The notes beneath the pieces were generated by a model. The model saw only the letters and a list, made by a program, of their open reading frames with translations. It ran no database searches and was not told the origin of the DNA. Below are positions 1 to 64,000 of a DNA stretch of 64,000 nucleotides, piece after piece (the stretch's first letter is position 1; each line of letters opens with the position of its first letter). The translations under genes and the position numbers were made by a program. The stretch lies in contig CBDBEV010000001.1 of the NCBI GenBank assembly GCA_965204535.1, positions 192,001 through 256,000 of the forward strand, in the 5' to 3' direction. The stretch is from a bacterium (GTDB lineage Bacteria > UBA8248).

Positions 1-426
1 TCTCTTATAGACGAGAAGAATCGCCCCGATCATGATGGCCAGCGTACCGACGGCTACGCCCGCTGAGAACCGCTCGCCCAGTATGAACACCCCCATGAGC
101 GCCGACCACACCAGGACCGACTGCACCATGATCTGCGTTCGCGCCAGGCCGATCAGGCGCATCGAGCCGAAAATCATATAGCGCCCGATAGAACTCCCGA
201 ACAGGCCGATGAGCATGTACCACATGACGCCCTTCAAATGCCATGTAACGCTCTCGTCCCATGCGAGGTAGAGCACGCTCGCCAGCATCGCGGAGAGGAC
301 GTTCATCGCGATGGCCGCAATCGCAGGGCCGATGTGGATCAACGCTTTTCGATAGAATACCTGGGAGATGGCGACGAAAAACGCCGCGATGAACGACAGG
401 AGGTTCGGGTCCAAGGATTTGAGCAA
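1..426 (-). CDS. EamA/DMT family transporter (5' part; runs off the window)
   Basis: Manual translation of an open minus-strand frame missing from the ORF track: LDPNLLSFIAAFFVAISQVFYRKAL...VWSALMGVFILGERFS...GAILLVYKR. Multi-TM pattern with the LGE motif. Probable TTG start at 426 after AAGGGG. Confidence 0.8.
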   Translation of the reverse strand, partial: MLKSLDPNLLSFIAAFFVAISQVFYRKALIHIGPAIAAIAMNVLSAMLASVLYLAWDESVTWHLKGVMWYMLIGLFGSSIGRYMIFGSMRLIGLARTQIMVQSVLVWSALMGVFILGERFSAGVAVGTLAIMIGAILLVYKR

Positions 427-651
427 AACGACCCCTTGAAAAGAACAATCCGTCCGGCGCTGCCGGATAATGAAGCCGCCGAAGCGGGCGTCAAGCCCGC
501 ACCCTACTCATCCAGATCGCAAAAACCGGAGAATCGTCCACGGCTCGTTCCGGCAGGTATCACACGAGGGCGCGGGAAGACGCATCCGCGCAGAGGCCAA
601 TGAGCGGAGCGGCTCTCTGAACGGCCGGCGGGAAAAATTTTCCCTCTTCGT

Positions 652-2547
652 CTAGGCGGGAGGATAACCCAGTCCGGCGAGCGCTTCCGTGATCTCGGGC
701 AGGATGGCCGGGTCGTCGATGGTGGCCGGCATCTTGTATTCCTCGCCATCGGCGATGCACGCCATCGTGCCCCGCAGAATCTTGCCCGAGCGCGTCTTGG
801 GCAGGCGCTTCACCACCGTCGCCTGGCGGAAGGAAGCGACCGCGCCGATCTGCTGGCGAACGAGCTGCACCACCTCGCCGACGATTTCCTCGTTTTCCTT
901 CTCGACGCCCGCCTTGAGCACCAGGAAACCGAGCGGGAGTTGACCCTTGAGCTGGTCCTTCACGCCGATGACCGCGCACTCGGCCACGTCGGGATGGGCC
1001 GATAAAACCTCTTCCATACCGCCCGTGGAAAGCCTGTGGCCCGCCACATTGATGATGTCGTCCGTCCTCGACATCACGTAGACATAGCCTTCCTCGTCCA
1101 TGTATCCCGCGTCGCCCGTCTTGTAGAAGCCCGGATACTCGCTCAGATAGGAGTCGACGTAGCGCTCGTCCGCGTTCCACAGCGTGGGCAGACATCCGGG
1201 CGGCAAGGGAAGCCGGACGCACAGCGCGCCCATCTCGCCCGTACCCAGTTCGCGGCACTCGCTGTCCAGGACCTTGAAGTCAAAGCCGGGCACCGGCTTC
1301 GAGGGAGAACCGTACTTGACGGGCATGTGCTCGATGCCCATGGGATTCGCCAGCATCGGCCATCCGGTCTCCGTCTGCCAGTAGTGGTCGATGACGGGAA
1401 CCTTCAGGTGCTCCTCCGCCCACTGAATCGTGTCCGGGTCGGAGCGCTCCCCGGCCAGGAAAAGAATGCGGAAACGGCTGAGGTCATAATTTTTCATGAG
1501 TTCGGCGTCGGGATCGTCTCGCTTGATCGCGCGGAACGCCGTGGGCGCGGTGAAGAAGACCTCCACCCCGTGCTCGGAGATGATGCGCCAGAAAACACCC
1601 GCATCGGGCGTGCCCACGGGCTTGCCCTCGAAGAGGATGGTCGTGCAGCCGTGAACCAGCGGCGCATAGACGATATAGGAATGCCCCACCACCCAGCCGA
1701 CGTCGGACGCCGCCCAGTACACCTCACCCGGCGACACGTCGTACACGTTTCGCATCGACCACTTGAGCGCCACGAGATGGCCGCCGTTGTCCCGCACCAC
1801 GCCTTTGGGCTCGCCCGTCGTGCCCGAGGTATAGAGAATATACAGCGGGTCCGTAGCGGCGAGGGGCACGCAGTCCGCAGGGGCCGCGCCTTCGAGTGAA
1901 TCGCTCCACTCGATATCGCGGCCCTCGATGAGTTCCGCCTCGACCTGGGAGCGCTGCAGAATGATGCACTTTTCAGGCTTCGTGCTGGACAGGTTTATCG
2001 CCTCATCGAGCAGGGGCTTGTAGGCGATGACGCCCGAGGGCTCGACCCCGCACGAGGCGGATACCATGAGCTTGGGTTTCGCGTCCTCGATTCGCGTGGC
2101 CAGCTCGTTCGGCGCGAAGCCGCCGAAAACGACCGAGTGCACCGCGCCGATGCGAGCGCAGGCCAGCATGGCGATGACGGCTTCGGGCACCATCGGCATG
2201 TAGATGATGACGCGGTCGCCCTTCTCCACACCTTGGGCCCTGAGAGCGCCGGCGAAATGCGCCACCTTGTGCTGCAATTCCCTAAAAGTAATCTTCTGGG
2301 TGGGTTCGCCCGTGATGGGCGTGTCGTATATCAGCGCGAGCTGATCCCCGCGCCCCGCCTCGACGTGCCGGTCGACCGTGTTGTAGCAGGTGTTGACCTC
2401 GCCTCCCGTGAACCAGCGGTAAAAGGGCGGATTCGAGTCGTCGAGCACCTTGTCCCACTTCTTGTACCAGTGGATATCCTCCGCCGCTTCCGCCCAGAAG
2501 GCCTCCGCCTCCGAGAGGGAGCGGCCGTGAACCTCTGCATAACCCAT
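652..2547 (-). CDS. prpE: Propionate--CoA ligase / acyl-CoA synthetase
   Basis: 631 aa. YTSGTTGEPKG AMP-binding motif, YWAASDVGWVVGHSY, WQTETG, LPKTRSGKI. Confidence 0.85.
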   Translation of the reverse strand: MGYAEVHGRSLSEAEAFWAEAAEDIHWYKKWDKVLDDSNPPFYRWFTGGEVNTCYNTVDRHVEAGRGDQLALIYDTPITGEPTQKITFRELQHKVAHFAGALRAQGVEKGDRVIIYMPMVPEAVIAMLACARIGAVHSVVFGGFAPNELATRIEDAKPKLMVSASCGVEPSGVIAYKPLLDEAINLSSTKPEKCIILQRSQVEAELIEGRDIEWSDSLEGAAPADCVPLAATDPLYILYTSGTTGEPKGVVRDNGGHLVALKWSMRNVYDVSPGEVYWAASDVGWVVGHSYIVYAPLVHGCTTILFEGKPVGTPDAGVFWRIISEHGVEVFFTAPTAFRAIKRDDPDAELMKNYDLSRFRILFLAGERSDPDTIQWAEEHLKVPVIDHYWQTETGWPMLANPMGIEHMPVKYGSPSKPVPGFDFKVLDSECRELGTGEMGALCVRLPLPPGCLPTLWNADERYVDSYLSEYPGFYKTGDAGYMDEEGYVYVMSRTDDIINVAGHRLSTGGMEEVLSAHPDVAECAVIGVKDQLKGQLPLGFLVLKAGVEKENEEIVGEVVQLVRQQIGAVASFRQATVVKRLPKTRSGKILRGTMACIADGEEYKMPATIDDPAILPEITEALAGLGYPPA

Positions 2548-3145
2548 GCTTTGTCCTCCAAGCTGAAAACTCTTCTTTTTCAGTTATATATCTGTATTTT
2601 TCTATTATCGTCAAAAGTTCATTGTAACAAATTCCGCCCCTGTTTGCGCGGCCGGGCGGAACGATTCCCGCTTGTCTGCGCTCAAGGCCGGCGCTGGGGG
2701 CGAATGCGGGCTTTTGCGGGCAAATGCAGGGGCGCCTGAAAAACTTTTTTTACCCCTGAATCTTAGTGCGAGACGCTCAGATTTAATTGATAACCCTTTT
2801 GATTACAATTATTTATCTGTACATTATTTTTCAGAAATTTATCGAAAAACCCCGTGAATTTATCGTATTTTTCAGTAATTCCGCGCGCGCGAAGCGCCGG
2901 ATCCGTTCGCCGGCCGAACCCGGGCCGCCGGGTCCGTCTGCTTTGCCCTGTGAAAGTCCATCCTGCCCGAGCCCATCGGAACTCCTCCCGTTCGCGCGCC
3001 CGATTCTGCCCGGCGCGGGCGCAGGCCCGGTAACGCCAACTGCGGGGAAATGCGGGTGCAGACCCGGCTCGCCTCTCTCTCGACTTGAAAACCACCCCCC
3101 TAACCCCCTTAACAGGGGGTAAAAACAAAAAAACCCTTCCGACGA

Positions 3146-3317
3146 GAGGTCGTTGAAAAAGCCCCCCGACGAGGGAAAATTTGTTTGTGTGTAGGGGTCG
3201 CATACATGCGACCCTGCTTTTTTCACCTACTGCAAGGGCCGCATGTATGCGGCCCCTACACTCCCTTCGGCAAGTCGGAATCCCGTTGCCGTTATTGCAG
3301 GGTTTTTCAACGACCCC
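3146..3317. mobile_element. MITE-like element carrying a GTAG palindrome pair
   Basis: Ends GAGGTCGTTGAAAAA / TTTTTCAACGACCCC (14/15 inverted). Internal TGTAGGGGTCGCATACATGCGACCC...GGGCCGCATGTATGCGGCCCCTACA at 3190-3260. Confidence 0.65.
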
Positions 3318-3498
3318 GACAAGGGGGTTGGGGGTTACTACCCCGGCACAGAGGTGTCGAAAAAGCCCACACAGGGCCCTGCAATTGGAGGGTTTGTACG
3401 GACAGGTCGTGACCTGTACTTGCGAAGTGGAACCACGGGGATCGACATATTCGATACGGGCGGACACCCGGGTCCGCCCCTGCGAAACGACGCGCCGC

Positions 3499-4296
3499 TC
3501 ACCCCCTGCCCGCGATCATCTCCCAGACGTAGCTGAAGAGGAACAGCGCCGAAGCCGCCACGACGACGCAGGGACCTGCGGGCGCGTCCCATTCGAGCGA
3601 CGCCCAGAGGCCGGCCGCGACGGAGACGACCCCCGCCAGAACGGCGAGCGCCGCCATCTGCTCGGGTGTTTTGGAGAACCGCCGCGCCGCCGCCGGCGGT
3701 ATGATGAGCATCGAGATGATGAGCAGAATCCCGATCAGCTTCATGGCGACGGCGATGATGAAGGCGATCAGGATCATGAAGACGAGTTTCACGGCGAAGG
3801 TCGGGACCCCCTCGGCGCTCGCCAGTTCCTCGTTCACCGTGACGGCGAGAAGCCCCCGCCACAGCCACGCGAGCACGCCCAGCGCCGCCGCTCCGCCGAG
3901 ATATATCCACCACAAATCAAGCGCCCCGACCGCCAGGATGTCCCCGAAGAGATAGCCCATCAGGTCCACCCGGATCGTCTCCAGCAAGCTGACGGCGATG
4001 AAGCCCACCGCAAGCGCCATGTGGGCCAAGATGCCGAGCAGCGTGTCGGTGGAGAGTGTTTTCCGGCTCTGCAGAAAGACCAGGAGGATCGTGAGGCTCA
4101 TGCAGGAGATGAGGATGCCGAGCCGCAAGTCGATCCCGAAGGCGAAGCCTATCGCCACGCCGAGGAGCGCCGTGTGGGCCATGGAACTTCCAAAGTAGGC
4201 CATCTTGCGCCAGACGATGAAACAACCCACCGGGCCCGTCACCAGGGCGACGCCCACCCCGCCCATGAGCCCCCGGAACATGAAATCCTCCATCAC
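3499..4296 (-). CDS. znuB: Zinc ABC transporter permease
   Basis: GCFIVWRKMAYFGSSMAH, YLFGDIL, IIPPAAAR motifs; in operon with znuC and zur. Confidence 0.92.
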   Translation of the reverse strand: MMEDFMFRGLMGGVGVALVTGPVGCFIVWRKMAYFGSSMAHTALLGVAIGFAFGIDLRLGILISCMSLTILLVFLQSRKTLSTDTLLGILAHMALAVGFIAVSLLETIRVDLMGYLFGDILAVGALDLWWIYLGGAAALGVLAWLWRGLLAVTVNEELASAEGVPTFAVKLVFMILIAFIIAVAMKLIGILLIISMLIIPPAAARRFSKTPEQMAALAVLAGVVSVAAGLWASLEWDAPAGPCVVVAASALFLFSYVWEMIAGRG

Positions 4297-4308
4297 GCGC
4301 CTCCTTGA

Positions 4309-4599
4309 GGGGTTGTGAAAATCCCTGCAATGCCGGGTTCCCCGTCATTCCGGCCTTGGCCGGAATGACGAGCAAAAACACACCTTCCTTGAGTTTCATT
4401 TTCACTCCCCCCTTGAGGGGGAGTGAATTCCTTTCTCACCGGTCGGGTTCAACCCCCCCTACCCCCCCTTGTCAGGGGGGCAAGAAAAAGCAAAACCCCT
4501 CTACCGGCAGTGCGCGCCGCCTTTTTATACCCCCCTGACAAGGGGGGGTAGGGGGGGTTGCCTTTGTCCCCTGTTAAGAGGAACTTTCTCAACGGCCCC
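4309..4599. mobile_element. Composite MITE-like element between znuC and znuB
   Basis: Ends GGGGTTGTGAAAA / TTTCTCAACGGCCCC. Contains a GTCATTCCGGC hairpin, a TCACTCCCCCCTTGAGGGGGAGTGA palindrome and a 31-bp perfect inverted repeat (4450-4480 / 4530-4560). Confidence 0.65.
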
Positions 4600-5380
4600 C
4601 GTGGGAGTGCCGGGCTTCTTCGACCTCGACGGGGAGAATCTCTCCATCCGGACCGTGAACGTGGTCGTGCTTGTGGGTGTAGACGGCGAGGCTCTCGGCC
4701 GCATGCTTGCCGAACAGGGCGAGGTATTCGGGGTTTTTGCTCACGGCTTCGGGATGCCCCGTGCAGCAGATGTGCCTGTTGAGGCACACCACGCGGTCGG
4801 TGAACGCCATGACGAGGTGGAGGTCGTGCGAGATCAGGATGACGCCGCAGCCCCTGTCGTCCCTGATCTTCGCGATCAGGCGGTAGAGTTCGCTCTGCCC
4901 GTTGACGTCCACGTTCTGGATGGGCTCGTCGAGAACGAGCAGTTCGGGGTCTCGCAGCAGGGCGCGGGCGAGCAGCACGCGCTGGCGCTCTCCGCCGGAG
5001 AGGCTCTGGACGGGATGATCCAGCAGGTCTCCGGCGCCGACTTCCTCGAGGCTCTCCTCCATCTCCTTAGGCGAAGGCTTCTGCGTGAGGCGCAGCAATC
5101 TGCGCACGGTCAGCGGGAGCGAGTGGTCCACCTCGAAGGACTGGGGCAGGTAGCCGACCGAGAGTCCCTCTTTCCGGCGGACTTCTCCCGAATCGGGCTT
5201 GAGCAGGCCGAGCAGCACGCGGACGAGCGTGGTCTTGCCCGCGCCGTTCGGCCCGATGAGAGTGAGGATTTCAGCCGCTGAAATGTCGAGGCCCACGTTG
5301 TGGAGTATCGTCGTTTCGCCGATTCGGAGATGGAGGTTCGCGGCGGTGACGAGAGAGCGCCGCGCGTCATTTATCATCAT
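4589..5380 (-). CDS. znuC: Zinc ABC transporter ATP-binding protein
   Basis: Walker A GPNGAGKT, LSGGERQR, LDEP, C-terminal CLNRHICCTGHP and HKHDHVH. Confidence 0.93.
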   Translation of the reverse strand: MMINDARRSLVTAANLHLRIGETTILHNVGLDISAAEILTLIGPNGAGKTTLVRVLLGLLKPDSGEVRRKEGLSVGYLPQSFEVDHSLPLTVRRLLRLTQKPSPKEMEESLEEVGAGDLLDHPVQSLSGGERQRVLLARALLRDPELLVLDEPIQNVDVNGQSELYRLIAKIRDDRGCGVILISHDLHLVMAFTDRVVCLNRHICCTGHPEAVSKNPEYLALFGKHAAESLAVYTHKHDHVHGPDGEILPVEVEEARHSHGGR

Positions 5381-5855
5381 GACACTCCTTGCACCTGCCG
5401 CTGATTTCCATGACGGGCGTCTCCACCAGAAAACCGGCCCGGGTGGCGCTCGCCTCGATGGCCTCGCCGATTTCCTCGCTGTGCGTCTCGGCCACGGTTC
5501 CGCAGTCGCGGCAGATGAAGAACTGCGCCTTGTGGGCGTTCCCCGGTGTGGCGCAGCCCACGAACGCCTTTTGACTCTCGATGCGGTGGATGAGGCCGTG
5601 CTTCAGGAGGAAATCCAGCGCCCGGTAGACCGTGGGCGGGGCGCTTCGCCCTCCGTTCTCGTTCATACGCTCGAGCACGTCGTAGGCGCCCATGGGCGTA
5701 TGGCTCTCCCAGATGATCTCCAGCACCCGCCTCCTGAGCGGCGTGAGCCTCGCACCTCGCTCCCTGCAAAGCGCTTCGGCTTGTTCCAGGGCGCTCTCGA
5801 CGCAGGCCCCGTGGTCGCGATCCCTGCCGGGAGAATTCTTTTTCATCGATGTCAT
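5367..5855 (-). CDS. zur: Fur-family zinc uptake regulator
   Basis: RLTPLRRRVLE, PPTVYRALDFL, CRDC and CKEC; adjacent to znuABC. Confidence 0.9.
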   Translation of the reverse strand: MTSMKKNSPGRDRDHGACVESALEQAEALCRERGARLTPLRRRVLEIIWESHTPMGAYDVLERMNENGGRSAPPTVYRALDFLLKHGLIHRIESQKAFVGCATPGNAHKAQFFICRDCGTVAETHSEEIGEAIEASATRAGFLVETPVMEISGRCKECHDDK

Positions 5856-5865
5856 CTAAAGTTCC

Positions 5866-5899
5866 TTGACGAGCAAAATAGTAATGTTATATTATAACA
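5866..5899. promoter_or_regulatory. Zur box overlapping the znuA promoter
   Basis: Perfect 7-1-7 palindrome TGTTATA-T-TATAACA at 5885-5899, matching the proteobacterial Zur box, between divergent zur and znuA. TTGACG (-35) at 5866 puts the -10 region inside the box. Confidence 0.88.
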
Positions 5900-5946
5900 A
5901 ATAGAAAACTTATTCAATCCCATTTCACGCCGAAAGGAAAGAATTC

Positions 5947-7122
5947 ATGAATAGGATCGAATCCATGAAATATATGTTGTTCACTGCGGCCCTGACAATG
6001 ACGCTTATTGCGCGCCTGGCCGCCCCCGCATCGGCCGCGCCCAAGGTGGTGGCCTCCATCAAGCCGCTTCATTCGCTGGTCTCGGGCGTCATGAAGGGGG
6101 TCGGCGAACCTTATCTGCTGATAAAAGGCGCCGCTTCGCCGCATACGTTTTCGCTCAAACCCTCCGACGCCAGGGAGATCGAGCGGGCGCGCGTGATTTT
6201 CTGGGTGGGCGAGTCGCTCGCCCCGAGCCTCGAGCGGCCCCTCGAAGTTCTGCCGAAACGGGCGGAGGTCGTCGCCATGGCGGAGATAAAGGGTCTGAAG
6301 CTGTTGAAGCTCAGGGAAGGCGGCTTGTGGGAAGGGCACGACGATCATCACGGTGAGGACGAAAAAGGCGGCCACCACGACGAACATAAGCGCGGCATGG
6401 CCAAAAAAGACGACCATCACCACGATGAGGACAAACACGGCAAAGGCAAAGATGACCACCACAAGCATGAGCACGAAAAAGCCAAAGACGATCACCATGA
6501 TGATCGCAAACACGCTATGGCCAAAGACAAGCACCACGATGAACATAAACACGAGAAAGCCAAGGATGATCACCACGGCGAGAAGGCCGGGCATCATCAC
6601 AGCGATCTCGACGTTCACGTCTGGCTCGACCCCATGAACGCCAAGAAGTGGGTGCATGAAATCACGCATGAGCTCGAAGAGGCGGATCCTGCGAACAGCG
6701 AAAAATACGAGGCGAACGAAAAGAGGCTTATGGCTCGATTGGACGCCCTGCACGAGGAATTGAAAGGCACGCTCGCGCCCCTGAAAGGCGCGCCCTACAT
6801 CGTCTTTCACGATGCGTATCAATACTATGAGAAACGCTACGGGCTGAACGCCATCGGTTCGGTGACCATCTCGCCCGAGAACAAGCCGGGCGCGGCGCGC
6901 CTCGTCGAGATTCGCAAGAAGGTCAGGGACACGAAATCTATCTGCGTGTTCTCCGAGCCGCAGTTCGAACCCAAACTGGTGAGGGTCGTCATGGAGGGAA
7001 CGGGTGCCGGAACCGGTGTGCTCGACCCCTTGGGCGCGGATATTCCCGCCGGTGAGGACGCGTATTTCACCCTCCTGCGCAACATGGCGAAATCGCTCAA
7101 TACGTGTCTTTCGCGGAAATAA
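5947..7122 (+). CDS. znuA: Zinc ABC transporter substrate-binding protein with a long His-rich loop
   Basis: Signal peptide, VVASIKPLHSLV, SPHTFSLKPSD, HVWLDP, FHDAYQY, FSEPQF. Start may be at 5965. Confidence 0.93.
   Translation: MNRIESMKYMLFTAALTMTLIARLAAPASAAPKVVASIKPLHSLVSGVMKGVGEPYLLIKGAASPHTFSLKPSDAREIERARVIFWVGESLAPSLERPLEVLPKRAEVVAMAEIKGLKLLKLREGGLWEGHDDHHGEDEKGGHHDEHKRGMAKKDDHHHDEDKHGKGKDDHHKHEHEKAKDDHHDDRKHAMAKDKHHDEHKHEKAKDDHHGEKAGHHHSDLDVHVWLDPMNAKKWVHEITHELEEADPANSEKYEANEKRLMARLDALHEELKGTLAPLKGAPYIVFHDAYQYYEKRYGLNAIGSVTISPENKPGAARLVEIRKKVRDTKSICVFSEPQFEPKLVRVVMEGTGAGTGVLDPLGADIPAGEDAYFTLLRNMAKSLNTCLSRK
7045..7122 (+). repeat. Left copy of the znuA 3'-end direct repeat
   Basis: CCCGCCGGTGAGGACGCGTATTTCACCCTC (7045-7074) is identical to 14317-14346; similarity continues to the stop codon. 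Confidence 0.9.
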
Positions 7123-7362
7123 TTTGAGGCGGCGCTTCCCGGGGATATGAACCAGCCCGCTCTATTCCCCCCGCATATCCCCGGGAGCCGCCCGCTATTT
7201 TCGTAGCGGCGAACGGAACCGAAGGGAGTTTCGATGGTTCTGTAGCCGGACAGGCGCAGGAGTCTGTCCGGGCACCTGTGTGTGGTCGGTGAAGCAAGCG
7301 AGCCGGTCCAGCGCTTCATGGCGCATCGTGAACGGGAAATCTGAAAGGGAAAGGAGAAATCG

Positions 7363-8499
7363 GTGAAGGCGAGAGTTTTGTTATTGGCCGCCGCGGCCGC
7401 GCTTTTCTGGCACGCGCCCGCCCTGGCTCAACAGTCCGTCGAGGAACGCCTCCTCAACATGGAAAAGCGCATCAGGCAGTTGGAAGAGCGCGTCTCCGCG
7501 CAGGATAAGGTAATTGCCGAGAAAGACAAGCAAATAGCCAGGCTCACCGGTGGAGACAAGTGGTTCGAAGCCGTGGAAATCGGTGGCGTCATAGATCTCA
7601 GAGGAATCGTGACCAGCCCCCCCGAGGGAGATAACGAAACAGATTTGGTCGTGGACTCGCTCGAAATCGGCATTGGCGCCCAGGTGAGCGATTGGGTAAA
7701 CGCAGAGGTCGTGCTCCTCTGGGAACAGGGCGAGGGTCCCGTGGACGTCGATACCGCGACGGTGACGATAGGCCCGCCCGAGGGCGCATGGTCCATCACG
7801 GGTGGCCAGCTCTACGTTCCGTTCGGCGCCTTCGAGACGAACCTGATCTCCGACCCCCTGACGCTCGACATCGGCGAGACGAGACAGACCGCCTTCCAAC
7901 TCGACGCTTCGGCCGGCGCGCTGAGCGGGTCGGTATTCGTCTTCAAGGGCGACAACATGGAAGACGGCGACAACCTCATCCAGGGCTTCGGTTTCGCGGC
8001 GGGCTATTCGGTCGAGACGGACAGCTTCGAGCTTGGGCTGAATCTCTCCTACACCAACGACCTGGGTGATTCGGACGGCTTGGAGGTCGAAGGTGCGGAA
8101 GGCTACGACCGCGTTGCGGGCATTTCGGCGAGCGCGACCCTGACGATTGGAAGCGTCTCGGTGCTCGGCGAGTATCTGGGAGCGATGGATACGTTTGGCG
8201 CGGACTATGTTGCGTTCGGCGACTACGGCGCGAAACCATCCGCCTGGATGGTCGAGGCGGCCTACGGGTTCGAGTTGGCCGGCAAGGAGGCGACGCTGGC
8301 CGCCAGCTACCAGACGACGGATGAGGCGCTGGCGCTTGAGTTGCCGAAAAAACGCATGCTGGTCGGACTTTCGTCCGAGGTGATGGACGGGCTCTCTCTG
8401 GGCTTCGAGTGGGCGCGTGATACGGACTACGGCGCCGATGAAGGCGGAAGCGGCGAGCACACCGACAACTTCACCGTCCAGTTGGCCGCCGAATTTTAG
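7363..8499 (+). CDS. Outer-membrane beta-barrel porin, LbtU-like
   Basis: Signal peptide, N-terminal coiled coil, GQLYVPFGAFETNLISDPLTLDIGET motif, C-terminal Phe (QLAAEF). GTG start after AAGGAG. Confidence 0.75.
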   Translation: MKARVLLLAAAAALFWHAPALAQQSVEERLLNMEKRIRQLEERVSAQDKVIAEKDKQIARLTGGDKWFEAVEIGGVIDLRGIVTSPPEGDNETDLVVDSLEIGIGAQVSDWVNAEVVLLWEQGEGPVDVDTATVTIGPPEGAWSITGGQLYVPFGAFETNLISDPLTLDIGETRQTAFQLDASAGALSGSVFVFKGDNMEDGDNLIQGFGFAAGYSVETDSFELGLNLSYTNDLGDSDGLEVEGAEGYDRVAGISASATLTIGSVSVLGEYLGAMDTFGADYVAFGDYGAKPSAWMVEAAYGFELAGKEATLAASYQTTDEALALELPKKRMLVGLSSEVMDGLSLGFEWARDTDYGADEGGSGEHTDNFTVQLAAEF

Positions 8500-8672
8500 C
8501 CGGCGCCAGGGTACGGACAGACCTTGCGGAGAGGAGATTCCCCGCAATTCGGCGTGGGGCGGCAGCCGGTGTGCCCCGGCCGCACAAGCAGGGTGTGGTA
8601 TTCGCTGAAAAACAGGGATAGCAGGGTCATCATCCACCGTTTGAAAGACGCAATCCAGGAGGAACCTGAAGG

Positions 8673-9050
8673 ATGAACATCGCATACGTTTTCGCCACCG
8701 ACATGTCGGCGACCTACAAGCTGGGCACCATGATCCTGCCGCAACTCGAAGCCGGCAACCACGGGGTGAACGTCGTCGGCATGTTCTTCTTCGACGACAA
8801 CCTGTTCTGCCTGCGCGAGGGCGACGAGGTGGGCGAGCGACTGGCCAAGGTCGCCGCGGAGCAGAACATCCTCCTCATGGTCTGCGATCAGTGCGCCGTG
8901 CGGCGCAACCTCGCCGAGGGCACGTTCGAACAGTGCGGCTCCGGCGACGTCAAGGCGAAGGGCCTGGTGGCCGGTGTGGGCGCCGGTTGTTTCCCGCAGC
9001 TATACGCAGCGCTCGCCCCCGCCGCGCCCGACCTGGTCATCACCCTTTGA
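8673..9050 (+). CDS. DsrE-related protein, SaoD-like
   Basis: [43 protein letters not shown]-terminus; RBS GGAGG. Confidence 0.75.
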
Positions 9051-9070
9051 GTGAGGGAACCAAAGTGCCC

Positions 9071-10285
9071 ATGTCAGAGAGACTTCCCGTTACTGTCCTG
9101 TCCGGCTTTCTCGGTGCAGGCAAGACCACTCTTCTAAACAACGTGCTCAAAAACCGCGAGGGCATGCGCGTCGCGGTCATCGTCAACGATATGAGCGAGG
9201 TCAACATCGACGCGGCGCTCGTTGAGCGCGGCGGTGCGGAACTCTCGCGGACCGAGGAGAAACTGGTCGAGATGTCGAACGGCTGCATCTGCTGCACGCT
9301 GCGAGACGACCTGCTCGCTGAGGTCTCACGGCTCGCGCAGGAGAAACGCTTCGACTACCTGCTCATCGAGTCCACCGGGATATCCGAGCCCATTCCCGTC
9401 GCGCAGACCTTCACCTTCGAGGACGAGAACGGTGTGAGCCTGGGGCAGGTATCGCGCCTCGACACGATGGTCACGATCGTGGACGCGGAGAGCTTCCTGC
9501 GGGACTACAACGCCGCCAACGCGCTCCAGGACCGCGGTGAGTCGCTGGGCGAAGATGATCACCGGACGGTGACCGACCTGCTCATCGACCAGATCGAGTT
9601 CGCCGACGTCATCGTGCTCAACAAGATCGATCTCGTGAGCAACGATCAGGCTCTCGAGGTCAAGGCTATCGTGAAAGCGCTCAACCCCGGCGCGAAGCTC
9701 CTCATGGCGACGCACGGACAGGTCCCGCTCGAATGCGTGCTCGACACGGGCCTGTTCGACTACGAGAAGGCGGAGAGCTCCGCCGGCTGGATTCGAGAGC
9801 TTCAGGGTGAGCACACGCCGGAGACCGAGGAGTACGGGATATCGAGCTTCACCTATCGGACGGCGCAGCCCTTCGACGCCGAGAAGCTGTGGGCGTTCCT
9901 GCACGACGACGAGAACTGGAGCGGCGTGCTCCGCTCAAAGGGCCTCTTCTGGGTCGCCGCTGACCACCGGATCGCCTACGAGTGGGCTCTGGCCGGCGGC
10001 GTCAGCGACGTGAAACCCGCCGGGATGTGGTGGGCGGCCGTGCCTCGCGAACACTGGGAGCACCCCGAGGATGAGCGACCTGACCAGGAGCCGGACTGGC
10101 ATCCCCGCTTCGGCGATCGCGTGCAGCAACTCGTCTTCATCGGCCAGCAGATGCACGAGGCGGCGATACGCGCCCGCCTCGACGCGTGCCTGCTCGACGA
10201 GCGCCTCGCCTCCGCTGGCAGCAAGGTCTGGGCAGAGCTCCGGAACCCGTTTCCGGAGCTTCTTATGGCCGAGGAGCCGGCATGA
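9071..10285 (+). CDS. COG0523/CobW-family zinc metallochaperone GTPase (ZigA/YciC-like)
   Basis: [51 protein letters not shown], CobW_C LVFIG. Confidence 0.92.
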
Positions 10286-10532
10286 CCGGAACTGCCTCGT
10301 CCGTTTTGGCGAAAGGGGCACCGGCATCTCGTGGCGCCTTTCGGTCATCCGTACTTCACGTGCGCACGTCCTGCAGGGCGCCCGGCTCTCCGCGTGAGCC
10401 GCACGAGAGAGTCGAGCCGGATTCAAATCTATCAAGAGCTTCGCGCGACGTTCCATGAGAGCCCATTGGGCCATCACGCGGACGTTCGACGTCCAAATTC
10501 CAATACCCGCACCTCTGCTCGAGGAGAACTAG

Positions 10533-11879
10533 ATGAACACGCCGCGAAAAGTACCTGTTTCCATCCTCACCGGTTTCCTCGGCTCTGGCAAGACGACCCT
10601 GCTCAACCGGATATTGAGTGAAGAGCACGGCAAGCGCATTGCCGTGATCGAGAACGAGTACGGAGAGGTCGGCATCGATCAGGCGCTCGTCATCAACGCT
10701 GACGAAGAGATCTTCGAGATGGCGAACGGCTGCATCTGTTGCACGGTGCGCGGAGACCTGATTCGCGTGCTCGGCAATCTCATGAAGCGCCGCGACAAGT
10801 TCGACTATGTGTTGGTGGAGACCACAGGGCTCGCCGATCCCGGCCCGGTCGCTCAGACCTTCTTCATGGACGACGAGATTCGCGCGGAGTTCGCGCTTGA
10901 CGGGATCGTCACGCTCGTCGATGCAGCCCACATCGAGCAACAGCTCGGCCGAAGCGACGAAAGCACCGAGCAAATCGCGTTCGCGGACGTCCTGTTGCTC
11001 AACAAGACGGACCTCGTCAACGGCGAGGCGCTCGACAGGCTCGAAGCCCGGCTCCGGGACATGAACCGAATGGCGCGCGTCGTGCGCAGCGAGCGGGCGG
11101 ACGTTTCGGTCGACACGGTCCTCAACCTCGGCGCCTTCGACCTGGACCAGGTGCTCGAGCGTCGTCCCACCTTCCTCGAGCCGGAGTATCCGTTCGAATG
11201 GACCGGAGTCTATTCGCTCGATACCGGCCGCTACGAACTCGACCTCGCCGATGGACCTGATCCGGCGATGTCGCTCGTCGTCGTGTCCGACCAGGGCACG
11301 GATGACGCTGCCCTCCGTGAGGGTGCGGAGTGGTGTGTGCGGCAGTACGCCGAACCTGCGGAGCTCATTCGCCCGGGGGAAGAGATTCCCCTCGGAAAGC
11401 ATGTGAATCTCCAGCTCGATTCCCCGGGGCGCAAGTCGTTCTTCCTGGAGGTCGACACGCAGGTGCGGGTTGCCCTCTACGCCGAGCACGGCGCGGAGGA
11501 GTTCGATCTCCAACTGAGGAACGCGGAAGGAGCGACAATCAGGCAGGAGGTGGAGCGCACCTGGGTCGCACAGCACGAGCACGACGACGAGGTGGGCTCG
11601 ATCGCGATCGAGAGGGACGGCGACGTCGACCCCAAAAAGCTCGACGCCTGGATTGGCGAACTGCTCCGTGAGCGCGGGGTGGACATCTTCCGAATGAAGG
11701 GCTTCATCAGCCTCGCGGGTGAGTCGCGTCGCTTCGTCTTCCAGGGGGTTCACATGCTCTTTGACGGCCAGCCGGATCGTCCATGGGGAGACTCGCCCCG
11801 GCGCAATCAGCTCGTCTTCATCGGCCGCGACCTCGATGAACAGAGCATGCGGCAGGGATTCGAGTCATGCCTGATTTGA
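10533..11879 (+). CDS. Second COG0523/CobW-family GTPase with an inserted domain
   Basis: GFLGSGKTT, ENEYGE, NGCICCTVR, ETTGLADP, NKTD; ~130 aa insert before CobW_C (FRMKG...QGVH...LVFIGR). Confidence 0.9.
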   Translation: MNTPRKVPVSILTGFLGSGKTTLLNRILSEEHGKRIAVIENEYGEVGIDQALVINADEEIFEMANGCICCTVRGDLIRVLGNLMKRRDKFDYVLVETTGLADPGPVAQTFFMDDEIRAEFALDGIVTLVDAAHIEQQLGRSDESTEQIAFADVLLLNKTDLVNGEALDRLEARLRDMNRMARVVRSERADVSVDTVLNLGAFDLDQVLERRPTFLEPEYPFEWTGVYSLDTGRYELDLADGPDPAMSLVVVSDQGTDDAALREGAEWCVRQYAEPAELIRPGEEIPLGKHVNLQLDSPGRKSFFLEVDTQVRVALYAEHGAEEFDLQLRNAEGATIRQEVERTWVAQHEHDDEVGSIAIERDGDVDPKKLDAWIGELLRERGVDIFRMKGFISLAGESRRFVFQGVHMLFDGQPDRPWGDSPRRNQLVFIGRDLDEQSMRQGFESCLI

Positions 11880-11900
11880 ATATCGACAGGAGGAGCCTGC

Positions 11901-13031
11901 ATGAGCGGCACCGAGAGCAGTGAAATCTTCTATGACGCAGTGATCGTCGGCGCCGGCGCCGCAGGCGTGGGCGCCGCGGTGGCTCTCAGGCATGCCGGCA
12001 TCGAGAACTTCGTAGTTCTCGATCGTCACACGGTCGGCGCATCGTTCGCCTCATGGCCGGCCGAGACTCGCTTTATCACGCCCTCGTACCCGACCAATTC
12101 GATTGGCATGCTCGATTTGAACTCGATCGCGATTGGAACTTCACCCGCGTTCAGTTTGGAGGTTGAGCATCCGACGGGTGAAGAGTACGCGATATATTTG
12201 CGTGCAGTCGCACATTTCTTTGAGTTACCCGTACGCCAGGATACCGACGTGATGCAGATAGCAAAGGTTGGCGACGGCTTTCGCATCGATACGGCCGACG
12301 GGACCTTGCAAGCCAAGCACGTCATCTGGGCCGCCGGCGAGTTCCAATACCCGCGCTTGAATGGGTTTGTCGGCAGCCAATTGTGTCGTCACACCGCGAC
12401 CATCGCCAGTTATGGAGAGCTTGACGGTGACGACTTCATCGTTGTGGGTGGCTACGAAAGTGGTGTCGACGTGGCCTACCACCTGGCGTACCGCGACAAA
12501 CGAGTGCGGTTGTTCGACAAGGATTGCCCGTGGGAGGAAGAGAGTTCCGATCCCAGTGTCGCGCTTTCCCCGTTTACGCTCGAACGGATGCGTGAAGACT
12601 GGTTTGTCGAGCAAGTGAAACTGTTTCCGCACACACCTATCGAATCGGTCACTCGCGTGGACGCCATGTATGAAGTCACGGCTCGAGACGGGCATCGGTT
12701 TGAAACCCGCGTGCCGCCGCTATGGGCGGGCGGATTCGAGGGGAGTCACAAGTTGGTCGCGGATTTGTTTGAACGACGCGACGATGGCTTTCCGCTTCTG
12801 AGCGAACACGATGAATCAACCATCGTACCGGGCGTATTTCTCTGCGGCCCCGCAGTTCGCCATGACAATTCCGTCTTCTGTTTTATCTACAAGTATCGAC
12901 AACGATTCGCCGTTGTCGCCAAAGCCATTGCGACCTCGTTGGGGCTGCCGGCGGAAGAGTTGGAAGAGTACCGCAAGTGGGGCATGTATCTCGATGACCT
13001 CTCCTATTGCGGGGAGGAGTGCGTATGTTGA
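11901..13031 (+). CDS. NAD(P)/FAD-dependent oxidoreductase (CzcO-like) with a Cys-rich C-terminus
   Basis: VGAGAAG FAD motif, WAAGEFQYP, VGGYESG, FCFIYKYRQRF, terminal DDLSYCGEECVC. Confidence 0.82.
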   Translation: MSGTESSEIFYDAVIVGAGAAGVGAAVALRHAGIENFVVLDRHTVGASFASWPAETRFITPSYPTNSIGMLDLNSIAIGTSPAFSLEVEHPTGEEYAIYLRAVAHFFELPVRQDTDVMQIAKVGDGFRIDTADGTLQAKHVIWAAGEFQYPRLNGFVGSQLCRHTATIASYGELDGDDFIVVGGYESGVDVAYHLAYRDKRVRLFDKDCPWEEESSDPSVALSPFTLERMREDWFVEQVKLFPHTPIESVTRVDAMYEVTARDGHRFETRVPPLWAGGFEGSHKLVADLFERRDDGFPLLSEHDESTIVPGVFLCGPAVRHDNSVFCFIYKYRQRFAVVAKAIATSLGLPAEELEEYRKWGMYLDDLSYCGEECVC

Positions 13032-13252
13032 CGGGAAACGACGAAGGGGCCGCCGCGTCTGGTGCGAGGCGAAGCCGACTGGCCAGGGTGCGGAGCATCG
13101 AATGGCTCGGACAAACGGTCGCCAGCGTTTGCTGGATTGGCAGCATGCTGACTTACGGGATCAGGTCCGGTGGGGATTGGTTGCAGTTGTTTGCTGCATC
13201 CGCATGGCTGTTGGCCAACATCGCAGCGATTGCGACTGCCAAGGCTGATTGA
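13025..13252 (+). CDS. Small membrane protein (about two TM helices)
   Basis: ATG overlaps the oxidoreductase end, RBS GGAGGAG; hydrophobic EWLGQTVASVCWIGSMLTYG and DWLQLFAASAWLLANIAAI. Confidence 0.65.
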   Translation: MLTGNDEGAAASGARRSRLARVRSIEWLGQTVASVCWIGSMLTYGIRSGGDWLQLFAASAWLLANIAAIATAKAD

Positions 13253-13253
13253 G

Positions 13254-14300
13254 ATGTCGGCAGCACTTCAAAATGTCGACGCCCCAAAGGGTGTTCTTCG
13301 CCGGGGCTGGTCTGCGGCGGTTGGCGACTACGCTATCGCCGGTGGCTGGAGCCTGCGTGGTGAGGCGCTGATGGTCGGTGACGCTGCGGGTGGCGTTTAC
13401 GCATTCGACGGCAAGTCTGGCGCGACCACCTGGGAGCGGCGCGGGGTTCATGAAGGCGGTGTGCTCGCGGTGGCGGTCCACCCAAGCGGAACCACGTTCG
13501 CTACGGCTGGCCAGGACGGACGAGTCCTTATCTGGGGTGTCGCCGAAGGTCAGGTACAACAGGCTATCGACATCGGGGGCGATTGGGTGGAGAACGTGGC
13601 GTGGTCGCCGGACGGCCAGTGGTTGGCGGCCTCCTGCTCCCGGCAGGTTCGCGCGTATGGCGTGGACGGCGCGGAGGTTTGGCGATCTGATGATCATCCC
13701 AGCACGGTCAGCGCGATCGCCTGGTCGAGCGCAGGGGAGCTGGCGACGGCCTGTTACGGTCGAGTGACGTTCTTCGACGCGCCCACCGGCGAGCTTCGCC
13801 AGATGCTGGAGTGGCGGGGATCCTTGGTGTCGATGGCGCTGAGCCCGGGCGGGGATATCGTGGCCTGCGGCAGCCAGGACAACACGGTGCACTTCTGGCG
13901 TCGCTCCACGGAGCGGGACGCCATGATGTCAGGATATTCCGCCAAGCCGTCGGCACTGGCTTTCGATGATACCGGCACCCTTTTGGCCACCGGCGGAGGG
14001 GAGGCGGTGACGGTCTGGAGCTTCGAGGGAGATGGTCCCGAAGGCACGCGGCCCGGTGTTCTGGAGTTTCATGTTCAACCCGTCACGACGCTTGCCTTCG
14101 CTCGCCGCGGGATGCGCCTGGCATCGGCGGCACGGGATGGCGCCGTGGTGGTGTGGTCGCTTGAGAGGGATGGAAATGGCCGTCCGATCGGGACCGCGGT
14201 TTTGGCGGGCATCGGGGCGAAACTGTACTGGCGGCCGGACGGGCGCGCGCTTGCCGCGCTCGACGCGCAGGGTGGCGTGACGGCTTGGCGGATAGGATGA
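13254..14300 (+). CDS. WD40-repeat beta-propeller protein
   Basis: Repeated blades: VAVHPSGTTFATAGQDGRVLIW, VAWSPDGQWLA, LSPGGDIVACGSQDNTVHFW, LASAARDGAVVVW. Confidence 0.88.
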   Translation: MSAALQNVDAPKGVLRRGWSAAVGDYAIAGGWSLRGEALMVGDAAGGVYAFDGKSGATTWERRGVHEGGVLAVAVHPSGTTFATAGQDGRVLIWGVAEGQVQQAIDIGGDWVENVAWSPDGQWLAASCSRQVRAYGVDGAEVWRSDDHPSTVSAIAWSSAGELATACYGRVTFFDAPTGELRQMLEWRGSLVSMALSPGGDIVACGSQDNTVHFWRRSTERDAMMSGYSAKPSALAFDDTGTLLATGGGEAVTVWSFEGDGPEGTRPGVLEFHVQPVTTLAFARRGMRLASAARDGAVVVWSLERDGNGRPIGTAVLAGIGAKLYWRPDGRALAALDAQGGVTAWRIG

Positions 14301-14316
14301 ACAAATGCCCGAATTG

Positions 14317-14392
14317 CCCGCCGGTGAGGACGCGTATTTCACCCTCTTGCGCAAACATGGCGAAATCATTAAGGATGTGCCTTTCAGGGTAA
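14317..14392 (+). pseudogene. Duplicated, frameshifted znuA C-terminal remnant (right direct repeat)
   Basis: Encodes PAGEDAYFTLLR, then +1 nt, then NMAKSLRMCLSG*, versus znuA PAGEDAYFTLLRNMAKSLNTCLSRK*. Confidence 0.85.
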
Positions 14393-14439
14393 TGATGCGG
14401 GAATGACGGGCAAAAGCGCGTTCCCCTCGCCTTGAAAAC

Positions 14440-14554
14440 CAACCCCCCCTACCCCCCCTTGTCAGGGGGGTATTAAAAGGCGACGCCCGCCGCCGCCGGT
14501 AGAGGGGTTTTTGTTTTTTCTTACCCCCCTGACAAGGGGGGGCAGGGGGGGTTG
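14440..14554. repeat. CAACCCCCCCTACCCCCCCTTGTCAGGGGGG inverted-repeat element
   Basis: Same arms as 4450-4560, 20114-20259 and 48100-48211. Confidence 0.85.
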
Positions 14555-14609
14555 CCTTTATCCCCTGACAAGGGAGCTATATCAACAGCCCCCCCACAGT
14601 CGCGTTTGA

Positions 14610-15911
14610 TTACAACTCGATCACGTCCATCGCCTCGGGCGTGAGGACTCGCGGGCCGTTCTCTTCCACGATCACCTGGGGGCCGAAGACGATGAACATC
14701 CTGTCCTCGTGTGCGGCCTTGATTTCAACGGCGAGGGACATGCCCGCCTCGACCTCGAAATCCGCCAGAAAGCCGTAGCGCTCACCCGCGAGTTCGCGCC
14801 ATTCGGGGTTCTCGGCCAGGCTTCCCTCCACGAAAGGCTCGCGCCAGGAGAATTTCCGGGGAATCTCGCCCGCGCATATCGTCGTCATGGGCGGCTCGAT
14901 GCCGTCGATCCCCACCCCGTGCACCTGGGGAATCTCGTGATAGTAGCCGCCCCTGAGCACCGCCTCGTTAGACGCGCGGTCCACCTCGCTCCACGGCGTG
15001 CCGGGCTTGAGCGCGTCGAGCGCGGCGTGGAGACTCTCGCGCACCGCCTCGCGCAGGGGTTTGTATTCCGCATCCATCGGGCCCAGCGACATCGAGGTGT
15101 GCGGATGGCTCCAGTAGCCCCCGTAGCGCGCGTAATAGCCGATGCACATCATGTCGCCCGTCCGCAGAATCCTGTCCGTAGGCCTTCTGTTCACCGGATA
15201 GCCCTTGCCCGAACACATGATGAGCCAGCTGTCCCGGCCCGGCTCCGCCCCCGCGCGCAGGCTCGCGCCGAACAGCGCCGCGTACACCTCGCTCTCCCGC
15301 ACGCCCGGGCGACAGCAGCCGAGCACGGCGTCTATCTCGATGTTCACCATCTCGGCGGCTTTTTCGAGCATCGCTATTTCTTCTGCGCTCTTTATCATGC
15401 GCAGGCGCGTGAGGATGTCCGAAGCGTCGGCGAACTCGGCATCCGGCAGAAGGCGCTTCAGGTTCTGATACGTCATGTAGGGGATCGATCCCTCAGAACC
15501 GTATCCCCCGCCGATCAGGCCGACGACGCCGATTCGCCCGCTCTCGTAACCCAGCTCCTTGACGGCGTCTGAGGCCACGATGCTCACCTTCCCCTCGTGC
15601 CCCCGGTAGCGCACCCCCTCGAAGCACGATTCGGTGTACCACTTGCCCCAGTTCTGCAGGAGCCAGAAGGTGACGGGCGCGCCCTTCCGGGGGAACACCA
15701 TGCTGCGCTCCCCGTAATCGCCCCCGTCGAGCCAGCGGGTGTCGCCGCTTCCGTTCGAGCCGCGCCCGATGACGATGAGGCAGTCGAGGCCGCGCGCATC
15801 CATGGCGGCGCGCACCGCGTTCCACCGCCTGTCGCGCTCCTCAGCAGAAAACGCAGCCGCCGCATCACCTGCCCGGCCGTCTCTGGGGAAAAACCTGGGG
15901 TCCGTTACCAT
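14610..15911 (-). CDS. M24/creatinase-fold hydrolase (Xaa-Pro peptidase family)
   Basis: Creatinase_N-like start (FSAEERDRRWNAVRAAM), RMIKSAEEI, RPGVRESEV, HGVGID; metal ligands partly substituted. Confidence 0.8.
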   Translation of the reverse strand: MVTDPRFFPRDGRAGDAAAAFSAEERDRRWNAVRAAMDARGLDCLIVIGRGSNGSGDTRWLDGGDYGERSMVFPRKGAPVTFWLLQNWGKWYTESCFEGVRYRGHEGKVSIVASDAVKELGYESGRIGVVGLIGGGYGSEGSIPYMTYQNLKRLLPDAEFADASDILTRLRMIKSAEEIAMLEKAAEMVNIEIDAVLGCCRPGVRESEVYAALFGASLRAGAEPGRDSWLIMCSGKGYPVNRRPTDRILRTGDMMCIGYYARYGGYWSHPHTSMSLGPMDAEYKPLREAVRESLHAALDALKPGTPWSEVDRASNEAVLRGGYYHEIPQVHGVGIDGIEPPMTTICAGEIPRKFSWREPFVEGSLAENPEWRELAGERYGFLADFEVEAGMSLAVEIKAAHEDRMFIVFGPQVIVEENGPRVLTPEAMDVIEL

Positions 15912-16084
15912 GGATATCTCCTGAAATTATCGAGATGAACTGGAATTATATACCTGAATTTATGATTTCTTCGAACAGCATCGCCAACCGGCGTGTGAGA
16001 AGAGAACCACTTCCCCTTGGAGGGTCAAACGCGATTGATGAATGAGCGTTTGCGCTTTTCATCCCCGCTCGGAATTGACCACCG

Positions 16085-16395
16085 CCGTCATTCCGGCGTC
16101 ACTGCCGCTCCTTTTGTAGGGGTCGCATATATGCGACCCGTTTTCCTGCACGGACGATGCGAACCGATGCAGGCGGACGGGACATACCAGTCGGAACATC
16201 CTCACCGGTCAGGACGCATGTATGCGTCCCCTACAAAAGAACATCCCCCCGTGGTTGCCCTTCACCCGTAGGGATAGGTCGCGACCTGTCCCTACAATTC
16301 CTCGCGCGTCAATCGCATTTCACCTGTAGGGGTCACATACATGCGACCCGGCCTTTTTCGCCGCCCGTCATGGGCCGCATATATGCGGCCCCTAC
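16085..16395. repeat. Cluster of GTAG-type REP-like palindromes
   Basis: TGTAGGGGTCGCATATATGCGACCC (16115), GGACGCATGTATGCGTCCCCTACA, CGTAGGGATAGGTCGCGACCTGTCCCTACA; the pair at 16325-16395 is near-identical to 38978-39049. Confidence 0.85.
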
Positions 16396-16575
16396 AAAAA
16401 ACCGCCTACTACCCGTTTACGTCGAACCTTCATTCATCGGGACTTTCTTCAACACCCCCCTCCAAAGGATCAATCCCACTCGAATCTCCCCCGCGCGACT
16501 GGACGCCGACGCGCGGAATCATTTAGCCTTTAACGTCATTTACCCTCACTATAACGAATGAACCGGCGCCGGAAA

Positions 16576-17709
16576 ATGAGTGAAGCGGAATTCGCCTGTA
16601 TCGACTGCGGGGAGAAATACCCCCCGAGTGAACCCCGCTGGCGATGCGCCTGCGGTGGACCCTTGGAGGTTACGCCGAACGCCATCTTCACCCGCGAATC
16701 CCTGGCCGCCCGTCCCGCCACCCTCTGGCGCTACCGGGAGGCGATTCCTATCGAGAAGGATGAGAACATCGTCTCCATGAACGAGGGGATGACGCCGCTC
16801 GTCCCCCTCGCTTTCTCGGGCGCGGAAATACATTGTAAGCTCGATTTCCTGTTCCCCACAGGCTCGTTCAAGGACCGCGGCGCCACCGTGCTCATGAGCA
16901 AGATGAAGGAATGGGGCCTCGCGCAGGTGCTCATGGACTCTTCGGGCAACGCCGCCGCCGCCGTCGCCGCCTACGCCGCGCGCGCCGGAATCGAGTGCGA
17001 CATCTACGCGCCCGCCTCCACCTCCGCAGCCAAGTGCGCGCAGATCACCGCCTATGGCGCGAATCTCCACAGAATCCCCGGCCCCCGGGCTGCATCCACC
17101 GCCGTCGCGGTGGAAGCGGCCAAGGAGCGCTTCTACGCCTCCCATTTCTGGAACCCCTGGTTCAACCACGGCACCAAGACCTGGGCGTTCGAGGTATGGG
17201 AGCAACTGGGCTTCCGTGCGCCCGACGCCGTCGTCGCCCCCGCCGGGCACGGCTCGGCGCTCATCGGCGCGTATTTGGGATTTTCGGAACTCCTCCGGGC
17301 GGGCTATATCGACGGACTCCCTAAAATCTTCGCGGCCCAGGCGGCAAACTGCGCGCCGATGGTGCGGATGTGGGAGGAGAACCTCGAAGCCGTCCCCGAG
17401 ATCGCGCCCGAGGACACGCTGGCGGAGGGCATCTCCATCGCCGCGCCCGTGCGCTGGAAGCAGATGCGAGACGCCGTCCGGGAGAGCGGGGGCTGTTTCG
17501 TCGCGGCCCAAGACGAAACCATCCCTCCCCTCCTCCGGGAGTTCGGCGAGAAGGGCGTCCTGATGGAGCCGACGAGCGCCGTCGCGTTCGCCGCGCTCGC
17601 TCTTTTGAAGGAACAAGGGAAGGTCAAGCCGTCTGAAACCGTAGTCGTTCCGGCCACGGGCCACGGTCTCAAGGCCGCCGACAAACTCGAAAAGATAATG
17701 AGCCTCTGA
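16576..17709 (+). CDS. Threonine synthase-like PLP enzyme
   Basis: N-terminal CxxC...CxCGG, EGMTPL, PTGSFKDRG (PLP Lys), DSSGNA, EPTSA, TGHGLK. Confidence 0.82.
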   Translation: MSEAEFACIDCGEKYPPSEPRWRCACGGPLEVTPNAIFTRESLAARPATLWRYREAIPIEKDENIVSMNEGMTPLVPLAFSGAEIHCKLDFLFPTGSFKDRGATVLMSKMKEWGLAQVLMDSSGNAAAAVAAYAARAGIECDIYAPASTSAAKCAQITAYGANLHRIPGPRAASTAVAVEAAKERFYASHFWNPWFNHGTKTWAFEVWEQLGFRAPDAVVAPAGHGSALIGAYLGFSELLRAGYIDGLPKIFAAQAANCAPMVRMWEENLEAVPEIAPEDTLAEGISIAAPVRWKQMRDAVRESGGCFVAAQDETIPPLLREFGEKGVLMEPTSAVAFAALALLKEQGKVKPSETVVVPATGHGLKAADKLEKIMSL

Positions 17710-18434
17710 TGGATTTTCGCCGCACCGAAAAGACATGGGGCGCCTATTTCCGCCAGGGGATGAAGCATTGCACCCAGGCGCCCGGCATCGGGCTTTTCGC
17801 CGCCATGTCGGGTTTCGGCGCGCTCGCGAAGGACAGCGGCGTCTCGCTCCTGATCGCGCTGGGCATGACGGGCGGCATGTGGAGCACGCCGGGCCAGGTG
17901 GCCTTCGTGGAGCTTTTCGCCGCCGGCGTCGGGGGCGTCGCGCTCATCGCCTCGGTCACCATCGCCAACGTGCGGATGTTCCCGCTCACCATCGCTACTA
18001 TGCCGCTCTTGAGAACCCGCCAGGGCGTTCAGCCCGTGCATTTCTGGATGGCCCACGTCAACTCGGTCACCTCCTTCGTCCAGGTCGTCGAGATGTGCCG
18101 CCACGTCCCGGAGAAAAACCTGCGCGCCGCCTATTTCTTCGGCTTCACGACCGCCTGCATGTCCATGGGGCTTCTCGGCACGGCGTTCGGCTACACGATG
18201 GCCGCCAAGATGCCCGGCCTCATCGCGCGCACGCTCATGCTCATCACGCCGCTCTTCATGCTGCTGCTGGCCGCCCAAAGCAGCCGGCGCGCGGTTCTGA
18301 TGTCGGTGGTCCTCGGCTGCGCCCTCGTGCCGGCGGGCTATCTCGTCTCCACCAACTGGGGGCTCCTCACGGGCGGCGTCCTGGCCGGAACGCTCGCGTT
18401 CGCTATCGGAAGAGCGAGGAAGAAGGATGCCTGA
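17709..18434 (+). CDS. AzlC-family branched-chain amino acid exporter subunit
   Basis: Multi-TM protein with FGALA, PGQV, ANVRMFP; followed by an AzlD-like gene. Confidence 0.75.
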   Translation: MDFRRTEKTWGAYFRQGMKHCTQAPGIGLFAAMSGFGALAKDSGVSLLIALGMTGGMWSTPGQVAFVELFAAGVGGVALIASVTIANVRMFPLTIATMPLLRTRQGVQPVHFWMAHVNSVTSFVQVVEMCRHVPEKNLRAAYFFGFTTACMSMGLLGTAFGYTMAAKMPGLIARTLMLITPLFMLLLAAQSSRRAVLMSVVLGCALVPAGYLVSTNWGLLTGGVLAGTLAFAIGRARKKDA

Positions 18435-18759
18435 CGCCGCGACTTTATTGGGAATCGCCATCGTCTGCACGTATTCGTGGCGCTGGATGGGCGTGCTCAT
18501 CGCGGGCCGGATAGAGGACGACAGCCCCGTCTTCGAGTGGGTGACCTGCGTGGCCTACGCCATCGCCACCGGCCTGATGATGAAGATCATCCTGCTGCCC
18601 GGCGGCGCGCTCGCGGAATCACACCTCATCGACCGCCTCGCGGGGCTGGCGGTCTGCGTGGGCGTCTTCTATGCTGCCCGGAAAAACCTGCTCGCGGGCC
18701 TCGGCGCGGGCGTTTGCACGTTCATGCTGTTTCCGGGCCTGCGCAGCCTGTTGTTTTAG
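18427..18759 (+). CDS. AzlD-domain membrane protein
   Basis: 110 aa hydrophobic, TYSWRWMG motif, overlaps azlC end. Confidence 0.72.
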   Translation: MPDAATLLGIAIVCTYSWRWMGVLIAGRIEDDSPVFEWVTCVAYAIATGLMMKIILLPGGALAESHLIDRLAGLAVCVGVFYAARKNLLAGLGAGVCTFMLFPGLRSLLF

Positions 18760-18771
18760 TGAAACCCATAT

Positions 18772-19061
18772 GGGGTTTTTGAAAAAGTCCTATAGAGCGA
18801 TTTTGGTTGAGCGCACGCTTTTGAAGTTCACTCCCCCGTTGAGGGGGAGTCGAAGAGCTAAGGGCGTAAGCCCGCAAGCGATTCGGTGGGGGGACATGCC
18901 ACAGAGCAAAACTCCCCCCACCGCATCAGCCTTCGCACAAACCGCTCAGCTTCACCGTCTGGCTTTCCCCTCGGGAAGCCAGACCCTCAAGGGGGGAGTG
19001 AATCTTGCTCATTTATCGGGCGAGTCAAACCATCGTTTATCCGGGCTTTTTCAACAGCCCC
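18772..19061. mobile_element. MITE-like element carrying a TCACTCCCCC..GAGGGGGAGT palindrome pair
   Basis: Ends GGGGTTTTTGAAAAA / TTTTTCAACAGCCCC; nested palindromes at about 18826-19003. Confidence 0.62.
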
Positions 19062-19105
19062 GACGAGGGGTTTTTCAATAACCCCCACACGAGAGGAGAA
19101 TCACT

Positions 19106-19945
19106 ATGGATACCGCCGAAACCCCCTGGGCGCATGAGAAAAGCTGGCGCGAGGTGCGCGAATACCTGGATTCGGGAAACGATCTGGTCATCCTGCCCGT
19201 GGGTAGCATCGAGCAGCACGGCCCGCACATGCCCATGGGCCATGACGCGCTCGCCGCCCACCACGTCGCCCAGGACGCGGGCCGGCGCGCGGGCGTTCTG
19301 GTCTACCCCACCCTCTGGTACGGCTGGACCAACAACCACATGGCGCTCACGGGCACGGTTACGCTCAGGCCCGAGACCCTGACCGCCGTCGTGACCGACA
19401 TCATGGCGAGCCTCCTCTACCACGGCTTCAACCGGGTGATCCTGGTGAACGGGCACAGGCGGGCCAACCTGGCGCCGCTCGAAATCGCCGTGAACCAGAT
19501 GCGCCAGAAGACCGGGGCGGCGCTCGCCGTCGTGGATGTCGGCATCATCGCCTTCGACAGGATTCCGGATATCAGGACCACGCCCCCCGGCGGACAGGGC
19601 CACGCGTGCGAACTGGAAACCTCGCACGCGCTCCACATGTATTCCCACCTCGTGGACATGGAGAAAGCCACGCCTCAGAACTCGAACCCGAACCCTGAGT
19701 GGATGACGGGGCACCACATCAGCGATCCGGGCGTGGACGCGCCGCGCTTTTTCTACCCCAAGACGGTGGGCGAATACCGCGCCGAAATCGGGGATCAGGG
19801 GCAATCCGGCGACCCGACGGCGGCGACCGAAGAGAAAGGGCGCGCCTTCCACGAGGCCGTGGTGGAACGTCTCATCGGCGTGATCGAATATATCAAGGCG
19901 CGCGAGGTGAACGTCCACCACCGCCCCGCGCCGTTTGAGGATTGA
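19106..19945 (+). CDS. Creatininase-family amidohydrolase
   Basis: LPVGSIEQHGPHMPMGHD, VNGH, GHACELETS, GDPTAATEEKG. Confidence 0.88.
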   Translation: MDTAETPWAHEKSWREVREYLDSGNDLVILPVGSIEQHGPHMPMGHDALAAHHVAQDAGRRAGVLVYPTLWYGWTNNHMALTGTVTLRPETLTAVVTDIMASLLYHGFNRVILVNGHRRANLAPLEIAVNQMRQKTGAALAVVDVGIIAFDRIPDIRTTPPGGQGHACELETSHALHMYSHLVDMEKATPQNSNPNPEWMTGHHISDPGVDAPRFFYPKTVGEYRAEIGDQGQSGDPTAATEEKGRAFHEAVVERLIGVIEYIKAREVNVHHRPAPFED

Positions 19946-20037
19946 GGGGGCGTCTCCCGTAAACCTTTTTGCCAATCGGGGCTGCCCGAAAAGTCCTGAT
20001 TTTGTACTCCGGCGTATGGCGCCAACGAGGGAGGGTC

Positions 20038-20322
20038 CGTAGGGACAACCCTCCGTGGTTGTCCCTTATAGAACAGGGCATTGGACAGGCACGGGGGCCT
20101 GTCCCTACAAAACCAACCCCCCCTACCCCCCCTTGTCAGGGGTCAAAACCGACCGAAGAGGGAGGTTTTGCAAGACGATGTGTTTCTCGTCAATGGCTCA
20201 TGCAAACGCTCGTTCATGACTCGCGTTTGACCCCTGACAAGGGGGGGTAGGGGGGGTTGCCTTTATGAGGTTTCCCTTTCACAGGGTTGCGATTGCCCTC
20301 TCGGGGGTTTTTCAACAGCCCC
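20038..20322. repeat. Repeat cluster: GTAG pair, 31-bp IR element and a MITE-like end
   Basis: CGTAGGGACAACC...GCCTGTCCCTACA 20038-20109; IR element 20114-20259; TTTTTCAACAGCCCC near 20308-20322. Confidence 0.8.
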
Positions 20323-20420
20323 TTGAGAAGAGAGTGTTGTAACCTGTCTCGTTGGTCGTCAAAATACCCGGAATCACGAAATCAGGGGGTTTACAAAAAC
20401 CCCAAAACAGGAGATTGAAC

Positions 20421-21599
20421 TTGCCGAGAAGAAAACCGAGCAACACCTTCATGGGCTACAGGCGGCCGGACGGGCCGCCGGGCGCGCGGAACCACCTCGT
20501 CGTCGTGAGCGCGATGGATAACGCCAATCCCCTTGCGCGGCGGATCGGGAAACTCGTGCGCGAGGCGGTCGTCGTGAACACCACTTTTGGGAGAAACCTC
20601 TTCGGTGAGGACGAGCGGCAGCACTACCGGGTGATGGGCCGCACGGCGGGCCACCCGAACGTGGGCGCTGCTATCGTCGTGAGTCTCGAGCCCAAGAGCG
20701 CGCAGGACGTGGCCAACGTGGCGGCGGAAGCATCGCCCTGGATGCCCATTGAGACCCTCACGGTCCACGAGACGGGCGGCACGCTCCGGACGGCGAGCCG
20801 TGGGGTGGAGATCGCCCAGAAGCTCTACCGCCACCTGAGCACAGGAAGACGGCAAAGGTGCAATCTGTCCGAACTTACCCTGGGCACGGAATGCGGCGGC
20901 TCGGACACCACGAGCGGGCTGGTGGCGAACCCGGTCACCGGGGTGCTTGCGGACAGGATCGTGGACGCGGGCGGCGTCGTTCTCTTCTCCGAGACCATGG
21001 AGATCGTAGGCGCCGAGCATCTTCTCGCGAAACGGGCGGCCAGCCCGAAGGTGCGCAGGAAGCTGCTGGCGGCGGTTGCGCGCACGATGGACTACGCCCA
21101 CGAGATGGGGATGGACATCATCGGCTGCAACCCGACGGAGGACAACATCCAGGGCGGGCTCTCCTCGATTGAGGAGAAAAGCCTGGGCGCGGTGAAAAAA
21201 GCGGGGACGCGCGATATCGCCGACGTCATCGTGCCCGGCGAGCGCACGAATGAGCGCGGCTGCGTGTTCCTGGACGCGCCAAGCGCGGGTGTGGAGAACG
21301 TCACGGCGCTCGGAGCGTGCGGGTCGCAGGCCATCGTCTTCAACACGGGGAACGGAAACCCCATCGGCCACCCCGTCTCCCCCACCATCAAGGTGACAGC
21401 GAATCCCCGCACGGCGGCGCGCATGGCGGAGAACACCGATCTCGACATCAGCGGCGTCATGCGCGGCGAGCTATCGAGAGATGAGGCCGTGGACCTCTTG
21501 CACGAGGAGTTGACGGCCGTCTTGAGCGGAAAAAGAACGCGGGCGGAAATCCTGGAGGAAACGGAAATCACCGTAAGCCGCCTGGCGCTTAATTTGTAA
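20421..21599 (+). CDS. UxaA/GarD/SuyB-family dehydratase or lyase, catalytic (beta) subunit
   Basis: FMGYRRPDG..GARNH, HPNVGA, ECGGSDTTSG..ANP, GGLSSIEEKSLG, FNTGNG. TTG start after AGGAG. Confidence 0.83.
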   Translation: MPRRKPSNTFMGYRRPDGPPGARNHLVVVSAMDNANPLARRIGKLVREAVVVNTTFGRNLFGEDERQHYRVMGRTAGHPNVGAAIVVSLEPKSAQDVANVAAEASPWMPIETLTVHETGGTLRTASRGVEIAQKLYRHLSTGRRQRCNLSELTLGTECGGSDTTSGLVANPVTGVLADRIVDAGGVVLFSETMEIVGAEHLLAKRAASPKVRRKLLAAVARTMDYAHEMGMDIIGCNPTEDNIQGGLSSIEEKSLGAVKKAGTRDIADVIVPGERTNERGCVFLDAPSAGVENVTALGACGSQAIVFNTGNGNPIGHPVSPTIKVTANPRTAARMAENTDLDISGVMRGELSRDEAVDLLHEELTAVLSGKRTRAEILEETEITVSRLALNL

Positions 21600-21710
21600 G
21601 TAGAACCAACGGGGCGGTTTCTTCGCCTGAGGTCTAACAGGGAATTATTTAGCAACTCGGTAGTCGGATTTTGGATTTGCAAGGAAACGATGTAGCCTCT
21701 CCCCCCTTGA

Positions 21711-21932
21711 GGGGACTGTTGAATAACCCGGTCCTGTGAACGAACGGTATGCAGTCTCACGCAGCGGTTGAGGGGAAGCCGGCTTGATGCGAGGGGGTGT
21801 GATTGGTCGTGTAGGGGCCGCATATATGCGGCCCATTGTCGGCAGGCGAAAAGGCAGGGTCGCATATATGCGACCCCTACAATTTCACATCCGTCGAACC
21901 GAATCACGAAATCAGGCTTTTTCAACAACCCC
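21711..21932. mobile_element. MITE-like element carrying a GTAG palindrome pair
   Basis: Ends GGGACTGTTGAATA / TTTTTCAACAACCCC; GTAG pair at 21810-21881. Confidence 0.6.
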
Positions 21933-22101
21933 CTGAGGGAGCGTGGATTTGAAATTCTCTCAGGAGTGAGAAATACCCAAGCATGAGGGAGTAGTTTTAG
22001 TGGGAGAAATTATGAATTCAACCGGCGGATTTTTTATGAATTGACCGCCTAGAAGAAATCGTTAACTCAGGTCTTTTATGCACATTTCAAAGGAGTTTTT
22101 C

Positions 22102-23310
22102 ATGAACAGCGCCATCGCACCGGTTTCCGTGGACGGGGACTACGTCATAAGCCTCGCGCAGGATTTGATCCGCATACCGGCGGAAAATCCGCCCGGCGAC
22201 TGCTCCGGGATGGCCGAGCGCATCCTCGCGGAACTGAAATCCATCGGCGTCGATAACATCACCACCCACGAATACGAGGCGGGCATGCCCAACTTCATCA
22301 TCCAGACGGGCGACGGCGGCCCGGGTGGGCACTTCGTCATCGGCGGCCACATGGACACCGTGCCCGTCCACCCCGAAGAGGTGGACGCCTGGGAGGTTCC
22401 CCCCTTCAGCGGTGAGTTGAAAGACGGCGAAATCTGGGGGCGCGGCGCCGCCGACATGAAGGGCGCGCTGGCGTCCACCCTCGGCGCGTTGAAAGCGCTC
22501 AAGGACGAGAAAATCTCGCTGAACGGCATCCTCACCTGGGTCCTGCTCTCAGACGGCGAGAAGGGCGATTTCTACGGCGCGCAGTCGCTGGTCAACAACG
22601 GCGTTTTCAGGGAACTGGGCGGCGACATGGTGCTCTACACCGAATCGACGGGCAACAACATCATCCGCTCCTTCAAGGGGCGGGTGTTCTTTGAAGTAAA
22701 AGTGCGCGGACGCTCGGTGCACGTGAGCGTGCCCGAGAAGGGCGTCAACGCCATCGAGAAGATGGCGAAGATCATCGACGCCTTCCGGGCCGAGCGCGTA
22801 GCACCTCCGCCGCACCCCTTCCTCGGGCCGGGCACGCTCGCCTTTTCCACCATCAACGGAGGCTCCGCCGTGAACGTGGTGGGCGGCAGATGCAGCGCCA
22901 CCTTCGACGTGCGCATGCTGCCGGGGCAGACCTCCGCGGGCGTCAAGGAGAAGCTCGAAGGCATCCTCGATGAACTCGCGGCGGATGACCCCGAATTCGA
23001 CGCATCGGTCGAGATCATGCCGAGCGGCGCGCGCGAGGTGACGGAAATCGCAGAAGACGAACCGGTCGTGCAGCTCATGGAGCGCGTCGTGCCCGCCGTG
23101 CGGGGGACGCCCAACGAATACCTGCCCGGCATCGAATCTCCGGGCGCGCTCAGGCTCTTCATCGAGAACGGGATTCCGGGCGTCTTCTTCGGCCCGGGCG
23201 AGTTCATCTCCGAAGCCCATCTGCCGAACGAGCGCGTGCCCGCGCAGAACCTCATCGACGCCGCCGGCATGTTCGCCACCGCCGCCCGGGCGCACTGCGA
23301 CGGGGGTTAG
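22102..23310 (+). CDS. M20 metallopeptidase (ArgE/DapE family)
   Basis: GHMDTVP, GRGAADMKG, HVSVPEKGVNAI, FGPG...AHLPNE; RBS AAGGAG. Confidence 0.87.
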   Translation: MNSAIAPVSVDGDYVISLAQDLIRIPAENPPGDCSGMAERILAELKSIGVDNITTHEYEAGMPNFIIQTGDGGPGGHFVIGGHMDTVPVHPEEVDAWEVPPFSGELKDGEIWGRGAADMKGALASTLGALKALKDEKISLNGILTWVLLSDGEKGDFYGAQSLVNNGVFRELGGDMVLYTESTGNNIIRSFKGRVFFEVKVRGRSVHVSVPEKGVNAIEKMAKIIDAFRAERVAPPPHPFLGPGTLAFSTINGGSAVNVVGGRCSATFDVRMLPGQTSAGVKEKLEGILDELAADDPEFDASVEIMPSGAREVTEIAEDEPVVQLMERVVPAVRGTPNEYLPGIESPGALRLFIENGIPGVFFGPGEFISEAHLPNERVPAQNLIDAAGMFATAARAHCDGG

Positions 23311-23357
23311 AGAGAGGCCCGAGGAAACCGGGAGTCCACGCGAATACCGGTACGCGT

Positions 23358-23639
23358 CTACGCGCCTAGAAATTCCAGCTTGAACCGCACTTTTTCGAGG
23401 AGTTCCACGCGGTGGGGTTCGGTGGGACGGATGACGCCGTAATCGCCGCTTTCCAGGCGGCGACTCCGCTCGGGCGAATCCGGAACGACATAGTCGAGGC
23501 AGCCTTCGAGCACCACGATTCTGGCCCAGATGCCGGGCTTCGTATCGTGCAGGGTCTTGAGTTTTTTGGGGACCGTCTCCTCGGTGAAAACTTTGCTTTC
23601 GTAGAATTTGACGAGTCCTGCCGGCACACTCTCAATCAT
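23358..23639 (-). CDS. DUF1971 (YeaR/TehB N-terminal-like) protein
   Basis: FTEETVP..L...HDTKPGIWARIVVLEG.L.Y...PTEPHRV pattern. Confidence 0.8.
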   Translation of the reverse strand: MIESVPAGLVKFYESKVFTEETVPKKLKTLHDTKPGIWARIVVLEGCLDYVVPDSPERSRRLESGDYGVIRPTEPHRVELLEKVRFKLEFLGA

Positions 23640-23724
23640 ATCGAATCCTCCCATTCGGAGCTGCGTGATGCGCCAATGCCGGCGGCACGGAACATGGGCA
23701 CGAGGATGAATGCCGCATCATTGC

Positions 23725-24174
23725 TCACGCCACCGGATGCCCGGAACCGCCCGTGCCGTACATGGCGATTCGCAGCCCTTTGGCGATTTGCACGGCGTAC
23801 TCCATGAAATAGGCGGCCGCCTCCGGCGTCGGCGCCGTGTCTCTCAAGGTTTCTTCGAACATTTCCAGCCAGACGTCGAAATGCCACGGCTGGACCTCCA
23901 CGAGTTTCTTGTGAGCCTGAATCGGTTCCCCCGAATAACGCCCGGCGTTCAAGGCCACCGTCGCCCAGAAATCCTTCATCTTCTCGAGGTGATGCCCCCA
24001 TCTATCGCGAATGGCTTCATCGAATATCGGCCCGAGCAGCCGATCTTCACGGATGCGGCTGTAGAAAGCATTCACGAGTTCAGAGACGTAAGCCTCGTCG
24101 ACCCCCATCGCGGCGGCTTTCGCCTGGACTTCGGCCCGGCGTTCTCCCACGATGTCGAGATGTGTGGTGTTCAT
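23725..24174 (-). CDS. Group III truncated hemoglobin
   Basis: LVNAFYSRIREDRLLGPIF, WGHHLEKMKDFW, YSGEPIQAH, HFDVWLEMF; ATGA overlap with the Rrf2 gene. Confidence 0.88.
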   Translation of the reverse strand: MNTTHLDIVGERRAEVQAKAAAMGVDEAYVSELVNAFYSRIREDRLLGPIFDEAIRDRWGHHLEKMKDFWATVALNAGRYSGEPIQAHKKLVEVQPWHFDVWLEMFEETLRDTAPTPEAAAYFMEYAVQIAKGLRIAMYGTGGSGHPVA

Positions 24175-24611
24175 GCGCTGTCTCCTGCAAGCAATTCGAG
24201 AAGCGCCGGATTGCGTTTCACCAGATCGTGGATGGTATAGCGATCGAGAACGGTGAAAAAGGCTTCCTGCGCTTCGGCCAGAACGCCCTTCAGCCTGCAG
24301 TGCGGCATCACCAGGCACCCCCCGCTTCCGCCCGGAAAACACTCGACGAGGGGGCTGTTTTGTTCGGTGTGCCTCGCCACCGTCCCGACGGGAATCTTCG
24401 CCGCCGGCCTGGCGAGCCGGAGGCCGCCGTTGCGCCCGCGAATCGCCTCAATATGCCCTGCGCGGCCCAACGCATGTGCGACCTTCATCAAATGGTTTTT
24501 CGAGATCCCGTATCGCTCCGCGATCTCGTGGATCGTGACCAATGCGCCTGCGTGGCAGGCCAGGTGCATCAGCATCCTGAGGGCATAGTCTGTCTGAACG
24601 GTCAGCCGCAT
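24171..24611 (-). CDS. nsrR: Rrf2-family NO-sensing repressor
   Basis: TDYALRMLM, ISKNHLMKV, RGRNGG, three Cys (ECFPGGSGGCLVMPHC); globin downstream and NsrR-type box upstream. Confidence 0.8.
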   Translation of the reverse strand: MRLTVQTDYALRMLMHLACHAGALVTIHEIAERYGISKNHLMKVAHALGRAGHIEAIRGRNGGLRLARPAAKIPVGTVARHTEQNSPLVECFPGGSGGCLVMPHCRLKGVLAEAQEAFFTVLDRYTIHDLVKRNPALLELLAGDSA

Positions 24612-24626
24612 GGGGCACGCCTCCTA

Positions 24627-24649
24627 AACATATATATTATATACATCTT
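24627..24649 (-). promoter_or_regulatory. NsrR-type operator (11-1-11 inverted repeat)
   Basis: Minus strand AAGATGTATAT-A-ATATATATGTT directly upstream of the nsrR RBS; resembles the AAGATGCATTT half-site. Confidence 0.75.
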
Positions 24650-24698
24650 TTGGCGTGAATACGCAACCGTTAAATGTAATGCCAAGAATCGGATAGTC

Positions 24699-24896
24699 CG
24701 CAGGGACAGGTCGCGACCTGTCCCTGCGACCCTTGAACCTGAATGATGGCGTAGGGGCGGACCCTGACCAACCTGACACGGGCACAATAAAACGGGAGAA
24801 CACGCAGGTTCTCCCCTACGAAAGACACAATCCTTGCGTAGGGACAGGCCCCCGTGCCTGTCCTGATGGGGACAACCACAGGGGGTTGTCCCTACA
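24699..24896. repeat. Cluster of GTAG-type REP-like palindromes
   Basis: CGCAGGGACAGGTCGCGACCTGTCCCTGCG, CGTAGGGGCGG...CCCCTACG, CGTAGGGACAGGCCCCCGTGCCTGTCC...GTTGTCCCTACA. Confidence 0.82.
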
Positions 24897-24918
24897 CGAC
24901 ACTCGACCCACTCCACAC

Positions 24919-24952
24919 AAAAAAACCGGGGGAGTTTTCACGCTCCCCCGGT
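24919..24952 (-). terminator. Intrinsic terminator of the LLM/CMD operon
   Basis: CCGGGGGAG / CTCCCCCGG stem followed by a T-run on the minus strand, just after the CMD gene. Confidence 0.75.
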
Positions 24953-24973
24953 CGCATCATGCGATGCTCTCAT

Positions 24974-25351
24974 CTAATACCCCTCGTCGATCACCTCCTT
25001 GAGCTGCGTGCAGCCGGCCACGAGCGCCGTCATCCCGCAGGGGGGCAGCATGCACTCGAGCGCCTCGGTCGCCTCCTCGACGGTCGCGCCGAGCTGCAGC
25101 GCCTTTTTCAGGTGGTTCTTGATGCCCTCCGTATCGGAGGGATCGCGCGAGGCGCTCGCCACGGCGATGAAGAGTTCCTTGTATTTCTCGTGAAAGGGGC
25201 CCTGCTTCTTCATGATGTGGTTCTTCAGGTTCTCGTAGTTCTCCAGAAGCTCCGGGTCCACCTCGCACAGGAGTTCGTACGCCGGATAGATGAATCCCCG
25301 CGCCGCCTTCATCTCCTCGTACAAGGCCCTGCCCCGCTCGCTCATCGCCAT
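24974..25351 (-). CDS. Carboxymuconolactone decarboxylase (CMD) family protein, no CxxC
   Basis: KYKELFIAVA...HLKKALQLGATVEE pattern. Confidence 0.8.
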   Translation of the reverse strand: MAMSERGRALYEEMKAARGFIYPAYELLCEVDPELLENYENLKNHIMKKQGPFHEKYKELFIAVASASRDPSDTEGIKNHLKKALQLGATVEEATEALECMLPPCGMTALVAGCTQLKEVIDEGY

Positions 25352-25404
25352 CGTGAATCCTCCTTATGCAGACACTCGCTCATACCGGCGAGCGTTATCC
25401 GCCC

Positions 25405-26175
25405 CTATGGATACACCTCTTTCTCCAGCACGGAAATCTCGTGCCCGGGCAGGATGTATTCCTCCTTCGTGGCGCGTTCGATGCACTTATGAATGGAATC
25501 CATCGCGTCGCGCATGCTCGACATCTGGCCGGCGGGAACGCGGCGCTCGAGGCCTTCGTTTATCTGGATGACGTCGGCGGCGATGACGTAGGTGCCCACG
25601 CGCGTCTCCACGGCGACCGAGCAGTGCCCCGGCGTATGGCCCGGCGTATGGAAATAGGTGACGCCCGGCACGATCTCGGTATTGTCCTTCCAGATGGGCT
25701 CGAAGATGATGCCCTGCTGGGCGATCACCGGCCAGCGGGTGTTGGGGTGGATCGGCGCGTCGTAGGGCTTCGCCTGCAGCGCGACCGGGCACATGGAGTA
25801 TTGAAGCTCCTCCGCCCAGACGTACTTGATCGCGTTGGTGAAAAGATCGCAGTTCTGGGAATGGTCCCAATGCAAATGCGTGAGGATGAGGATGTCCACT
25901 TCCTCGGGCTTCCAGCCCGCGCCCTCCAACTGCTCGCGCACGCCCTGGCCGGGTTCCCTGCTCGCGGGCCAGGGGGCGCCGCCGCGCTCCGGATCGAGAA
26001 AACTGGTGTCGACCACGACCTTCACGTCCTTGCCGTCGTGGTCCTTCGCCCCCTCGATCATGTAGATGAACGAGGGAATCTCGAGTTTCGTCCCGAAATT
26101 CGTCCAATACACCATGTTGGAGTAATCCGTATGGATGGTGCCGCAGTTCAGCGGACGGATGGTGAGGTCTGGCAT
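25405..26175 (-). CDS. Metallo-beta-lactamase-fold hydrolase, N-acyl homoserine lactonase family
   Basis: THLHWDH (HxHxDH), TPGHTPGH, AAD, PGHE. Confidence 0.85.
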   Translation of the reverse strand: MPDLTIRPLNCGTIHTDYSNMVYWTNFGTKLEIPSFIYMIEGAKDHDGKDVKVVVDTSFLDPERGGAPWPASREPGQGVREQLEGAGWKPEEVDILILTHLHWDHSQNCDLFTNAIKYVWAEELQYSMCPVALQAKPYDAPIHPNTRWPVIAQQGIIFEPIWKDNTEIVPGVTYFHTPGHTPGHCSVAVETRVGTYVIAADVIQINEGLERRVPAGQMSSMRDAMDSIHKCIERATKEEYILPGHEISVLEKEVYP

Positions 26176-26294
26176 GGAAACGGTTCCTTTCTGCGTTGTT
26201 TCGCGGCCGAAGCGGCTCGCAAATGAACGATGGCAAGCAAATGCCTGATAATCACCGGCCTGGCGTCAAAAGGCCGGTGAACGGGTGTATGTCG

Positions 26295-26894
26295 TTAAGC
26301 CCGCGCGGTTCGGGAGAAGCGCACCACCTCCATCAACTCATCGGGGCCTTCGGGTTCTATGGCGTCGAGACCGAGCGCGATATTCAGCCGGTTGCTCATG
26401 TTCCGGTACGACACCGAGCCGATGATGTCGAGCACGTTCTCATCGGTAAAACCCGCCTCGCGCAGCGCGTCCAGGTCCGCTTCGCTCATGGCGTAGTGGT
26501 CGAACGTGAGCTTTTCGGCGAAGGCGAGCATCGCCTTGTCCGCATCGTCGAGAGCCGGAGAATTGTCCCTGTCCGTCACCACGGTGGCCACGTCGGCCAG
26601 CGTTACGTCGTCGCCGCTTTCAGCACGGAAAGCCTGGCCATGGTTTATCGTTCAGCCATAGCACCCGCCGATGGTGGCGACGTAGTAGGAGATCAGTTCC
26701 TCGCGCCTCTGGCCCAGCGTCGAATTGCCGCCGTGGACGGCCATGTTCATCGTCTGGCGCCCGTTCAGGACTTGGGGCCTGCGCGCCATCGTGAGCAGCA
26801 GCTTGGGCACCGCGCCTCTTTTCTCCCGGATGCCCTCGAGTATCCCGCGCGCGGGCTCTTCGGCGTCATTCAGCCTTAATGGGGATATCCACAT
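26295..26894 (-). CDS. AhpD/CMD-family peroxidase-related protein, probable selenoprotein (CxxU, TGA at 26652-26654)
   Basis: Two ORF-track fragments are in frame and separated only by TGA: ...EELISYYVATIGGCYG-U-TINHG...AMLAFAEKLT...REAGFTDENVLD...NRL. Hairpin directly downstream of the TGA. Confidence 0.85.
26613..26651 (-). promoter_or_regulatory. Candidate bacterial SECIS element
   Basis: After the TGA: 18 nt, then stem GCTTTC / GAAAGC with loop CGTGCT (G at loop position 2, loop 24 nt from the UGA), extended by GCC/GGC. Confidence 0.68.
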
Positions 26895-26918
26895 TCTCCT
26901 CTCTCCTCGATACCGATG

Positions 26919-27974
26919 CTAGTCGTTTGATTTCGCCGCACGCTCTTCTGCGAACGCGGGCATCACCTCTTTCGCAAACCGCTCTATGGATTCAATCGCC
27001 TCGTCCTGGGCGATGCCGCGCAGCACGAAGATCATGATGTGATTCACCTGAAACTCCGCCTGAAGCCGCTTGAGATCGGCAATCACCTTATCGGGCGGGC
27101 CGATGACGCCGCCGCCCTCGATGACCTGGCGAATGTCGACGTCGTAGCTCCAGTTGCGCTTGAGGGCCTCTTTCTCCTCCAGCGGCATCTCGATGGAATT
27201 CACCGCGCTGCGGTAGGAGAGATACCAGGATTCGGAGGGTTCGATTTGCCGCCAGGCGTGTTCGGGGTCGTCGCACACGTGGACGTGATGCGCCATGAGG
27301 GAGGGATAATCGTTCGGGTCGCCGCCCCGGCCCCGCACGGTTTCCTGGAAGAGCGCCATTTTCTCGAGATACACGTCCGGCCCCTTGAAGGTGCCCGACG
27401 CCATGATGTTGTACCCCCTCTGGCCCGCGAAGACGTAGGTTTCAGGGCTCGTGCCGGCCAGCCAGATGGGAGGGCGCGGCTTCTGGATGGGTTTTGGGAA
27501 AATTTCCGCGTCGACGCAGCTGTAGTGCTTCCCGTGATAGGTGAGGCATTCCCCCTCCAGCAGGCGGGTCATCACTTCGAGACCCTCCTGCATCTTCTCC
27601 CTGCTCTCGGATGGGGAGATGTTGAAGCCCTGAAATTCCTTGGGCTGGGAGCCGCGTCCGACGCCCAACTCCAGGCGTCCGCCGCTCAGAACGTCGACCA
27701 GGGCGGCCTGCTCCGCCAGTCGCACCGGATTGTGGAAGGGCATGATGCAGATGGCGGTGCCGATCCTGATCTTCCTGGTTCTCTGCGCGATGGCGAGTGC
27801 GACCATCAGGGCGTCGGGGCACATGCCCACGCGGGAGAAGTGGTGCTCGGCCAGGAACACCGTGTCGTAGCCGAGTCCGTCGGCCACCTCGCATTGTTCG
27901 ATCAGCTGATCGAACTCGTGCTTGTAGCTTTCTCCCTCCTGACAGGCAGGAATATAGAAAAGCGAGAATTTCAT
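26919..27974 (-). CDS. Luciferase-like (LLM) flavin-dependent monooxygenase
   Basis: FLAEHHF, RLAEQAALVDVLSGGRLELGVGRG, PKPIQKPRPPIW, FAKEVMP. Confidence 0.9.
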   Translation of the reverse strand: MKFSLFYIPACQEGESYKHEFDQLIEQCEVADGLGYDTVFLAEHHFSRVGMCPDALMVALAIAQRTRKIRIGTAICIMPFHNPVRLAEQAALVDVLSGGRLELGVGRGSQPKEFQGFNISPSESREKMQEGLEVMTRLLEGECLTYHGKHYSCVDAEIFPKPIQKPRPPIWLAGTSPETYVFAGQRGYNIMASGTFKGPDVYLEKMALFQETVRGRGGDPNDYPSLMAHHVHVCDDPEHAWRQIEPSESWYLSYRSAVNSIEMPLEEKEALKRNWSYDVDIRQVIEGGGVIGPPDKVIADLKRLQAEFQVNHIMIFVLRGIAQDEAIESIERFAKEVMPAFAEERAAKSND

Positions 27975-28021
27975 CTTTCAGGTCTCCATCCCGTACATGA
28001 TAAACGTGTGCGCCGGGCGGC

Positions 28022-28420
28022 TTACGCGCCCATCGTGAACACCTTGTCCGCCCGGATGCGGTAGATGACGCGCACCTCGCCCTCCCGGCGGTTCGGATAG
28101 CTGTCCACGCCCAGGTACTTGTTCGCCAGGGCGTCGATGTGCGCATCCGCCCCGTTTTCGGTGAACTCCACCACCGTGCCCTGAATCCCCACATATTTAT
28201 AGGGATTCTCCGGGTCGACGATGGCGATGGACACCTTGGGCCTTGCGCGCATGTTCAAGTCCTTCAGGCGGCCCTTGGCCGAATTGACCTCGATGATGTC
28301 TCCGTTGGTCCCGAACCACACGGGTGAGACCTGCGGGGAGCCGTCCTTGTTCTGCGTGCCCAGATACAGGAGGGCCTTGGTGTCGAGAATGCCGGCATGA
28401 GATTCGGGTATCAGCGCCAT
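28022..28420 (-). CDS. PPOX-class (split beta-barrel) probable F420-dependent oxidoreductase
   Basis: TQNKDGSPQVSPVWF, KDLNMRARPKVSI, DALANKYLG..YP...RVIYRI. Confidence 0.82.
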   Translation of the reverse strand: MALIPESHAGILDTKALLYLGTQNKDGSPQVSPVWFGTNGDIIEVNSAKGRLKDLNMRARPKVSIAIVDPENPYKYVGIQGTVVEFTENGADAHIDALANKYLGVDSYPNRREGEVRVIYRIRADKVFTMGA

Positions 28421-28468
28421 TTTGGGTTCCTCATATGAAAAAGACGGTCGATTCCGCCCGGGATGCGG

Positions 28469-29449
28469 TCATACGCACCTGGGCAAAACCTCTTCGGTGA
28501 ACATTCTGAGAGATTCGTCGAAATCCTGGTTCGGGGGGTCGATCATGATGCTCCTGACCCCGTAGGACTCGATCTCCTGGATGCGGTCGACGCATTCCTC
28601 GGGCGTTCCCGTGATGGTGAAGCGGTCCAGAATGTAGTCGGTGATGAGCGGCACGTGCTTGGGGTCGCGCCAGTTGCTCACGTCGAAGTTGTCCAGAAGA
28701 TGTTTGATTTCGGGCTTGTACGGGTCGGGCACCGAGTCGAGCGTCATGCGGAAGTTATGGTGCGCACGGTTCGCCACCCGCGCCCGCACCTTCTCCCGCG
28801 CGCGTACGCTGTCTGTATCCACCGATACGACCGCGCCGAAAATGATGTCCATCTCGCCGAGTGAGGGGTCGCGATTCGCCATCCCCTCGTTCAGATACTT
28901 CATGACCCAGTCCACCGTCTCCTTGTAGACGCCCGAACCCACGATGACGCCTTCCGCGACTTCGGCCGACATGGCGAGCGTCCTGGGGCCTTCGGCGGAG
29001 GTGTAGATGGGGATATCGCGCGCGCACCACATGTTCACGTTCACGCCTTCTGCGTATTCCACCGTCTCGCCGCGCGTGAAGGCGCGAACCGCCGCGATGG
29101 ACTCGCGCATCCGCGCGAGTCGGGCCATCTTCTTGCCCAGCGTGTAGACGGGCGTATCGCCCGAGCCGATGCCGAAGATCACGCGGCCTCCCGAAAGCTC
29201 GTCGAGCGTGGCGATGGCGCTCGCCGCCACGCTGTCGTCGTGCAGCACCGGATTCGTCACGCCGGGGCCGATTTTCACGTGCGAGGTGTTCTCTATCGCC
29301 AGGGCGAGTGCGATGTTGTGATCCCGGCAGGTGAGGTGGCTCTCCGCTATCCACACCTGCTCGAAACCGTTGTCCTCGGCGTATTTCGAGCGCTCCGCCA
29401 CGACCTGGACGTCATCCGGCACCAAATGAAGACTAAAGCTCATACCCAC
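28469..29449 (-). CDS. LLM-class oxidoreductase, Mer-like (probably F420-dependent)
   Basis: WIAESH, IGPGVTNP, IATLDELSGGRVIFGIGSGD, EGPRTL, GTPEEC. Confidence 0.82.
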   Translation of the reverse strand: MGMSFSLHLVPDDVQVVAERSKYAEDNGFEQVWIAESHLTCRDHNIALALAIENTSHVKIGPGVTNPVLHDDSVAASAIATLDELSGGRVIFGIGSGDTPVYTLGKKMARLARMRESIAAVRAFTRGETVEYAEGVNVNMWCARDIPIYTSAEGPRTLAMSAEVAEGVIVGSGVYKETVDWVMKYLNEGMANRDPSLGEMDIIFGAVVSVDTDSVRAREKVRARVANRAHHNFRMTLDSVPDPYKPEIKHLLDNFDVSNWRDPKHVPLITDYILDRFTITGTPEECVDRIQEIESYGVRSIMIDPPNQDFDESLRMFTEEVLPRCV

Positions 29450-29489
29450 GAAAAAGCGCCTCCTGAATTTTCAGAGAAAAAAGATGTCA

Positions 29490-30560
29490 TCAAGCGTTGT
29501 TTCCATTCGAGCCGACGGGCGCGGTGGCGTTCACCAGCGGCATGACGTCGTTGGCGAAGCTCTCAATCGAGCGCATCACCGAGGCGTGGTCCGGCCCGCG
29601 CCAGGGGGCCAGGATGACGTGATTGACCCCGTACTCATCGCGCAGCCTGCAAATGTCTTCCGCCACGGCCCCCGGATCGGCGATGATGCCGCCGCCCCTG
29701 ACGATCTCGGCGACGTCCAGCTCATAGCTCCAGTTGCGCTTCAAGTGCTTCGCCTCATCCTCGGGCATTTCCACCTCGTTCATCTTCGCCCGGTAGCGCA
29801 GGTACTCGCCCTCGCCCTCCACCGTGAGGTTGAAGTATTCCTCCGCATCCGCCGCGTCGCACACGTGGATATGGTGAACCAGTGGCCTCTCGATTCCGGC
29901 GGGGTCGCCGCCCGATTTTCGGATGGCGTCCTCATACAGCCCGAACTTCTGCTTGTAGACTTCCGGGCCGGTGAAGCCCGCCGAGGCCATCACCTTGAAG
30001 CCGTTCTCGCCCGCATAGGTGTAGGTTTCGGGGCTCGTTCCCGCCAGCCAGATGGGGGGCCTGGGCTTTTGGAGGGGCTTGGGGAAGATTTCCACGTCCG
30101 CGCACTGATGATACCGGCCCTGGAACGTCACCTTCTGCCCTTCGAGGAGGCGGGAGAGAATGTGGAGTCCCTCTTTTAAGCGCTCGCGGCTTTCAGACGG
30201 TTTTGCACCGAACCCCTGGAACTCCTTGGGCTGGGAGCCGCGCCCGATGCCCAGCTCCAGCCTGCCGCCGCTTAAGAGATCGACCATGGCGGCCTGCTCG
30301 GCCAGCCGGATGGGATCGTGGAACGACATGATGGAAATGGCCGTGCCCAGGTGAATTTTTTTTGTCTTTTGCGCGACTGCGGCGCAGATGAGGAGAGGGT
30401 CGGGGATCATCCCGACGCGGGAGAAGTGATGCTCGGCGTACCATACGCAAGCGTAGCCCAACTCGTCCGCCAGTATGCTTTCCGTGATCATATCCTCATG
30501 GACCTGGGTCTCGGTCATGTCTTCGGGACGATACAGGATGTAGAACAGCGAAAATTCCAT
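29490..30560 (-). CDS. Luciferase-like (LLM) monooxygenase, paralog of 26919-27974
   Basis: AEHHFSRVGM, GRGSQPKEFQGF, PPIWLAGTSPETY and LKRNWSY shared with the paralog. Confidence 0.9.
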   Translation of the reverse strand: MEFSLFYILYRPEDMTETQVHEDMITESILADELGYACVWYAEHHFSRVGMIPDPLLICAAVAQKTKKIHLGTAISIMSFHDPIRLAEQAAMVDLLSGGRLELGIGRGSQPKEFQGFGAKPSESRERLKEGLHILSRLLEGQKVTFQGRYHQCADVEIFPKPLQKPRPPIWLAGTSPETYTYAGENGFKVMASAGFTGPEVYKQKFGLYEDAIRKSGGDPAGIERPLVHHIHVCDAADAEEYFNLTVEGEGEYLRYRAKMNEVEMPEDEAKHLKRNWSYELDVAEIVRGGGIIADPGAVAEDICRLRDEYGVNHVILAPWRGPDHASVMRSIESFANDVMPLVNATAPVGSNGNNA

Positions 30561-30821
30561 TCAAAACCCTCGATTCCAGTGGCGGAGCCTGCCCTTCACC
30601 GTCACTCAGATGCCGAAAATGGGCATCCGGCACATAATGATGAAACAAGCCTGTGAGATTTTCCGTACCCAAGGTTGGCGGTTATAATGCCGACATAAAC
30701 GCAGCAGCGTCAAGGTTGAGCGCCATGTTTGTAGATTTCTCGCAATGAGCCGTTCACGTCTCAGGGAAACGCATTCAGCCTCATCTCGCCCGGCGCAAAA
30801 ATTCTTTTTGACGGGGTCATT

Positions 30822-31580
30822 TTGAGTCCTCTGGTATTCATCCTGGTTTTTTGCGCCGCATTCGTCGGCTCGGGTCTCAAGGCGGTGGGCGGGTTCGGCT
30901 TCGCCACCCTGACGACGCCCACCGTGGCCATCTTCTGGGATCTGCCGACGGCCATCGCCGTCATCTCCATCCCCACCCTGTGCACGAGCCTCATGAACGC
31001 CTGGCGGACGCGCGCCGCCGTCCACGAGGGCTTGAGACCCTTCATCCCCTTCTTCTCGATGAGCCTGGTGGGCCTGGCCGCCGGCCTCACGATCCTCCTG
31101 AACACCGACCCGCGCCTGATGAAATTCATCCTGGGCGCCTTCATCATATGCCAGATCGTCTGGCAATGGCTCCAGCCCGAGAAACCCGCTCCCGAGGATT
31201 CCCTCAAGCGATCCCTGGGCATGGGAGCGGTCGCAGGGCTGATGCTGGGCACCATCAACATCCCCTCCCACGTCATCGCCTCCTATCTCACGGGAATGAA
31301 AATCTCCAAGGAGCGATACCTGTTCGTGCTGAGCGCGAGCCAGGTCGTGCTCAGGGTCGCGGCCATCGCCTCCATCGCGGCGGCGGGCTACATCGGCGCG
31401 ACGGCCCTGTGGCTCATCCTCATCCTGACAACGCCCGTGCTGCTCGGCTTTTTCGTGGGCACGAAGATATACAACATTTTTACGGACCAGGCGTTCTTCC
31501 GTATCGTCACGCTCATCCTGTTCATCATGGGGGGTATTCTCGTGGTGATGAACTTCGAGGGGCTTGCCGCCATTTTCTGA
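30822..31580 (+). CDS. TauE/SafE (TSUP) family exporter
   Basis: About 8 TM helices, GGFGFA near the N-terminus, GFFVGTKI...FFRIV; TTG start. Confidence 0.78.
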   Translation: MSPLVFILVFCAAFVGSGLKAVGGFGFATLTTPTVAIFWDLPTAIAVISIPTLCTSLMNAWRTRAAVHEGLRPFIPFFSMSLVGLAAGLTILLNTDPRLMKFILGAFIICQIVWQWLQPEKPAPEDSLKRSLGMGAVAGLMLGTINIPSHVIASYLTGMKISKERYLFVLSASQVVLRVAAIASIAAAGYIGATALWLILILTTPVLLGFFVGTKIYNIFTDQAFFRIVTLILFIMGGILVVMNFEGLAAIF

Positions 31581-31712
31581 TTTTGGCGAAACGAATCGAG
31601 TAGCCCAGCGGAATTGACGGGGGGGAATCATCTGCGCTATTTTTCGGATTCATCGCAAAAAACAAAAAAGTGAAATCAACATCTATCAGATATCTCATAA
31701 GGACCGAACAAC

Positions 31713-32465
31713 ATGCCGGTGAAAGTAAGCATCAAGAATCTGCACATGGAATACTACCTGAAGGACAGGAAGGTTCACGCCTTAAAGGACATCAACCTCG
31801 ACATTCAGGACGGCGAGTTCCTCTGCGTCGTGGGGCTTTCCGGGTGCGGGAAGACCACGCTGCTGAACATCCTGGCCGGATTCCTGAATCATACGGCCGG
31901 CTCCATTCTGCTCGACGGCGACGCGATTTCGGCTGCGGGCCGCATGAACCGCGGCGTCGTGTTCCAGGAATACGCGCTTTTCCCGTGGCGCACCGCGCTC
32001 AGGAACGTCGAGTTCGGCCTCGAGATGAAAGGCCTGAGCAAGGAGGAACGCACGCAGAAAGCGCAGCAATTTCTCGAACTCGTCCACCTCGAAAAGTTCA
32101 CCCACCTCTATCCCCACAACTTATCGGGCGGCATGAAGCAGCGCGTGGCCGTGGCGCGGGCGTACGCCTACGAGCCCCAGTTCATGCTGATGGACGAGCC
32201 CTTCGGCGCGCTCGACGCGCAGACGCGCGAGAACCTCCAGTCGCTGACGGTCGAGGTGTGGGAGAAAACGAAAAAGACCATCTTCTACGTCACGCACAAC
32301 CTGAGCGAAGCGGTCTACCTCGCCGACAGGATCGTCGTTCTCGCGGGCCAGCCGGGGGTGATTCACAAGGAGATCATCGTGGACGTGCCGCGCCCCCGGG
32401 ACCCCTTCGACCCGAGGGTGATCGAACTCGAACACATGGCGACCGAAGCGGTGCGCGGCAACTAG
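31713..32465 (+). CDS. ABC transporter ATP-binding protein (TauB/SsuB/NrtD type)
   Basis: GLSGCGKTT, VFQEYALFPW, LSGGMKQR, MDEPFGALDAQTR. TTGACG-18-TATTTT promoter-like site at 31614-31643. Confidence 0.92.
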   Translation: MPVKVSIKNLHMEYYLKDRKVHALKDINLDIQDGEFLCVVGLSGCGKTTLLNILAGFLNHTAGSILLDGDAISAAGRMNRGVVFQEYALFPWRTALRNVEFGLEMKGLSKEERTQKAQQFLELVHLEKFTHLYPHNLSGGMKQRVAVARAYAYEPQFMLMDEPFGALDAQTRENLQSLTVEVWEKTKKTIFYVTHNLSEAVYLADRIVVLAGQPGVIHKEIIVDVPRPRDPFDPRVIELEHMATEAVRGN

Positions 32466-32493
32466 CACCGCCTCCGCATTAGAAACCACAAAC

Positions 32494-32533
32494 AAAAAAG
32501 GCCGGCCCCAGGCGGGAGCCGGCCTTATCTTTT
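32494..32533. terminator. Bidirectional terminator-like hairpin
   Basis: A-run, AAGGCCGGC / GCCGGCCTT stem, T-rich tail, between convergent genes. Confidence 0.7.
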
Positions 32534-32552
32534 GGTCTGTCGGTTTTAACCG

Positions 32553-33425
32553 TTACTGGCGCTGGCCGCCGACCTCTTCCATCATGCCCCACTTGACGAC
32601 GGTCACCTTTTCGAACTTCTCGAAGATGAACTTCTCCATCACGAAGCCGACCAGGGCGATGGCCGCGATTCCCACCAGCATGAAGGCGGTGTCCAAATCC
32701 TCGCGGCTGTCGAAGATGGCGTAGCCCAGGCCCCAGTCACTCGCGGCCACCATCTCACCTGCGATACCGGCGCGCCATGCGCGCGCCAGGCCGATGCGGA
32801 TGCCCGAGAGGATGAAGGGCAGCGAACCGGGGAAAATCACCTTCCAGAACAGGGTCATCCCCTCGGCGTTCATCGACTGCGCCGCGCGTATCCATATCGG
32901 ATTGATGGTCTTCACCCCCGTCCAGGTGGAGGAGATGGCCGGAAGTGCGGCGGCGAACGCGGTGATGAAGATCATGGTCGTGTTGCCGAGGCCGAACCAC
33001 AGAACGAGAATCGGGCTCCAGGCCAGGGCCGGAATGGGCAGGAGCATGCTCAGGATGGGGATCATGAACTTCTCGAACCATCCGATGCGGCCCATGGCGA
33101 TGCCGATGGCGATTCCCACGAAGCCGGCGATGATCATTCCCACCATGATCCGCCAGGCGGTGTGGTAGGAGTGCACGCACAAGACGCACATGGTCTCGCC
33201 GGACTTCAGGAAGGTGACCTCATAAAAACGGTGGACTATGGGAAAGACGCGCGGAAACAGCGCGGGTTCGCTCACGTACCAGGCGATGCACTCCCATATC
33301 ACGAGCACCGCAATAAAACTCGGGACGTTGTCCTTGATCCACATCCAGAATCTTTCCTGCTTCGTGTACTCGTCAGGCAGTTTTACGTCATCTCTTCTGA
33401 CTTCATCCGTTGCCGTGGCCATCAA
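32553..33425 (-). CDS. ABC transporter permease (TauC/SsuC type)
   Basis: PIPALAWSPILVLWFGLG, AAQSMNA (EAA loop), PGSLPFILSGIRIG, AGEMVA. Confidence 0.9.
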   Translation of the reverse strand: MMATATDEVRRDDVKLPDEYTKQERFWMWIKDNVPSFIAVLVIWECIAWYVSEPALFPRVFPIVHRFYEVTFLKSGETMCVLCVHSYHTAWRIMVGMIIAGFVGIAIGIAMGRIGWFEKFMIPILSMLLPIPALAWSPILVLWFGLGNTTMIFITAFAAALPAISSTWTGVKTINPIWIRAAQSMNAEGMTLFWKVIFPGSLPFILSGIRIGLARAWRAGIAGEMVAASDWGLGYAIFDSREDLDTAFMLVGIAAIALVGFVMEKFIFEKFEKVTVVKWGMMEEVGGQRQ

Positions 33426-33668
33426 CAGCCTCCCAAATCATGCGAATTTCAAAACATAGCGTATGCAATGCGCCCATGGCCGAAACCATGGAATTATCCG
33501 TCTATTCTAAGTGGTTCATTGCGGCTTAGGTCTAATTTGCGGGCATTCTTGCAAAATTGCTTTCTCAAGTCAAAATCATCGGGCAAAGATTTTCTCGTTT
33601 TCGAATCATGGAATTTCTCGCGCGCTCATCGACTCGAACTGCTTTGCCTGCCAAGGCCGATTATCGCT

Positions 33669-34103
33669 TTATTCGGGGCCTTTTTCTGCAATATCACGGA
33701 ACCGGGCGGCCACACCCGCATCCGCGCCCTCGCCGATGTAGGCGCCATAAGAGGAATCGTCCTCGGCGACGCCCTCGATCTGCCAGGTCGTATCCTTCGC
33801 CACGATGAAGATGACGTCCTCATCGTCCGTGGCCACCATGCTGTGGAGGGAATTCGCCGGTATGTGGATAATGCCTCCCGCTCCGACCGTTTTCCGCTCG
33901 CCGTCGATCATCGCCTGCAGGCTGCCCTGCTGAACGAAGATGAACTGCTCGTTGGGGTGGCGGTGCGGCCTGCTCCCCGTGCCGGCGGGCTTGTTGATGA
34001 CGCCGAAAATGACGCGCTCACCGTCCACCCACACGCCCTCGGAGGTGCTGTAGCTCGCCCCCGCCAGTTTTTGCTCCATCGTCTTGGGATCGTAAAAAGG
34101 CAT
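33669..34103 (-). CDS. Cupin-domain protein
   Basis: PHRHPNEQ...G.L...IHIPANSLH. Confidence 0.85.
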   Translation of the reverse strand: MPFYDPKTMEQKLAGASYSTSEGVWVDGERVIFGVINKPAGTGSRPHRHPNEQFIFVQQGSLQAMIDGERKTVGAGGIIHIPANSLHSMVATDDEDVIFIVAKDTTWQIEGVAEDDSSYGAYIGEGADAGVAARFRDIAEKGPE

Positions 34104-34171
34104 CTTCTTGCGTTTCCTCCAATCTGTCCTTCAAAGGTTCATAGATAAATTCCACGCTTACGCGCGCTTGA

Positions 34172-35191
34172 TCATATCTCCCGGTATTCGGTGGCGACGG
34201 CGAAACCCTTGTTGCCAACCTCGAACGGCCCGCTGCACCTGCTGAAAAAGAGCACGCCGTCGGCGGGGCTGCGAAGCTCCTCGACCACTTCGAGGCTGAA
34301 AGGGTCGAGCATCTCGCCCAGAAGCTCCCCTTCGCTCACCTTGGCGCCCAGGTCTGCGAAATGCGTTTTCCGCGAGATGAGGTATCCGCCACTGGAGGGA
34401 TTCGCCTCGGCGCGGTGGGCGAAATCGAAATAGGTGATTTTCTCTCTCTTCTCTTCCCCCGGGAGCATCCCCAGATGAACGAGGAGGTTCAAGAAACCTT
34501 GTTCGAGATCGTTGCGATAAAGGTTCTCCTCGCATTCGGGCAGATAGGCGCCGCCAATCTCCACGCTGATGGTCGGTATCTTCTGCGTCAGCGCATAGCC
34601 CGAAGCGCTCGACGTGCTGAAGGGCACGCCGTGCACCAGCGCAGCGCCCCCGCTGGCAAAAGCAATCGCCATCTCGCGCGATTTTTCGCCGAGCGCGCCC
34701 TCATAGTCCGGGTCCATATCGACGCGCCTCTGGATTCTCCCGGCCGCCCCGCCGGAATGAAACTCCACGAGATAATCCGCGCGTTCGATCAGGGTTTCAC
34801 GTATCTTGTGCGCGTAGCGCTGCGTGAGCGTCCCCTTGGCGGAACCCGGAAAAGCGCCCCAAAGGTTCGTCTGCTCGTGCTGATCCGGCGATTGGCGCGA
34901 AAAATTCGCAAAGGCGAAAGGATTCGCCACCGGAACGAGAAGAAGAGCGCCGCTCAACTGCGCGCGATCGATTTGCGCCAGCACGTTTTGAAACGCGCGA
35001 ATGGGCTGCGGCTCATCCCCATGGACGCAAGCCAAAACGGAGAGAGTGGGGCCGGGCTTCGCCCCTCTCACGCAATGAATGGGCAGACCCGTCTCCGAGC
35101 CGGTGAGCATCCGCGCCACCGGGATTTTCACGTATTCATAGGAGCCTGCGGCTATCGCCACGCCCCCGATTTCCCAAGAATCCGTGCTCAC
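34172..35191 (-). CDS. Succinylglutamate desuccinylase / aspartoacylase (M14-like) family protein
   Basis: PGPTL..LACVHGDE, PVANP, FPG, EFHSGG, VEIGG, lipoyl-like C-terminus. GTG start at 35191. Confidence 0.82.
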   Translation of the reverse strand: MSTDSWEIGGVAIAAGSYEYVKIPVARMLTGSETGLPIHCVRGAKPGPTLSVLACVHGDEPQPIRAFQNVLAQIDRAQLSGALLLVPVANPFAFANFSRQSPDQHEQTNLWGAFPGSAKGTLTQRYAHKIRETLIERADYLVEFHSGGAAGRIQRRVDMDPDYEGALGEKSREMAIAFASGGAALVHGVPFSTSSASGYALTQKIPTISVEIGGAYLPECEENLYRNDLEQGFLNLLVHLGMLPGEEKREKITYFDFAHRAEANPSSGGYLISRKTHFADLGAKVSEGELLGEMLDPFSLEVVEELRSPADGVLFFSRCSGPFEVGNKGFAVATEYREI

Positions 35192-35193
35192 CC

Positions 35194-36195
35194 TCAGTGC
35201 CCCCTGATCTCGGAAACATCCACCACGCGCCCGCTTTTGGCGCTCTCGACGATCGATTCCAGAACGGCCACGACTTCCCGCGCTGCCGCCCCGTCCGTCT
35301 CGGGTGTGGCCTCGCCCCGGATGCACTTGCCGAATTCCTGTATCTCTTCTGCGAGCGCATCTCCGCCGTCCACGGAAAGCTCGTTCCTCTGGTTTTCGTC
35401 TTTTTTCTGGAGATACAGCCGCTCGCCCTCGTCTTCGCTCCATGCGGAGGCTTCGGTGCCGTGGGCCGACGTCGTGCATTGCTTGGAGGTGACGTAGCAG
35501 GTGGTGATGTAGCCGAGCGGGCCGCTCTCGTATTCGAGGATGATGTTCGTCACGTCATCCAGATTGCCCGCGGCGAACAGTTGTTTGCTGAACGCGCTCA
35601 CCCGCTTCGCGGGGCCGGCCAGGTACTGGAGATTGTCCACCATGTGGACGCCCAGCCCCGTCATGCCCCCCGCCGGGCATTCCGCCGGGTCGTTCCGCCA
35701 GCCGCTTCTCGGGTTTTGGCCGTTGGGATTCGAGAGGTTCGCCTCCAGCGCGTGAACCATCCCGAGCGCGCCTTCGTCTATCATCGCGCGTATCCGGCGG
35801 TTCGCGCCCTGTCGCCTCCTGTGGTGTCCGATCAGGAGCGTAACGCCCGCTTTTTCAGTGGCGTCGATGCACTTGTCCGCATCGGCCACCGTCAGGGTGA
35901 GCGGCTTTTCGACGAAGACGTGCTTGCCCGCCGATGCCGCCTGCGTGATCAGGTCCGTATGCGTGGAATGGGGCGTGGCGATGAGAATGCCCTCTACCTC
36001 GTCATCTTTCAGCACTTCTTCAAAAGACGCCGCCGGGCGGCAACCGAATTTCTCCGCAAACTCCTCGCGCGAGGACTCGGTTCTCGTGAAACACCGGGTA
36101 ATTTCCACGTTCCCCGCTCTTTTCGCGGCATTCGCCAGCATGGTTCCCCAGTTGGCCAGGCCGATGGACGCCAACCGTACTTTTTCATTCGCCAT
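35194..36195 (-). CDS. Gfo/Idh/MocA-family oxidoreductase
   Basis: IATPHSTH, GKHVFVEKP, GHHRR, GVHMVD. Confidence 0.88.
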   Translation of the reverse strand: MANEKVRLASIGLANWGTMLANAAKRAGNVEITRCFTRTESSREEFAEKFGCRPAASFEEVLKDDEVEGILIATPHSTHTDLITQAASAGKHVFVEKPLTLTVADADKCIDATEKAGVTLLIGHHRRRQGANRRIRAMIDEGALGMVHALEANLSNPNGQNPRSGWRNDPAECPAGGMTGLGVHMVDNLQYLAGPAKRVSAFSKQLFAAGNLDDVTNIILEYESGPLGYITTCYVTSKQCTTSAHGTEASAWSEDEGERLYLQKKDENQRNELSVDGGDALAEEIQEFGKCIRGEATPETDGAAAREVVAVLESIVESAKSGRVVDVSEIRGH

Positions 36196-36440
36196 AACAA
36201 CCCCCAGTAAGTTTGATATACGCCGTTAAGAATCCACGTTTGCGCCCACCGCCAGCAAACGCCGGGAGACGCGTCATTTTTTATCGATCATAAATTGTCA
36301 GACGCGACGGGAAAGGGTAACATTCGCGCCTTGGGTTCAACAAACCTGACAACAATAATTTTTTGATTCCAGGCGACGCATTGCCTTGAATCACCAAAAC
36401 CCCTGAACGGATTATTTCGTCAAAAAAAGGAGTTTATCGG

Positions 36441-37268
36441 ATGTCGTTTCATCGTTTCGAGGAAATCGAGAAAAAAGCCCTCTCGCCCCATCTCTCCTCA
36501 GGACAAGGCGCCATCGTCGAGGGGGAATTCATGTATTTCTGCCGTGTAAGCAAGGTGGCCGGCACGGGATCCCAGATCCATTACCACCCCAACGAACTCA
36601 TGATTTTCCCCGTCAGCGGAAAAATCAACGCGCTCGTCGGAAAGGACAGAAGGGTCGTCACTCCGGGCACCTTCGTTCACGTGCCCGCGTTTGCGCAACA
36701 CCAGATGATCGCCACCGAAGACGGCGATATGGAATACCTCTACGTGAAGGATCGCTCCTGGACGGTCGTGGGTCTGGACAGGGACCAGGTCGTGCCGGAC
36801 AAGGCGCCCAGCGTCGATGAAATCAACGAAATGTACGAGGACGGCTCCACCGAAGAGTTCGAAAAAGACGCCTCCAAGGCGCAGATCATCGTCGATGGCC
36901 TGAACAACTCCTATTACCCGATACTCCCCTCTCTCGACGCTCCCGCCTCTTCGGGACGCCACACCGTGTGGATCGAAGGCGGGCGCCTCGCGTTCGGCTA
37001 CGGCGAAATACCCGAGGGCTTCGAAGGTGAAACCACCGAGAACGCGCACGAGCAGTTCATCTACGTCCTGAAGGGAGTCATCGACGCCCAGGTGGATGAT
37101 GAGCGGCAAGCGTCGGGCCCCGGCTCCATCATCCACATCCCCAAAGGCTCGAAGCAAAACCTCTCCACGCAAAGCGGCCAGCATGCGCGCTACGCGTCGG
37201 TGCGGGCCATGCCGAAGCTCGAGGAAATGCTGAGAGAACAGGCGGCGGCCTCGGCCGCGCAAGGCTAA
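36441..37268 (+). CDS. Bicupin (two cupin domains)
   Basis: IHYHPNE...VHVPAFAQH in domain 1; NAHEQFIYV...IHIPKG in domain 2. Confidence 0.8.
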   Translation: MSFHRFEEIEKKALSPHLSSGQGAIVEGEFMYFCRVSKVAGTGSQIHYHPNELMIFPVSGKINALVGKDRRVVTPGTFVHVPAFAQHQMIATEDGDMEYLYVKDRSWTVVGLDRDQVVPDKAPSVDEINEMYEDGSTEEFEKDASKAQIIVDGLNNSYYPILPSLDAPASSGRHTVWIEGGRLAFGYGEIPEGFEGETTENAHEQFIYVLKGVIDAQVDDERQASGPGSIIHIPKGSKQNLSTQSGQHARYASVRAMPKLEEMLREQAAASAAQG

Positions 37269-37285
37269 AACGGGGCGAATCCTGG

Positions 37286-37684
37286 ATGGCGAAACACCTG
37301 GTGTGCAAAATATCGGACTTGCCCCCCGGCGCGCGGAAGATAGTCGAGGTCGAGGGCCGCTCCATCGGTGTGTTCAACATCAAGGATTCCCTGTACGCGG
37401 TCAGGAACTCCTGCCCGCACCAGGGCGCGCCGCTTTGCCTGGGCAAGGTCAAGGGGACGATGAAGTCCTCCAGGCCCCACAGCTACGAATACGTGATGGA
37501 CGAGCAGGTTCTCGTGTGCCCATGGCACTGCTGGGAGTTCGACATCACGAACGGGCGCTCGGTCTTCAACCCCCACAGGATGCGCGTCAAAACCTATGAG
37601 GTGACGCTCGAGGCGGAAGAAGACCCCTCCATCGAAACGTATGAGGTCACGCTCGAAAAAGACCTGGTGATGCTGCACGTGTGA
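37286..37684 (+). CDS. Rieske [2Fe-2S] ferredoxin
   Basis: CPHQGAPL...CPWHCWEFD; duplicated C-terminal TYEVTLE. Confidence 0.9.
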   Translation: MAKHLVCKISDLPPGARKIVEVEGRSIGVFNIKDSLYAVRNSCPHQGAPLCLGKVKGTMKSSRPHSYEYVMDEQVLVCPWHCWEFDITNGRSVFNPHRMRVKTYEVTLEAEEDPSIETYEVTLEKDLVMLHV

Positions 37685-37712
37685 TCCCCCGCCATTGGAG
37701 CCGAGAGCACGA

Positions 37713-38810
37713 ATGAGAAAAATCGAGAAAATAGAACTCTTCCCCGTCGCCATCCCGCTCAACCATCCCTACAAGAGCGCCACGCGCACCGCGACGCATT
37801 CAGAAGACATCGTCGTAAAAATCACCTGCGAGGGCGTTTCGGGCTGGGGCGGGGCGCCGCTGCGCTCGTTTCCGACCGGGGAGACGCTCAAGAGCGCGTA
37901 TCAGATACTCGATGAATACCTGGTTCCCGCCGTCGCCGATTGCAACCCCTTCGACAGGGAACGCATCGTCCACAGGATGGAAAAGGCCATCCCCTTCCAT
38001 TATTCGCCAAAGGCCGCGATAGATTGCGCGGTGCACGATCTTATCGGGCGCATGCTGGGTTGTCCGGTCTACGATCTCCTGGGCGGAAAAATCAGGGACG
38101 AGATGCCCGCCTTCGACATCCTGCCCCTAGAATCGCCCGAAAGAACCGCAGAACTCGCGGCGGAATCCATGGCTTTGGGCATCACCTCGTTCAAGGTGAA
38201 GATGAACCGCGACACGAAGACGAGCATCGCGCGCGTGGCGGCGGCCCGGGAGGCGGCGGGAGATGAGGCGCACATCGTCGTCGACGCGAACATGAGTTGG
38301 ACACCCAAGCTCGCCGTGCAGATGTGCGCGCGCATCGAGGAGTTCGGGGTCACCATGCTGGAGCAGCCCGTGCCCGGCAACGATCTGGACGGCCTGGAGT
38401 TCGTCAACAAGAACACGCGCATCCCCATCTGCGCGGACGAATCGTTCCGGCCCGATTATCTGGCCCAGATCGCCCGCAGGCGCGCCGCCGACATCGTGAA
38501 CCTGAAGGTCAACCGCGAGGGCGGGCTGCTCCATGCGAAAAAAGCCGCCGCCCTCATCGAGATTCACGGCATCGAGGGCATCTGCGGCAGCGTGATCCAC
38601 AGCGCGCTGAACGACGCCGCCTGCGCGCACCTTTTCGCCTCGACCCCCGCCATCGTCTACAACGAATCGGGCAAGGCCCCCGCCTGGCACGATGAGGACA
38701 TCGTCACCGGCTTCGTGGCGGAAGGCGGGGTCGTCAAGGTCCCCGAAGGTCCGGGGCTGGGCGTGGAAGTGAACGAGGAGGCGGTCCACAAATTCCGCCT
38801 CGATCTGTAA
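37713..38810 (+). CDS. Mandelate racemase / muconate lactonizing enzyme family
   Basis: FKVK, VDANMSW, LEQP, ADES, NLK, PEGPGLGV. Confidence 0.88.
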   Translation: MRKIEKIELFPVAIPLNHPYKSATRTATHSEDIVVKITCEGVSGWGGAPLRSFPTGETLKSAYQILDEYLVPAVADCNPFDRERIVHRMEKAIPFHYSPKAAIDCAVHDLIGRMLGCPVYDLLGGKIRDEMPAFDILPLESPERTAELAAESMALGITSFKVKMNRDTKTSIARVAAAREAAGDEAHIVVDANMSWTPKLAVQMCARIEEFGVTMLEQPVPGNDLDGLEFVNKNTRIPICADESFRPDYLAQIARRRAADIVNLKVNREGGLLHAKKAAALIEIHGIEGICGSVIHSALNDAACAHLFASTPAIVYNESGKAPAWHDEDIVTGFVAEGGVVKVPEGPGLGVEVNEEAVHKFRLDL

Positions 38811-38836
38811 TACGGGCGGGAATTCCAAGCGACCTC

Positions 38837-39049
38837 GGACAGGCACAGGGGCCTGTCCCTACAAAAACCGAACGTAACAATACGAACCCGTAGGGGCGGC
38901 CCCCCGTGGCCGCCCTGCCCCAGTAGCCGCACATGGTCCGTTATTGGCCGTCATTCCGGCGTCATTGTCGCTCCTGTTGTAGGGGTCGCATACATGCGAC
39001 CCGGCCTTTTTCTCCGCCCGTCATGGGCCGCATATATGCGGCCCCTACA
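38837..39049. repeat. Cluster of GTAG-type REP-like palindromes
   Basis: GGACAGGCACAGGGGCCTGTCCCTACA, CGTAGGGGCGGCCCCCCGTGGCCGCCC and the pair at 38978-39049. Confidence 0.82.
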
Positions 39050-39171
39050 GGTGAAAACCCGATTGATGCGGGTGGACTTCCTCTTCCCCGTCGCCCGGCA
39101 AACCATCTCGCATCGGGGGTAGAAGCGATGCCCTCGACGAGGGGCTATTTCAAAAGCCCTATTACGATCTC

Positions 39172-40320
39172 CTAGTAGAGCTTGTGCCCATAAAGCTCCT
39201 CGGCGCTCTCGTGGTAGATGCGCCGCCTCATCTCATCCGAGACCTCCTGAAAAACCTGCCGGGGATTGTCGAAGTCCCAGTGCGGATAATCGGACGCGAA
39301 CAGCAGCGTCTTCTCCGCCTTCGCCATCCTGAGAATCTGGCGGTGGTCCTCGTTCGTGGGCGGCTCCGCGATGGGCTGCGTGGTCAGCCGGATGTGGTCG
39401 ACGACGTATTCACTCGGCGGACGCTCCAGCCAGGGCACCTCCGCGCGCAGCGAGCGCCATTCCTGATCGAAGCGCCACATGATGCTCGGCAGCCAGGCGT
39501 AACCCATCTCCTGAAAGACGACCTTGAGCTTCGGGAAGCGAACGAATACGCCCTCGCACACCAGGCTGATCACCTGCGCCTGCGCAATCGTCACCGCGCC
39601 CGTGTGGACCTCGATATAATAGGCAGGGATTCCCGTGGGGTTCATGGGCGTGTTCACCCCCGCCGCCTCTCCCGCGCCGTGCATCCCGATGGCCAGGCCC
39701 ATGGCTTCTGCGGCCTCGTAGATGGGGTAGTAGTGGCGGTTCCCCAACAAAACGTCCATCTGCGGGATCTGCACCTGCACCACGGCGGGATGCGCGCCGA
39801 TTCTCTCGATTTCCTTGACGGCGAGCCCGGGGTCGCGCGGGCCGACGTGTATCGCGAGCTTGAGCCGGGGCTCGGGTTCGCACCACTCGTGGAGCAGCCA
39901 GTCGTTGTTCGCCGAGATGAAGGCGGCCGCCATGTCGGCGTCCGGCAGTCCGCCGATGCCGAACAGGTCGCCTGCGATGAGAATGCCGGTGTCGACGCCA
40001 TATTTGTCCAGATGGTGGGAGCGCAGCATGTCGAGGTTCGAACCCGGCCTCCCGCCGTCGGGCGGCAGGGCGTCGGGGCGTTCCGCACCGTGGGGATGGT
40101 AGTACCAGCGCTTGGGTATCGAAAAGACGTTCCGCGCGGTGTTGGGGTCTTTCGCGGAACTGAGCGGCGCCACGCCCATGCGCTTGCGCCACGATTCGGA
40201 CAGATACGGATGAAGCTGGTGCATGCCGTTCATGCGCGGATGGATGTCCGCGTCGATGATCTTGAGCTTCACCGCATCCGTTGTTTCTTGTGCCGCTGTT
40301 TCAAGTCCGGTCTCGTTCAT
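39172..40320 (-). CDS. Amidohydrolase_2-family protein (candidate amidohydrolase-related dinuclear oxygenase)
   Basis: IIDADIH, NNDW, YYPIYEAA...IGMH, QEMGYAW, PSEY, TTQP, FASDYPHWDFD. Confidence 0.82.
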   Translation of the reverse strand: MNETGLETAAQETTDAVKLKIIDADIHPRMNGMHQLHPYLSESWRKRMGVAPLSSAKDPNTARNVFSIPKRWYYHPHGAERPDALPPDGGRPGSNLDMLRSHHLDKYGVDTGILIAGDLFGIGGLPDADMAAAFISANNDWLLHEWCEPEPRLKLAIHVGPRDPGLAVKEIERIGAHPAVVQVQIPQMDVLLGNRHYYPIYEAAEAMGLAIGMHGAGEAAGVNTPMNPTGIPAYYIEVHTGAVTIAQAQVISLVCEGVFVRFPKLKVVFQEMGYAWLPSIMWRFDQEWRSLRAEVPWLERPPSEYVVDHIRLTTQPIAEPPTNEDHRQILRMAKAEKTLLFASDYPHWDFDNPRQVFQEVSDEMRRRIYHESAEELYGHKLY

Positions 40321-40362
40321 TTCAGGCCCCTCTATGTCAAGAACTAAAGAATATATGCCGTT

Positions 40363-41706
40363 CTAAAATTCGGGAAACTCCGCCCGCCAGCCCATCTCCT
40401 CCTCGAACCACCTCGCCATCGCCAAAAGCTTCTCCTCCCCGCAGCGCACCGCACCGAACTGGATGCCCAGGGGAAGGTTCATGTCCCCGCGCCCCAGGGG
40501 CAGCGTGATCGCGGGTTGCCCTGAAAAGGTGAGCGGCTGCAAGAAGGCCGGCCCGCCGGTGGATTCCTCCCACGGCGGCGGTGCCGAATCGAAACTCGGC
40601 AGCATGAACAGATCGTAGCGCTCCATCAGATCGTCCATTTTCCGGGTGAAATTCGCACGAACGCGCATCGCCTTCACGTAATGGACGGCAGGCGTCATAT
40701 AGCCGATCGTCATGCTCCTGCGCACGAAAGGCGGGAGATCATCCCTGTGCGCCTCGTACAAATCCTGGTGACAGGAAGCCAAATCCACGCACCGGCCGAT
40801 GAAATGCGCCGCGTTTATCTCATCCATGCTCAGGGGCAGTTCCACCTCCTCGACTTCGATACCCTTTGATTTTGCTTGAGCTACGGTCCGTTCGGTCCAC
40901 TCCAGAACTTCCTCGCTCGCCAGATCGAGTAGATGCTTGAGATATGCGATTTTCTCCGGTTTCCGGGGCGTCTGGTTCGCGGCGGGCGGCGGGACGTTCA
41001 CCGTGCTGTGATCCGCGCCATCGGGGCCTGACACTACCTCCATGATTATCGCGATGTCCTCGACCGTGCGCGCGATGATTCCCAAATGATCGAAATTCCA
41101 CGAAACGCTCATCACGCCCGTCCTGGGAATGCGTCCATAGGTGGGTTTCAGGCCCGGTACGCCGCAATACGCGGCGGGGCGAAGCGTGGAGCCCGTCGTC
41201 TGGCTGCCGAACGCGACGGGCACCATCCCCGCGCCCACGGCGGCGGCGGAGCCGCTGCTCGACCCGCCCGGGCTTCGTTCGGTGTTCCAGGGGTTGCGGG
41301 TGATGGAGGGGTCTCCCTGCGCGAAAGGCGTCGTCACCGCCTTGCCCATGGCGATTGCGCCGGCGCTTCGCAGGCGCGCCACGCAAACGGCATCCTCGGG
41401 AGCCGTCTGTCCCTTGAAAATATCCGTTCCCGCTTCGAGCTTGAGACCTCGTATGGCAAAAATATCCTTGGCCGCATACGGCGCGCCCGCTAGAGGCCCT
41501 GGTTCCTCACCGGCGCTTCGGGCGTCATCGACAACCTTCGCCGCCTCGAGCGCGCCTTCGGCGTCCACCTGCACCCAGGCTTTCACCTGCGCTTCACACG
41601 CGTCGATGCGAGACAACAAAGAGCGCACCCACTCCGCCGCGGTGAGAGAGCCTTCTTCCAACTTGCTTAAGCCCTCGCTCAACGAGAGCCGCCAGTATTC
41701 ACTCAT
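40363..41706 (-). CDS. Amidase-signature family enzyme
   Basis: AKD, PGGSSSGSAAAV, GSQTTGSTLRPA. Confidence 0.9.
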   Translation of the reverse strand: MSEYWRLSLSEGLSKLEEGSLTAAEWVRSLLSRIDACEAQVKAWVQVDAEGALEAAKVVDDARSAGEEPGPLAGAPYAAKDIFAIRGLKLEAGTDIFKGQTAPEDAVCVARLRSAGAIAMGKAVTTPFAQGDPSITRNPWNTERSPGGSSSGSAAAVGAGMVPVAFGSQTTGSTLRPAAYCGVPGLKPTYGRIPRTGVMSVSWNFDHLGIIARTVEDIAIIMEVVSGPDGADHSTVNVPPPAANQTPRKPEKIAYLKHLLDLASEEVLEWTERTVAQAKSKGIEVEEVELPLSMDEINAAHFIGRCVDLASCHQDLYEAHRDDLPPFVRRSMTIGYMTPAVHYVKAMRVRANFTRKMDDLMERYDLFMLPSFDSAPPPWEESTGGPAFLQPLTFSGQPAITLPLGRGDMNLPLGIQFGAVRCGEEKLLAMARWFEEEMGWRAEFPEF

Positions 41707-41918
41707 TCTGCGCCCTCATCGGCCTTGAGATTTTCGAGCGGGGGGAGAAACGGCTCATCGGTGGATTCCACCGGCGTATCGGAGAGTATCTGGAGCATCT
41801 GCGCGCAATCATCCGCCGTCTTGTGGGCAATTTCATCCTGTGGCACGCCGAAGACGGTTTCGGCCATCTCCGCGATTCGCGCCGCTATTTTCTCATGATT
41901 CTCTTGCGGTTGTGGCAT
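41703..41918 (-). CDS. Small acidic protein, possible GatC/AtzG-like amidase partner
   Basis: 71 aa, RBS GGGAG, ATGA overlap with the amidase start, ends ...TPVESTDEPF... Confidence 0.6.
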   Translation of the reverse strand: MPQPQENHEKIAARIAEMAETVFGVPQDEIAHKTADDCAQMLQILSDTPVESTDEPFLPPLENLKADEGAE

Positions 41919-42037
41919 ATTCACTCTCCCGGCTGCACGGATATCACCCGATCCGGAATATCGTGTTAGGCATCCCGAATAAAAAGCATCATACTAAAAG
42001 AAGTCGCCGTGATTAAGGGCGATGAGAGGGATAGCGC

Positions 42038-42490
42038 ATGAAAATCTGGGTGGATGCCGACGCATGTCCGCAAGATATCAAGGAGATTCTCTACAAAACC
42101 GCCGATCGACTTGATATTCCAACAGTTCTGGTCGCCAACATGAAGCTGAGGACGCCGGATATCCCTTCCGTCTCCACGATTCAGGTCCCCGGCGGAGCGG
42201 ACGTAGCCGATGAATACATCATCGAGAACCTGAGCCCGGGCGATTTCGTCATCACCGCGGATGTCCCCTTCGCGGCGAAAGCGGTCGAAAAAGGCGCTTT
42301 GGGCATCGACCCGCGCGGTGAGGTCTATACCGAGGAAAACGTGGGCGAGCGGCTGTCTTTGAGAAACTTCATGATGGATATGCGCTCGGGCGGACTCGTC
42401 CAGGGCGGCCCGCCGCCCATGGCCGTAGCCGACCGCCACAAGTTCGCTGCGGCGCTCGACAGGGAGTTGACGAAAAAACGAAACGCCTAG
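42038..42490 (+). CDS. yaiI: YaiI/YqxD (UPF0178) family protein
   Basis: MKIWVDADACP, ADVADEYI, VITADVPFA, PRGEVYTEENV. Confidence 0.9.
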   Translation: MKIWVDADACPQDIKEILYKTADRLDIPTVLVANMKLRTPDIPSVSTIQVPGGADVADEYIIENLSPGDFVITADVPFAAKAVEKGALGIDPRGEVYTEENVGERLSLRNFMMDMRSGGLVQGGPPPMAVADRHKFAAALDRELTKKRNA

Positions 42491-43473
42491 GCGTTCACGT
42501 CCACGACAACGCGGCCCTTCACCTGCCCTTTCAGGATATCGCCGCTCAGTCCGGCCAGATCGGAAAGCGACGCCTGGGTGCTCACGGATTCGAGCTTGTC
42601 CATCGGCATCTGCTCCGCAAGCCGCGTCCACGCCTTTTGACGAGGCTCGAAGGGGCACATGACGGAATCGATACCCAAGAGATTCACGCCCCGCAGGAGG
42701 AACGGGATCACCGTCGTTTCGAGGGCGCTACCACCCGCCAGACCCACCGCCGCCACGGAACTTCGGTGTTTCATCTGCGTCAGCAGGCGTCCAAGCGTCG
42801 TACCGCCCACCGAATCGATGCAACCCGCCCAGCGTTCGCTCTCGAGCGGGCGTTTCGTGGGTTCGGCGAGTTCGCTCCGCGCGATGATGGCGGAAGCGCC
42901 GAGTGATTCGAGATAAGCGTGGGTTTCCTCTCTCCCCGTCGACGCGGTGACGGAATAGCCCAGATTCGCGAGAACGGCCACCGCGACGGAACCCACCCCG
43001 CCTGCGGCGCCCGTGACGAGCACTTCCCCGTCTTCGACGCCCAGGCCGTGGTCTTCGAGCGCCTGAACGGAGAGCATGGCCGTGAAGCCGGCCGTGCCGA
43101 GCGCCATCGCCTGCCTCGTGGACATATCTTCCGGCAGGTGAACCAGCCAATCCCCCTTGACGCGCGCTTTCTGGGCGTACCCCCCCCAGTGCGCCTCGCC
43201 GACCCGCCAGCCGGTGAGAATCACCTTGTCGCCGGCTTTGTAATCCGCGTGCGCGCTCTCCTCCACCGTGCCCGCAAAATCAATGCCCGGTACGTGAGGA
43301 TAATTGCGCACCAGACGTCCGATGCCCTTCAGGATCATCCCGTCCTTGTAGTTGAGCGTCGAATAATCGACAGCGACCGTCACGTCGCCATCCGGCAGGC
43401 TCGCCTCATCGAGTTCCTGAACGGATGAACTGACTTTTCCTTCATCTTCTTCTAAAACCAATGCACGAAACAT
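42487..43473 (-). CDS. acuI: Acryloyl-CoA reductase (MDR family, YhdH/AcuI)
   Basis: YSTLNYKDG, PGIDFAG, WGGYAQKARV, GTAGFTAML, TGAAGGVGS, PFLLRGVNLLGIDSV. Confidence 0.87.
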   Translation of the reverse strand: MFRALVLEEDEGKVSSSVQELDEASLPDGDVTVAVDYSTLNYKDGMILKGIGRLVRNYPHVPGIDFAGTVEESAHADYKAGDKVILTGWRVGEAHWGGYAQKARVKGDWLVHLPEDMSTRQAMALGTAGFTAMLSVQALEDHGLGVEDGEVLVTGAAGGVGSVAVAVLANLGYSVTASTGREETHAYLESLGASAIIARSELAEPTKRPLESERWAGCIDSVGGTTLGRLLTQMKHRSSVAAVGLAGGSALETTVIPFLLRGVNLLGIDSVMCPFEPRQKAWTRLAEQMPMDKLESVSTQASLSDLAGLSGDILKGQVKGRVVVDVNA

Positions 43474-43492
43474 AACGCATCTCTCCATATGG

Positions 43493-43978
43493 TTAGCTTT
43501 GCTCGATTGCCTCTTTGAGGAGGCCAAGCGTCGCCTCGGCGAACGCCCACATGTTCGCCTCCCTGTCCGCGCTGCCCGTCTCCAGCGTCATCACCTTGTC
43601 CACCGGGCCGGAAACCGCCATGCACGAATGCCCGGGCGCATCTCCGTATCTGTTGCCCGAAGGGCCCGCGGCCCCCGTTTCGGAAACGCCCCATGTCGAC
43701 CCCAGCCTGTCCTTGATCGCCGCGGCCAGCTTCGCCGCGTAGGGTTCCGTGCTCGGCCGCATTCCCTCGAAGGCGTCCTCGGGAAGCCCCAGAAGAATGC
43801 TCCTCGAATCGTAGGTGTAGAGCACCCCGCCGCCCATGTAGTAGGCGGAAGCCCCCGGAACGGCGAGCAGAGCGGCCGACACCAGGCCGCCGGCGGACGT
43901 TTCCGAAACGGCGACCGTTTGTCCCTTATCCTTCAGCAATTGCCCGATTTCACCGGCCATTCGCGTGAGCACATCCAT
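43493..43978 (-). CDS. CinA C-terminal / PncC-like nicotinamide-nucleotide amidase family
   Basis: VAVSETSAGGL, VPGASAYY.GG, ETGAAGP. Confidence 0.83.
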   Translation of the reverse strand: MDVLTRMAGEIGQLLKDKGQTVAVSETSAGGLVSAALLAVPGASAYYMGGGVLYTYDSRSILLGLPEDAFEGMRPSTEPYAAKLAAAIKDRLGSTWGVSETGAAGPSGNRYGDAPGHSCMAVSGPVDKVMTLETGSADREANMWAFAEATLGLLKEAIEQS

Positions 43979-44160
43979 GAGCGTCTCCAGATGAGAAAAA
44001 TTGAACCCAGAAGGTGGAACAATGGCACATTCCGGCCCTAAAATCACCCCGCAACCTGTTTTGGACGCTTGAAACGCCAGGGCGGAGGGACTTGGCTCCC
44101 ACTCGTGATATACTCCGCCAAATCATGGGTTCGACTCAGAATCGTGGAGGAAATCATCTG

Positions 44161-46488
44161 ATGCCCGACGGGCGAGGTGAAATCGAAAAACGTCACCACA
44201 GTTCCCACTGGGGGGCATTCCGGGCGCACGTGCGTGATGGCCGCATGGTGGGTTTCGAGCCGTTCGCGAAGGACCCGGCGCCCTCTCCCATCCTGGAGTC
44301 CATCCAGGACGCCATTTATGATGAAACCCGCATCTCCCGGCCGATGATCCGCACGGGCTGGCTCGAGCACGGCCCCGGGAAAAACACCGAAGGACGCGGC
44401 GGCGAACCTTTCGTGCCCGTCTCCTGGGAGACGGCCCTAGGATTGGTCGCTGACGAGATAGAGCGCATCAAGACCGAACACGGCAACGAATCCATCTTCG
44501 CGGGTTCATACGGGTGGGCGAGCGCGGGCCGCTTCCACCATGCGAACACTCTGGTGAAAAGGTTTTTCAACTGTTACGGCGGCTTCACGGATCATGTGAC
44601 CACCTACAGCATCGCCGCCGGGTACGTCATCCTCCCCCACGTCATGGGGGATTTTATCTCCTGCGCCGGACACATCACGACCTGGGACAGCATCGCGCAA
44701 GACTCGGGGCTGTTCGTCATGTTCGGCGGCGTTCCCGTCAAGAACGCGCAGGTGGCGGCGGGAGGCGCGGGAGAACACTCCCTGGAGCTATGGCTGGAAA
44801 GGGCGAAGGCGAACGGGGTGGAATTCGTGAACGTAAGCCCCCTGAAAGACGATGCGCCCGATTTTCTGGACGCGCAGTGGATCGCCGTGCGGCCCAATAC
44901 GGACGTGGCGCTCATGCTCGGTCTCGCGCATACGCTTTGGGAGGAGAATCTGCACGACAAGGAATTTCTCGCGCGCTATTGCGTCGGTTTCAAGAAGTTC
45001 GAAGCCTATCTGACGGGCGAAACCGACGGGAGACCCAAGAGCGCGGACTGGGCGGCTCCCATCACGGGAATCGGGGCGGACGTCATTCGAAACCTCGCGC
45101 GACGCATGGCGGGCACACGAACCATGCTCAACACGAACTGGTCGCTCCAGCGCGGGGATCACGGCGAGCAGACGTTCTGGATGACCATCACGCTCGCCGC
45201 CATGCTCGGCCAAATCGGCCTTCCCGGCGGGGGGTTCGGCTTCGGCTACGGGAGCATGGGCGGACGCGGCGAACCGCGTGAGAACATCCCTTCGGTCAGA
45301 ATGAATTTGGGGAAAAACCCGACCGGCAGCTTCATCCCCGTCGCCCGCATCGCGGACATGTTGCTTCAGCCGAACGAGCAATACGACTTCAACGGTGAGC
45401 GCCGCACCTACCCGGACATCCGCATGGTGTACTGGTGCGGCGGCAATCCATTCCACCACCACCAGGATTTGAACCGGCTGGTGAAGGCGTGGCGGCGGCC
45501 CGAAACCATAGTCGTCCACGACCCCTGGTGGACGTCCACCGCGCGCCATGCGGACATCGTGCTGCCCGCCACCACCACGCTCGAGCGCAACGACATCGGC
45601 TCGAGTTCGAGGGATCGCTTCATCCTCGCCATGCACAAGGTGATCGAGCCGGTGGGCGACGCACGACACGATTTCGATATCTTCTCGGAACTGGCCGGGC
45701 GCCTCGGCTTTAAGAGCGCCTTCACCGAAGACCGCGGCGAGACGGAATGGCTCGGACATATCTACGAGGAGGCGCGCCGGAAAGCCGCCGCCCAGGGCGT
45801 GGTTCTCGACACGTTCGAGCATTTCTGGGAGACCGGGCACACCGAAGTCGCCCCGCCGGAGACGCCGCACGTCTATCTGGCCGAATTCCGGGAAGACCCT
45901 GAGAAAAACGCGCTCAAGACGCCTTCCGGGAAAATCGAGATATATTCCGAGCGCATCGCGAGCTTCGGCTACGCAGACTGCCCGCCCCACCCCGCCTGGC
46001 TCGAACCCGTAGAATGGCTGGGAAGCGCACTGGCGAACAAATTCCCGCTGCACCTCATCTCGAACCAGCCGCGCACGAGACTCCACGGCCAGATGGACAG
46101 CGGATCCACCAGCATCAAGAGCAAGATTCAGGGCAGGGAACCGGTGTGGATTCACCCCGAAGACGCCGCCGCGCGGGAGATTCGAGACGGAGATGTGGTG
46201 CGAATCTTCAACGAGCGCGGCGCGATTTTAGCGGGCGCCGTCATCACCGAGGGGCTGCTGCCCGGCGTCATCCAGCTCTCCACGGGCGCGTGGTACGACC
46301 CGCTGGAGCCGGGGAGAATCGGGGCGCTCGACAAGCACGGCAACCCCAACGTACTGACGCCCGACAAGGGAACCTCCAGCCTCGGCCAGGGCCCGAGCGC
46401 GCACAGCGCGCTGGTGGAGATGGAGCGCTACGAGGAAGAGCTTCCCGAGATCACGGCGTTTCAACCCCCATCCTTCATAGAGGCGTAA
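44161..46488 (+). CDS. Molybdopterin S/N-oxide reductase (BisC/TorZ-like), cytoplasmic
   Basis: SHWGAF, SYGWASAGRFHHA, TYSIAA (Ser ligand), GGNPFHHHQD, ADIVLPATT, TPSGKIEI, RLHGQ; no Tat leader. Confidence 0.88.
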   Translation: MPDGRGEIEKRHHSSHWGAFRAHVRDGRMVGFEPFAKDPAPSPILESIQDAIYDETRISRPMIRTGWLEHGPGKNTEGRGGEPFVPVSWETALGLVADEIERIKTEHGNESIFAGSYGWASAGRFHHANTLVKRFFNCYGGFTDHVTTYSIAAGYVILPHVMGDFISCAGHITTWDSIAQDSGLFVMFGGVPVKNAQVAAGGAGEHSLELWLERAKANGVEFVNVSPLKDDAPDFLDAQWIAVRPNTDVALMLGLAHTLWEENLHDKEFLARYCVGFKKFEAYLTGETDGRPKSADWAAPITGIGADVIRNLARRMAGTRTMLNTNWSLQRGDHGEQTFWMTITLAAMLGQIGLPGGGFGFGYGSMGGRGEPRENIPSVRMNLGKNPTGSFIPVARIADMLLQPNEQYDFNGERRTYPDIRMVYWCGGNPFHHHQDLNRLVKAWRRPETIVVHDPWWTSTARHADIVLPATTTLERNDIGSSSRDRFILAMHKVIEPVGDARHDFDIFSELAGRLGFKSAFTEDRGETEWLGHIYEEARRKAAAQGVVLDTFEHFWETGHTEVAPPETPHVYLAEFREDPEKNALKTPSGKIEIYSERIASFGYADCPPHPAWLEPVEWLGSALANKFPLHLISNQPRTRLHGQMDSGSTSIKSKIQGREPVWIHPEDAAAREIRDGDVVRIFNERGAILAGAVITEGLLPGVIQLSTGAWYDPLEPGRIGALDKHGNPNVLTPDKGTSSLGQGPSAHSALVEMERYEEELPEITAFQPPSFIEA

Positions 46489-47880
46489 ATGTCCAGAAAA
46501 TTCTTTGCAGACCATGCCAAGTGGCCCCGTTGCGTTTCGGGCGGGCCATTCCTGTTCTTCAGCGGACAGATGGGGATGCACCCGAAAACGGGGAACATCT
46601 GCACCAGGTACGCCGAAATCGGGGATAAAGGACCCGCCCGGACCAGGAATTACCCCTGGGTCGACAAGATCGAAGCGCCCATCGGCGCGCAGGCCGTCGC
46701 CACCTATGAGGGCGTAGGAGAAGCGCTGGAGGCCAACGGCGGGGGACTGGAAAACCTGCTCCGCTTCCATCTCTATCAGCTCGACAAGCGCTTTTTCCCG
46801 GTCTTCGACAGCATCAGGCGTCATTACGAACCGAAAGCGCCCACGCCGAGCACCGCCGTGGGCATGGGCGCGTTCGACCCGGAACTTACCGTGCGATTCA
46901 ACATCGACGCCATCGCCCTGAACCCCAAGGCGGCGAAAACTCTGGGACAAAGGAAGAAGCATGAAGGCTCGAAGGCGCATTCGGCCGCCGCTCATTTCTC
47001 CCACGTCGTGGGTGCTGGGCCGTATCTTTTCGTCGCCGGCCAGATTCCGACGGATACTTCGAAGCCCGGCTCTCCCCTCATCCGCAACTATCCCGACATT
47101 CCCAAGCGGGGGAGATTCCTCTCCGTCGGCCAGAGCCATGAGGACAGCAGGAACGGCCCCATCGCCGCGCAGACGTGGTTCGTCTACGACCTCATCCGCA
47201 AGCATCTGGAAGGCTCCGGGTCTTCGCTCGAAAACATCCTGAACCTGACCGTATATCTCGGGGACATGCGCGATTTTCCCACCTTCCACCGCATCCACGA
47301 GCGGTTTTTCCCAAAGGACCCGCCGGCTCTCACGGTGATGCAGGTGGCGGAAGTCGGCCACAAGGGGGAGAAGATCGAAATCGAACCCACGGCGCTGATG
47401 GATAAAAGCAAGATAAAGCGCGAGGTGATTCGCGGCGAAGATGGAGCAGGCGCTCAGATGAGTCTGGGCGTCGCTGCGGGCGGCGTGTTGTTCCTCTCGA
47501 ATCTCGTCGGCCTGAACGGAGACAGTGAGCCGATCAGCAAAAGAAGTGAATTGAGGGGGTCGCTTCGCCGGAGACTGCCGAAAGCGTCTTCGCCGGCTGA
47601 GAGAAATGTAGTCTTACAGGGGCTCGCGATTCTCGATCAGATGGAAGACGCGATGAAAGCCGCAGGCGCAGACATGGGCCGGGTGACGCACCTGACGTTG
47701 TTTCTCCAGAACATCGCTCACCTCTCGGCGCTCGAGCCCTTGTTCAGAAAGTATTTCCCGAAACGAAGGCCGGCCTGCACCGCCATTCAGATACCGGAAG
47801 TCTCGCCCGTCGCGGGTACGGAAGTCTCGATGACGGCCATCGGGTGGATAGGCGACGGCGATCCGGAGGTCGTCGCGTAA
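46489..47880 (+). CDS. Rid (YjgF/RidA) family protein with three tandem domains
   Basis: Three repeats of FLFFSGQ / YLFVAGQ / VLFLSNL...Q...L...G..L..(V/I)...P(S/A)x; begins immediately after the Mo enzyme stop. Confidence 0.75.
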   Translation: MSRKFFADHAKWPRCVSGGPFLFFSGQMGMHPKTGNICTRYAEIGDKGPARTRNYPWVDKIEAPIGAQAVATYEGVGEALEANGGGLENLLRFHLYQLDKRFFPVFDSIRRHYEPKAPTPSTAVGMGAFDPELTVRFNIDAIALNPKAAKTLGQRKKHEGSKAHSAAAHFSHVVGAGPYLFVAGQIPTDTSKPGSPLIRNYPDIPKRGRFLSVGQSHEDSRNGPIAAQTWFVYDLIRKHLEGSGSSLENILNLTVYLGDMRDFPTFHRIHERFFPKDPPALTVMQVAEVGHKGEKIEIEPTALMDKSKIKREVIRGEDGAGAQMSLGVAAGGVLFLSNLVGLNGDSEPISKRSELRGSLRRRLPKASSPAERNVVLQGLAILDQMEDAMKAAGADMGRVTHLTLFLQNIAHLSALEPLFRKYFPKRRPACTAIQIPEVSPVAGTEVSMTAIGWIGDGDPEVVA

Positions 47881-47881
47881 A

Positions 47882-48314
47882 GGGGTTGTTGAAGAAGCAC
47901 TTGGTCAACTTTCGGGATCGTTCGCCGTAGGGACAGGCCCCCGTGCCTGTCCTGTATCGGGGTGAATATGACCAACGGGCGGCCACGGGGGGCCGCCCCT
48001 ACGGTCGTCATATATGGGGTTGTTGAAAAAACCCTGCAATGCCGGAATGATGGCCAAAACCCGAAACCGGGCGGCGGCGCAGGCTCTCGCCTTGAAAAGC
48101 AACCCCCCCTACCCCCCCTTGTCAGGGGGGCAAGAAAAAACAAAAGCCCCTCTACCGGTGGCGGGCGTCGCCTTTTCATACCCCCCTGACAAGGGGGGGT
48201 AGGGGGGGTTGCCTTTATCCCCTTAGGAGAGGGACTTTTTCAACAACCCCCCCAAGGGGGGAGTGAATCTTGCTCATTTATCGGACGAGTCATCCGGGGG
48301 TTTTCAACAGCCCC
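47882..48314. mobile_element. Nested MITE-like elements with palindromic cargo
   Basis: Outer ends 47882 (GGGGTTGTTGAAGAA) and 48301-48314; inner element 48016-48250 with perfect 15-bp TIRs; GTAG pair 47926-48003; 31-bp IR element 48100-48211. Confidence 0.72.
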
Positions 48315-48320
48315 CCAAGA

Positions 48321-49220
48321 CTATTCCGTATCGCAAACCCTGTGGCCGGCGAGGTCTTCGATGAGCGTCGCGAAGCCGCTGTGATCCAACTCCCCCCGGT
48401 CCGCCGCCAGAAGCGCCGTGAACATCTGATAGAGCTGCCCCGCTGCCGGTATGGCAACCCCCAGGTCCGCTCCCGCCTCCATGGCGAGGCGCAGGTCCTT
48501 TCGGTGCAGACGAATCCGGAAACCGGGCGGATATTCGCCCTTCACCAGGTTCGGCCCGCGAAGCTCCAGCACGCGGGATTGCGCAAGCCCGCCGGTTAGG
48601 GCGGCGATCATTTTTTCGGGATTCACGCCCGCTTTTGCGCCCAGCACCAGCGCCTCGCTCATCGCGGCGATGTGCAGGCCCACCATAATCTGATTCGCGA
48701 TCTTCACGTACCCGCCGTCGCCCACGTTCTCGCCCACGTGGACGATGGTCTTCCCCATGGCCTCGAAGACGGGCAAAGCATCCTCGAAATCCGCCGCAGC
48801 CCCACCCACCATGATGGAGAGCGTGCCCTCCCTGGCGCCTACGTCTCCTCCGCTGACGGGAGCGTCGAGCATGCGCACGCCCCGCTCTCCCAAGGCGTGA
48901 GCCACCTTCCTGGAGACGCCGGGAGCGATGGTGCTCATGTCGATGAAAAGGGAACCCTCCTTCGCGCCTTCGATGATGCCCCCTTCGCCCAGGGCGACCA
49001 GTTCGACGTCCGGGGAATCGGGCAGGCAGGTAATGATGACGTCGGCCTTGGAAGCTGCCTCTGATGCGGACGTGCACACCACCGCTCCCGCCTCAGTAAG
49101 TTCTTCCAGAGGTGGCTTGCTGCGGTTGTGCGCGGCCACGGAATGGCCTGCTTTTAGCAAGTTCAATACCATGGGCTTGCCCATGATACCGGTTCCGATA
49201 AAAGCGACGGATCGGCTCAT
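48321..49220 (-). CDS. 2-hydroxy-3-oxopropionate reductase-like beta-hydroxyacid dehydrogenase
   Basis: FIGTGIMG, DAPVSGG, KIANQ, PGFRIRLHRKDL. Confidence 0.85.
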   Translation of the reverse strand: MSRSVAFIGTGIMGKPMVLNLLKAGHSVAAHNRSKPPLEELTEAGAVVCTSASEAASKADVIITCLPDSPDVELVALGEGGIIEGAKEGSLFIDMSTIAPGVSRKVAHALGERGVRMLDAPVSGGDVGAREGTLSIMVGGAAADFEDALPVFEAMGKTIVHVGENVGDGGYVKIANQIMVGLHIAAMSEALVLGAKAGVNPEKMIAALTGGLAQSRVLELRGPNLVKGEYPPGFRIRLHRKDLRLAMEAGADLGVAIPAAGQLYQMFTALLAADRGELDHSGFATLIEDLAGHRVCDTE

Positions 49221-49330
49221 CGTCTAAGCCTCCCTATTGGTAATTGATGTACGAAACAAGACGCGGGACGATTTTCCCGGAGCAATTATTTAAGCCATAC
49301 GGGCCTAAACGCTATTCACATCTCGGAAGA

Positions 49331-50668
49331 TTACCCGCCGAATCGGGACTCCAGCCATCTCGCCGTCCGGAGCAGCCTGGCGTCGTCTCCCCTGGGTCCC
49401 ACGAGCTGAACCCCAAGCGGCATCCCGTCCGCTCCTTCCAGCAGAGGAAGCGTTACGGCCGGCGTTCCGCACAGGGTCCAGATGGTGCAAAAAACCGGAT
49501 TCCCCGTCGCGCCGAGCCCGAGGGGCGCCTGCCCCGGCGCAGGCGGTGTGAGGATGGCGTCGAACCGCTCGAACGTCTCTCCCAGCAGAGCGTTCAGGGC
49601 GGGCACCTTCTCTACCGCCCGGGTGTAATCCACCGCGAGATATTTCTTGCCGCGTTCCATCATCTTGCGCAGAAGATCGCTCAGCTGGTCTTTTCCGCGT
49701 TCGTATTCCGTCTCGAAGTTCCGCGCGAGGTTCGATTCCAGGATGATCTGGTGCCATTCGATCGCGCTGTTGAAAGCATCGGGAAGTTCGACCTCCTCCA
49801 CGACCTCCGCGCCCAGACTCATCGCCAACTCCTCAAACGCCGCCTGCGCGTCCTCATCCGCCTGATCCCAGACGGGCGTTTTCACGAACGCGAACCGCGG
49901 AGTTACCGGAGGCTCCGAGGCGGCGGTTTCCAGCAGTCTCGGGGCCGCGCGATGCCGCATGTCCGGGTCGCGCGCGTCGAAAACCATCAGCTGATCGCCC
50001 AGGAAGGCGACGTCCTCGACCGAGCGCGCGAAAAGGCCCACGTGGTCGATCGGCCTCGACTGCGGAAGCATGCCGTAGCGTGAAATCGTTCCGTGGGTGG
50101 GCTTGAAGCCGCAGACGCCGCAAAAAGAGGCGGGCCGTATGACGGAGCCGTTCGTCTGGCTGCCCACCGCGGCGGGGACCATGCGGGAGGCGACGGCGGC
50201 GGCCGAACCGCTCGACGAACCGCCGGGCGTGCGATTCGGATCATGGGGATTCTTCGTCTTGCCGGGATGATAGACGGCGAACTCCGTCGTCACGGTCTTG
50301 CCCATGATGACGGCGCCCGCGTTCTTGAGCAGGGATACGAGCGCGGCGTCCTCGGTGGGCTGACGGCCCGCGTGAAGGGGCGAGCCGTTCTCGGTCGGCA
50401 GTTCAGCGGTGTCGATGATGTCCTTGATGCCTACAGGAACGCCGTGGAATGGGCCGAGCGCCTTCCCTTCCCCTCTGGCGAGGTCGGCTTCCCTCGCCTG
50501 CCTCAAGGCGAATTCCTCATCCAGATGCTCCCAGGCGCCGATTTGCTCCTCGCACTCCTCGATGCGGGCCAGGCACGCCCCCACGAGTTCCTCCGAGGTC
50601 AATTCGCCTTCTCGTATCGCTTCCGCAGCGCGAAGGGCGCTCAAGTGGGCCGGACTACTCTCTTCCAT
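49331..50668 (-). CDS. Amidase-signature family enzyme
   Basis: IKD, TPGGSSSGSAAAV, GSQTNGSVIRPA. Confidence 0.9.
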   Translation of the reverse strand: MEESSPAHLSALRAAEAIREGELTSEELVGACLARIEECEEQIGAWEHLDEEFALRQAREADLARGEGKALGPFHGVPVGIKDIIDTAELPTENGSPLHAGRQPTEDAALVSLLKNAGAVIMGKTVTTEFAVYHPGKTKNPHDPNRTPGGSSSGSAAAVASRMVPAAVGSQTNGSVIRPASFCGVCGFKPTHGTISRYGMLPQSRPIDHVGLFARSVEDVAFLGDQLMVFDARDPDMRHRAAPRLLETAASEPPVTPRFAFVKTPVWDQADEDAQAAFEELAMSLGAEVVEEVELPDAFNSAIEWHQIILESNLARNFETEYERGKDQLSDLLRKMMERGKKYLAVDYTRAVEKVPALNALLGETFERFDAILTPPAPGQAPLGLGATGNPVFCTIWTLCGTPAVTLPLLEGADGMPLGVQLVGPRGDDARLLRTARWLESRFGG

Positions 50669-50739
50669 TAAATGACTCCTCAAATCAGCCAATCAGCGCG
50701 CTTCGCGCTGTCAGGTGCATTCCTGGAATACGCCGCTCA

Positions 50740-51636
50740 TCAGGGACGCTCCGCCGCGCCCGTCAACATGGCCACCGCGGCGAAATCCAAATCCCCCAGA
50801 CCGTCACGTGAAGCCATGCGGTAGACCTGATTCGCCGCCGCGCCGGCAGGGCACGGAATCCCCAGGGACATGAGAGCCGAAACGGCCAGGGACATGTCCT
50901 TGAGCATCAAGTCCACCGTAAAGCCGGCCTCGAAATCCTTGCTCGAAGGCGCGCCCTCGATGAGATCGGGGCACGGCGGGTCTTTCTCCATCACCCAGCT
51001 TCCGCCGCTGCTCGTGCGGATCACCTCGTGGAGAATCTTCGTGTCCACGCCCGACGCCTTGCCCATGGCGAACGCCTCCGCCGCCGCCACCATGGTGACA
51101 CCCGCGATGAGATTGTTGCAGAGTTTGGCGACCTGCCCCGCGCCGTACCCCCCGACGTGGATGATGTTCTTCCCCATCAACGCCAGAACGGGCTGCACCG
51201 TATCGAACGCCTCTTTCGGCCCCCCGACCATGATGGTGAGGCTCGCCGCGTCCGCCCCCATCACCCCGCCCGATACGGGCGCATCGAGCATAACCGCCCC
51301 GCGCTCGGCCGCCTCGGCGGCGAGTTTGCGGCTCTGATCGGGATCGATCGTGGACAGGTCGACCAGCAAACCGCCCTCGCCGACGGCCTCCATGAGGCCG
51401 CCCTCGCCCAGGTAGACGTCTTCCACCTCGGCTCCCGTGGGCAGGGAGGTGAGAACGATTTCGCACGTAGAGGCGAGTTCCGCAGGACCAGACGCCTCGA
51501 CGGCGCCATTTGACACGGCGCGCTCCACGGATTCGCGGACGACGTCCACCACGCCCACTTCATGACCCGCCTTGATGAGATGCGGCACCATGCGGCCGCC
51601 CATCGCCCCGACTCCTACAAAACCCAAACGCTTCAT
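50740..51636 (-). CDS. mmsB: 3-hydroxyisobutyrate dehydrogenase-like
   Basis: FVGVGAMG, DAPVSGG, AKLCNN, SSGGSW..P.P, GFTVDLMLKD. Confidence 0.75.
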   Translation of the reverse strand: MKRLGFVGVGAMGGRMVPHLIKAGHEVGVVDVVRESVERAVSNGAVEASGPAELASTCEIVLTSLPTGAEVEDVYLGEGGLMEAVGEGGLLVDLSTIDPDQSRKLAAEAAERGAVMLDAPVSGGVMGADAASLTIMVGGPKEAFDTVQPVLALMGKNIIHVGGYGAGQVAKLCNNLIAGVTMVAAAEAFAMGKASGVDTKILHEVIRTSSGGSWVMEKDPPCPDLIEGAPSSKDFEAGFTVDLMLKDMSLAVSALMSLGIPCPAGAAANQVYRMASRDGLGDLDFAAVAMLTGAAERP

Positions 51637-51676
51637 CAGATATCCTCCACAAAAAATTATCTCATTTTCATCTATC

Positions 51677-53059
51677 TTAACCTTCCCCCGATATAAATTC
51701 CTCCGCCACCGCGCACAGGAATCCCTCCCTGAAGGCGGGCGCAAGCAGGGTCATCCCGATGGGCAGCCCGTTCGCGTAAAACCCGTTCGGGACGGCGACA
51801 GCGCATAAATCCAGGAGATTCACAAAATTCGTATACATCCCCAGGTTCGCGTTCAAGTCGATGGGGTCGGCATTCACCTCGCCTATCGTGTAGGCCGTGG
51901 GCGTCGTGGGAACCATCATAAAATCAGTATCTTCCCATACTATTCTCGCTTGGCACTTCAACTCCTCCAGGCGATAGAAGGCCTTGAAGGCGTCGACCGC
52001 CGAGTACCCGGCGGCGCCGGAAATCAGCTCCCTCGTGACGGGATGAAGGGCGTCGGGCTTTTCTCCAATAAAATCCTCGATCGCCGCCAACCGCTCCGCC
52101 ACCCAGGGACCACCGTACAGGAGTTTCGCCGCCTCGAAAAAAGCGGAAAAATCAACCTCCTGAACAGTCGCGCCCATCTCAGAGATGCGCTCTATCCCCT
52201 TCTCATAGGCGCTTCTCGCCTCATCATCTCCCAGGAAATCCCTTTGTCCGGGCAGAGGAACACCCGCCTTCAGCCCACCCGGCAAGTCGGCGGCCATCTG
52301 CAGAGACTCTCCCGCCGGAAGAGCGCGGCTGTACGGGTCCTCATCGGGCACGGCCATCGTCTCGAGGGCGCAAAGCGCATCCGAAGCTTTGAGAGCAAAG
52401 ACCGAGACGCAATCGAGCGTGCGGCAGGCGGGAACCACACCCCGCGTGCTCACCAGCCCCCGTGAGGGTTTCAAGCCCACGATGTTGTTGAACCCCGCAG
52501 GCACCCGGCCCGAGCCCGCCGTGTCCGTGCCGAGGGCGAAACTCACCAGGCCCGATGCGACGGCCACGGCCGAGCCGGAACTCGAACCGCCCGGAATGTA
52601 GTCGGGATGATACGGATTCCGCGCCACGCCATAAGGCGTGCGCGTTCCCACGAGGCCGGTCGCGAACTGATCCAGATTCGTCTTTCCGACGAAAATCGCC
52701 CCGGCATCCAGCAGAAGCGCCACGCAGGGAGCGCTCACCTCGGGCGTATAGGCGTATTCGGGGCACGCCGCCGTCGTAGGGACCCCGGCCACGTCGATGT
52801 TGTCCTTCACCGCGAAGGGAACGCCGTAAAGGGGGAGTGCGTCCGCATCCGCCCTGCGGGCTTCGAGTTCTTGCGCACGCGCGAGCAACCTATATTCAGG
52901 TTCCAAGTGAATCCACACGCCGTCCTCACCGCGCGCGGCGATCCGCTCACAAACCTGATGCACCAAGCCTTTAGGCGTCTGATCGCCCGAGGCATACGCT
53001 GCCTGAAGCCGGGAGAATCCCATCTCCTCCGCGCCCGGTGCTGCGCCCGGCCTCATCAT
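51677..53059 (-). CDS. atzF: Allophanate hydrolase-like amidase (N-terminal domain only)
   Basis: LYGVPFAVKDNID, TTAACP, KTNLDQFATGLVGTR, GTDTAGSGRVPA, LYGGPWVAER, YTNFVNLLD. Confidence 0.78.
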   Translation of the reverse strand: MMRPGAAPGAEEMGFSRLQAAYASGDQTPKGLVHQVCERIAARGEDGVWIHLEPEYRLLARAQELEARRADADALPLYGVPFAVKDNIDVAGVPTTAACPEYAYTPEVSAPCVALLLDAGAIFVGKTNLDQFATGLVGTRTPYGVARNPYHPDYIPGGSSSGSAVAVASGLVSFALGTDTAGSGRVPAGFNNIVGLKPSRGLVSTRGVVPACRTLDCVSVFALKASDALCALETMAVPDEDPYSRALPAGESLQMAADLPGGLKAGVPLPGQRDFLGDDEARSAYEKGIERISEMGATVQEVDFSAFFEAAKLLYGGPWVAERLAAIEDFIGEKPDALHPVTRELISGAAGYSAVDAFKAFYRLEELKCQARIVWEDTDFMMVPTTPTAYTIGEVNADPIDLNANLGMYTNFVNLLDLCAVAVPNGFYANGLPIGMTLLAPAFREGFLCAVAEEFISGEG

Positions 53060-54603
53060 TCACCGTTTTCCCGGGATTCGCCCTCCGCCATCTCCCGAAG
53101 CGCCGTCTTGAGAACTTTTCCGTAATTGTTCTTGGGCAGGGCCTCGATGAAACGGTACGCCCGGGGGCGCTTGAAGCGCGCGATGTGTTCGAGGCACAAG
53201 CCGTCGAGGTCTTCTTCGCTCACCCCTCGCTCATCCCTGGGCACCACGAAGGCCATCACCTCCTCTCCCCAATCCGGGTGGGGACGCCCGATGACGGAGA
53301 CCTCCAGAACGCCCTCGTGACGCAGCAGCACTTCCTCCACTTCGCGGGGGTAGATGTTGCTGCCGCCGCTGATGATGAGGTCCTTGGAGCGATCCTTGAG
53401 GGTGAGGAAGCCGTCCTCATCCATCACGCCCACGTCGCCCGTGTGAAGCCACCCGCCCTTGAGCGCGCTCGCCGTGGCTTCGGGGTTGTTCCAGTAGCCT
53501 TTCATGACGACGTCGCCGCGAACGAGCACCTCGCCGGTCTCTCCGGGCGGCAGTGTGTTGTCCCCGGCGTCCACCACGCGCACTTCGACCACGGTATGCG
53601 GCACCCCGACGGATGCGAGCCGCTCCTCGAAGCGGGGGTGGTCCGTATCGACGTGCCGCTCTCTCGAAACGACGGTGATGGTCATGGGGCTTTCCCCCTG
53701 CCCGTACACCTGAACGAGTTTGTTCCCCAGAGCCTCCATCGCTTTTTTGAGGTCTTCCACGTACATCGGACCGCCGCCATAGGCGATGACCTTCAAATTC
53801 GTGGTATCCGCATCCCCTATCGCCTCGCTCTGAATCAGGCGCGTCACCATGGTGGGCGCGGCGAACATGGCGAGGCCCGGATAGGCCTCGATGAGCCGAA
53901 AAATCTCTTCAGGCTCGAACCCCCCGCTCTCGGGAACGATGTTGTTCGCGCCCTGATAGACGTGCGGTATCGCGTACAGCCCCGAGCCGTGGGACAGGGG
54001 CGCGGCGTGCAGTATGCAATCGTTTTCGGAGACCGGATCGACGTCGGCGAAATAACTCAGGCTCATGCTGTGGAGGTTCTCGTGCGTGAGCATCGCGCCC
54101 TTCGGCCTGCCCGTCGTGCCGCTCGTATAGAAGAGCCAGGCCAAATCATCCGGCTCTTGAGGTTCGATGGGGACGGCCTCTCGGGATTGAATCGCCCTAT
54201 ATTCGGGAGTATCAGCCTCCATCACGCTTTCGAGAGCCTCGATTTCATCGACGAGCGGCGCAATCGTCCCCATGAGGTCGGAAGTGGCGAAGCAACAGCG
54301 CGCGCCCGCATTCTCCAGGATGAAGGCCATCTCCTTCGGATGGAGCTTCGCGTTGACGGGCAAGGCGCAGCAGCCGGCATGCCATATGGCGTAGAGGACC
54401 TCCAGAAACGCCGGGCAATTCTTCATGGTGATGGCGACGCGATCCCCGGGCTTCATATCCAGATCTTCCCGAAGGAAACCCGCCATGGAACCCGCCCGGC
54501 GCGCGAACTCCTCATACGTGCAGTGGACCGCTTCACCATAAGATATGGCCGGCCGCTCCCCGCAGGCTCTGGCCGCGCGGGCCAAAAACTCCGCCATGTT
54601 CAT
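53056..54603 (-). CDS. AMP-binding acyl-CoA synthetase
   Basis: FYTSGTTGRPKG, YGQGESP, LHTGD, DRSKDLIISGG, LPKNNYGK. Confidence 0.9.
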   Translation of the reverse strand: MNMAEFLARAARACGERPAISYGEAVHCTYEEFARRAGSMAGFLREDLDMKPGDRVAITMKNCPAFLEVLYAIWHAGCCALPVNAKLHPKEMAFILENAGARCCFATSDLMGTIAPLVDEIEALESVMEADTPEYRAIQSREAVPIEPQEPDDLAWLFYTSGTTGRPKGAMLTHENLHSMSLSYFADVDPVSENDCILHAAPLSHGSGLYAIPHVYQGANNIVPESGGFEPEEIFRLIEAYPGLAMFAAPTMVTRLIQSEAIGDADTTNLKVIAYGGGPMYVEDLKKAMEALGNKLVQVYGQGESPMTITVVSRERHVDTDHPRFEERLASVGVPHTVVEVRVVDAGDNTLPPGETGEVLVRGDVVMKGYWNNPEATASALKGGWLHTGDVGVMDEDGFLTLKDRSKDLIISGGSNIYPREVEEVLLRHEGVLEVSVIGRPHPDWGEEVMAFVVPRDERGVSEEDLDGLCLEHIARFKRPRAYRFIEALPKNNYGKVLKTALREMAEGESRENGE

Positions 54604-54846
54604 TCGAAACCACCTCCCGCAAGTCACGGCTCACGATTCGCGCGATCACGCGAGTTCCCGGGCGATTCATCGTTGGAAGACCGCCGCCTCATGGCTTGAT
54701 GATAAGCCATATCCGAATCCATGAATATGCGCTAGTATTAAAGCATACATCAGCGTTATGTGGAGCGCGGCTCCGGCCGAGAAAACCGCCTTGGCGAGAG
54801 GATCGCATCGAGCGTCCACTCTCGCGACCCCCATGGAGGCATTCCC

Positions 54847-56163
54847 ATGCGAAGCGAAAAAGACCTGCTCGATTCGGCAAAGAAATACAGTTTTCGCGGT
54901 CGGGTGGACAAGTCGGTTTTCTCGGGTCCCGTCTTCGTGCGCGGCGAGGGTTCCACCGTCGAGGACGTGAACGGCAAGCAGTACCTCGATTTCAACTCGG
55001 GCCAGATGTGCTCCGCCCTCGGACACAACCACCCCACCGTCACGGACGCCATCAAGAAAAGCTGCGATGAGCTGATTCACGCGCACAGCAGCTTCTTCAA
55101 CGACCAGGAAATCATCCTCGCCGAACGCCTCGGCGCGCTGCTGCCGCCCCCGCTCGAGAAAAGCCTCTTTCTGGGTTCGGGTGCGGACGCCAACGAGGCG
55201 GCGGTGACGATAGCCCGCAAATTCACGGACGGCTTCGAGGTGGCGAGCCCTCACATCAGCTTCCACGGCCTCTCCGACACGGCGCGCTCGCTCACCTTCG
55301 CGGGCTGGCACAGCGGACACGGGCCGCTATCGCCCGGGAGTATGGCGATGGTCGCGCCCTATTGCTACCGCTGCCCGCTCGCCCAGAAATTCCCCGATTG
55401 CGAGATCGCCTGTCTGGACACGAGCTTCGAGCTCATCGACGCGCAAACGACGAGCAAGCCGGCCGCCGTCATCACCGAACCCCTGTTCAGCGCGGGCGGG
55501 GTGGTGGAGCCGCCGCCCGGGTGGCTCAAGAAGCTCAAAGAAAGCTGCGAAGAGCGCGACATGCTCCTCATCGTGGACGACGAGCAGACGGGACTCGGCA
55601 AGCTGGGCACGATGTTCGGCTTCGAGAAGGACGAGGTGGTGCCCGACGTGGTGACGCTGGCGAAACATTTCGGCGGGGGCGTGAGCATCTCCTCGGTCTC
55701 GACGAGCGCCGAGGTGGAGGAGAAGATAGCGTCCACCGAGTTCGTCGTCACCCATTCGCACACGAACGACCCGCTCGCCTGCGCCGCGGGTGTGGCGAGC
55801 TTAGACGTCATCGAGGGAGAAGACGTTCCCGCCAAGGCGCGAAAAATCGGTGCTCACCTGAGAGAGCGCCTCACCTGGCTGGGCGAGCAGTATGAACTGG
55901 TGGGCGACATCCGGGGCCGGGGCCTCCTGCAGGGGATTGAACTGGTGGAAGACAGGCGCACGAAAACGCCCGCCACCAGACAGGGCAGCGAGATCAACCG
56001 TAGGTGCCTCGAGAACGGCCTCATCTTCAGCCAGCGGCGCGGGGGAAGCGTGCTCCGCTTCGTGCCGCCGGCCACCACGACGGAGGGGCAGATGGATCAG
56101 GCGATGGACATCCTCACCGACGCGGTAGACAAGGCGAGTGTTCGCGGCGCCGTCTCGGGATGA
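54847..56163 (+). CDS. Class III aminotransferase, 2,2-dialkylglycine decarboxylase-like
   Basis: YLDFNSGQMCSALGHNHP, SFHG, EPLFSAGG, DDEQTG, LAKHFGGG, HTNDPL. Confidence 0.78.
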   Translation: MRSEKDLLDSAKKYSFRGRVDKSVFSGPVFVRGEGSTVEDVNGKQYLDFNSGQMCSALGHNHPTVTDAIKKSCDELIHAHSSFFNDQEIILAERLGALLPPPLEKSLFLGSGADANEAAVTIARKFTDGFEVASPHISFHGLSDTARSLTFAGWHSGHGPLSPGSMAMVAPYCYRCPLAQKFPDCEIACLDTSFELIDAQTTSKPAAVITEPLFSAGGVVEPPPGWLKKLKESCEERDMLLIVDDEQTGLGKLGTMFGFEKDEVVPDVVTLAKHFGGGVSISSVSTSAEVEEKIASTEFVVTHSHTNDPLACAAGVASLDVIEGEDVPAKARKIGAHLRERLTWLGEQYELVGDIRGRGLLQGIELVEDRRTKTPATRQGSEINRRCLENGLIFSQRRGGSVLRFVPPATTTEGQMDQAMDILTDAVDKASVRGAVSG

Positions 56164-56201
56164 TGCTCGGCGTCGGGGCCCCAACTTTCGAATAGAATGA
56201 A

Positions 56202-56693
56202 ATGCTTCACGTCGCTCTCTATCATCCCGCGATTCCGCAGAATACCGGGAACATAGGCCGCTTGTGCGTCGGGATGGACGCGCATCTGCACATCATCGAA
56301 CCTGCGAAATTCGATTTTTCGGACAATTCCCTCAAAAGAGCAGGGCTTGATTACTGGCCGGACGTGAAGCTCACCATCCACGAGAACGAAGGCCAATTTC
56401 TCGAATGGCTGGGCGAGAGAACGCCCTGGCTCATCACGAAGTTCGGCGCGTCGCGCTTCGACCGGGTCTCATACCGGGACGAAGACGTGCTGTTGCTCGG
56501 GAACGAAAACACCGGCCTGCCCGATGCGTGGCATGCGCGCTGGCCCGAACGGCGGATTTACGTGCCCATGCCGGGGCCGATCCGCTCCTACAACCTCGCC
56601 AACACCGCCGCCATCGTCCTCGCGCAGGCGTTCGTTCAATTACATGATGAGGATGTTACGAATCTCGGCGGCGGGAACGACCCTATCGGCTGA
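56202..56693 (+). CDS. trmL: tRNA (cytidine(34)-2'-O)-methyltransferase
   Basis: PAIPQNTGNIGR, KRAGLDYW, GNENTGLP, RSYNLA. Confidence 0.9.
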   Translation: MLHVALYHPAIPQNTGNIGRLCVGMDAHLHIIEPAKFDFSDNSLKRAGLDYWPDVKLTIHENEGQFLEWLGERTPWLITKFGASRFDRVSYRDEDVLLLGNENTGLPDAWHARWPERRIYVPMPGPIRSYNLANTAAIVLAQAFVQLHDEDVTNLGGGNDPIG

Positions 56694-56718
56694 AGCCCGA
56701 GATACCGGGCCATTATGA

Positions 56719-57873
56719 CTACGCCATATCCACCCAGCCGCCCTCTTGCGCGCTTTTGAGACACGCCTCGGCGAGTCGCACATCGCGGATGCCGGCGGAG
56801 AGATCGGCGTAGAATGGCTCATCGCCCGCCACGTGGCGGATGAAGCGCTCCCAGCCGTAGCGATAGGGATTTTTATATGGCGCGGTGTCGAGTTCTTCTT
56901 CCCAATTTTCGCGGTAATCCACCGAGACGTCCATCGTGTCCGCGTCGCGGCCCATCAGGAAACCGCGCACCATGGGCGTATCGCCCGCCGCCTGCTTCCA
57001 GCAGCGTCTGAGACCCGCCACCGCGGAGCCGCCCGTTCCATCCACCTGGAAGGTCACCAGATCCTCACGCCAAACCCGGGTGGACCATGAACTCAGGATC
57101 GCGCCGCGAGCCCCGCTTTCTAGTTCCAGAAGCGTGTGCGCGTTATCCTCTACGTCGACGCGGAAGCGCTCCCCCGCCTCGTCGGCGCGCTCGGTCTGGC
57201 CCGTCCAGGAGAGCGCCGCCACGCGCGCAATCGGCCCCAGAGTTCCCTCCACGACGTAGCGCCAGTGCGGGTGCATGTCCGAGATGAGCCCGCCGCCGCC
57301 CGCCTTCCGGTAGTTCCAGCTCGGGCGCTGGCATTCCGCCTCGACCCCGTCGAACACCCACCAGCCGAAGTTGATCTGAAAACCAATGACGCGGCCCAGA
57401 AAACCGCTCTCCACCACCCGGCGAAGTTTCAAAAACCCCGGCAGGAAGAGCTTGTCTTCCACCGCGCCGTGTTTGAGGCCCCCCGCCTGCGCGGCGCGAA
57501 GAAGCGCCATCCCTTCCTGAACGCTGGGTGCAACGGGTTTTTCGGTATAGATGTGTTTCCCGGCGGCGATGGCGCGTTTTAATACGCCCGCCCGCAAGTG
57601 CGTCGCCGCCGCGTCGAAGAAGACGGGATATGCAGCGTTCTCAAGCGCCGCATCGAGGTCGGTCGTCCAGTCGAGGCCGCCGTGTTCGGCCGCCAGCTTC
57701 GCGAGGCGCTCCTCGTTCCTGCCGACGAGCAGGGGCTTCGGGAGGATTCTCTCGCCCCTCAAGTCGAGGCCGCCCTCGGCGATGATAGGTACGAGCGAGT
57801 TTCTCAAATGCTGGAAGGAGGCGATGCCGCCCGTCGCCCCGTGTAGAATGATCCCCAACTCCCGCGTCGCCAT
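56719..57873 (-). CDS. Gfo/Idh/MocA-family oxidoreductase
   Basis: GKHIYTEKP, DKLFLPG, QRPSWNYRK, DMHPHWRYV. Confidence 0.87.
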   Translation of the reverse strand: MATRELGIILHGATGGIASFQHLRNSLVPIIAEGGLDLRGERILPKPLLVGRNEERLAKLAAEHGGLDWTTDLDAALENAAYPVFFDAAATHLRAGVLKRAIAAGKHIYTEKPVAPSVQEGMALLRAAQAGGLKHGAVEDKLFLPGFLKLRRVVESGFLGRVIGFQINFGWWVFDGVEAECQRPSWNYRKAGGGGLISDMHPHWRYVVEGTLGPIARVAALSWTGQTERADEAGERFRVDVEDNAHTLLELESGARGAILSSWSTRVWREDLVTFQVDGTGGSAVAGLRRCWKQAAGDTPMVRGFLMGRDADTMDVSVDYRENWEEELDTAPYKNPYRYGWERFIRHVAGDEPFYADLSAGIRDVRLAEACLKSAQEGGWVDMA

Positions 57874-57915
57874 GTTTTTGCTCAGCCCCACGCTCAAAAT
57901 GTATCGAGAACGTCC

Positions 57916-59046
57916 CTATGCCTCTAAACCCGCCATCAACTCCGCGGGATCGATGGGCAGCTTCAACTCCTCGCCGCGCTTGGCCGAGAGGTCCATCGCC
58001 ATGGTCAGCACCAGATTGCGGTGCCCCTCGGCGGCGGTCGCATGGGGGGTGCGCTTGTCCGAATAAATCCGCTGGAACCATGAATTGGTCTCCTCGCGCA
58101 TGGGGCCCCAGAGTTCTCCGTCATACATGTCGCCCGGCGGGAAGCTGGTGAGGAAGTCGACGTTCCGCCGCGCTTCCAGGTCAAGATCCTCCGGATTGTA
58201 GGCGGGTCCCTGCGAAAATTCAGACGCCATCACCACGTCGCGGTGCGTGTCCTCGATGTCCACCACGCCCTTCGTGCCCACGATGCCGATTTCGAGCCCG
58301 TACACCGCGCCGGGCCACTCCTTGGGCAGCGCCCAGCAGATGTTCATGCTCCAGATAGCGCCGCTATCCATCGTGAACACGCCGAAGGTGGCGTCCTTGG
58401 TGCCGAGATCGCTCAATATGCCCTCCGTCGAGCGCGCATAGAGGGAGACCGGCTTGGCGTCCCCCATCAGCCACAGGCACATGTCGAGGCTATGGGTGCC
58501 GGAGACGACCATGGGCGTCAGGAACCGGCGGTCCTGCGAGAGGCGGACTTCTCCGGTCGGCGCCATGCGGTTCATGAAGGCGCGCGTGACCGCCGCCGTG
58601 ACGTCGCCGATCTGGCCGTTATCGACGCGGTCCTTCACGGCGAGGAAACGCCTGCGAAAACGCTGTGTGTAGCCGACGACGGCGTCCACGCCGGCAGATT
58701 CTATCGCCGCGAGCACGGAGGCCGACTCGCGCGCGTCCGTCGCGAGCGGTTTTTCGATCAGCATGGGCAGGCCCCGCTCCACCGCGGCGAGCGTGGGTTC
58801 GACGTGCGCCCAGGTCGAGGTGGCGATGATCGCCGCATCCACCTCGGGCCGGGCGATAAGTTCGTGGAAATCGGCCGTGAAGTAATCGGCTCCGATGTCT
58901 TCTTTGAGATTCCGCCCGACCTTCTCGTTCATGTCGGAGAGGCCGATCCAGCCGATTCCGGGGAAATCTCTGGCCAGCGCGCCCCGCATGCGCCCCACGA
59001 CCCCGCAGCCGACGATGGCCAGCCCCAGTTCTTTTTTGTCCGCCAT
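57916..59046 (-). CDS. Gfo/Idh/MocA-family oxidoreductase
   Basis: VGCGVVG, IEKPLA, GYTQRF, GTHSLD. Confidence 0.87.
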   Translation of the reverse strand: MADKKELGLAIVGCGVVGRMRGALARDFPGIGWIGLSDMNEKVGRNLKEDIGADYFTADFHELIARPEVDAAIIATSTWAHVEPTLAAVERGLPMLIEKPLATDARESASVLAAIESAGVDAVVGYTQRFRRRFLAVKDRVDNGQIGDVTAAVTRAFMNRMAPTGEVRLSQDRRFLTPMVVSGTHSLDMCLWLMGDAKPVSLYARSTEGILSDLGTKDATFGVFTMDSGAIWSMNICWALPKEWPGAVYGLEIGIVGTKGVVDIEDTHRDVVMASEFSQGPAYNPEDLDLEARRNVDFLTSFPPGDMYDGELWGPMREETNSWFQRIYSDKRTPHATAAEGHRNLVLTMAMDLSAKRGEELKLPIDPAELMAGLEA

Positions 59047-59107
59047 TCCTGTTCCTTTCACTTTTGAAAATTATGTCTCTATGACTTCGCGTATGTAACT
59101 GACAAGT

Positions 59108-59131
59108 AAAAAGCCGCGGAGACCCCGCGGC
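59108..59131 (-). terminator. Intrinsic terminator after the tRNA
   Basis: Minus strand GCCGCGG-GGTCT-CCGCGGC-TTTTT. Confidence 0.75.
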
Positions 59132-59142
59132 CGTTATTCGCT

Positions 59143-59219
<77 letters not shown>

Positions 59220-59230
59220 TCAATATGTGT

Positions 59231-59259
59231 TATCTACTCCCGCACGGGCATTCTGTCAA
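59231..59259 (-). promoter_or_regulatory. Sigma70-type promoter for the tRNA
   Basis: TTGACA-17 nt-TAGATA on the minus strand just upstream of the tRNA. Confidence 0.7.
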
Positions 59260-59323
59260 GGAGAGGGAGTTCTTCCAGGAATGCAAGGATGCTACTTGGC
59301 GCCAAGGAAACGATAATGATGAA

Positions 59324-59647
59324 TTATTTTTTCGAGGGAATGAACTCGTAGACGACTTCGCCTTTCTTCACGAGCCCTAAGTCTTCTCGCGCGATTTTCT
59401 CGATAGCGCGCTCATCGGAGCGCAAAGAGCGAATCTCCGCGCGCAACTCCTTGTTCTTCGCCTCGATTTCCGCGTTCTCTTTCTTGAGTTCGGACACGCG
59501 CTCTTTGTTCACGATGACGGCGAGATACCCGTCCCGGCCCAGCAAGGCGGAGCCGAGCAGCAAGACGATGACGCCCGCGCACATCCAGAAGAAGAGTCTG
59601 GCTTTCGGGGATTGGCCCTTGGTGGATGATCGTCCTGCTTTTCGCAT
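59324..59647 (-). CDS. ftsB: Septum formation initiator (FtsB/DivIC)
   Basis: Single TM, coiled coil, IEKIAREDLGLVKKGE. Confidence 0.87.
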   Translation of the reverse strand: MRKAGRSSTKGQSPKARLFFWMCAGVIVLLLGSALLGRDGYLAVIVNKERVSELKKENAEIEAKNKELRAEIRSLRSDERAIEKIAREDLGLVKKGEVVYEFIPSKK

Positions 59648-59682
59648 CGCGCTCAGACTCCGAGGCGCGCGAGCCTCATCGA

Positions 59683-60962
<1,280 letters not shown>

Positions 60963-60966
<4 letters not shown>

Positions 60967-61820
60967 GAGATGTATTTTCCAATCAGGTGGCTCAGGCGTT
61001 CTTTCGTCTCATCCGGCATGCGGGCCGGGTCGGTCATGAGGGCCGTCGCCAATGAGCCTGCGTAGGGGCTCTCACCGTCGATCTCGGGCACCGCTTCCTT
61101 GATGATCTCCTGCGCGAGGGCCGCGTTGCTCATCACCTGGGCGATCACGGCCTCCACGCTCACCGCCTCTTCCTCCTCGTGCCAGCAGTCATAATCGGTC
61201 GCCAGCGCGATGGTGGCGTAGCTCATCTCCGCCTCGCGCGCGAGCTTGGCCTCGGGCATGTTCGTCATCCCGATGACAGAAGCGCCCCAGGCGCGGTAGC
61301 GGAAACTCTCCGCCCGGCTGCTGAACTGGGGACCCTCCATGCAGACGTACGCCCCGCCCGCGTGCGCCGTCGCGCCCGCCCGGAGGGCCGCTCCCATCAG
61401 TACCCCGCTCAATGCCCCGCATACCGGGTCCGCCATGGAAACGTGGGCCACGACGCCGTCGCCGAAAAACGTGGCTATGCGCGTCCTGGTGAGGTCGATG
61501 AACTGGTCGGGAATCACGATGTCGCCCGGATGAATGTTTTCTTTCAGGCTGCCCACCGCGCTGACGGATATGAGCCACTCCACGCCCAGTTGCTTGAACC
61601 CGTGGATGTTGGCGCGGAAGGGGATCTCATGCGGCAGATATACGTGCCCGCGCCCATGCCGGGGCAGAAACGCGACCCGCTTGCCGGAGAGCGTCCCCAG
61701 AACGTAGGGGGCCGAGGGCGCGCCGTAGGGCGTATCGAGCGCGCGTTCTTCCACATCGCCCAGTTCCGCCATCTCGTAGAGGCCGCTGCCGCCGATGACT
61801 CCGATATTCACTTCAGACAC
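60963..61820 (-). CDS. mtnP: S-methyl-5'-thioadenosine phosphorylase
   Basis: [47 protein letters not shown]. Confidence 0.92.
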
Positions 61821-61840
61821 TTAAATAACCTCGTTCGACA

Positions 61841-62851
61841 TCATTTCACCGGGGCCGCCCGGAGCATTCCCTTCTCTATCAGCGCCTCGGCTATCTGCAC
61901 CGCGTTCAGCGCGGCGCCTTTCCTCAGGTTATCGGCCACCACCCACAGGTTGAGGGTGTTTTCGCGGGAATCATCCCGGCGGATGCGGCCGACATACACC
62001 GGGTCTTCTCCGTCCGCGTCCTTGGGCATGGGATAGGAGAACGATTCCACGTCGTCCACCACCTCCACGCCCGGCGCGCGCGCCAGAAGCGCCCGCGCCT
62101 CCTCGGGAGATACGGACCGCTCGAACTCGACGTTCACCGATTCCGAATGCGCGTTGTAAACGGGCACCCGCACGCACGTGGCGCTGACAGCCAGATGAGG
62201 CGCGCCCATGATCTTCCGCGTCTCATCGACCATCTTCTTCTCTTCTTTCGTATGCCCGCCCTCTAAAAAGACGTCGATATGGGGCAGGCAGTTGAAGGCG
62301 ATCTCATGGGGCATTTTCTCAGGCGCCGAGGCGTCGCCCTCGACTTGCGCCTGCATCTCGTCTATGGCGGCCTGCCCCGCCCCGCTCACCGCCTGGTAGG
62401 TGCTCACCACGACTCGCCTGATGCGGGCGGCGTCGTGCAGGGGCTTGAGCGCCACCACGAGCTGGATGGTGGAGCAGTTCGGGTTCGCGATGATCCCCTG
62501 GTGCGCGGCCATCGCGTCCGGGTTCACCTCCGGCACCACGAGGGGAACGCCCTCATCCATGCGGAAAGCGCTGGAATTATCCACCACCACCGCCCCCGCC
62601 TTGACGGCCGCGGGCGCAAATTCCAGAGACCGCGAAGCGCCGCAGGAGAAAAGCGCCAGGTCCACGCCACAGAACGCATCCTGCGTGAGCCGGCTCACCG
62701 CAAGCTCCGAGTCACGAAACGGGATTTTCCGGCCTTCACTGCGCTCGCTCGCGAGCAAATCGACCTCATCGGCGGGAAACTTGCGCTCCTCCAAAATCCT
62801 GAGCATCTCCCGGCCCACGGCGCCCGTGGCGCCGGCGACGGCGACACGCAT
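61841..62851 (-). CDS. asd: Aspartate-semialdehyde dehydrogenase
   Basis: GATGAVG, DNSSAFRM, ANPNCST, STYQAVSGAG, CVRVPV, DNLRKGAALN. Confidence 0.95.
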   Translation of the reverse strand: MRVAVAGATGAVGREMLRILEERKFPADEVDLLASERSEGRKIPFRDSELAVSRLTQDAFCGVDLALFSCGASRSLEFAPAAVKAGAVVVDNSSAFRMDEGVPLVVPEVNPDAMAAHQGIIANPNCSTIQLVVALKPLHDAARIRRVVVSTYQAVSGAGQAAIDEMQAQVEGDASAPEKMPHEIAFNCLPHIDVFLEGGHTKEEKKMVDETRKIMGAPHLAVSATCVRVPVYNAHSESVNVEFERSVSPEEARALLARAPGVEVVDDVESFSYPMPKDADGEDPVYVGRIRRDDSRENTLNLWVVADNLRKGAALNAVQIAEALIEKGMLRAAPVK

Positions 62852-63939
62852 CACGAGGCTCCGCCCGCGAGAGCAGCGATTCGCTCGCCCATCTCGGCAC
62901 AACCCACCGCAGTGGCGCCCGGCGTGTGGATGTCGGACGTTCTGAGGCCCTCATCGAGCGCCCCGGCCACGGCCGCCTCGATGGCTTCGGCCACGTCCAC
63001 GCGCTTTAACGAATAGCGGCACAGCATGGCGGCCGACATGATGGCCGCAATCGGGTTCGCCTTGTCCTGGCCCGCGATGTCGGGCGCCGTGCCGTGCACC
63101 GGCTCGTACAAGCCGAAGCCCGTCTCGTTCACGTTCGCCGAGGCGAGCATGCCGATGGAGCCCGTGAGCATGGAGGCGCAGTCGCTCAGGATGTCGCCGA
63201 ACATGTTGCCCGTGACGATGACGTCGAATTGCAGCGGGTCGCGAATCAACTGCATCGCCGCGTTGTCGACGTACATGTGGCTGGTTTCGACTTCCGGGAA
63301 CTCACCGGCGACGTCCCCGGCGACCTTTCGCCACAGGCGGCCGTTATCGAGAACGTTCTCCTTGTCCACCGAGCAGAGTTTTTTCCCGCGTACGGAGGCC
63401 AACTCGTACGCGAGCCGAACGATTTGGCGAATCTCGCCCGTAGTGTACGTCATCGTGTCGACCGCTTTTTCCTCATCCGCTGAGAGCCGCTCGATGCCCC
63501 TCGGCTGGCCGAAATATATGCCGCTCACGCCCTCGCGCACGACGAGCATGTCGAGGCCGCGCACCACCTCGGGCTTGAGGGATGAGGCTTCCACCAGCGG
63601 GTCGAACATGACGGCGGGCCTCAGATTGGCGAAGAGGTTCAGCTCTTTCCGCAAACCCAGGATGGCCTGCTCGGGGCGTTTGTCGCGAGAAAGTTCATCC
63701 CACCGGGGACCTCCCACGGCGCCGAACAGCCCGGCGTCGCTCCTGCGGCAGAGGGCGAGGGTTTCCTCGGGCAGGGGTTCACCCGTCGCGTCATAAGCCG
63801 CGCCGCCGCAAAGGCCTTCTTCGAACTCGAAACTCACGCCGAAGCGAGCGCCCGCCGCCTCCAGGGCCGAACGCGCCTGCGCCGTCACTTCCTGGCCGAT
63901 GCCGTCGCCCGGCAATACGGCTATCTGGTAACTGCTCAC
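62851..63939 (-). CDS. leuB: 3-isopropylmalate dehydrogenase
   Basis: LPGDGIGQEV, ANLRP, VDKENV, NMFGDILSD, EPVHGTAPDIAG. Confidence 0.93.
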   Translation of the reverse strand: MSSYQIAVLPGDGIGQEVTAQARSALEAAGARFGVSFEFEEGLCGGAAYDATGEPLPEETLALCRRSDAGLFGAVGGPRWDELSRDKRPEQAILGLRKELNLFANLRPAVMFDPLVEASSLKPEVVRGLDMLVVREGVSGIYFGQPRGIERLSADEEKAVDTMTYTTGEIRQIVRLAYELASVRGKKLCSVDKENVLDNGRLWRKVAGDVAGEFPEVETSHMYVDNAAMQLIRDPLQFDVIVTGNMFGDILSDCASMLTGSIGMLASANVNETGFGLYEPVHGTAPDIAGQDKANPIAAIMSAAMLCRYSLKRVDVAEAIEAAVAGALDEGLRTSDIHTPGATAVGCAEMGERIAALAGGAS

Positions 63940-63954
63940 TGAAAACTCCTCTCT

Positions 63955-64000
63955 TTATTGCGCTTCGCTCTCGAAATTCGTGACGTAAGGCAGACTCGCG
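63955..64000 (-). CDS. 3' end of an upstream gene (partial, unidentified)
   Basis: Minus frame ...ASLPYVTNFESEAQ* ending 15 nt before leuB. Confidence 0.35.
   Translation of the reverse strand, partial: ASLPYVTNFESEAQ

What the first reader, a model, noticed from the sequence alone, without database searches (positions are those of the whole stretch)
7045..14392. Cassette bracketed by a duplicated znuA 3' end (att-like integration into znuA)
Seen: 30 bp identical at 7045-7074 and 14317-14346, with diverged similarity through the stop codon. The distal copy has a +1 frameshift and a different tail (KSLRMCLSG* vs KSLNTCLSRK*). No integrase lies within. Inference: a ~7.27 kb element carrying its own znuA end recombined into the resident znuA, replaced its C-terminus and came under the host Zur promoter. 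The divergent tails argue for a foreign allele rather than a recent tandem duplication.
Basis: partly seen in the sequence, partly recalled or inferred. Interest (0 to 1): 0.75.

Follow-up and report, generated by a model that had tools for sequence, protein, structure and literature searches.

The report
Fossil znuA end, not attachment site
The repeat is real, but the far copy is a decayed 80-base scrap of a zinc-transporter gene, likely left behind when a larger zinc-starvation gene block was spliced into an older transporter locus by ordinary recombination, so it is probably a scar of a known process and not the docking site of a mobile element.

Summary
Observation confirmed: 30 bp identical (7045-7074 = 14317-14346), 80 bp at 84%, +1 A, spacing 7,272 bp, two copies in the genome. 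The att-like reading fails. The intact znuA is one lineage on both sides of 7045. Its downstream leader is the genus-wide native one (22 of 28 other znuA ends), and none of 28 is followed by the 14397+ sequence. The empty site (13 relatives) lacks the whole znuBC-zur-znuA block, and the unit shared sideways between species is znuB to WD40, Zur box included. The far copy begins at a 5-bp microhomology with the tail of a COG0523-oxidoreductase-WD40 module that is near-identical in other phyla. Relative G013 shows a fuller version: a crossover inside zur, then incoming znuA and cassette, then 370 bp of the displaced resident znuA. That is the signature of homology-facilitated illegitimate recombination. 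The best tree puts the 80-bp scrap with that displaced lineage, but other origins are not rejected. The cargo is a known Zur-type module (Haas 2009); the scan noted the GTPase-WD40 pair before on other DNA. Ordinary process, clear fossil record.

The parts
2700..3055 (.). Dispersed AT-rich non-coding repeat (core at 2838-2865) at the left edge of the zinc block; limits approximate
   Evidence: 56 copies of the core in the genome at <=4 mismatches; within 1 kb of the left edge of 8 of 23 znu blocks with flank held
3499..4296 (-). znuB, zinc ABC permease (lineage 1)
   Evidence: NCBIfam NF007089, 267 bits against cut-off 284; PF00950; tree
4589..5380 (-). znuC, zinc ABC ATPase (lineage 1)
   Evidence: NF007090 above cut-off; tree
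5367..5855 (-). zur-like Fur-family repressor; holds the crossover point seen in relative G013 (window-equivalent 5727-5765)
   Evidence: NF008646 best hit, below cut-off; PF01475; informative sites
5885..5899 (.). Perfect palindrome of the Zur-box type overlapping a predicted sigma-70 promoter (5866-5895)
   Evidence: Only site in the genome at <=1 mismatch; promoter scan; the Zur consensus itself is recalled
5947..7122 (+). Intact znuA (lineage 1), His-rich, not chimeric at 7045
   Evidence: NF007091 above cut-off, PF01297; identity bins; tree
7045..7123 (+). Near copy of the repeat: the native 3' end of znuA
7125..7194 (+). Stem-loop after the znuA stop, conserved behind most znuA genes of the genus
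   Evidence: z -3.6
7363..8499 (+). LbtU-family outer-membrane porin
   Evidence: NF033652 above cut-off; found in 8 of 23 genus genomes
8673..9050 (+). SaoD/DsrE-family gene; 8607-9046 is a 94% duplicate of a resident copy at G000:C2:2640046-2640485
   Evidence: NF040913 above cut-off
9071..10285 (+). ZigA-type COG0523 zinc metallochaperone GTPase
   Evidence: NF038288 623.7 bits, cut-off 600
10533..11879 (+). Second COG0523 GTPase; start of the 3.8-kb module shared with other phyla (similarity begins at about 10484)
   Evidence: PF02492 + PF07683
11901..13031 (+). FAD-dependent oxidoreductase
13025..13252 (+). Small protein of no family (predicted membrane protein by eye), tied to the oxidoreductase
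   Evidence: no Pfam or NCBIfam hit; beside the oxidoreductase in 79 of 80 loci
13254..14300 (+). WD40 beta-propeller
   Evidence: PF00400; 6 of 23 genus genomes
14301..14321 (+). Non-coding tail of the foreign module; its last 5 bases (14317-14321) are the microhomology shared with znuA
   Evidence: the same tail continues further in Binatia-labelled loci L136, L145, L153 and in G003, G013
14317..14396 (+). Far copy: decayed 80-bp znuA 3' relic with a +1 A
   Evidence: the same junction with 30 bp of relic in L130
14433..14566 (.). REP-like inverted-repeat pair closing the block, before the M24 peptidase gene (14610-15911, -)
   Evidence: 204 exact copies of a 16-mer of it in the genome

Best explanation
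The far repeat is a decayed 3' scrap of a znuA gene, joined to the end of a foreign gene module at a 5-base microhomology, and it is likely what remains of an older resident znuA displaced when a block carrying its own znuA, promoter and cargo was inserted by homologous recombination at one end and an illegitimate join at the other. Shown: the repeat; the microhomology; the single lineage of the intact gene; the G013 arrangement (resident znuB, znuC and 3' zur; crossover in zur; incoming promoter, znuA and cassette; 370 bp of resident znuA); sideways sharing of znuB-WD40 between species; near-identical cargo in other phyla. Inferred: that the window's scrap has the same origin as G013's fragment, either trimmed from such a fragment by a microhomology deletion of about 345 bp or made by a separate event of the same kind; that znuB, znuC and zur were then or later replaced by donor-type alleles; that transformation delivered the DNA (comEC and dprA are present). 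Function, inferred: one Zur-repressed transcript from znuA through WD40 for zinc starvation (uptake, porin, two metallochaperone GTPases). The scrap itself is predicted to do nothing.
For: G013: znuC and the 3' part of zur are 95-99% identical to G020's second locus; informative sites switch between 5727 and 5765; znuA and its leader are donor-type; the fragment after WD40 is 95.4% to G020's copy over 368 bp and at most 85.4% to all others. The scrap groups with that lineage in the best tree, 99/90, 8 differences against 11-28 for the others. The window's znuA is 88-99% identical to G002 and G011 on the 5' side of 7045 and 96-100% on the 3' side. The donor tail and znuA share 5 bases at the join. 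Of the six WD40 carriers, G011 and G012 end alike, and G000, G002, G003 and G013 each end differently within about 40 bp of the WD40 stop. Four-fold-site divergence to G011/G012 is 2-13% across znuB-WD40 against 15-24% for rpoB, acs, M24 and thrC. comEC and dprA are over cut-off. The mechanism is described in PMC6382021 and proposed for natural gene displacement in PMC5361080 (passages read).
Against: The scrap is only 80 bp: AU tests do not reject placing it with lineage 1 (p 0.23), with the window's own gene (p 0.24) or with the core of lineage 2 (p 0.32). In the window znuB, znuC and zur are all lineage 1, so no left crossover is visible here. The closest relative with two znuA genes at this same site, G016, has a lineage-2 locus there, which suits rival 1. 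G013 sits at another chromosomal site and its oxidoreductase and WD40 alleles group with Binatia-labelled loci, not with the window's, so its junction may be a separate event. The process is reported as rare in experiments (PMC5361080 passage).
Confidence: 0.5

Rival explanations
1. Deletion scar in a tandem array: the ancestor had znu locus 1, the cassette and a second complete znuBC-zur-znuA locus at this site. A deletion at the same 5-bp microhomology removed the second locus up to its last 80 bp, and later deletions at repeats removed its downstream genes.
For: G016, sister to G000+G002 on the rpoB tree, has znuA, then znuBC-zur-znuA, then an SO_0444 permease and hflC/hflK at this same acs-M24 site; G005 and G014 show the same tandem elsewhere. 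Microhomology deletions occur in the cassette: G002 lost lbtU and saoD at a short shared stretch. Placement with the lineage-2 core is not rejected (p 0.32). L130's 30-bp scrap has G at the first diagnostic site, as several lineage-2 and some lineage-1 ends do.
Against: 11 differences from G016's second znuA against 8 from G020's other copy; sisterhood with G016's copy alone scores p 0.041; no close homolog of the permease or hflC/hflK is left in G000 (best 25-32% identity).
Confidence: 0.27
2. Join point of an old tandem duplication of 7045-14321 (for example amplification under zinc starvation); the second copy was later deleted except for its first 80 bp, which then decayed.
For: The join has exactly the geometry of a duplication junction. 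Placement with lineage 1 is not rejected (p 0.23). G003 has a similar join from the module tail into a 29-38 bp piece of saoD, a gene upstream in the same cassette.
Against: 13 differences from the window's own gene, 11 of them in the second half. G013's longer fragment is plainly from another lineage. The scrap is not followed by the znuA-lbtU leader.
Confidence: 0.13
3. One reading: a 7.27-kb element with its own znuA end integrated by an att-like single crossover in the 30-bp repeat, using a recombinase in trans, and replaced the C-terminus.
For: Direct repeats at a gene 3' end; diverged tails; 42 tyrosine-recombinase matches elsewhere in the genome.
Against: No lineage switch at 7045. The native leader follows the intact gene, and no znuA end is followed by 14397+ (0 of 28). 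The empty site lacks the whole znu block (13 relatives). Four of the other five WD40 carriers have no znuA repeat at all, and G013's begins about 290 bp earlier in the gene. The 30 bp are simply conserved coding sequence (6 of 29 ends identical).
Confidence: 0.05
4. Assembly artefact.
For: The genome is a metagenome bin with 5.26% contamination; the only run that bridges the junction may be its own source.
Against: The two copies differ at 13 of 80 columns; an independent record, L130, has the same junction with other substitutions; G002 is collinear on both sides.
Confidence: 0.02

Closest known systems
[quoted passage not shown]
   Same: A homologous anchor at one end, a short microhomology join at the other, foreign DNA added and part of the resident locus lost or left downstream; fully visible in G013.
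   Different: Here it is read from genomes, not from transformation experiments; in the window itself only the illegitimate end is visible.
Displacement of effector genes leaving orphan immunity genes in Vibrio cholerae T6SS clusters, and orphan 3' ends in rhs loci (PMC5361080, passages read)
   Same: An incoming module displaces the 5' part of a resident locus and leaves its 3' remainder behind the new genes.
   Different: The remainder here is a non-functional piece of a transporter gene, not a retained useful gene; the cargo is a nutrient-stress module.
Zur-linked COG0523 clusters, subfamily 1 (YciC/ZigA) and subfamily 5 with WD40 and znuABC (Haas et al. 2009, PMC2770081, passages read)
   Same: COG0523 GTPases clustered with a WD40 gene and znuABC behind a Zur-type site.
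   Different: Adds an LbtU porin, a duplicated resident saoD and an oxidoreductase with a small partner gene; a mosaic of resident and foreign parts.
Integrative elements that enter the 3' end of a protein gene, such as SGI1 at trmE (search listing and abstract starts only)
   Same: A direct repeat of a gene's 3' end brackets several kb of accessory genes.
   Different: No integrase, no conserved right end, no precise empty site, no chimeric target gene.

Membership tests
att-type integrative element in a gene 3' end | Integrase next to an att site | tested here: not met
   none of 42 PF00589 matches lies in the window; serine recombinases were not searched genome-wide
att-type integrative element in a gene 3' end | Direct repeats flank the unit | tested here: met
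   30 bp identical, 80 bp at 84%; but absent in 4 of the 5 other WD40 carriers
att-type integrative element in a gene 3' end | Empty site: target gene followed by the far flank | tested here: not met
   0 of 28 znuA ends reach 38/60 identity to 14397-14456, while 22 of 28 do to the near leader; 13 relatives have acs and M24 with no znu gene between
att-type integrative element in a gene 3' end | Target gene is host-type 5' and element-type 3' of the core | tested here: not met
att-type integrative element in a gene 3' end | Excised circle or excision joint | tested here: inconclusive
   none among the joints shown (15 shown, 108 not shown; none); contigs drop rare forms
HFIR-type insertion | Homologous crossover on one side | tested here: inconclusive
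   met in G013 (switch at 5727-5765); not visible in the window, whose znuBC-zur are lineage 1 throughout
HFIR-type insertion | Illegitimate join at a 3-10 bp microhomology on the other side | tested here: met
   5 shared bases at 14317-14321; size range from the PMC6382021 passage
HFIR-type insertion | Remainder belongs to the recipient's lineage, not the donor's | tested here: inconclusive
   met in G013 (95% against <=85%); favoured but not proven for the 80-bp scrap
HFIR-type insertion | RecA-dependent uptake by natural transformation | not testable with these tools
   comEC and dprA present, but the control shows both in 10 of 14 well-known genomes, so this is weak
Zur-regulated COG0523 cluster | COG0523 GTPase genes clustered with znuABC and WD40 | tested here: met
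   description in PMC2770081
Zur-regulated COG0523 cluster | Zur site upstream | tested here: met
   perfect palindrome at 5885-5899, unique in the genome at <=1 mismatch; consensus recalled, binding untested
Zur-regulated COG0523 cluster | Second GTPase falls in subfamily 5 by phylogeny | not tested
   only gene neighbourhood and Pfam domains were checked
Zur-regulated COG0523 cluster | Co-transcription and zinc-dependent repression | not testable with these tools
   no second Zur-type site in the cassette; one weak terminator-like hit inside lbtU, 5 found against 6.6 expected; no RNA run was laid

The most novel reading that the evidence does not exclude
In this genus the zinc-starvation operon is an integrase-free shuttle. 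It captures modules from other phyla and overwrites resident znu loci again and again by anchor-plus-microhomology recombination, leaving datable znuA scraps. It also lands preferentially beside a dispersed AT-rich repeat of about 330 bp that acts as its real docking site.
Probability: 0.25. Interest if true: 0.55.

Novelty: new member of a known kind. Interest (0 to 1): 0.3.

Why it matters
It removes a false att site: a gene-end repeat without an integrase can be the scar of gene replacement, and only relatives tell the two apart. G013 is an unusually clean natural record of homology-facilitated illegitimate recombination, with both joints readable. The cargo shows that a zinc-starvation module is traded between phyla at DNA identities of 87-95%, in organisms whose DNA turns up in sponge metagenomes, which points to zinc limitation as a shared pressure there. 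I found no paper in the library holding sponge + symbiont + COG0523 + zinc and one unrelated paper for znuA + horizontal + illegitimate recombination. None of this is a new mechanism.

Tried and rejected
Junction pattern in metagenome contigs: 0 matches. Junction DNA in 42 family genomes: no genome but G000 has the module tail joined directly to the short relic. Back-transfer into Binatia: L130 is Binatia-like on its left and genus-like from about the end of the second GTPase, relic and REP included. Its bin G058 has a second contig with a Binatia-type WD40 that stops near the switch point, and only that one copy of the REP was matched. I therefore treat L130 as a probable assembly chimera and use it only as a second record of the junction. 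Reads: only contigs were available. The 85% laying was swamped by other organisms' copies. Run X2 has contigs identical to znuA-lbtU and M24 but no cover at 14370-14445; a hole proves nothing. Depth of znuA-lbtU against M24 in X1 (55.7 against 29) is not a copy number. A link between the AT-rich repeat and tyrosine recombinases: only 4 of 56 copies lie within about 2.2 kb of one, near my rough chance estimate of 2-3, so rejected. RAYT-type transposase: one short partial PF01797 match only. Rfam: two matches far below gathering score. The relic has no notable fold (z +1.06). GC content does not mark the cassette except the oxidoreductase stretch. A G021 match running 12 bases past the relic's stop is a separate repeat insertion, not an empty site. 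In one search two G016 genes were translated from the wrong strand; redone. No protein folding or complex job was run, as the question is about DNA history.
Full report
Observation. The repeat is as described: 30 identical bases at 7045-7074 and 14317-14346, 80 columns at 83.75%, one extra A in the far copy, two copies in the assembly. Chance is excluded (about 1e-4 expected pairs). The genes between are an LbtU porin, a SaoD/DsrE gene, ZigA, a second COG0523 GTPase, an FAD oxidoreductase, a small unknown gene and a WD40 propeller. Upstream, on the other strand, lie zur, znuC and znuB. No integrase or transposase is among them, and none of 42 PF00589 matches falls in the window.

Relatives. 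The genus has 22 other genomes. znuA was found in 21 of 22, the WD40 gene in 5 of 22. All or part of the cassette follows znuA in G002, G003, G011, G012, G013 and G018 (G003, G012 and G018 are broken across contigs). Trees show three znuA lineages among the closer relatives: lineage 1 (cassette-linked), lineage 2 (followed by an SO_0444 permease and hflC/hflK) and lineage 3 (G020's second locus). Lineage 1 is one side of a branch at 99/94; lineage 2 is not a single clade. Part of the output was cut; I use its znuB, znuC and znuA 3' trees, which were shown.

Test of the att model. If an element had crossed over in the 30 bp, the intact gene would change lineage there. It does not: it is 88-99% identical to G002 and G011 before 7045 and 96-100% after, against 65-89% to lineage 3 before the repeat. 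The 60 bases after its stop match 22 of 28 other znuA ends at 38/60 or better, in all three lineages, whereas the 60 bases after the far copy match none at that level (best 36/60). The 30 bp are identical in 6 of 29 ends because they code for a conserved motif. The real empty site is larger: 13 relatives carry acs and the M24 gene with no znu gene between, and znu loci sit at many different chromosomal places in the genus. Four-fold-site divergence from G011 and G012 is 2-13% for every gene from znuB to WD40 but 15-24% for rpoB, acs, M24 and thrC. So the unit passed between those species includes the transporter, the regulator and its site. Within the G000/G002/G016/G018 clade the block mostly diverges about as much as rpoB, which fits inheritance at this site; G016's znuB, znuC and zur are lineage 2 and differ more.

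What the far junction is. The stretch from about 10484 to 14321 is shared with loci labelled Binatia, Thermodesulfobacteriota, Latescibacterota, Spirochaetia and Gammaproteobacteria, mostly at 87-95% DNA identity. The 80 best of 560 oxidoreductase relatives span nine named phyla. The oxidoreductase, small gene and WD40 have the least host-like codon use of the 16 window genes scored (16th, 0th and 27th percentile of a crude 2,225-ORF background). The saoD gene is a 94% copy of a resident gene. In those other loci the module's tail continues past the point where the window switches to znuA sequence, and tail and znuA share five bases exactly there. Carriers end differently: G002 goes from the tail into a REP, G011 and G012 into more tail-like and then unrelated DNA, G003 into a 29-38 bp piece of saoD, G013 into 370 bp of znuA. 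L130 has the window's junction with 30 bp of relic and the same REP. That contig is probably a chimera, but it still records the junction in a second lineage.

The telling relative. In G013, znuB groups with lineage 3, and znuC and the 3' part of zur are 95-99% identical to it. Diagnostic sites switch to lineage 1 between window positions 5727 and 5765, inside zur. The promoter region, znuA and cassette are lineage 1, and the fragment after WD40 is lineage 3 again, 95.4% over 368 bp. So a donor block was anchored by homology in zur and joined illegitimately into the resident znuA, leaving its 3' third behind. This matches homology-facilitated illegitimate recombination as described in PMC6382021 and PMC5361080 (matched passages read).

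Origin of the window's scrap. It is nearest to lineage 3 (8 differences; 11 or more to all others) and groups there at 99/90, but AU tests leave lineage 1 (p 0.23) and the lineage-2 core (p 0.32) open. The window shows no left crossover, and G016 has a lineage-2 locus at this very site, so deletion within a tandem array is a serious rival and an old duplication join is possible. All three readings agree on the point that matters: a microhomology join and a leftover, not an att core. Together they carry about 0.9.

Function. A perfect palindrome of the Zur-box type (consensus recalled) at 5885-5899 is the only such site in the genome at one mismatch or fewer and overlaps a predicted promoter. 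The cassette is therefore likely one zinc-starvation transcript behind znuA. Clusters of COG0523 with WD40 and znuABC behind Zur sites were described in 2009 (PMC2770081, matched passages read; supplements not opened, and they list the clusters). Earlier notes of this scan reported the GTPase-WD40 pair in other genomes. Runs labelled sponge metagenome hold 0.28-0.45 of the region's words, and the one such run laid has near-identical znuA pieces.

Side lead. An AT-rich repeat with 56 copies in the genome lies within 1 kb of the left edge of 8 of 23 znu blocks with flank held, about five independent sites, where about 1% would be expected from its density. It is also present at several matching empty sites. 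Whether it directs insertion or only marks unstable intergenic DNA is untested.

Verdict. A real feature, a mostly wrong first interpretation, a known kind of process. Interest 0.3. No paper in the library held the term sets in a relevant way, and none of the 15 listed mentions znuA; most subscription papers are outside that library.

Noticed in passing
window 2700-3055; 56 copies in G000: Dispersed AT-rich non-coding element of about 330 bp, flanked by a GC-rich 14-mer motif in direct or inverted order, with no Rfam match; sits at the left edge of 8 of 23 znu blocks, and G002 has about 40 kb of other DNA starting beside it.
   Followed up: partly
L034:847-10668 (G013): Complete replacement scar: lineage-3 znuBC and 3' zur, crossover in zur, lineage-1 znuA and cassette without zigA, then 370 bp of lineage-3 znuA.
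   Followed up: yes
L035, L036, L037 (G016, G014, G005): Tandem znuA followed by a second znuBC-zur-znuA; in G016 then an SO_0444 Cu/Zn transporter fused to an HflK-like domain, hflC and hflK, with the same downstream DNA in G014 and, as far as its contig goes, G005.
   Followed up: partly
G000 genome, e.g. C1:184106/185292, C2:346529/347709, C2:2957160/2958346: About a dozen near-identical pairs of adjacent tyrosine-recombinase genes among 42 PF00589 matches, suggesting an expanded multi-recombinase element.
   Followed up: no
L032:9145-10245 (G011): IS110-family transposase inserted in the second COG0523 gene.
   Followed up: partly
window 8607-9046 and G000:C2:2640046-2640485: saoD with its upstream 65 bp is duplicated at 94%; G003 has a 29-38 bp saoD piece after the WD40 tail, and Latescibacterota-labelled L140 has a saoD-end-like stretch before zigA, so saoD may have been an earlier anchor.
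   Followed up: partly
window 10282-10530: Spacer between the two GTPases; its first 200 bp are matched in several Binatia-labelled loci, and its end resembles the end of a small 102-aa gene of no NCBIfam family that is intact in L130 and present in G013.
   Followed up: partly
window 6340-6600: Long His/Asp/Lys-rich repeat loop in znuA that varies in length between relatives.
   Followed up: no
window 5885-5899: The only Zur-type palindrome in the genome at <=1 mismatch, so the whole predicted Zur regulon may sit in this one locus.
   Followed up: partly
L130 and L209 (G058): Binatia-labelled contig that switches to genus-type sequence near the end of the second GTPase; probably an assembly chimera in a public bin.
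   Followed up: yes
window 2656-3500: G000 lacks the aconitase-family gene pair that follows acs in most relatives at this site.
   Followed up: partly

Follow-up and report, generated by a model that had tools for sequence, protein, structure and literature searches.

What are the seven genes that follow znuA in this bacterium? The window, a stretch of 64,000 nucleotides, holds seven intact and co-oriented open reading frames 3′ of znuA on the + strand (7363–14300), as an earlier note had observed. That note read them as an undescribed import-and-release pathway in which a porin admits chelated zinc, redox proteins release the metal and two GTPases deliver it. Our analysis shows that, instead of forming one new pathway, the genes were likely acquired separately and patched together, and that most of them had already been noted as zinc-shortage genes. 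In our best explanation, to which we give a probability of roughly 60% including the working proposed below, the block would be an extension of the znuA transcript that Zur represses and that serves in zinc starvation; it would have been built stepwise in one genus branch from separately travelling parts. These parts would be the porin, the ZigA GTPase, a core DsrE gene copied without its promoter, and a COG0523–WD40 cassette, into which a pair of flavoprotein and micro-membrane protein was probably inserted.

A putative Zur-type palindromic box is found at 5882–5902 with 36.8 bits, the top score in the genome (next best 19.7 bits), a value that is high partly by construction because the matrix was built on 11 znuA-promoter sites from same-genus genomes, that is, from close kin. 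The box overlaps a sigma-70-like promoter match (5866–5895, + strand, 10 of 12 consensus matches), which is weak alone, as three such sites were found against 1.8 expected in shuffles. A Zur box in the promoter is one criterion for membership of the Zur regulon (PMC6103462), and the znuA promoter carries a predicted one. Its core is the same as that of the box before znuCBA-COG0523-5-WD40 in Bradyrhizobium (Haas 2009, additional file 5, PMC2770081). The adjacent Fur-family repressor gene zur (5367–5855, − strand, PF01475) is the first gene of a divergent zur-znuC-znuB unit; its best NCBIfam match is Zur (NF008646, 125.8 bits, below the cut-off of 167). The gene behind the box, znuA (5947–7122, + strand), encodes a His-rich zinc-binding protein (NF007091, 269.2 vs 268; PF01297). 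Within 7123–14316 the best matrix score is −2.0, so there is no box within the block, in agreement with the earlier note. No promoter-like sites were found inside the block and no terminator-like sites in 7123–7362, and an Rfam scan of the window for riboswitches gave two chance matches only. Co-transcription of the block from znuA is plausible. Among the listed contigs from RNA runs of relatives none bridges znuA to the porin; these runs contain mixed strains, and holes and depth in them are not usable as evidence.

Alternatively, transcription from znuA would end at a GC-rich hairpin (7128–7192, + strand), and the block would be weakly read from cryptic promoters or be decaying cargo. Kin lacking the block have a similar hairpin sequence after znuA, three of the four closest carriers show losses or an insertion, and 18 of the 23 genus genomes have no match to the flavoprotein. 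However, the hairpin has no U-tract, all seven frames are intact with ribosome-binding-like sequences before most of them, the porin leader is conserved in carriers, and the dsrE copy has changed by 14 silent codons vs one replacement codon. We consider this alternative improbable. Folding of the whole znuA–porin spacer is not significant (z −1.24).

The first gene of the block (7363–8499, + strand) encodes an LbtU-family porin (NCBIfam NF033652, 271.9 vs a cut-off of 90). The structure model (pLDDT 85) predicts a porin-type 16-strand barrel with an N-terminal coiled coil, and its best fold matches are the general porins OmpU, PorB, Omp32, OprP and DcaP. No conserved His or Cys was found in the alignment columns of 92 porin rows. 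The gene is present in 9 of the 23 genus genomes and stands behind znuA in six; the stand-alone porin of genome G001 has a box identical in 20 of 21 positions to the znuA box of the same genome. LbtU of Legionella, described as a TonB-independent siderophore receptor (PMC11705809), belongs to the same NCBIfam family. The Legionella gene is under Fur while the porin here lies behind a Zur-type box.

The second gene (8607–9050 including a 66 nt leader, ORF 8673–9050, + strand) encodes a DsrE/SaoD-related protein with CxxC at residues 71–74. It passes NF040913 (200.2 vs 152) and stays below the cut-off of the sister model for SaoD, NF040732 (115.2 vs 169). A second copy, 94% identical, is found at G000:C2:2640046-2640485, and the two differ by 14 synonymous codons and one non-synonymous codon. 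The gene belongs to the core, being present in 23 of 23 genus genomes, and the block copy is a recent duplicate that was copied without the upstream promoter region. No Zur-type box lies before the native copy, where the best score is −2.8 bits. A SaoD-related DsrE branch outside the SAO system, with a CxxC protein encoded beside metal ABC transport genes as in the block, is described by Haft 2022 (bioRxiv 10.1101/2022.07.06.499078); the block gene differs from that branch as a recent duplicate whose native copy has no such box. Upstream of dsrE lies the remnant of an endonuclease-III-like (HhH-GPD) gene, decayed down to its 3′ end (8505–8612, − strand; 23 of 36 residues identical, E 2e-10); the intact gene, which has the PF00730 domain, is on contig C1. 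An ArsR remnant considered for 8500–8672 was rejected, the sequence being this scar.

Two COG0523 GTPases follow. The first (9071–10285, + strand) is of the ZigA/YciC type, COG0523 subfamily 1: it passes NF038288 (623.7 vs 600) and has intact Walker A, CxCC (CICC, residues 72–75), ExxG and NKxD motifs. The second (10533–11879, + strand; PF02492 and PF07683, motifs present) carries an insert of ~135 aa at about residues 215–350. With this long non-His insert and a linked WD40 gene it is subfamily-5-like and resembles cyanobacterial branch 1a, for which such an insert has been described (PMC3323870). An atlas search with the insert matched other CobW proteins only. The WD40 beta-propeller gene (13254–14300, + strand, PF00400; no signal peptide evident by eye) closes the block, and a WD40 gene is also found in 23 of 23 loci holding the second-type COG0523 gene. 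In three of four RNA runs of relatives, from three studies and of mixed strains, contigs run directly from the second COG0523 gene into WD40 and leave out ~1400 nt. The spacer between the two GTPase genes contains the 3′ scar of an ORF of ~100 aa deleted here (10485–10532, + strand; last 15 residues 73% identical, E 3e-5). In other genomes the ORF stands before the second COG0523 gene, and 19 of the 80 best-scoring flavoprotein loci in genomes (out of at least 560) give a match to it. A search of viral contigs for WD40 relatives gave none; four plasmid matches were obtained, and the single one inspected is an unrelated WD-repeat gene.

Between the second GTPase and WD40 lies a gene for an FAD/NAD(P)H flavoprotein (11901–13031, + strand, PF13738). 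It belongs to the family of PDB 3D1C (S. aureus NP_373108): the phmmer alignment (E 2e-72) spans residues 13–376 and reaches the end, the FCFIYK motif and the cysteine tail are shared, and 3D1C is the top fold match. Cysteines are found at 162, 209, 315, 327, 370, 374 and 376; C327, C374 and C376 are present in 38 of 38 aligned rows and C370 in 97%. Where the tail usually has CC, the window copy has YC. The structure model is of low quality (mean pLDDT 64, tail about 30). After 3D1C, the nearest solved relatives are YpdA/Bdr disulfide reductases and then thioredoxin reductases. The bacillithiol disulfide reductase YpdA/Bdr (PDB 7A76, 7A7B) is the nearest characterised relative by both sequence (E 3e-9) and fold, but the flavoprotein is below that family's cut-off (TIGR04018, 81.8 vs 339.9), has an extra cysteine tail and stands in a zinc-linked context. 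It also stays below the thioredoxin reductase cut-off (TIGR01292, 26.2 vs 343.45) and has no internal CxxC. The fingerprint of class B flavin monooxygenases is FxGxxxH; the flavoprotein alignment has FxG and then H five residues on, not three. One homologue, P0211, is fused to thioredoxin. A COG0523–flavoprotein fusion, P0238, was not counted, as its sequence looks frameshifted between and within domains.

This flavin enzyme with its cysteine tail likely keeps zinc-binding cysteines reduced. A different role would be that of a flavin monooxygenase or other small-molecule enzyme, a client of the GTPase in which C327 and the tail would together make up a structural zinc site. 3D1C is titled putative monooxygenase and is cited in PMC10604202 as published as a Baeyer-Villiger enzyme, the four conserved cysteines could make one zinc site, and a COG0523 gene lies directly upstream in 31 of the 80 best-scoring of at least 560 genome loci. 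However, disulfide reductases outrank monooxygenases in sequence and fold searches, and the score for ArsO (NF040505) is 57, far below the cut-off of 425. In 41 of the same 80 loci the stretch examined has no COG0523 gene, and making a new zinc consumer during zinc starvation would be uneconomical. We regard the monooxygenase or client role as unlikely.

The flavoprotein stop is overlapped by 7 nt by a 75-aa hydrophobic micro-protein with its best start at ATG 13025 (13025–13252, + strand). This small ORF is present in 79 of the 80 best-scoring of at least 560 genome loci, in 78 of the 80 it has the same 7-nt overlap with the flavoprotein stop, and its changes by codon position are 405/248/689. 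Pfam and NCBIfam searches gave no match, nor did YrhK-like PF14145 match in Pfam at E 0.01 or 0.001; YrhK is a weak lead from an atlas cluster with 13% YrhK members (score 0.91). The idea that the micro-protein is a fragment of a FeoB-like protein was rejected, with no profile match in four of four proteins.

Do these genes travel together? The flavoprotein loci compared are the best 80 of at least 560 in genomes and the best 80 of at least 574 in metagenomes, many of them on short contigs. Among these best-scoring loci the porin is beside the flavoprotein in 1 of 80 genome loci and 0 of 80 metagenome loci, and DsrE in 5 of 80 and 1 of 80; three of the five genomic DsrE matches are fragments of 44–51 residues, leaving a whole or near-whole DsrE in 3 of 160 loci. 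Since porin and DsrE rarely accompany the flavoprotein, the single dedicated pathway using all seven products fails on co-occurrence. In genome G002 a clean deletion has removed porin and dsrE, and the last five genes are retained with 98% identity; the core dsrE occurs in 18 genus genomes without flavoprotein, and the porin has no conserved His or Cys. All genes are co-oriented behind one Zur box, a DsrE gene recurs near zigA-flavoprotein in the unrelated locus L165 (70% identity), and the DsrE branch of Haft 2022 adjoins metal transporters; even so, we hold the single pathway to be very improbable. In the 80 best-scoring of at least 560 genome loci, WD40 is found in 26, COG0523 in 39, and the order COG0523–flavoprotein–small ORF–WD40 in 20. 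Within the genus, the flavoprotein and the second COG0523 gene each occur in 5 of 23 genomes; G013 is without zigA, and in G011 the second COG0523 gene carries an insertion of 1372 nt. A quick tree places the window flavoprotein with rows from Binatota, Gammaproteobacteria, Latescibacterota and Spirochaetota (support 82–99), which is suggestive of possible gene transfer between lineages.

The zinc-starvation context given in the earlier note is well supported. In the Latescibacterota locus L052 a 35-bit box heads a znuCBA-zur-zigA-COG0523-flavoprotein-small ORF-WD40 string. TTGCAA-N5-TTGCAA, which Haas 2009 (additional file 5, PMC2770081) lists as a Zur box of beta-proteobacteria, precedes zigA-flavoprotein in 27 of 33 loci, against 24 of 1039 background windows. 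TGATAC-N3-GTATCA stands before the stand-alone flavoprotein gene in 14 of 35 loci from Chloroflexota, against 11 of 2072, and is found before ZnuA too; both motifs were read off the same loci in which they were counted, and kin are not independent. Only 7 of 12 motif-A sites precede flavoprotein or ZnuA, and about half of the 10 motif-B sites have no assigned zinc gene. A de novo palindrome scan at operon heads, with a crude gene caller, gave sites in few loci. A riboswitch in the conserved leader before Chloroflexota flavoproteins was rejected: there is no Rfam match, compensatory change is seen in 2 of 25 pairs, and in L228 the leader belongs to an intact AhpC/TSA frame, of which it forms the 3′ end. 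Distant flavoprotein homologues lie on three annotated plasmids among folE2, dksA, hisI, zigA, rpsN, rpmG or a gene for a zinc-binding protein. The flavoprotein family is widespread, in zinc-linked contexts across phyla and with a membrane-protein gene after it in almost every locus. Some neighbours may point to nickel or cobalt as well, namely HupE/UreJ, upstream in 10 of the 80 best-scoring of at least 560 genome loci, and a NicO-type gene in L052; NicO-type and ArsP-type permeases are found in L052 and L045. A cassette for nickel or cobalt handling, merely captured by the Zur promoter here, is nevertheless highly unlikely, given the Zur-type boxes, znuABC, ZIP transporters (8 of those 80 loci), zinc-free paralogue genes, and the zinc or calprotectin induction published for similar gene pairs (PMC5480029, PMC2823685).

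A comparison with published systems shows that only the exact gene string is undescribed, so that the novelty claimed in the earlier note holds for the string and not for its sub-pairs. Haas 2009 (PMC2770081) gives znuC<>znuA-X-COG0523-5-WD40 in Prochlorococcus (Pro1504) and znuCBA-COG0523-5-WD40 in Bradyrhizobium and Nitrobacter. These strings (see also Barnett et al. 2012, PMC3323870) and the block share the Zur-box core, znuA first, a long-insert COG0523 and WD40 last, to which the block adds porin, DsrE, ZigA and the flavoprotein–micro-protein pair. COG0523, membrane protein and flavoprotein are also combined in S. aureus NWMN_2481 (COG0523)-2482-2483 (FAD-dependent oxidoreductase), induced 43/83/152-fold by calprotectin (PMC5480029); from gene order NWMN_2483 is inferred to be PDB 3D1C. 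The flavoprotein of the S. epidermidis triad is 35% identical to that of the window (E 2e-73). The membrane partner of the staphylococcal triad is a FeoB-like Gate protein, in contrast to the 75-aa protein of the block. In Corynebacterium glutamicum, cg0794 (yciC) and cg0795 (oxidoreductase) are described as direct Zur targets with a proposed joint role (PMC2823685). They resemble the block as Zur-controlled COG0523 and oxidoreductase genes, though they are divergent and the block genes co-oriented, and Cg0795 is at most a putative member of the flavoprotein family. A wider claim is doubtful: the cysteine-tailed 3D1C-family flavoprotein with a coupled membrane partner, 75-aa or FeoB-like Gate protein in the same slot, might belong to the core of the zinc-starvation response across phyla, as a component so far without a name. 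It would be a reductase for the repair or stripping of zinc-thiolate sites and would cooperate directly with COG0523 GTPases under Zur control. If true, it would be the first bacterial partner for these GTPases.

The genes with their patchy distribution, the box and the scars are observations; beyond these, we infer the following mode of working for the stepwise extension. When zinc falls, Zur would leave the box and RNA polymerase would read through the hairpin. The porin could make it easier for zinc or small zinc chelates to enter passively and reach ZnuA/ZnuBC. Both GTPases would bind zinc at CxCC and allocate it, with WD40 as the likely adaptor for the second. The flavoprotein may act as an NAD(P)H-driven thiol reductase with the micro-protein as membrane partner, its C-terminal cysteine tail taking up electrons on the flavin side (C327) and passing them to cysteine sites that are oxidised and have lost their zinc; for this step alone we put the chances somewhat below even. 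As a gene string, the block is one more lineage-specific Zur cluster. It illustrates operon growth by gene capture behind an existing Zur promoter, even of a promoterless core-gene copy.

Directly 3′ of the block lies a frameshifted 80-nt remnant of a second znuA 3′ end (14317–14396, + strand), 84% identical to 7045–7123. It is absent in G002 and G011, and G013 has a 369-nt version at the same place. This remnant, the endonuclease-III-like scar, the second dsrE copy and the small-ORF scar had been overlooked in the earlier note.

Behind znuA (5947-7122, forward strand), the seven co-oriented genes claimed by the earlier note are all present as open reading frames. They encode a porin (7363-8499), a SaoD-related DsrE protein (8673-9050), ZigA (9071-10285), a second COG0523 GTPase (10533-11879), a flavoprotein (11901-13031), a 75-aa hydrophobic micro-protein (the small ORF, 13025-13252) and a WD40 protein (13254-14300). 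Three products reach curated cut-offs, namely the LbtU-family porin, the SaoD/DsrE-family protein (NF040913) and ZigA. Domain assignments are CobW and CobW_C for the second GTPase, PF13738 for the flavoprotein and a WD40 propeller for the final gene; Pfam and NCBIfam profile searches place the small ORF in no family. A palindromic Zur-type box is found at 5882-5902 between zur and znuA, overlapping a promoter-like site. With a matrix built from 11 sites of kin genomes it scores 36.8 bits, the top score genome-wide, and its core is identical to that of the Bradyrhizobium znuCBA-COG0523-5-WD40 box (Haas 2009 additional file 5, PMC2770081). The same matrix scan gives a best score of -2.0 bits inside the block, in agreement with the claim that the block has no Zur box of its own. 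Weaker Zur-like sites of 15.6-19.7 bits occur elsewhere in the genome (G000:C1:26599, C2:39292 and C2:1305946), as does a third COG0523-like gene with a CLCC motif (G000:C2:111846-112900).

The block belongs to an already known class, the putative Zur-regulated COG0523 clusters. Haas 2009 (PMC2770081) lists COG0523 subfamily 5 with WD40 and znuABC, including the layout znuC<>znuA-X-COG0523-5-WD40, and the WD40 association and the GTPase insert are described in Barnett 2012 (PMC3323870). Papers on other systems report cg0794/cg0795 of C. glutamicum as Zur targets, with a joint role put forward in 2010 (PMC2823685), the induction of S. aureus NWMN_2481-2483 by calprotectin (PMC5480029), and a SaoD branch outside the SAO system that adjoins metal transporters (bioRxiv 10.1101/2022.07.06.499078). 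No terminator is called after znuA, and a GC-rich hairpin (7128-7192) sits 3' of it. The listed RNA contigs of relatives span the leader-porin, GTPase-flavoprotein and flavoprotein-small ORF junctions; none of those listed spans the znuA-porin junction, and such contigs are unable to prove a single transcript.

Within the genus the block is a patchwork. Among the 23 same-genus genomes searched, several of them incomplete, the same 5 carry the flavoprotein and the second COG0523 gene, 9 carry the porin (downstream of znuA in 6, elsewhere in 2, as a weak fragment in 1) and all 23 carry the DsrE gene; the porin and DsrE carriers G003 and G018 break off at contig ends. Among these 23 assemblies, the intact seven-gene set is seen on a single contig only in the genome of the window. 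All seven genes are present in G011, where the second GTPase is interrupted by a 1372-nt insertion with a frame that we take to be transposase-like, and in G012 they are split across two contigs. In G002 porin and dsrE are deleted, the porin 5' end being fused to the dsrE 3' end, and G013 is without zigA. The window dsrE is a second copy of the core gene; the duplicated segment begins 66 nt before the ATG, so that the native upstream region is missing. The two copies show 14 silent versus 1 replacement difference, which suggests that both are maintained.

Scars of further genes are found in the spacers. One comes from an endonuclease-III-like gene, of which the 3' end is left; this gene faces znuA in G001, G007, G009 and G015 and the porin in G010. 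Another consists of the terminal codons of a small ~100-aa ORF, deleted in the window, that lies ahead of the second GTPase in 19 of the best 80 of at least 560 loci, foreign and kin. Its copy at L048:8322-8630 has a CxExxCxPxET-like stretch and no match in Pfam or NCBIfam. Downstream of WD40 lies a second znuA 3' end, 80 nt long in the window and 369 nt in G013. Several kin (L025 = G016, L026 = G014, L027 = G005) have two znuA genes bracketing znuB-znuC-zur, and G001 has an additional short znuA 5' fragment with a second box. Two short intergenic palindromic repeat families (REP- or MITE-like) occupy 4450-4578 and 14435-14572, and 3182-3260 and 16111-16399; one copy lies 3' of znuC and another immediately 3' of the znuA remnant.

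Across phyla the parts of the block spread separately. Our genome survey covers the best 80 of at least 560 flavoprotein loci, and our metagenome survey the best 80 of at least 574. Of the best 80 genome loci, 79 have the small ORF, 26 have WD40, 5 have DsrE (3 of them as fragments) and 1 has the porin; a COG0523 gene occurs in 39, in 31 of them immediately upstream of the flavoprotein. All 23 of these loci that carry the second-GTPase type also carry WD40, and the order GTPase-flavoprotein-small-WD40 is seen in 20/80, truncated cases included. The 80 metagenome loci contain a small ORF match in 69, a ZigA-type gene in 36, WD40 in 1, DsrE in 1 and the porin in none; a COG0523 gene is found in 30 of the 49 with sufficient flank. 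The zinc-starvation context proposed earlier is retained, since Zur-type boxes recur across lineages, but a single seven-gene pathway is very unlikely because its parts spread independently.

The flavoprotein and small ORF are likely an insert within an older GTPase-WD40 pair, because contigs from 3/4 RNA runs skip ~1400 nt and fuse the second GTPase straight to WD40, and because G013 repeats the final 23 GTPase codons 3' of the small ORF. Identities of 89-97% to proteins from records titled Binatia, Latescibacterota, Spirochaetia and Gammaproteobacteria, against 63-94% for ZnuA inside the genus, suggest recent transfer between lineages. A quick tree is consistent with transfer, with the caveat that bins may contain foreign contigs. 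Relatives of the porin (~89-90% identical) and of WD40 (88%) bear the source label Nitrospinae. In Nitrospirales (L074-L082) the flavoprotein stands amid two ZigA-type genes, a ZIP transporter, a MerR-like regulator and ribosomal protein genes.

The tightest unit of the block is the flavoprotein with its membrane protein: in 78/80 loci (best 80 of at least 560) there is a start codon 7 nt ahead of where the flavoprotein stop codon ends. L098 is the sole locus of this genome set without the small ORF, and its slot is filled by a FeoB-like Gate protein. The same replacement is found in two metagenome loci and on plasmids of S. epidermidis, Klebsiella and Paenibacillus. Among the neighbours on these plasmids are genes for COG0523 proteins or a zinc-binding protein, folE2, dksA, hisI, rpsN or rpmG. 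A search for homology between the small ORF and the Gate protein detected none. Plasmid records with a member of the flavoprotein family number 498 for Klebsiella and 20 for Escherichia, and in one plasmid record (L230:159-10299) the member lies within a zinc cluster of folE2, dksA, cysS, zigA, hisI and two Fur-family genes. In Nitrospirales and Planctomycetota, and in many of the metagenome loci, the small ORF is succeeded by a gene for a ~210-aa protein that matches no Pfam or NCBIfam family (L081:11279-11956; L122:7354-8650), sometimes as two tandem copies 5' of a second ZigA; it is hit in 16 of the best 80 of at least 560 genome loci and in 32/80 metagenome loci.

Zinc regulation appears to recur in other lineages. 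At L052, a 35-bit Zur-type box heads a gene string that ends in zigA-COG0523-flavoprotein-small-WD40. Allowing up to 2 mismatches, and with motifs derived from the loci counted, TTGCAA-N5-TTGCAA lies 5' of zigA-flavoprotein in 27/33 loci versus a background of 24/1039, and TGATAC-N3-GTATCA lies 5' of stand-alone flavoproteins in 14/35 Chloroflexota loci versus 11/2072. Genome-wide, the former has 10 sites in 3/4 genomes, some adjoining genes for ZigA, HisI, DUF1826, MerC-like and a His-rich protein and the remainder with no assigned neighbour. The latter has 12 sites across a selection of 5 genomes, of which 5 precede the flavoprotein, 2 ZnuA, 2 an ABC transporter and 3 other sequence. One Dehalococcoidia clade has a conserved ~120-nt upstream element (L063:9860-9985; also L226-L228 and L233-L241) that is never found together with the TGATAC box; each of the two is present in 14 of the 35 loci. 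Of the 12 matches to this element in 6/301 genomes, 5 precede the flavoprotein and 7 precede a His-rich solute-binding lipoprotein similar to the ZnuA-family protein of L069. In L228 the element forms the 3' end of a peroxiredoxin (AhpC/TSA) frame that is intact there and decayed in the other loci; it is likely a copied promoter region and not a riboswitch.

The flavoprotein falls in the family of PDB entry 3D1C from S. aureus (E 2e-72), followed in closeness by YpdA/Bdr and then thioredoxin reductases. Across 38 homologues with identity down to 35%, C327, C374 and C376 never vary, and C370 hardly does. The protein would be a thiol reductase with its cysteine tail as a relay, and one homologue, P0211, is fused to a thioredoxin domain. 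The main rival would make it a monooxygenase carrying a structural zinc site. The flavoprotein scores below the cut-offs of the YpdA/Bdr, thioredoxin reductase and monooxygenase models alike. That the flavoprotein with its cysteine tail acts, together with its membrane partner, directly with the zinc-starvation GTPases is doubtful, with a chance of roughly one in five. Long, eukaryotic-looking homologues with N-terminal extensions are also seen (P0157, P0159, P0168, P0174, P0211 and P0249).

The porin is modelled as a 16-strand barrel of the general-porin type and contains no conserved His or Cys, so zinc-chelate specificity is at most a candidate role. In G001 a separate porin has a box matching the znuA box of that genome at 20/21 positions, and an imelysin gene lies 3' of this porin.

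Follow-up and report, generated by a model that had tools for sequence, protein, structure and literature searches.

One gene across an in-frame TGA

Two short open reading frames separated by a TGA lie on the minus strand at 26894-26295 of the window, by which we mean the whole 64,000-nucleotide stretch of DNA that was analyzed. The question that this locus raises is whether they are an interrupted gene or one gene whose TGA is decoded as selenocysteine (Sec), and, if the latter, what the enzyme does. Translation gives 199 codons with a single internal TGA at codon 81, and the 80-aa and 98-aa frames that the initial annotation had joined do belong to this one frame (80 + TGA + 20 + 98 = 199 codons). 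As it had also claimed, a single TGA joins the halves at an AhpD-type redox motif, here C78-Y-G-TGA81-T-I-N-H85. The gene and its key positions are as follows.

26295..26894, minus: AhpD-like (TIGR01926) predicted selenoprotein gene, from the 199-codon frame, a TIGR01926 score of 112 bits against a cut-off of 81.8, and the fold model
26652..26654, minus: in-frame TGA, codon 81, predicted Sec at the second position of CxxU, from conservation in orthologues and sequencing runs
26661..26663, minus: Cys78, the sole Cys in the protein, which is TGA in the UxxU sister clade
26697..26699, minus: Glu66, counterpart of the AhpD proton-relay Glu, 12 residues before the first Cys (PMC3141380, in part)
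26640..26642, minus: His85, counterpart of the AhpD proton-relay His, from the alignment and PMC3141380 (in part)
26895..26908, minus: purine-rich ribosome-binding site ahead of the ATG, from the sequence

If the TGA were a true stop, the locus would be a pseudogene, a sequencing error or a pair of small proteins, and the databases do keep the halves apart: the best 15 matches are C-halves of 109-154 aa, and P0043 is an 80-aa N-half. Conservation argues otherwise. An orthologue search over 61 genomes found a one-TGA orthologue in 26 of them (27 matches). In 26/26 loci fetched, which span 3 genera and 59-99% identity, codon 81 is TGA, although the stop that ends the gene differs among them (TAA 11, TGA 11, TAG 4). 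On both sides of the TGA, dN is 0.03-0.10 against dS of 0.39-0.67 in 6/6 pairs, and by this sequence measure both halves are under purifying selection. There is no conserved restart after the TGA, because codon 83, from which a 117-aa C-half in the databases starts, varies across the 26 loci (ATG in 21, Leu in 3, GTG in 1) and is ATA in the window.

Beyond these genomes, 44 metagenome loci were found and 42 examined; the 41 that cover the column have TGA in 39 and Cys in 2. Contigs from 4/4 sequencing runs, one of DNA type (depth 114, possibly the window's source) and three of RNA from 3 other studies, keep the TGA with no change there, and the one difference listed for them makes codon 83 an ATG. 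Among 203 database proteins compared, the alignment is continuous over the TGA, and Cys occupies the column in 137 of the 164 that cover the motif, including P0044, a full-length Cys-coded member of the same subfamily. The break would moreover fall within the catalytic helix of a continuous predicted fold. We therefore regard a true stop as highly improbable: the frame 26894-26295 is a single conserved gene, and its internal TGA very likely specifies selenocysteine.

Several individual loci depart from the common pattern. The Cys-only member L126 / P0044 is nested among CxxU clades, lacks both of the hairpins described below (A and B), and is likely a Sec-to-Cys reversion. The orthologue at L105:3001-3596 reads F-Y-G-TGA, having lost the first Cys, and lies outside the operon; it is known from one contig only and could reflect an error or a variant with one Sec. 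One genome, G014, has two orthologue copies (G014:C3:31036 and G014:C1:3328474), and the L028 orthologue carries an 8-residue deletion in its C-half. DNA of relatives was found in sponge and marine metagenomes, among other sources.

Selenocysteine machinery and the predicted selenoproteome of the genome

The genome holds selA, selB, selD and the tRNA-Sec gene (selC), selD itself has an in-frame TGA, and selA is present in 49/51 genomes of the phylum. These observations also bear on the idea that the TGA is read as Cys or Trp, in a recoded genome or by a near-cognate tRNA, for which nothing speaks beyond the open frame itself. Against it, the same gene ends in TGA in some orthologues and in TAA or TAG in others, tRNA-Sec alone among 52 tRNAs bears a UCA anticodon, and the in-domain TGAs of the genome sit at redox-Cys sites of known selenoprotein families. 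Such a reading is about as improbable as a true stop. The 199-aa AhpD-like Sec enzyme that had been proposed is thus supported, as far as sequence can speak, by TGA conservation, the Sec machinery and its family and fold match.

The window gene has much company. A profile scan of the genome gave 18 clear AhpD/CMD-like loci, 13 with a TGA motif, 2 with CxxC and 3 motif-less, so that there are 12 further Sec-type AhpD-like genes beside the one studied here. Across the phylum the profile has 2-23 matches per genome in 51/51 genomes (8-18 within the genus), and TGA is found in all 150 listed of the 592 matches. From 477 coding-like TGA sites in the genome, 41 were hand-picked for a domain check: in 24 the TGA lies within a Pfam domain, in 3 of GrdB type it comes shortly past the domain, 1 more is a paralogue of these three, and 13 failed. 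Three deiodinase-like TGA genes fall below their family cut-off. Together, the picked sites, the 13 AhpD-like genes, SelD and the 3 deiodinase-like genes bring the number of predicted selenoprotein genes to 44-45. The assembly has 5.26% contamination, and the count is a rough lower bound. It is near the bacterial records of 57 and 63 given in the part of PMC13188914 consulted, and the lineage, with 13 Sec-AhpD and ~45 selenoprotein genes, lies outside the selenoprotein-rich groups named there in that 2026 review. The databases call the Sec-AhpD genes as fragments.

The predicted set (L157-L186, L198, L199, L004) includes 5 OsmC-like, 4 Prx-like, 4 DsbA-like, 3 deiodinase-like and 2 rhodanese proteins, as well as GrdA, GrdB-type, UGSC, DUF3179, DsrE and phosphatase-like PF04273 members. 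A glycine-reductase-like cluster at G000:C2:69000-75800 (L163, L185, L187) encodes GrdA, GrdB and a component B subunit with in-frame TGAs. At L152 (G000:C2:1074896-1076139) a CxxU AhpD-like gene is directly followed by a Cys-less AhpD-like gene, resembling the pairing in the window of the Sec gene with a CMD gene lacking CxxC. A repeated element of ~11 copies in the genome (for instance at C2:621445, C2:1707305, C1:742683 and C1:195420 of G000), probably the end of a mobile element, gave spurious TGA matches.

Family, fold and active site

With U scored as C, the window protein passes TIGR01926 (112 against 81.8) and Pfam CMD, and it falls below the cut-offs of the named (seleno) AhpD families NF053654 (45.5 of 310) and NF041238 (26.3 of 175). 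The structure model of the read-through protein (pLDDT 95.5) is predicted to be an all-helical AhpD fold, with Foldseek matches of the model to 3C1L, 2PRR, 2PFX and 6K40 at TM 0.68-0.74. Glu66, Cys78, Sec81 and His85 match Glu118, Cys130, Cys133 and His137 of AhpD as described in the available text of PMC3141380. The window gene belongs to a known family because TIGR01926/CMD, the fold and the relay residues all match.

That family is already on record: the available text of PMC13188914 lists AhpD-like TIGR01926 CxxU among selenoprotein families. The AhpD-like selenoproteins described previously (TIGR01926/COG2128, "AhpD-like 1", Sargasso Sea and GOS surveys) have the same CxxU with Sec in second position, an in-frame SECIS element and genes split by gene callers. 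The window subfamily differs in its identity to the named members (~30-35%), in the Gly before Sec and in its luciferase-like operon. The window gene is thus a new member of a cataloged AhpD-like CxxU selenoprotein family, and alone it only corrects annotation.

Among characterized relatives, Mlr4105 (3C1L), DR1765 (6K40), 2PFX, 2PRR and PA0269 have the same Glu...CxxC/U-x-x-x-His arrangement, the first four with the all-helical fold noted above. These peroxidase-related structures have Cys-x-Tyr-Cys, whereas the window protein has Cys-Tyr-Gly-Sec and a C-terminal helix at 185-198. Mycobacterium tuberculosis AhpD shares the spacing of the Glu, the two redox residues and the His, but is a weak overall match (Foldseek E 0.5-0.8), and its His132 is Gly in the window protein. 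This Gly80 is found in 26/26 orthologues, where the five-residue relay has His/Tyr before the second redox residue, a position described as not absolutely conserved in the part of PMC3141380 consulted.

Predicted SECIS hairpins and their probable turnover

The initial annotation had placed a GCTTTC/GAAAGC hairpin with a G-containing loop downstream of the TGA. It is present at 26633-26616, with its loop after 24 nt and G as the second loop base, and it overlaps an older element.

26616..26633, minus: predicted SECIS hairpin B, 6 bp, 6-nt loop, G-U at loop positions 2-3, from conservation and the model in the consulted part of PMC13188914
26624..26642, minus: remnant 5-bp stem of ancestral hairpin A, which overlaps and excludes hairpin B

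The SECIS model, as the same part of PMC13188914 gives it, has a loop of 3-9 nt on a stem of 4-16 bp, G in the first two loop positions, a distance of 16-37 nt after the UGA and an energy of at most -7.5. Hairpin B agrees in loop (6), stem (6), second-position G and distance (24 nt); its energy is -6.7 alone and -10.6 counting lower pairs. This energy is unremarkable, with folding z-scores of only -0.8 and -1.1, and 23% of 300 random TGAs have a hairpin that passes the same loose scan. Since the z-scores are modest and random TGAs often match, the hairpin is weak evidence when taken alone; what supports it is conservation. Across the window's clade 95.8% of its cells are paired. One pair shows compensatory change, which traces to a single event, and the 3 related sequences that carry it also break the next pair. 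Synonymous variation at codons +7 to +13 of this clade drops to 0.020, against 0.04-0.32 in most other 7-codon bins, although one other bin is equally invariant (0.016).

All outer clades use another form, hairpin A, with its G-U loop 16-17 nt past the UGA, as against 24 nt in the window's clade. The G-U loop is found at hairpin A in 11/11 distinct CTGU sequences and 7/8 outer ones, and stem B is absent there. In the window's clade, stem A is kept in 10/12 distinct sequences without the G-U loop, in two metagenome members stem A is broken and B intact, and 2 Cys-coded relatives have neither hairpin. Because the outer clades use A and the window's clade keeps B without A's G-U loop, the SECIS loop of this clade appears, from the sequences compared, to have shifted ~8 nt downstream from the ancestral position. 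Such turnover would mean that a SECIS element was replaced inside conserved coding sequence.

A sister gene with two predicted selenocysteines

The closest paralogue in the genome (G000:C2:2009087-2008488; L006:3-602, minus; L040), at 45% identity, reads TGA-Y-G-TGA, that is, UxxU in place of CxxU. It is present in 24/51 genomes of the phylum. Both TGAs are kept in 24/24 genome loci, which come from 3 genera and share 50-99% identity, as they are in 7 metagenome loci. Its flanks are under purifying selection in 5/5 pairs, and its TIGR01926 score, with U counted as C, is 88.2 against the cut-off of 81.8. The databases label its C-half "hypothetical protein".

A single hairpin may suffice for this gene. 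Codons +7 to +13 make up the bin with the least synonymous variation (0.009), and hairpin A pairs in 98.4% of cells of the UxxU clade, without two-sided changes. Its loop lies 16 nt past the second UGA and 25 nt past the first, both within 16-37, and the window's own spacing of 24 nt suggests that a distance of 25 nt is usable in this lineage. We predict from these sequences that one hairpin A serves both UGAs.

In a midpoint-rooted tree of 71 rows, the UxxU sequences group as a single clade (100/99) that joins the window's clade (100/97) within CxxU lineages. Because they form one clade within CxxU lineages, the tree points to one Cys-to-TGA change. Downstream of the UxxU gene comes a DUF1499 or TauE gene and not the window's operon. 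At one locus, yqeC (selenium cofactor) and a xanthine-dehydrogenase-type gene (L092:13131-14081 and 4856-7204) are no more than 5 kb away from it.

Two TGAs three codons apart are likewise found in the cataloged UxxU selenoproteins in the available text of PMC13188914 (Prx-like, the NF041115 metal-binding protein and the FmdB family), but these have unrelated folds and none is AhpD/CMD, for which that text lists CxxU only. None of its 5 mentions of AhpD and 3 of UxxU brings the two together, and the accessible parts of PMC9312934 and PMC2398784 likewise contain no AhpD UxxU. Searches of the main texts of openly available papers found none either, and no NCBIfam model for such a form appeared. 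The predicted AhpD-fold UxxU form is thus new here and missing from the catalogs searched.

Taken as a whole, we think it quite probable that an AhpD-fold Sec-x-x-Sec protein, a predicted diselenide catalyst absent from the searched catalogs, had a single origin in a Cys-to-TGA change of a CxxU ancestor, with one ancestral hairpin decoding both UGAs; that the window's clade replaced this hairpin with one 8 nt further on; and that the lineage (Nitrospinota-labelled, sponge-associated and marine) multiplied Sec-AhpD to 13 per genome among ~45 selenoprotein genes. If so, CxxC (P0044), CxxU (window) and UxxU (paralogue) would make a natural series, ~45% identical and in one small fold, that would allow a direct test of one versus two selenocysteines in a redox enzyme. 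The UxxU gene would also show how two UGAs at a distance of 9 nt share a single bacterial SECIS.

Operon context and proposed function

The window gene is one of seven minus-strand genes that run from 30560 to 24974.

29490..30560, minus: third luciferase-like gene, accessory, a separate copy in 5/12 genome loci
28469..29449, minus: Mer-like luciferase-family oxidoreductase, accessory, 9/12 genome loci
28022..28420, minus: PPOX-class, predicted F420-dependent protein (TIGR03618, 96.1 against a cut-off of 79.05), 11/12 genome loci
26919..27974, minus: luciferase-like monooxygenase (PF00296), 24 nt upstream of the Sec gene and adjoining it in 12/12 genome loci
25405..26175, minus: metallo-beta-lactamase-fold, lactonase-like hydrolase (PF00753, below lactonase family cut-offs), 12/12 genome loci
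24974..25351, minus: 125-aa CMD-family protein (PF02627) without CxxC, 75-100% conserved, 12/12 genome loci
24924..24953, minus: terminator-like 11-bp hairpin and T run closing the gene run, of a kind found at 4 sites against 4.5 expected by chance; its position fits

A four-gene core of oxygenase, Sec-AhpD, hydrolase and CMD gene is intact in 12/12 genome loci and in 4/6 metagenome loci of the clade; because the 12 genome loci, from 3 genera, are kin, they do not amount to 12 independent observations. The L105 locus lacks the core neighbors, L104 lacks the hydrolase and CMD genes, and the sister clades UxxU and CTGU lie outside this operon. The luciferase-like/F420 setting given in the initial annotation holds in part: cofD and cofG are present in the genome and the PPOX neighbor passes TIGR03618, but 0/3 luciferase-like genes pass an F420-specific cut-off.

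We lean towards a mechanism in which Sec is inserted with the help of SelB, Sec81 and Cys78 run a redox cycle of the AhpD type, and the enzyme serves the pathway of the neighboring oxygenase. In AhpD, the attacking residue is the second redox residue. For the window protein, SelB on hairpin B would almost certainly bring Sec-tRNA to codon 81. By analogy with M. tuberculosis AhpD, Glu66 and His85 would then very probably act as the proton relay while Sec81 attacks a peroxide or an oxidized-sulfur bond and Cys78 resolves it to a selenenylsulfide, which a cellular reductant (lipoyl/NADH in the AhpD precedent) would regenerate. Given such a cycle, the adjacent flavin oxygenase would fairly likely supply the target, either a hydroperoxide or oxidized-sulfur intermediate or its by-product H2O2. 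In the UxxU sister this cycle would pass through a diselenide, with one hairpin 25 and 16 nt downstream serving both UGAs. That the window gene stays fixed in one operon despite 12 other Sec-AhpD genes suggests a pathway task, and the enzyme is likely a dedicated reductase of the oxygenase-hydrolase-CMD core. A literature search for a link between AhpD, LLM and sulfenic chemistry found nothing relevant.

The protein could instead be a selenoprotein with a general antioxidant role, a weak peroxidase or an electron donor to peroxiredoxin/OsmC, whose place in the operon is incidental. DR1765 (6K40, the second-best PDB sequence match) protects against H2O2 and requires its CxxC, according to the consulted part of PMC8945050, PA0269 is described as a weak peroxidase in that of PMC3141380, and the genome encodes several Prx-like and OsmC-like candidate partners. 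Yet its position in the four-gene core is fixed over 3 genera, any of 12 other Sec-AhpD paralogues could fill a general role, and ahpC is missing both from its neighborhood and, by the TIGR03137 cut-off of 272 (best score 78), from the genome. We consider a general role rather unlikely and retain the pathway-bound reductase as the preferred reading.

If the enzyme were instead a selenium version of the Bmp8 reductive dehalogenase, its selenolate would strip halogen from a sponge-habitat aromatic and feed the oxygenase and hydrolase. Bmp8, a tetrabromopyrrole debrominase that removes bromide via Cys oxidation (PMC5577590, as far as available), is of the same fold family with its redox pair in the same helix (6OHI/6OHJ, TM 0.64-0.66; profile match E 1.3e-11), relatives of the window gene come from sponge metagenomes, and the 3 deiodinase-like TGA genes, below family cut-off as they are, would be in keeping with such chemistry. 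However, Bmp8 ranks beneath the peroxidase-related proteins in both fold and profile matches, and no brominase genes were seen near the window gene. Its motif is C-x-x-C-x-x-H (His at +3) with Trp at the position of the relay Glu, whereas in the window protein Glu66 stands at that position and the His is at +4, and the Bmp8-like His spacing is found in 9/13 genome paralogues but not in the window protein. For this enzyme we judge dehalogenation quite unlikely. That part of the Sec-AhpD family are selenium dehalogenases for sponge organohalogens is also unlikely, if a little less so.

The other 11 Sec-type AhpD-like genes lie at L144-L154; 9 of them have U-x-x-H-N, the Bmp8-like His spacing, and most have a GGUC-type loop 21 nt past the UGA. 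These would be the best candidates for dehalogenase activity. Within the operon, a perfect 10-bp inverted repeat at 26252-26280 lies between the Sec and hydrolase genes, with no minus-strand T run after it. Just past the operon, at 23358-24611 of the window, are an Rrf2 regulator, a globin-like ORF and a DUF1971 gene, shared with some close relatives only.
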